Source of the DNA: a bacterium
GTDB taxonomy: Bacteria; Auribacterota; UBA3054; JAPLST01
Assembly: GCA_026398485.1 (NCBI GenBank)
Contig: JAPLST010000370.1
Location: forward strand, 1 to 38,559
DNA length: 38,559 bases
Direction: 5' to 3'
Numbering within the stretch: position 1 is the stretch's first letter; every line of letters starts with the position of its first letter. The notes beneath the pieces were generated by a model. It searched no databases, was not told the origin of the DNA, and saw only the letters and a list, made by a program, of their open reading frames with translations. Of this stretch, positions 1 to 38,559 are shown one piece after another. Both the position numbers and the translations under genes were made by a program.

Positions 1-3000
1 CAGTTGCGAGAAAATCTCGGTGGTCAGGCCGCGCACATTGAGCACATCCGTCAATGATTTGTAGGGTTTGAGCTGGGCGCGGCCGGTGTTATCGAAGCCC
101 AGCGCGATGTTGTGCGCCAGTTCGGGGGTGACGCCGGGCAGGGCGCTCAGCACGCGTTCGCTGGCAGAGTTGATGTTGATCTTGCCAAAGACGGAGCCGG
201 GCGCCAGGTATGCGTAGTCAAACCACGCCGTGCCGGAACAACGCTTGGCGTTCAAGCCGCGCGCGACGATTTGGAGGCGGATGCCGTTTTTGGGCGAGAT
301 GTGCTGGGGATGGATTTTGCCGATGTAGGCCCCGTCGTTTTTCTCATACTGATGCTGGCTGCGGCCGCTGACAATCTCGTAGGCGTCGCCGGCGCGGCCG
401 GTGCGCCGCTCGCCCGGCAGCGGCAATTGGTCGAATGCCTGGGTCTCGAAGTTCCAGGCCGAGACTTCCATGCCGGCATTGAAATTTTCCTCCAAAAACT
501 CGGTCGTGTCAATCGAGTCGCACAAGCCATACAAATAGAGGCCGTAGCTGTTGCGTTCGAGGCCTTTGTTTTGCCATTCCCAGACGCCGACATCGCCATT
601 TTGGCGGGTGTAATAAAACGGGGTGGCATAGCCGGGCCCGACGCTGAACTGGTCGCCTTTTTTGATGCGCAACTGCGCGCCGCTGGGGACGGAATAGCCG
701 GCAACGGTCACGCCATTCTGGGTGCTGTGCGCAATGGCGAAGCTCTCGCCCTTCTGCGGGCCGGAGAGCATGCGCAAAGTCTGGTTGTCCCACTGGCCGG
801 GCTCCCAGTGCGCGTTTTCGGTGGTCACGCCACCGTTGCCGAACGAGGCGACCAGACCGAAGGCCGGCTTCCAGCCCTGGACGTGGGCGCCCGCTTCCTC
901 GGGATCCAGGCGCACGCCCGCGACGGTGAAGTACTTGCCAATCGCCTTGAGCGTCACGGTGCTGGCGGCGCCGCGCCCGCGCGAGCCGATGTTTTGCCAG
1001 TCTTCCGATTTGCGCACTTGTTGAATCTCGCCGATTGAGACATATTGGTTGTCCTTGACAAAGGCGGGCACGTAGGTGCCGGTCGGCATCGAGTGGTTCT
1101 TGGCCAGGCGTTGCGTGCCGCCAAAGGTGGCGCGGCGCGACTTGACCCAATTATAATGGGTCGGGTCTTGTTTTTCGGTCGAGTAATTGATTTCATCCGG
1201 CTCGGTCGAACCATATTCAATGGTGCGGGCGGCGATCTGATTGTACTCGTCCTTGAGCGTCATGGAGAGGAAGCCGCCGGCGTGCGGCATGCCGACGATG
1301 ACGGCATCATCGCCGGCTTGGACGCCGTCCACGACCAAGCCGACCGGCAGCACAAACGACAGCGTGTCGCGCGTGTTGCTCAACACGACTTTGCGGACGC
1401 CAGTCAGGCCGTTGCGCCCGGTGACCGTGCGCTTGGTATGAAACTCGACCATTTCGTATTTCATCTGGTCGGGGCGCCAATTCGAGCCGCTGACCGTGAC
1501 GGAAGTCGGCTGCACGCGCGTGACCTTGTAGCGCACGCCCCAGAGCGAGTCGGGCAATTCAAAGCAGGGATAGGCCTCGTCTTGCGAATCGCCCCAGGTG
1601 CCCGATTGCCGCGAGCCGTATTCCTTGTCAAAAATTTCACGGTTGTTGGTCAGGTAAAAATAGCCATTGGGCGGAATGCTGGGATTGGGATCGTCATAGA
1701 ATTTGTGGGACTGCAGGCTGTAATGCGGGGCCGATTCGATCAGGCCGACCTGATCGGCGTACGCGCCGGTGTTGATCACCACGCGCCAGTTGCGCATGCT
1801 GATCGGCCGCGCGCTGATGTTGATCAACTCAATGATGTCCGGGCGCATGATATAGGCGATATCAAAGGCGGATTTATTGCGATAGGCTTCGGCATTGGAG
1901 GTGCCGGCGCGGGAGAAGCCGGTGCTATTGCCGGAAGTCAGCAAGACGCGGACATAGCCGTTTTTGGCTTGGACGGATTTGCCGTCCTGATAGGCCCAGC
2001 GCAGCAAGTCGATCTGTTGTTTGCCGCCGGGGATTTCCATCGAGGTGTTTTTCAGGTCGGACTGGCGCAGCACCAGCATTTCGCTTTCGCTGTTGCGCGA
2101 AAGGTCGCCGTCGACATCCAGCATGCGATTGTAGCCCTTCCACGGGCCCGAGGGCGTGCCGGTGAAAGGATAGCCGGTGTCGCTGGTGTTGCCCTCGAAG
2201 TTTTGCTCGCCGATATAGACCAAATAGTGCAGGTTGTCGGGCGGCTTGAAGCCGCGATCCCACTGGGTGGGGAACCACCAGCAGTCGCTGGCGCGCGGGA
2301 ACACGCTATAGGTCGCGTCGTGCACGCGCCAGAGCGTGTCAAGGCGCGCGCTGCTCCAGACGGTGGTGCTCAAGGCATTGAACTCATCAACGGAGCGCAG
2401 CCCGACGGTGACCCTGTTCTGGGCGCTCTTGATCACCGGATAATAGGAATAGGCGGCCGCGGCCTGGTTCCACAGTTTGAGGTAGCAGTTTTTCCAAAGG
2501 TCGCCGGGCGAGCCCAATTCACTCTGCAGCTTTTTGAAATCGCGCAGCTTGCTGGCGAGGCCGCCGGGATTGATGATGTCCGTCCCGATCTGGACATCGG
2601 CGCCGTCGGGATATTGCTCGCGCTTGCCGCCGTTGATAAACGTGCCGCCTGCCGCGCGGGTGATGGCGCTAATGGTCCAGCCATAAAAGCGATCACTGCC
2701 GGTCAGATTGTACCAGCGCCCGAGGCGGTGCACCAAATGGTACTGATCATAGGCGGCCGGGTCGCAATGGTCGGCTTCGACGGTGTAACTGCCGTCATTG
2801 GCCATGATTTCATTAAAGCACACGGCTTCGACGCCATACTCGGCGCCAACGGTCGAGAGCACGTGATTCTCGTCGCGATAGTCAATCACATTGGCGATCA
2901 GGTTCTGCAAGCGGCTCGCGACGGGCTCGAAGCGGGCGACATCATTGGCGGCGCGCAGCAGCTTGGTCACTTGGTCGCGCGACCCGACATTCAAGTTGAT

Positions 3001-3888
3001 TTGGCGTTGCCATGTGCGGGTTTGTTCGTCAAAATAGGCGTCGCGCGTGCGGGTGTAGACCGTGCCGGATTGGCGCAGCATGCGGCGCGCATTGGCATTC
3101 AGCTCCTTGCCGCCGGAGGCCTTGCTGGCGACTTCCTGCAGCGAGGAAAACGAGCGGTCATCCCACGCCGGTTGCAGGGCATTAAATTCTTCCGGCTCGT
3201 CGATGCCCTCGTCCGGTTCATCGATCACGCCATTGGCATTATTGTCAATTTCGTCGGCGGCAAATTGGGCGGCGGTATAATTGTCATCCACGCCGCGCTG
3301 GCCGGGGGCGCGATCGCGGCCATAGCGGTAGGCCAGGATATTCTGGCCAAAGGCGAGCGAAATCGGCAAGCCGCGCGTGCTGCCATCCGTCAGCATGGTC
3401 TCAAAAGTGCCGACGCCTTGATGTTGCTGGCGCGGGCTGAGCGCGCTGGCGCTGTTGACATTGATCTTGCCGGCTTCGTCCTGCACCATGATGGCATAGC
3501 GCCCGGCCAGGGTGCCGTCCGTCAGGTGGACATAGATCCAGCGGGCATCGCCGGGCTGGCCGTTGGCATTGGGCGTGCCGTCGATCTCGACGACATCCTC
3601 GCCGCTGTTTTTGCCGGGGGCAAAGGCGGCGCCCCACAGTTCGCCCGGGTCATCCCAGCCGGGCTGATCCATGATATCCTGGCGCAGGATTGCCTGGGCA
3701 TGTTCGAGTGCGGATTTGGTCAGGCATTCGGCTTGCAGGCGCGTCATGCTGACCCGGCCGGCGTCCTGCTCGACGCTCATCAGCACGGCAAACGACGCCG
3801 CCAGTAATGCCAGAATGGTCAACACCGACAAGACCGCAATCAACGCGACTCCGCGGTGTGACTGGCCTGCGCGCCGGACGGTTATCAT
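1..3888 (-). CDS. Giant GspK-like minor pseudopilin (type II secretion / type IV pilus-like machinery). The 3' end runs off the left window edge (>=1296 codons).
   Basis: The ORF track omits it because the frame has no stop inside the window. Reading the reverse complement from ATG 3888-3886 (GAGGTGA Shine-Dalgarno at 3900-3894) gives MITVRRAGQSHRGVALIAVLSVLTILALLAASFAVLMSVEQ..., the hydrophobic N-terminal pseudopilin helix seen in GspK. Further in comes ...GRYAIMVQDEAGKINVNSAS... . At the window edge the translation reads ...FGKININSASERVLSALPGVTPELAHNIA...SLTDVLNVRGLTTEIFSQL, which are helix-hairpin-helix motifs as in GspK. No listed minus-strand ORF uses this frame. The plus-strand ORFs 112..1038 and 1045..3807 sit in the exact codon-opposite register with Ala/Gly/Arg-rich composition, so they are shadow ORFs. 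Confidence 0.75.
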   Translation of the reverse strand, partial: MITVRRAGQSHRGVALIAVLSVLTILALLAASFAVLMSVEQDAGRVSMTRLQAECLTKSALEHAQAILRQDIMDQPGWDDPGELWGAAFAPGKNSGEDVVEIDGTPNANGQPGDARWIYVHLTDGTLAGRYAIMVQDEAGKINVNSASALSPRQQHQGVGTFETMLTDGSTRGLPISLAFGQNILAYRYGRDRAPGQRGVDDNYTAAQFAADEIDNNANGVIDEPDEGIDEPEEFNALQPAWDDRSFSSLQEVASKASGGKELNANARRMLRQSGTVYTRTRDAYFDEQTRTWQRQINLNVGSRDQVTKLLRAANDVARFEPVASRLQNLIANVIDYRDENHVLSTVGAEYGVEAVCFNEIMANDGSYTVEADHCDPAAYDQYHLVHRLGRWYNLTGSDRFYGWTISAITRAAGGTFINGGKREQYPDGADVQIGTDIINPGGLASKLRDFKKLQSELGSPGDLWKNCYLKLWNQAAAAYSYYPVIKSAQNRVTVGLRSVDEFNALSTTVWSSARLDTLWRVHDATYSVFPRASDCWWFPTQWDRGFKPPDNLHYLVYIGEQNFEGNTSDTGYPFTGTPSGPWKGYNRMLDVDGDLSRNSESEMLVLRQSDLKNTSMEIPGGKQQIDLLRWAYQDGKSVQAKNGYVRVLLTSGNSTGFSRAGTSNAEAYRNKSAFDIAYIMRPDIIELINISARPISMRNWRVVINTGAYADQVGLIESAPHYSLQSHKFYDDPNPSIPPNGYFYLTNNREIFDKEYGSRQSGTWGDSQDEAYPCFELPDSLWGVRYKVTRVQPTSVTVSGSNWRPDQMKYEMVEFHTKRTVTGRNGLTGVRKVVLSNTRDTLSFVLPVGLVVDGVQAGDDAVIVGMPHAGGFLSMTLKDEYNQIAARTIEYGSTEPDEINYSTEKQDPTHYNWVKSRRATFGGTQRLAKNHSMPTGTYVPAFVKDNQYVSIGEIQQVRKSEDWQNIGSRGRGAASTVTLKAIGKYFTVAGVRLDPEEAGAHVQGWKPAFGLVASFGNGGVTTENAHWEPGQWDNQTLRMLSGPQKGESFAIAHSTQNGVTVAGYSVPSGAQLRIKKGDQFSVGPGYATPFYYTRQNGDVGVWEWQNKGLERNSYGLYLYGLCDSIDTTEFLEENFNAGMEVSAWNFETQAFDQLPLPGERRTGRAGDAYEIVSGRSQHQYEKNDGAYIGKIHPQHISPKNGIRLQIVARGLNAKRCSGTAWFDYAYLAPGSVFGKININSASERVLSALPGVTPELAHNIALGFDNTGRAQLKPYKSLTDVLNVRGLTTEIFSQL

Positions 3889-4017
3889 CGTACTCACCTC
3901 AAGGTTGTGACAAACAGGGCCGGGTATGCGCGCCACGCCGGCCATGGTCATGGCATGCGCAACCGTTTGCACATGATAACACATCACCGGCACATGTGTC
4001 AAGCGGCTGCCGGAACT

Positions 4018-4065
4018 GGAGGGATGGAGGGATGGAGGGATGGAGGGATGGAGGGATGGAGGGAT
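4018..4065 (+). repeat. Perfect tandem octanucleotide microsatellite (GGAGGGAT)x6 in the divergent intergenic region
   Basis: Direct reading gives ggagggat repeated six times without mismatch. This creates six GGG tracts separated by 5-nt ATGGA loops. It lies 130 nt upstream of the minus-strand ATG (3888) and about 118 nt upstream of the -35 box of the plus-strand operon promoter. Confidence 0.95.
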
Positions 4066-4182
4066 ATTACAGCGGCAACGGCGTGCGCAGCTACATTCCG
4101 GCACCAATCACAACAGAAGGTTGACTTGTGCTTGCATCTTAAAACCTTTAGCATCCACATTTCAGAAGCTGGGGGCGGTATA

Positions 4183-4211
4183 TTGACATGCACATAAAGC
4201 TGTGCTATACT
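4183..4211 (+). promoter_or_regulatory. Putative sigma70-type promoter with extended -10 for the 4264..25933 operon
   Basis: TTGACA (4183-4188), a 17-nt spacer, then TGcTATACT (TG at 4203-4204, TATACT at 4206-4211). It lies 52 nt upstream of ATG 4264, and GGAGG sits at 4255-4259. Confidence 0.6.
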
Positions 4212-4263
4212 GATTGGGTAATAATGTTTTTTGTTTTCACCGCTCTCCCACTTTGGAGGCACC

Positions 4264-5952
4264 ATGAAAGCGTATGCCGCGGTGTTCTGCGTTGTGTGTG
4301 CCATTGGGGTGCAAGCCCAGTGGGTTTCGCAAACCGTGGCGTTGCAGCCGGGCTGGAACGCTGTTTTTCTTGAAGTCACGCCGCTGTCAAATGCGTGTGC
4401 CGCCGTTTTTGCCGATCCGGCCATCGAGAGCGTCTGGGCGTGGAACCGCCGGTTTCAGCCAATGCAATTTGTGCGCGACCCGGCCACGCTGCTGCCCGGC
4501 CAGCCGGAATGGTTGACGTGGTTGCCCGCGGCACACCCGCAGGCGTTCTTGAACAATCTCTGGCAGGTTGACGGCCAGCGCGCCTATCTGATCAAGTGCC
4601 GTGACGAGGTGACGCCCGCGCCGCTGGTCATCACCGGCCGCGCCGCCGTGCCGTCCACCACCTGGTATCCCGACTCGTTCAATCTGGTTGGTTTTTTTGT
4701 TGAGGAACAAGCCCCGCTGAGCTTTGCGCAATTGCTGGCGGCCTCGAGTGCCCATGCCGGGCAGCCCGTCTATGCGCTTGACCGCGCCGGGCACTGGCAG
4801 CAGGTTGACGCGGCGGCGACGCCGGTCGTGCGCGGCCAGGCCTACTGGATTCGTTGTGCCGGCGCATCCACATTCACCGGCCCGCTGCAGGTTAGCGCGC
4901 GCGGCGCAAAGGCGCTGGATTTCAGCACCATGTTAAGCGAGCAGGAACTGCGCGTGAAAAACGTCTCGGCCAGCACGCGCACCGTGCTGCTGACGCAGCA
5001 GGCATCCGCCACGCCGCCGGCGGGCGCGCCGGCGCTGGCCGGCAGTGTGCCGTTGTCGTATTGGCTGGCAGACCCGGCGCGGATGCGCTTCATGTGGGAG
5101 CCGCTGCAGGGCACGCTGACGCACACGCTGGCGCCAGGCCAGGAATGGGTCGTGCAATTGCTGGTGCGGCGGCCGGACATGACCGCGAGCCAAGGCGCCG
5201 GCGCGGAATACCAGTCATTGCTCCAGATTCGCGACAGCAGCGGCATGCAGGTGCTGGCGCCGATCATGGCCACCCGCAGCGCCACCCTTGACCAAGCCTT
5301 GCCGCGCGCCGGCCTGTGGGTTGGCAATGTGCTGCTCGACCAGGTCAGTGATGTCAACGGTGCCACGACGCCGAGCGCCACGCCGTCGCCGTTGCGTTTT
5401 CGCGTGATTGTCCATCAGGATTCCAACGGCGTGGTGCGCCTGCTGCAGCATGCCACGGTCATGCTGGCGCGCACGGGCGCCACGACCAACATGGTGATTG
5501 TCGCCAATGACGACCTGATCCCGCAATATGTGCCCGCGCAGCAGGACAGCACGACCGTGGCCGGCCAGCGCTTCAGCTCAGTGGTGTTCGGCTTCACCCA
5601 GCCACAAGCGCTGCAATTCAATGCCGCCACGCGCATTCTCACCACCGCGCTGACCATTGATTACAACGACCGCCTCAGCCCGTTCAAGCATCTGTATCAT
5701 CCCGACCACAACAATCTGGATAATTACACCACCACGCTGCCGCAAGGCGTGCAGTCGTTCACCGTCACGCGCACCATGACCATGGCCTTTTCAGCCACGC
5801 CGGTGGGCGGCGCGTCGCAGGCCGGCTGGGGTGACACGTTCGTGGGCGGTGTCTATCGCGAAGCGCTGGACGGCCTGTATCACAAGACGTTGAATGTGCA
5901 GGGCACCTATGTGCTGCAGTTTGTCAGTCCCATCACCACCTTGCTCAATTAA
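4264..5952 (+). CDS. Secreted hypothetical protein (562 aa), first gene of the giant-protein operon
   Basis: The track ORF 4231..5952 starts at TTG. I prefer ATG 4264, which is preceded by GGAGG (4255-4259). MKAYAAVFCVVCAIGVQAQ/W looks like a Sec signal peptide. The composition is protein-like, but I cannot name a domain. A conserved-looking motif SPFKHLYHPDHNNLD lies at 5677-5721. Confidence 0.88.
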   Translation: MKAYAAVFCVVCAIGVQAQWVSQTVALQPGWNAVFLEVTPLSNACAAVFADPAIESVWAWNRRFQPMQFVRDPATLLPGQPEWLTWLPAAHPQAFLNNLWQVDGQRAYLIKCRDEVTPAPLVITGRAAVPSTTWYPDSFNLVGFFVEEQAPLSFAQLLAASSAHAGQPVYALDRAGHWQQVDAAATPVVRGQAYWIRCAGASTFTGPLQVSARGAKALDFSTMLSEQELRVKNVSASTRTVLLTQQASATPPAGAPALAGSVPLSYWLADPARMRFMWEPLQGTLTHTLAPGQEWVVQLLVRRPDMTASQGAGAEYQSLLQIRDSSGMQVLAPIMATRSATLDQALPRAGLWVGNVLLDQVSDVNGATTPSATPSPLRFRVIVHQDSNGVVRLLQHATVMLARTGATTNMVIVANDDLIPQYVPAQQDSTTVAGQRFSSVVFGFTQPQALQFNAATRILTTALTIDYNDRLSPFKHLYHPDHNNLDNYTTTLPQGVQSFTVTRTMTMAFSATPVGGASQAGWGDTFVGGVYREALDGLYHKTLNVQGTYVLQFVSPITTLLN

Positions 5953-5961
5953 GGATTGCCG

Positions 5962-8067
5962 ATGCGATCAGCGACCGTCTCTCTTGTCTTGTTCGGATTT
6001 CTGGCCGGTAGTCTGACCAGCCTTGCAGCCACACGCTATGTTGCGCTGGACGGCAGCAACGTGGCGCCGTACGCGTCATGGGCCACGGCCGCGACGAATA
6101 TCCCGGTGGCAGTCGCCGGCGCGCTGGATGGCGACACGATCCTGGTGTCGAGCGGGCGCTATATCGTCGGCACGGCCGGCGATGAAACATCCGGCAGCGG
6201 CGTGATGCTGACCAATGCAATTGTTCTTGCCGCAGTGTTCGGGCCGGCCGTGACGACCATTGATGCGTTGGGCTGGCACAAGCGCTGCGTCTATCTTGGC
6301 CACCCCGGCGCGGTGTTGCGCGGCTTTACGCTGGAAGGCGGCTATGCGCGCATCAATCTTGGAGCACAAACCTTTCCGGTCAGTTGTGGCGGCGGCGTGT
6401 TTTGCGACGGCGGCGGGCTGGTCGAGAACTGCGTGGTGTCGTTCGGGCGCGCCGGCTTGCAGGGTGGTGCGGCGTTTCTCAATGGCGGCGGCGAGCTGCG
6501 CAGTTGCCTGCTGCGCGACAGCGAGGCGCCGGAAAGCGGCGGCGTGTTTTGCAGCAATGGCGGCGCCGTGGTCAATTGCACCGTGGTGGGGAACTGGACC
6601 CAAGGCACGAATTTGCCGGGCGGCGCCTGGCTCATTAACGGCGGCCGGCTGTTGAACAGCATTGTGGTTTACAACAGCAACAATGTCGGCACCACCGCCG
6701 ATGTACATACGCAAGGCGGCGGCTGGCAATGCGACTATTCGTGCGTTAATGCGGGGATGCCCGGCACGGGCAACATCAGCACCAATCCGGTTTTCAGTGG
6801 CTGGCGGCTGCAGCGCGCGTCGCCCTGCCGCAACGCCGGCACGAACCTGCCGTGGATGACGAGTGCGACCGACGTGGAGGGTTCGCCGCGCATTCTCGAA
6901 GAGATTGTGGACATGGGCGCGTATGAAACGCCCGCCTTCTATTATGTTGCCACCAATGGCGGCCAGCGCTATCCGTACACCTCGTGGGCGATGGCGTCCA
7001 CCAACATCGCTGATGCCCTGCGCGCGGCGACGCCGCAGACGACCGTGCTGGTCTCGAATGGCGTCTACACGGAAGCGGCCGTGCTCATCCCCGGCACGAA
7101 CATAACGTTGCAGAGTGTTGCTGGCGCGGCGGTCACCACCATTCGCGGCGGCCCCGGCCGGCGCTGCCTCGACCTGCGCTATGCCAGCACGGTTGTGGCC
7201 GGCTTTACCTTGACCGGCACTACGCTGACCAACGCGATCGATGCGAGTGGCGCGGGTGTGCGCATGACGCAAGGCACCTTGCGCGAGTGCGTGGTCGCCG
7301 GCAACACGGCATGGGAAGCGGGCGGCGGCATCTCGATGGCGGGCGGCTTGGTGCAAAACTGCCTTGTGTACAGCAACGCCGCGCCGCAATTTGGCGGCGG
7401 CGTCGCGCTCGCGGGCGGCCTGCTGGAAAATTGCATCATCCGCAACAACCGCGGTGGCTGGGCCGGCGGCGGCCTCGCCTTGCAAGGTGCGGGCACGGCG
7501 CGCTCGTGCCTGATCGTCAGCAACCTGACGCCGGCCGATCCGATTCCGGATGCCGGTAATATGCGCACCGGCGGCGGCGGCATCTTCGCGCTCTCCATGG
7601 GCACCCTTGAGAACTGCACCATCGCCGCCAACCTCAGCAGCAATGATGCCGGCGGCATCTTCTGCATTGATTTTTTCGGCGGCGGCACGACGACCCTGCT
7701 GGTCAACACGATTTTGTACGGCAACACGGCGGTCGCCGCTGCGCCGAATTACACGGGCGGCACCTTGTGGTTTGAGCATGGCTGTCTGCAGCCCGCGCCG
7801 GCGCCCGCCCAGGATGGCGGCGGCAATCTCGCGCTCGATCCGCTCTTTGCCGGCGGGTTCCAATTGACGTTCTTGTCGCCCTGCCGCGACACAGGCATGA
7901 CGCAAGCGTGGATGATTAGCGCCACCGACTTGGCCGGCAATCCGCGCATGACCGGCGCCAGTGTCGACATGGGCGCCTATGAATTTGTGCCGGAACCGTG
8001 GCTGGCCGCCGCGCCGCTGGTGGCGCTGCTGTGCCAATTGCGGCGCACGGCGTGGCGTGCATGCTGA
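5962..8067 (+). CDS. Right-handed beta-helix repeat protein with two tandem modules and a PEP-CTERM sorting tail (701 aa)
   Basis: The track ORF 5956..8067 starts at TTG. ATG 5962 follows AAGGA (5951-5955). The signal peptide is MRSATVSLVLFGFLAGSLTSLAA. There are two modules, each opening with a YV-A-x-x-G...PY-x-SW-x-A-x-TNI...VLVS-x-G-x-Y type head (TRYVALDGSNVAPYASWATAATNI and FYYVATNGGQRYPYTSWAMASTNI). Each then has Gly/Asn-rich 22-25 aa PbH1-like turns (GGGVF, GGAAF, GGGIS, GGGVA, GGGLA). Each closes with NPxF...SPCR[ND][AT]G...D[VL][EA]G[SN]PR...VDMGAYE. The C-terminus VPEPWLAAAPLVALLCQLRRTAWRAC (7987-8064) has the PEP motif, a hydrophobic helix and a basic tail. Confidence 0.9.
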   Translation: MRSATVSLVLFGFLAGSLTSLAATRYVALDGSNVAPYASWATAATNIPVAVAGALDGDTILVSSGRYIVGTAGDETSGSGVMLTNAIVLAAVFGPAVTTIDALGWHKRCVYLGHPGAVLRGFTLEGGYARINLGAQTFPVSCGGGVFCDGGGLVENCVVSFGRAGLQGGAAFLNGGGELRSCLLRDSEAPESGGVFCSNGGAVVNCTVVGNWTQGTNLPGGAWLINGGRLLNSIVVYNSNNVGTTADVHTQGGGWQCDYSCVNAGMPGTGNISTNPVFSGWRLQRASPCRNAGTNLPWMTSATDVEGSPRILEEIVDMGAYETPAFYYVATNGGQRYPYTSWAMASTNIADALRAATPQTTVLVSNGVYTEAAVLIPGTNITLQSVAGAAVTTIRGGPGRRCLDLRYASTVVAGFTLTGTTLTNAIDASGAGVRMTQGTLRECVVAGNTAWEAGGGISMAGGLVQNCLVYSNAAPQFGGGVALAGGLLENCIIRNNRGGWAGGGLALQGAGTARSCLIVSNLTPADPIPDAGNMRTGGGGIFALSMGTLENCTIAANLSSNDAGGIFCIDFFGGGTTTLLVNTILYGNTAVAAAPNYTGGTLWFEHGCLQPAPAPAQDGGGNLALDPLFAGGFQLTFLSPCRDTGMTQAWMISATDLAGNPRMTGASVDMGAYEFVPEPWLAAAPLVALLCQLRRTAWRAC

Positions 8068-8101
8068 TGCGCGTTTTTTAGCTTTCACCGTGAGGGTGAG
8101 T

Positions 8102-26454: not shown

Positions 26455-26579
26455 AATCAATGCGCGCGTTGTTTATCGTGGTTTCTTGCGCTTTATGGAT
26501 TGCGGCTGGCGCTTTCTGGCGAGTTGGCCACGCAAGGCATCAGACCCAGCAAGCCACCGCAGGGCATAACGAGCAATAG
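26451..26579 (+). CDS. Candidate 42-aa single-pass membrane micro-protein
   Basis: It is below the track size cut-off. ATG 26451 overlaps the upstream stop (ATGA), and AAGGAG lies at 26443-26448. The translation is MKSMRALFIVVSCALWIAAGAFWRVGHARHQTQQATAGHNEQ, with one hydrophobic helix. Support is only positional. Confidence 0.35.
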   Translation: MKSMRALFIVVSCALWIAAGAFWRVGHARHQTQQATAGHNEQ

Positions 26580-26727
26580 GACAATGGCTGGCATTATTGA
26601 AATCATCGCGCAGTTCATCATTGGTTATAATTGTAGGCAACGCGCATTGCGTCAGCACTACCGAACTGAGCGTGCAATCCGCTGCGCGCGAGGCGGCCTA
26701 ACCACTTAGTGGAACAAGGAGGATAGC

Positions 26728-27051
26728 GTGCAGCAGCCTATGTGGCCTTATATTTCGTCCGTGATCGCATACCAAATCCCCCAAATGGTTATTCTGGTGG
26801 CCTGTGTAATTTATGTTGTGAAGACCGGCCGCGCCGCAGGCTACCTCATGCTTGCTGCACAACTTGGTCTGGTTGCGTGTGCACTGGTACGGATCGCCGT
26901 GATCTGTTGGTACTTCGGTTCAGCCGTCGAACGCTCGGCCTACCAGTTTGTATCGATGGCGGGTATCGTCTGCGTGTCGGCCTTCGCCATTGGTTTCGTC
27001 TGGCTCGTGCTTGGTGTGGTGAAAGAGCGCGGCACCAACGCGGGCGGCTGA
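26728..27051 (+). CDS. Small multi-pass membrane protein (107 aa)
   Basis: Track ORF. GTG 26728 lies 5 nt after AAGGAGG (26716-26722). Three hydrophobic segments are visible (VILVACVIYVV, YLMLAAQLGLVACALVRIAVICWYF, MAGIVCVSAFAIGFVWLVLGVV). Confidence 0.65.
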   Translation: MQQPMWPYISSVIAYQIPQMVILVACVIYVVKTGRAAGYLMLAAQLGLVACALVRIAVICWYFGSAVERSAYQFVSMAGIVCVSAFAIGFVWLVLGVVKERGTNAGG

Positions 27052-27065
27052 CGCGTCCGGTTGTC

Positions 27066-28739
27066 ATGAAACGCGCGATTTGGGCATTGTCTTGTCTGCT
27101 GCTGTGCGCCAGCGCGGGCGTCCTTAGCGGCGTGCCGCCGCCGCCCGTGGCCTCGTGGGATAACGCCCGGCTGTGGAAGACGAGCACGGATGGCAAATCC
27201 TCGCTGACATTTGCCCGTGAAGCCGCGCTGGACGGCACATGCCTCAAACTCGACTACTCCCTGCGCGGCGCGACTGGCTTTGTGGAATTGATCCATGCAT
27301 TGAAAAAACCGATTACGGATCACGTGCCGGTCGTTTTCGAGGTCAAGGCGCAGGGCGCCGGCAATCTCGAAGTGAAACTCGAGGATGCCGACGGCTCGAT
27401 TTTCATTGTCAGATGGCCGATCGCCGGCAACCATGCCGCTTGGACACCAATCGTTGTCTATCCGGAAAACACAGAATATGGCTGGGGTGGCGACGATACG
27501 TTCAACGGGCTGGCCACATTCCGGCTTGCCATCGCGGGCACCGGCAAGGGCATTGTCCGGCTGCGGCATGCGGGCGTGGGCGCACTGGGGACACCGTCGC
27601 ACCTGCCGGTCCTCGGGCCGGTGCTGGATCCCGATCGCGCGCTGCCCGGCATCGGCTTCCGCCAACGGCGCGCCACCACGTTAATCCCGCAAGACCCCCG
27701 CGTGCTCGCATGGATGAAGCAAGTGCAGGACACCGCCACGCCGCAGAAACAATTGCTGCCGGCAATGGAAAACGACGAACTGCAGACGTTCAACAACGCG
27801 CTGGCCGCAATGGCGTTCCTGCTCATGGGCGAAAAGGAACGCGCCCAACGCATCCTCGATTTTTACGCCGCGGCCACGGTGCGCACCAATGCCGACCCGT
27901 CCCTGCAAAATTTTTTCCTCAACGGCGAAGCGCGCGGCTTTTTCCAGGTGGTCCGCATGCAGCCCAAGCCGTATCACGCCGCCGGCCCAAACGATCGCTG
28001 GATGGGCGACATGGTCTGGCTCGCCTTGGCCTACAAATACTACGAGAAACTGTATGGCCCCGCGCGCTATCAGGAGATCACGGGGTTGCTGAAGGACTTG
28101 CTCCTGTCCTGGTATACCGACGATGCCAGCGGTCCTGGCGGCTATTTCCGGCATGGCTGGCTTAAGGGCGACACGCAACTGCATGAAGCCTTTGGCCATC
28201 ACGAGGGCAACATTGACGCGTATGCCCTTTGCAAACTGTGGGGCGATGAAGCGCATGCCCGCAGCGTCAAAACATGGCTCGCCCGCGCACTCCCGCGCCA
28301 AAATCTGCCGCTCGACCTGTGTACCTGGCGGACACTGGCGTTTGGCAAGGAATGCGCCGGCGTGCTTGACATCCCCGACTACGATCTGCGCTATCGCAAG
28401 ATTTTCACGCACAACGGCCGGCCGGTGATGGGCCTCTATGACCATCCCGACATCACCGTGACCAACTCGTGGCTGGATGGCGTCGGCCAGATGGCCTGCG
28501 CGTACATCGCGGTGGGCAACAAGCCGCGCGGCTATTTCTACGCCAATCAAATCGACGCGTTTCTGATTGACCGCACGATCAACGGCGTCAAAACGCGCAC
28601 CGTGCCGTTCACCGCCAATCAAAGCGGCAGCTATGGCTGGGTGCGACTCGACCGCGGCTTCATCTCGGCGGCGGCGTGGTACATTTTCGCGAAGCACGAA
28701 TTCAATCGCATGACGCTGGAGAGCTTCAAGGACGAATAG
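27066..28739 (+). CDS. Secreted protein (557 aa) with an N-terminal CBM-like beta-sandwich and a C-terminal alpha/alpha-barrel glycosidase-like region
   Basis: The first 108 codons of track ORF 26742..28739 overlap the membrane-protein gene in another frame and look like nonsense. ATG 27066 gives MKRAIWALSCLLLCASAGVLSG, a signal peptide. The N-terminal part (LKLDYSLRGATGFVELIHAL...NLEVKLEDADGSIF) resembles carbohydrate-binding sandwich modules. The C-terminal part is helix-rich (TFNNALAAMAFLLMGEKERAQRILDFY...WMGDMVWLALAY). The functional call is weak. Confidence 0.85.
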   Translation: MKRAIWALSCLLLCASAGVLSGVPPPPVASWDNARLWKTSTDGKSSLTFAREAALDGTCLKLDYSLRGATGFVELIHALKKPITDHVPVVFEVKAQGAGNLEVKLEDADGSIFIVRWPIAGNHAAWTPIVVYPENTEYGWGGDDTFNGLATFRLAIAGTGKGIVRLRHAGVGALGTPSHLPVLGPVLDPDRALPGIGFRQRRATTLIPQDPRVLAWMKQVQDTATPQKQLLPAMENDELQTFNNALAAMAFLLMGEKERAQRILDFYAAATVRTNADPSLQNFFLNGEARGFFQVVRMQPKPYHAAGPNDRWMGDMVWLALAYKYYEKLYGPARYQEITGLLKDLLLSWYTDDASGPGGYFRHGWLKGDTQLHEAFGHHEGNIDAYALCKLWGDEAHARSVKTWLARALPRQNLPLDLCTWRTLAFGKECAGVLDIPDYDLRYRKIFTHNGRPVMGLYDHPDITVTNSWLDGVGQMACAYIAVGNKPRGYFYANQIDAFLIDRTINGVKTRTVPFTANQSGSYGWVRLDRGFISAAAWYIFAKHEFNRMTLESFKDE

Positions 28740-28846
28740 CGGAAGGCCAAGAGGTTGTTGTAGTTACGTCGCTCTGCACCGTTTTCCCTTAACAGATGGC
28801 ATGTGGCTATTAAATTAATCTAAAATCAATAATATTAATATAACAA

Positions 28847-28875
28847 TTGACTTTATTAAACAAATATGATATAAT
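28847..28875 (+). promoter_or_regulatory. Consensus sigma70 promoter with extended -10 inside an AT-rich island
   Basis: TTGACT (28847-28852), an exact 17-nt spacer, then TGaTATAAT (TG at 28867-28868, TATAAT at 28870-28875). A 10-nt palindrome ATATTAATAT (28832-28841) lies just upstream of the -35 box. The surrounding 120 nt or so are about 20% GC, against more than 60% in the flanks. Confidence 0.7.
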
Positions 28876-28908
28876 GTTGATGTTTAAATGAAAATTAATG
28901 AGGTTAAT

Positions 28909-29307
28909 ATGGATGCTTTCAAAAACGAATGCCCCAATTGTGGCCACGCCATGGTCGTCAACGATCTGGCCTGTCCCGACTGCGGCGTGCATGTCACCGG
29001 CACCGTGGCGTTGCCACGGCTGGCGCACTTGGTGCCGGAAGACCGCGAATTTATCGAGCTCTTTGTACTGGCGAGCGGCTCGCTCAAGGAGGTGGGCCAA
29101 GTGCTGGGTATTTCGTACCCCAGCGTGCGCCAGCGCCTCGACCGTGTCATTGCGCGACTGAGCGCGCTGCGCGGCGCCAAGGAGCAGGAACGTCTGGCCG
29201 TGCTCGAACGGCTTGAACGCAATGAAATAACGGCGCAGGAGGCAGTCCAACTGTTGAAGGAACCGGCCGACCTGCCAACATCATCTCAAAAAGAGGACAT
29301 TCCATGA
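28909..29307 (+). CDS. DUF2089-type zinc-ribbon plus HTH protein with a SHOCT-like C-terminal helix (132 aa)
   Basis: The track ORF is 28888..29307. I prefer ATG 28909 because GAGG (28900-28903) lies 5 nt upstream, though 28888 is possible if the transcript is nearly leaderless. CPNCGHAMVVNDLACPDCGVHVTG is a four-Cys zinc ribbon. LPRLAHLVPEDREFIELFVLASGSLKEVGQVLGISYPSVRQRLDRVI matches the DUF2089 pattern (..FI..F....G..KE....LGISYPTVR..LD.V). The tail ERLERNEITAQEAVQLLKE is SHOCT-like. Confidence 0.85.
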   Translation: MDAFKNECPNCGHAMVVNDLACPDCGVHVTGTVALPRLAHLVPEDREFIELFVLASGSLKEVGQVLGISYPSVRQRLDRVIARLSALRGAKEQERLAVLERLERNEITAQEAVQLLKEPADLPTSSQKEDIP

Positions 29308-29936
29308 TCCCAATCTCAGGCTCGTTTTTAACTGCCGCGATTATTCTGGCGCTGTTGGCGGTTTTGGTGGTGCTGCTGGCGGGCGGCATTGTGGTGATTG
29401 TGATGGTCTTGCGGCGTGAAAAGTCGCAGCAGCGGCGCAGCTCGCGAGAAATCGAGAAAATCAATGCGCTGGCTGCCGCCGGCAAAATCACGGCCGAGGA
29501 AGCCAGTCAACTGCGCCAGGCGGTGATGCCGTACGCCATGCCGATCGGCGCCCCGCCGCCGGACACGCACATCAAGCAGGTTGCAATTCTGAATATCGTC
29601 TTGAGCGTCTTGAAAATCACCGGTGGTGTTGTGGTGGCGGTTGTCCTGATCATGGCCAAGACGCATGCCCATGTCGACCCGCGCTTTCCGTGGCAAAACA
29701 TGCTGCTGTTGTTGCCGGTGGGTATTCTGGTGATGGTGTTGGTGCTGGAAGGATTGCGGATCTTTGCGGCAATCGCCGTACAAAAGCGGCAGGCGTGGGC
29801 GCGCACCACTTTGATCGTGCTGGCCGTCCTGAGCCTGCTGAACTTTCCCTTCGGCACCGCAGTGGGTGGCTACACCTTGTGGGTTCTTTTGCTGCGCGAA
29901 GGGGCAGCCGCGTGGTTCGAACCGCCAGCCGTGTAA
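29304..29936 (+). CDS. Multi-pass membrane protein with a SHOCT-like cytoplasmic segment (210 aa)
   Basis: Track ORF. Its ATG overlaps the DUF2089 stop (ATGA at 29304-29307). The first transmembrane segment is FLTAAIILALLAVLVVLLAGGIVVIVMVL. It is followed by RREKSQQRRSSREIEKINALAAAGKITAEEASQLRQAV (SHOCT-like) and then 3-4 more hydrophobic helices. Confidence 0.8.
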   Translation: MIPISGSFLTAAIILALLAVLVVLLAGGIVVIVMVLRREKSQQRRSSREIEKINALAAAGKITAEEASQLRQAVMPYAMPIGAPPPDTHIKQVAILNIVLSVLKITGGVVVAVVLIMAKTHAHVDPRFPWQNMLLLLPVGILVMVLVLEGLRIFAAIAVQKRQAWARTTLIVLAVLSLLNFPFGTAVGGYTLWVLLLREGAAAWFEPPAV

Positions 29937-30085
29937 GCGCCGCGTTCGGCGCTGCCCACGAAGCCTGTGCTTCGCTGAGCTTGATCAGCCGCCGGCAGCA
30001 TTAGCGGCATTCGCTGGCTTCTGCCCGGATCCTGAAATTCCGATAGAGGGGAACATGCAAACCTGACGTAACCAAATCTGTTGCG

Positions 30086-30204
30086 GTAGGGCGGTCAGGC
30101 CCTGACCGCCGTTGCTGCATGCGCGCCCACGCCGGTGCTACAATGGCGCAGCGACGACCGCGGCGGTCAAGGGCCTGACCGCCCTACCGGTCCCGCCCTA
30201 CCGG
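30086..30204 (+). repeat. Nested GC-rich inverted and direct repeats (GTAGGGCGG family)
   Basis: GTAGGGCGGTCAGG (30086-30099) is the exact reverse complement of CCTGACCGCCCTAC (30174-30187). GGCGGTCAGG-c-CCTGACCGCC (30090-30110) is a perfect palindrome. GGCGGTCA-agggcc-TGACCGCC forms a second hairpin (30163-30184). CGCCCTACCGG occurs twice as a direct repeat (30180-30190 and 30194-30204). A related hairpin GCCGCCC-gcggcga-GGGCGGC lies at about 30408-30428. Confidence 0.85.
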
Positions 30205-30542
30205 TCTGCGCGCTCTACGCTGGCAGCTACCGTGGCAGAATCGCCGCAAGGGAATACGGCTTCCTTTCTTATAGCGGAATTTCAGTGCCCGGGGCGCTTT
30301 TATTTGCAGTCCTTGACCGGTTCTGCTACACTGGCATAACGGCACGTGCCCAGGAACAGCCAGCAAAAGTCACAACACGTCTCTTTCTACTTTGCAGTGT
30401 CCTTGTAGCCGCCCGCGGCGAGGGCGGCTTCTCCAGCCGCGGTCATCCGCGCTCCGCGCCGTTGGCGGGACGGGACTCCAAGCAGGCGCCCGCGGCCACA
30501 ATAATAGTCTATAATTGAAGAACCATCAATAATGCAACGATC

Positions 30543-33500
30543 ATGAACCTACGACTGATGGCCCGCGCCCTGTCCGCGCTCGTTTTGTGTGCCGCCCCTG
30601 TTTGTCTGGGCGCGGAGCGGTCAACGGCACAGGCCCCGACAAACCTGCTGGATCAGCTTCTGGACTTGCCCTCGCCGGCGCCTGACTGGCACGAGCAGCA
30701 GGGCACAAACCACGCGGATGCTGCAGTCGTTGACACCGCGCCGGGAAAGGAGCTGCCCGTGGATGAATTCCTCGCGCTCTGGGGCGACCGACTCACACGG
30801 GCAAAGTATGAAGCAATACCAGCCGATGGTGCCGGCAGCAACGCCTATGTGCTGTTCACCAATCAAATCCCCGCGGCGGTCAGGGAGCAACTTCTGGCCG
30901 GCTGCGAGCAATGTCCCAAACATCTGCCGTGGCTTATCAATGCCCTGCCACAGACCAGTGCTGCATACGACCGAGTCCATGCCATATTCCAGGATCCCAA
31001 AAACGCCAAGCTGTATGACAAGCGTGCTCGTGAACGCGTCAAAAACTGGCTCATGGAGCACAGCACCTACTTTCGTGCCGACTTGATTGACGCGGCCAAG
31101 CATTTGAGCTACAACGGCAACTGGCTTGAAAACACGGAAGCAATCGAGACCTTGGCCCGCGTAGACTGGCTCGCGGCACAGGCCGTTCTCGAGGCACATA
31201 CTCGCGGCACCAATGCGCATGTGGCCGCGTTTGGCCTGGCCGTGCTTTATGCCCATGCCATCAGTGACAGCAACACGAACACCGCGGTGCGCCTGCGCGC
31301 GCAGCTCCAGAGTTTTGCCCAACAAGGATTTGGAGATAACGACGTCGGCGAACAACCATGCCGCGTTCTGCTGGGCCACGACTGGCCTGGCCGTGACGAA
31401 TGGTTTATAAAGCTTCTTGCCACTGTGCCCCAGTACCAAGATTCCAGAATAGAGAGCGGCTGCGAACCTCCCGAAGTGTTCATTGCCGCAAGTCCGGACC
31501 AGCGCATTGCCATGCTCGCCGCATGCGTTGGCAGTACCAATCGGGTGCTGCACAACAATGCCGTGCAATTCCTTTTGTCGCCCAGCAGTTACGGCGAGCG
31601 GGATGATGCATTGCGGCCACTGCTTCCCTGGTTATTCGATACAAACTGGTCGGCCGCATTGAACCGCCGCGCCTTGATCTATAATCTCTCCAAGGCAAAC
31701 ATCCCCGAAAGCGTGCCCGGGCTGCTCTGGGTGGCCGAGCACGAAGACGAATTTGAACTCGGCGGTGCTGCCGAAGCCTTGGCGCACCACGGCGCAACCA
31801 ACGCGGTGCCGCTCCTCAAACAGGCAATTGCACGGACTAAACAAGAATACCATCGCAAAGACATCATCCACGCTGTTCAAACTCTTGGCGGCTTCTCGGA
31901 TCGCGAAATCGCCGACGCGGTCGTGGCGTTTGCCGTCCGCATGTCCACGCCCGAGGGTGCCGACGAGGTGGAGGATGCCGTCTACGCCGCCATTGCCAAA
32001 ACCAATCTGGATCCACAGGTAAGCTTGGGCCGGATCATGAGCGAACCGGAACAGCCGCGCGATGCCCTCGCCACGGATTTGTTCGCCCGCGCGGATCGTT
32101 TGCAGGCGACCGACGCAGATTCCGCCGCAAAATTGCGCGAACTCGTTGAAGCCTGGCCCTGCAAGGCAAGCTGCCTGGAGGTTCTCGATCGCATCACCAA
32201 TGGCACAGCCACCGCGCGGACAATCTGCGCCGCCTTGGACCACCGCGCCGCGCTGACCAACTTCCTTGGCAAGGAACTGCGCGTCGCGCTGGCGTGTACT
32301 GGTACGGCCAAGGGCATCATTGCGGTCGTGCTGGCCGACACTGTGCTGCTTGAAGGAATTTTAGACGGTCACGACGCCGAGGCGCAGGTCGCGGCATTGG
32401 CCGGCGCCCGCTTGGTGCGGCAGCCGCTGCCGGTTGACAAGGTGGCGGTCTTGCTCGATCAGCCAGCCGGCCAGCTTGCCCGCGCCGCGGAACACTACCT
32501 GGAGTGCGAGGACAGCGCCGCGGCACGGCAGGCAATCACGCGGCATAGTCATGGCACGCTGCCGATCCTTGGTGCGCGGCCGGCGTCGGATCCGGGGCAT
32601 TTCACCTTCAGCGAATTCGACCGGCAGGAAGAACGCTTGCGCGATGATATGCGTGGGCAAACTGCACCCGATGAAATCTACGCGCTGTTCAGCGCGGGAT
32701 ATTGGGGCGGGGACGACCAGCGAATTGTCCTTGTCAAGAACGGCACCGGCACGTTGCGACTGCGCTATGGCAACGGCAAGTACGCCGAGCGATCCCTCGG
32801 CAAAAATGAGCTTGACGAATTCCTTGCCATGATCAGGAAACACAACGCCGATAATCTTGCGCCACTCAACATCACCGTGTTTGATGGCATGCAGTACGAA
32901 TATGTGCATCTCACCAGTAATGGTGGCCGCCGCGTGTTCATGAACAATCCCGACAGTGCGCCAGAAAAAGGCGCGGTATATCCGTTGCTGACACGGCTGT
33001 TCTACAAATTGGCAGAAGCAGCACCATTGACGGTCCATTACGATATTGAGAAGCGCGTGAAGGGAATGACCATCGTTTTTGCGGATCTGCACAATCCGGT
33101 CGATTGTGTTTGGAAGGCGGGCAACGATACCCGTGTCCTTGTTATAGATGAAACAAACGAGACCAGTTCATGGTACGCCGTTGTGAACGGCAAACTGGCG
33201 GGCAAGGTCGGTCAGCCGGATGCCTGCCCGATCCTTGGTTACAGATTTGGCATGCCGCCGGATCAGAATTACCAGAACGTCTGGCCATGGCAGGCGACGG
33301 TGGATGGCTGCGTCATTCGCTGTGGCAGCTATCGCGCGGGCGACGATGGCGTCTGGAAATGTTCGCGGACAGGCACGCCGCGCAGATTACTCAAAGGCAA
33401 GTACGCGCACCCCATTGTCACGCCCGACGGCAGATGGCTTGTGCTGGCCAAGGCCGGCAAGCATTGGGCGGTTCCCAACATTGTCGTGCGCTACGACCTT

Positions 33501-33980
33501 GTCAACGGCCAGGAGATCCCGCTGGACATTCCCGCGGCGGATACTTTTGATCCCGTGGCATTTGTGCGGCCACACAACCGTGTGCTCCTTTACCGCCAAC
33601 GTGATGGCAGCAAGCACCGCGATGAAAAATCGGCCGGCCCCGAGCAGCCCGAGTACCGCCTGCTCGATCCGACCACCGGCACATCAACCATTGTGCAGGG
33701 CGTCTTCTGGCCGTGGGAACAACAGACATATCGTCCGCTGCAATCTGCGGGAACCAACGATCTCGTCTGGGCGGCGCGCTACATGGGCGCAGACGAGGCA
33801 ACGGTCGTGGGCCTCTATGACACCCGCGCCTTCACGTTCACCAAGCTGATGGCCATTCCTGAATTGCGGTTTAACAGCATGGACATGTGGGTTGACCAGG
33901 AAGAAAAGCAGGTCTATGTCGCGATTAACGGCGACCTGCTGCGCCTGCCTTTGCCCGCCGGCCAAGAGCACGCACCTTGA
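30543..33980 (+). CDS. Large secreted protein (1145 aa) with a HEAT/armadillo-like helical region and a C-terminal beta-propeller-like region
   Basis: Track ORF. The signal peptide is MNLRLMARALSALVLCAAPVCLGA. Helical repeats include a PBS-lyase HEAT-like unit (GGAAEALAHHGATNAVPLLKQAI). The C-terminal part has PD40/TolB-like strands (HPIVTPDGRWLVLAKAG, WVDQEEKQVYVAINGDLLRLPL). Function is unknown. Confidence 0.87.
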   Translation: MNLRLMARALSALVLCAAPVCLGAERSTAQAPTNLLDQLLDLPSPAPDWHEQQGTNHADAAVVDTAPGKELPVDEFLALWGDRLTRAKYEAIPADGAGSNAYVLFTNQIPAAVREQLLAGCEQCPKHLPWLINALPQTSAAYDRVHAIFQDPKNAKLYDKRARERVKNWLMEHSTYFRADLIDAAKHLSYNGNWLENTEAIETLARVDWLAAQAVLEAHTRGTNAHVAAFGLAVLYAHAISDSNTNTAVRLRAQLQSFAQQGFGDNDVGEQPCRVLLGHDWPGRDEWFIKLLATVPQYQDSRIESGCEPPEVFIAASPDQRIAMLAACVGSTNRVLHNNAVQFLLSPSSYGERDDALRPLLPWLFDTNWSAALNRRALIYNLSKANIPESVPGLLWVAEHEDEFELGGAAEALAHHGATNAVPLLKQAIARTKQEYHRKDIIHAVQTLGGFSDREIADAVVAFAVRMSTPEGADEVEDAVYAAIAKTNLDPQVSLGRIMSEPEQPRDALATDLFARADRLQATDADSAAKLRELVEAWPCKASCLEVLDRITNGTATARTICAALDHRAALTNFLGKELRVALACTGTAKGIIAVVLADTVLLEGILDGHDAEAQVAALAGARLVRQPLPVDKVAVLLDQPAGQLARAAEHYLECEDSAAARQAITRHSHGTLPILGARPASDPGHFTFSEFDRQEERLRDDMRGQTAPDEIYALFSAGYWGGDDQRIVLVKNGTGTLRLRYGNGKYAERSLGKNELDEFLAMIRKHNADNLAPLNITVFDGMQYEYVHLTSNGGRRVFMNNPDSAPEKGAVYPLLTRLFYKLAEAAPLTVHYDIEKRVKGMTIVFADLHNPVDCVWKAGNDTRVLVIDETNETSSWYAVVNGKLAGKVGQPDACPILGYRFGMPPDQNYQNVWPWQATVDGCVIRCGSYRAGDDGVWKCSRTGTPRRLLKGKYAHPIVTPDGRWLVLAKAGKHWAVPNIVVRYDLVNGQEIPLDIPAADTFDPVAFVRPHNRVLLYRQRDGSKHRDEKSAGPEQPEYRLLDPTTGTSTIVQGVFWPWEQQTYRPLQSAGTNDLVWAARYMGADEATVVGLYDTRAFTFTKLMAIPELRFNSMDMWVDQEEKQVYVAINGDLLRLPLPAGQEHAP

Positions 33981-34103
33981 CGTGAACAACAACCTTTTTG
34001 CCGTTTGCGAATGACAGATGCTGGTGTTACGCCAGCGAAGGCAGCAGCCAGACCCGTCCCGCCGCAGGCGTGGTTTGCAAAGACCTCATCTGCTTCTGCA
34101 CCG

Positions 34104-34138
34104 AATACTGAATACTGATTACCGATTACCGAGCAAGG
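34104..34138 (+). repeat. Degenerate heptanucleotide tandem repeat in a convergent intergenic region
   Basis: CCGAATA CTGAATA CTGATTA CCGATTA CCGAGCA makes five 7-nt units. It lies immediately 5' of the second copy of the GGGAGCGGCCTCCGYGCCGCGAAT element (34137-34160). Confidence 0.7.
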
Positions 34139-34228
34139 GAGCGGCCTCCGCGCCGCGAATCTGCCAAGTACGCCACGCGCTCCGCGCTGCACCATAATTT
34201 ATTTCGTTGCGAAAACATTACTCTGCGG

Positions 34229-38559: not shown

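Follow-up and report, generated by a model that had tools for sequence, protein, structure and literature searches.

Tip subunits govern what a type IV pilus or a secretion pseudopilus touches and when its growth starts. The reference subunit used here is GspK, also known as XcpX, the minor pseudopilin of the type II secretion system (T2SS), a protein of about 330 aa (NF037980; PF21687 and PF03934; PDB 3CI0 chain K and 5VTM chain X). GspK contains a prepilin-type leader with Gly at position −1 and no Glu at +5, a long α-1 helix, a hairpin ending in G-K-I-N-x-N, an α-domain with an acidic loop, helix-hairpin-helix (HhH)-like repeats and a C-terminal strand region in cis. Modular pilins have been described (PMC8179133), and CpaL, ComZ and GspK have been grouped as PilK-family proteins which combine large insertions with a C-terminal strand in cis (PMC13533445). 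CpaL of the Caulobacter Tad pili (~600 aa) and ComZ of Thermus consist of a minor-pilin module, a large middle module serving adhesion or binding, and a returning C-terminal strand (PMC13533445, PMC8179133). Both are single-copy and encoded with their own pilus genes. The tip adhesins PilC/PilY1 and MshQ of type IV pili are not pilins themselves but separate proteins with a β-propeller. A C-terminal strand holds them on the tip by filling in the sheet of PilK (PMC13533445).

The window analysed here is the whole of contig C182 (JAPLST010000370.1; 38,559 nt) of an Auribacterota bacterium. A minus-strand gene for a giant minor pilin of the GspK type lies at 1..3888 and is confirmed as a real coding gene. 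No stop interrupts the reading frame between 4107 and base 1, where it leaves the window at the contig start. The ATG at 3888 is shared by the orthologues P0004, P0005 and P0006 and is preceded, 5 nt upstream, by a Shine-Dalgarno-like GAGGTGA (3894..3900, minus strand) which is conserved in L002 and L006. A longer reading upstream of this ATG is disfavoured, as the promoter-like site at 4002..3973 falls within it. Compared with two orthologues, the backbone evolves at a dN/dS of 0.17-0.21, which indicates a working gene under purifying selection, far beyond chance.

As the window is the entire contig, the gene cannot be extended leftward. Its missing 3′ end was not found elsewhere in the assembly; contig C154 corresponds to the sequence that follows the L002 orthologue, but it lacks the tail of the gene. 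Full-length orthologues measure 1363-1382 aa with 82-86% identity to the window protein, so that only ~70 C-terminal residues are missing from the 1296 codons present. The preliminary description had proposed a gene with a Shine-Dalgarno site and ATG, of at least 1296 aa against ~330 aa for a typical GspK. Each of these points holds, and the protein has about four times the normal GspK size. It had also called the gene invisible, which is true of the ORF track, where open-ended ORFs are dropped, but not of the public gene calls, which already include it (P0003).

The protein begins with a class III (prepilin-type) leader of residues 1-13 (3850..3888, minus strand), assigned from the sequence and from alignment to GspK. 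The leader ends ...QSHRG and is followed by VALIAVLSVLTILALL, giving a predicted mature N-terminus VALIA... without Glu at +5. Gly13, at position −1, is invariant across 60 family members, and in hhalign its region aligns with the QRGVALL start of true GspK. The leader opens a GspK-homologous module of residues 1-347 (2848..3888, minus strand; AlphaFold model pLDDT 77). This consists of the long α-1 helix (13-74), a β-hairpin at 115-133 followed by GKINVNSAS, and an α-domain which in the family bears the acidic loop DxIDNNANGxIDExDEGIDEPEE.

Profile comparison shows that this module is homologous to GspK. When the family was aligned by hhalign to 28 true GspK sequences, the probability was 97.2% (E 3.4e-11, 253 columns), with family positions 9-347 on GspK 4-265. 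The 28-sequence profile was needed for this, as hhalign against single GspK sequences spanned the N-terminal helix only. The NCBIfam GspK model (NF037980) matches residues 12-167 of the window protein (E 3e-11, 43.2 bits) and reaches 56-61 bits (E 3e-15) on full-length orthologues. In these the match is split, with the N-terminus on profile positions 2-130 and the C-terminus on 213-282, and other copies in the same genome show the same split. The pseudopilin-type N-terminal helix and the GspK likeness claimed at first sight are thereby borne out by a profile match, but scores of 43-61 bits lie far under the curated NCBI cut-off of 130.

Pfam T2SSK gave only 12-15 bits against a cut-off of 24.2. 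A sequence search of the PDB with the family profile returned only HhH proteins, together with GspK at E 0.46. The best Foldseek match of the residue 1-350 model in the PDB had E=2 and none was to a solved GspK chain, and GspK was absent among the Foldseek matches listed for the 1038-residue C-terminal model. As both queries are fragments, the absence of a GspK fold match is a weak negative.

The module is followed by a family-specific body of ~880 residues (residues 351-1230; 199..2838, minus strand), delimited by modelling and by fold and sequence searches. The preliminary description had placed roughly 1000 extra residues between the N-terminal helix and the HhH region. The size agrees with the 880-1070 or so residues found between the GspK module and the HhH. 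The placement required refinement: the insert does lie between the N-terminus and the HhH, but it follows a complete GspK α-domain rather than the helix itself, because family 9-347 aligns to GspK 4-265. Most of the body is predicted to consist of β-sandwich or jelly-roll modules, one of them resembling a lamin-tail domain. The model of an 82% orthologue, a C-terminal fragment of 1038 residues, is confidently folded and β-rich (pLDDT 83, pTM 0.77). A search with the body alone recovered just 71 representatives among 1.84 billion. Nearly all of the long matches occupy the same position within proteins of ~1300-1400 aa, the others being shorter pieces or part matches. By sequence search, the body is confined to the giant-pilin family and occurs in no other protein family.

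With the large model as query, Foldseek found only local or string-of-sandwich matches of low TM in the PDB and BFVD, and the phage-tail fold matches were rejected as homology. The local fold resemblances are all of binding type (jelly-roll/CBM/Eph-LBD, lamin Ig and phage tail-tip-like strings), and their very low TM-scores make ‘binding modules’ a soft description. No enzyme family was found in the giant pilin. A PilY1 domain was not detected either, in a search whose control was also without a match. The lamin-tail-domain-like stretch covers residues 684-772 (IELINISARPISMRNWRVVINTG ... PPNGYFYLTNN; 1573..1839, minus strand), as placed by Pfam LTD and by motif positions. The LTD match to these residues has E 0.0014, which falls short of the cut-off, and more than 20 family members have a precomputed PF00932 assignment.

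Within the body lies a hypervariable cassette of ~146 residues (residues 385-530; 2299..2736, minus strand), delimited by a drop in identity and by dS. Identity between P0005 and the window protein is 33-44% in the cassette and 96-98% elsewhere, and the cassette dS is 1.23 as against 0.17-0.21 in the flanks. Three cassette types are common to different backbones. These comparisons show the cassette to be a mosaic that recombination has exchanged among alleles which are otherwise nearly identical.

The C-terminal region opens with GKININSAS and an HhH domain at residues 1236-1296 (1..183, minus strand), which is cut by the contig end. Pfam HHH_3 matches these residues with E 7e-9. The HhH motifs at the window edge had been noted at the outset, as had the motifs INVNSAS and ININSAS, which are located at residues 142-148 and 1237-1243, respectively. 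The C-terminal part of the split NF037980 match falls on the HhH region of the orthologues, and true GspK sequences sometimes carry HHH_3 matches too. The ComEA model (TIGR01259), which describes small DNA-binding HhH proteins anchored in the membrane, reached 19.5 bits against a cut-off of 152, with the HhH repeat alone matching. In the orthologues there are three long closing β-strands (model strands 981-992, 1006-1018 and 1033-1037), before which the window copy ends, and the C-terminal strand region around TTRSDQFRV hardly varies among family members. The HhH at the window edge is better described as an extra HhH preceding the closing strands.

The GspK features listed at the outset recur in the family, the C-terminal strand region in cis as a prediction. 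The family differs from GspK in its length (~1370 aa), in the ~880 residues of β modules and the extra HhH after the α-domain, in scoring far below the GspK family cut-off, in never occurring in a gspG-H-I-J-K operon and in its at least 10 copies per genome. A large insert between a pilin module and a C-terminal strand is already known from the CpaL/ComZ type, and sequence and model predict the same architecture here, with an apical position likewise proposed. The insert of the family is two to four times larger than that of CpaL/ComZ and unrelated in sequence. The genes of the family are orphan, occur in many copies and contain a recombining cassette. In contrast to PilC/PilY1 and MshQ, whose body is of similar mass, the body of the giant pilin is fused in cis.

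Verru_Chthon cassette protein A (TIGR02600, a profile of 1296 positions) is of similar giant length and is defined with the adjacent pilin-like cassette proteins B, C and D. Both ends of its profile match the family weakly (1-60 and 1198-1254), whereas the middle ~1100 positions are unmatched and the family scores 19-36 bits against a cut-off of 332.3. No pilin-like B, C or D partners occur by the family copies, on the contigs with copies or in 23 related loci. A literature search on TIGR02600 and Verru_Chthon found nothing.

Full-length members of the family were found only within the order of this bacterium, where 18 of 18 genomes carry 6-10 or more copies. At least 10 copies are scattered through the present genome. 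Some copies form tandem arrays of 2-4, and the family occupies 1-2% of some 2-Mb genomes. No Glu5-type pilin gene was found within ±10 kb in the 23 related loci, nor a Glu5-type pilin ORF on any contig carrying a copy, and family members have no linked GspI/J partner. The gspG/H/I/J-like or secretin genes that might have been expected to follow are likewise absent from all 23 loci. Orphan copies of the family are numerous, and the genes for the pilus machinery lie elsewhere. The genome contains 7 ATPases, 8 secretins, a single prepilin peptidase and about 10 ordinary pilin genes. A pseudopilin cluster with GspE/F-like genes is located on C124, a 380-aa GspK on C485, and one of the ATPases, a 345-aa protein which is PilT-like by length only, on C454. 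The family is set apart by its fourfold GspK size, its restriction to one uncultured order, its constant orphan state and its recombining cassette.

The best explanation, with a probability of roughly 0.6, is that the protein belongs to the GspK/PilK family as an apical minor pilin, or cap, with an inserted β-sandwich body that is borne on the tip. The hydrophobic α-1 helix would take the protein into the inner membrane, and the prepilin peptidase would cleave after Gly13. As Glu+5 is missing, the protein would serve only as the first subunit of the fibre. As is known from GspK and CpaL, the C-terminal strands would close the pilin sheet in cis, and the completed sheet would allow the docking of GspI/GspJ-type partners encoded elsewhere. 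The major pilin would polymerise beneath into a type IV filament, and the ~100-kDa body would be carried on its tip. PilY1 and PilC have a mass well over 100 kDa, and their presence on the tip indicates that the machine lets through bodies as large as this. The choice of machine would fall among the few filament machines of the cell, with the copies as competing, alternative tips. The ligand of the body is most likely external, for example a surface, a polymer or another cell, and the cassette probably sets or diversifies this specificity. Alternative tips, if true, would show how one filament machine gets many specificities. They would also serve as a natural test case for the recent ‘C-terminal strand licensing’ model, as the strand is more than 1000 residues from the sheet.

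It is unlikely that the protein is instead a non-filament bitopic protein of the inner membrane or cell surface, whose N-terminus is a pilin-like anchor and whose large body is exposed in the periplasm or on the surface. The constant orphan state without linked pilin partners would suit such a protein, as would the number of copies relative to the ordinary pilin genes and the lack of a fold match to solved GspK (with fragment queries). Against this, the prepilin cleavage Gly is invariant, the entire GspK α-domain is conserved and the TTRSDQFRV region is near-invariant, a constraint to be expected only where formation of a pilin sheet and a tip complex is required.

The 375-bp control region which the gene shares with a divergent giant-protein operon is real, with one strong promoter-like site per strand. 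These are TTGACA-18-(TG)TATCAT for the pilin gene (3973..4002, minus strand; 11/12 matches, fully conserved in both orthologues) and TTGACA-17-TATACT for the operon (4183..4211, plus strand; 11/12 matches). The pilin gene indeed looks like the first of its transcription unit, and like a monocistronic one, given its own promoter-like site and downstream neighbours which vary between orthologues. Its conserved 5′ leader has no significant RNA fold (z −0.26) and is not common to other copies. As its conservation equals that of the coding backbone, no riboswitch-like element is proposed.

It had been suggested that this arrangement reflects co-regulation, or a pseudopilus that displays or exports the operon products. 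A T2SS pseudopilus cap dedicated to the divergent operon, which recognises, displays or exports the giants and is co-regulated through the 375-bp region, is an improbable reading. The back-to-back promoter-like sites are ~180 bp apart, the pilin gene is kept beside the 573/703/3228-aa operon at 80-84% identity in L006/G063, and a few other copies adjoin large proteins (C243, C400 and C129). However, the pairing occurs in this one congeneric genome only, where plain synteny explains it, and is absent for other copies and distant orthologues; a 65% relative is located among housekeeping genes. The best homologue of the 703-aa protein outside the genus (G057:C836) is on a contig not among the giant-pilin places listed, and this protein is built of a module with more than 60 occurrences per genome, which makes chance adjacency likely. 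Copies adjoin genes of ≥1000 aa in 3 of 13 cases against a background of 11.5% (p=0.18), so there is no enrichment, and with the limited pairing this leaves co-regulation or export of the operon products as speculation.

DNA-binding HhH motifs carry a G-h-G hairpin. A DNA receptor on the tip of a competence pilus, with a ComEA-like HhH binding DNA as proposed for Thermus ComZ, is very unlikely: HHH_3 and ComEA-type matches exist and some sources name relatives ‘ComE-like DNA-binding protein’, but the region also matches GspK positions 213-282, true GspK proteins likewise give HHH_3 matches, the hairpins are PGVT and RGLT, and at least 10 copies with a hypervariable cassette fit poorly.

If the giant pilins are apical caps, the 10-14 orphan giants per genome could, with a rather low probability, form a library of interchangeable caps. 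One scaffold would carry differing surfaces and a shuffled cassette, and one or a few machines would be re-tipped with differing specificities. Such a library can be likened to the diversification of receptor-binding proteins by phages. Unstable promoter-proximal repeats may tune the expression of individual caps. One example is the octamer microsatellite (TCCATCCC)x6 at 4017..4065 (TRF, 6.1 copies at 100%), which lies directly upstream of the −35 hexamer of the pilin gene; this array is absent from L006 and much longer in L002.

The product of the minus-strand gene at window positions 1..3888 is best read as an apical, modular tip pilin. The minus strand is a single open frame from 1 to 4107, running off the left edge, and the uninterrupted gene of the preliminary description is thereby upheld. 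Its ATG at 3888 is preceded by the Shine-Dalgarno site GAGGTGA (3900-3894), as described, and is also the start of the closest orthologues. A public gene call, P0003, gives a longer upstream reading of 1331 aa. A strong promoter-like site (TTGACA-18-TG-TATCAT, 4002..3973) lies within this longer reading, which favours ATG 3888 as the start. The gene cannot be extended leftward because the window is the entire contig, from an assembly of 513 contigs (86% complete), and the missing last ~210 nt were not found elsewhere in that assembly. Orthologues continue for ~70 residues beyond the edge, where the strand region CNLxTxRSDQFRV... is conserved. A word-indexed search gave at least 159 relatives, nearly all of 1300-1420 aa. 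Its nearest relatives share 86% identity (two proteins, 1363 and 1382 aa) or 82% (1367 aa), which bears out the claimed oversize of at least 1296 aa, and the backbone dN/dS is 0.17-0.21 against two orthologues. The gene is real and nearly complete.

The protein is assigned to the GspK/PilK superfamily by profile homology, although it fails the curated GspK model; the earlier GspK-like label is retained with this qualification. Residues 12-167 match positions 2-129 of the NCBIfam GspK profile (E 3e-11), well below the model cut-off. Full-length orthologues match this model twice, the N-terminus on 2-130 and the C-terminus on 213-282 (E 3e-15), and the split match recurs in other copies of this genome. 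Against a reference profile built from 28 true GspK proteins, the family profile aligned with a probability of 97.2% (E 3.4e-11) across 253 columns that pair family positions 9-347 with GspK 4-265. The alignment spans the leader and alpha-1 helix, a G-K-I-N-x-N strand, the acidic loop of the alpha-domain and a second N-x-N motif. The prepilin cleavage residue, Gly13, is invariant in 60 family members. Position +5 is not Glu, and absence of Glu at +5 has been reported for all PilK/GspK-type apical subunits (PMC13533445). The motifs INVNSAS (residues 142-148) and ININSAS (1237-1243) are present as described, and the helix-hairpin-helix at the window edge is an HHH_3 match covering residues 1236-1296. 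As true GspK sequences sometimes give HHH_3 matches too, a ‘ComEA-like’ label is no argument against GspK. No solved GspK chain was matched by either model fragment in Foldseek, and in a PDB sequence search GspK reached only E 0.46. Among the family clusters listed, at least P0063 carries the NCBI name GspK. Another giant protein, described by TIGR02600, matches this family weakly at its ends.

The GspK-like module ends near residue 347. The large insert claimed before the helix-hairpin-helix, ~1000 residues, exists and is refined to a body of residues 351-1230. In the AlphaFold model of the 82% orthologue this body has a confident fold (pLDDT 83, pTM 0.77), almost entirely beta, followed by a further GKININSAS-HhH unit and then three long strands. 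Fold searches of the body gave only weak local resemblances (TM-scores ~0.1) to jelly-roll, CBM and ephrin-receptor ligand-binding domains, the lamin Ig fold, Cry-toxin sandwich domains and the sandwich strings of phage tail-tip proteins. The only Pfam match in the insert is a sub-threshold lamin-tail domain (residues 684-772), a domain also on record in more than 20 family members. It may be interrupted by an insertion of ~300 residues, to judge from the motifs CFNEIMAN (357) and IELINIS...WRVVINTG (686). No enzyme family matched the insert. The body alone, searched against 1.84 billion representatives, matched 71 proteins; nearly all long matches sit at the same position in proteins of ~1300-1400 aa, the others being shorter pieces or partial matches. 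The body is accordingly classed, by homology searching, as a lineage-specific invention.

Within the body, residues 385-530 (nt 2299-2736, minus strand) form a cassette with 33-44% identity against 96-98% elsewhere in one orthologue. Its synonymous divergence is 1.23, compared with 0.17-0.21 in the flanks, which indicates that the segment was replaced and is not merely fast-evolving. There are three cassette types, whose spread across backbones conflicts with overall relatedness. The cassette is also the least conserved stretch across the family.

We infer cleavage, tip location and binding of the giant pilin. A prepilin peptidase would cleave the protein, which, being without Glu+5, would take the first place in the fibre, and the pilin sheet would be closed by C-terminal strands of the protein itself. 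Such C-terminal strand closure licenses tip-complex formation for GspK and CpaL (PMC13533445). The body would be borne on the filament tip. The large tip adhesins PilY1/PilC and MshQ (~1200 residues) are carried there (PMC13533445), making so large a body feasible. Both the beta-sandwich architecture of the body and the exchange of its cassette suggest that it binds ligands, with a specificity that has been diversified. Precedents exist for modular pilins and for insertion-bearing PilK-family proteins (PMC8179133, PMC13533445). New here are the position of the insert, now fixed exactly behind a complete GspK alpha-domain, a body confined to this family, the recombining cassette and an order-wide multi-copy distribution.

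Among 79 genomes of the phylum surveyed, full-length members occur in all 18 of the window's order, each with 6-10 or more scored matches even at 1.4-2.2 Mb. In genomes outside the order, matching is confined to the N-terminal ~380 residues, within proteins of 850-1140 aa. The copies in this genome number at least 10 and up to 14, and many of them lie at contig ends. The closest, 56-73% identical (C74:1439-5574, minus), breaks at ~3418-3424 into two frames that overlap (718 and 661 aa), either through an assembly error or because this copy is a frameshifted pseudogene. In related MAGs, copies stand in tandem, two to four per array; one MAG carries four head-to-tail genes on an 18-kb contig (L005 909-17698), with arrays of three and two at loci L009 and L008.

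The pilin genes of the gspG/H/I/J kind that might have followed the gene are not there: no Glu5-type pilin gene lies on any copy-bearing contig or within 10 kb at 23 related loci. That there are so many orphan copies suggests alternative tips serving a few machines. Two gene sets elsewhere are candidate partner machines: a G/H/I/J-like cluster ending in a 617-aa K/PilX-like gene, with GspE/F-like genes (C124:4135-7757), and a normal 380-aa GspK between GspF- and GspG-like genes (C485:289-1428). The acidic D-x-N-x-N-G loop of the latter GspK is similar to that of the giant. The genome encodes eight secretins, one prepilin peptidase (on C97) and seven T2SSE-type ATPases, including a 345-aa protein on C454 read from its length as PilT-like.

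A further new point is a test, negative in outcome, of the idea that the divergent pairing with the neighbouring plus-strand operon is conserved. The 573-, 703- and 3228-aa genes keep this arrangement, at 80-84% identity, only at L006, the locus of the 82% orthologue in G063, the sole other genome in the genus. The 86% orthologue (L002) is uninformative, since its contig stops inside an octamer repeat. A 65% relative is located among housekeeping genes, and the contig of the best 703-aa homologue outside the genus is absent among the listed giant-pilin places. The module that makes up the 703-aa protein recurs more than 60 times per genome. Giant-pilin copies show no enrichment beside genes of at least 1000 aa (3/13 vs 11.5%, p=0.18). 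Simple synteny between close relatives accounts for the pairing. Downstream genes differ between the orthologues (sugar epimerases at L002, repeat proteins at L006), neither of two scans detected a same-strand terminator 3′ of the gene, and at L002 the following gene has a separate promoter-like site. The pilin gene appears to be monocistronic.

The module of the 703-aa neighbour (5956-8067, plus strand) is ~180 residues long and lacks a Pfam match; several of the order's larger genomes have 45-80 matches to it each, the rumen-type genus with small genomes none. On a crude ORF call, 152 of 3693 genes in this genome (~4%) encode proteins of at least 1000 aa, and two of the four ORFs of at least 2000 aa are in the window. 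An octamer array, (TCCATCCC)x6, lies at 4017-4065, immediately upstream of the pilin gene's -35 hexamer. It is far longer and degenerate in the 86% orthologue (L002 1-150, at the contig end) and missing in the 82% orthologue; changes in copy number could strengthen or weaken the promoter of either divergent unit. A dispersed REP/MITE-like repeat of ~80-130 bp, 85-95% identical, occupies many intergenic regions of the genome, occurring at window 30383-30445, at L006 14227-14355 and on dozens of contigs of this assembly, and also downstream of the orthologous pilin genes at L002 and L006.
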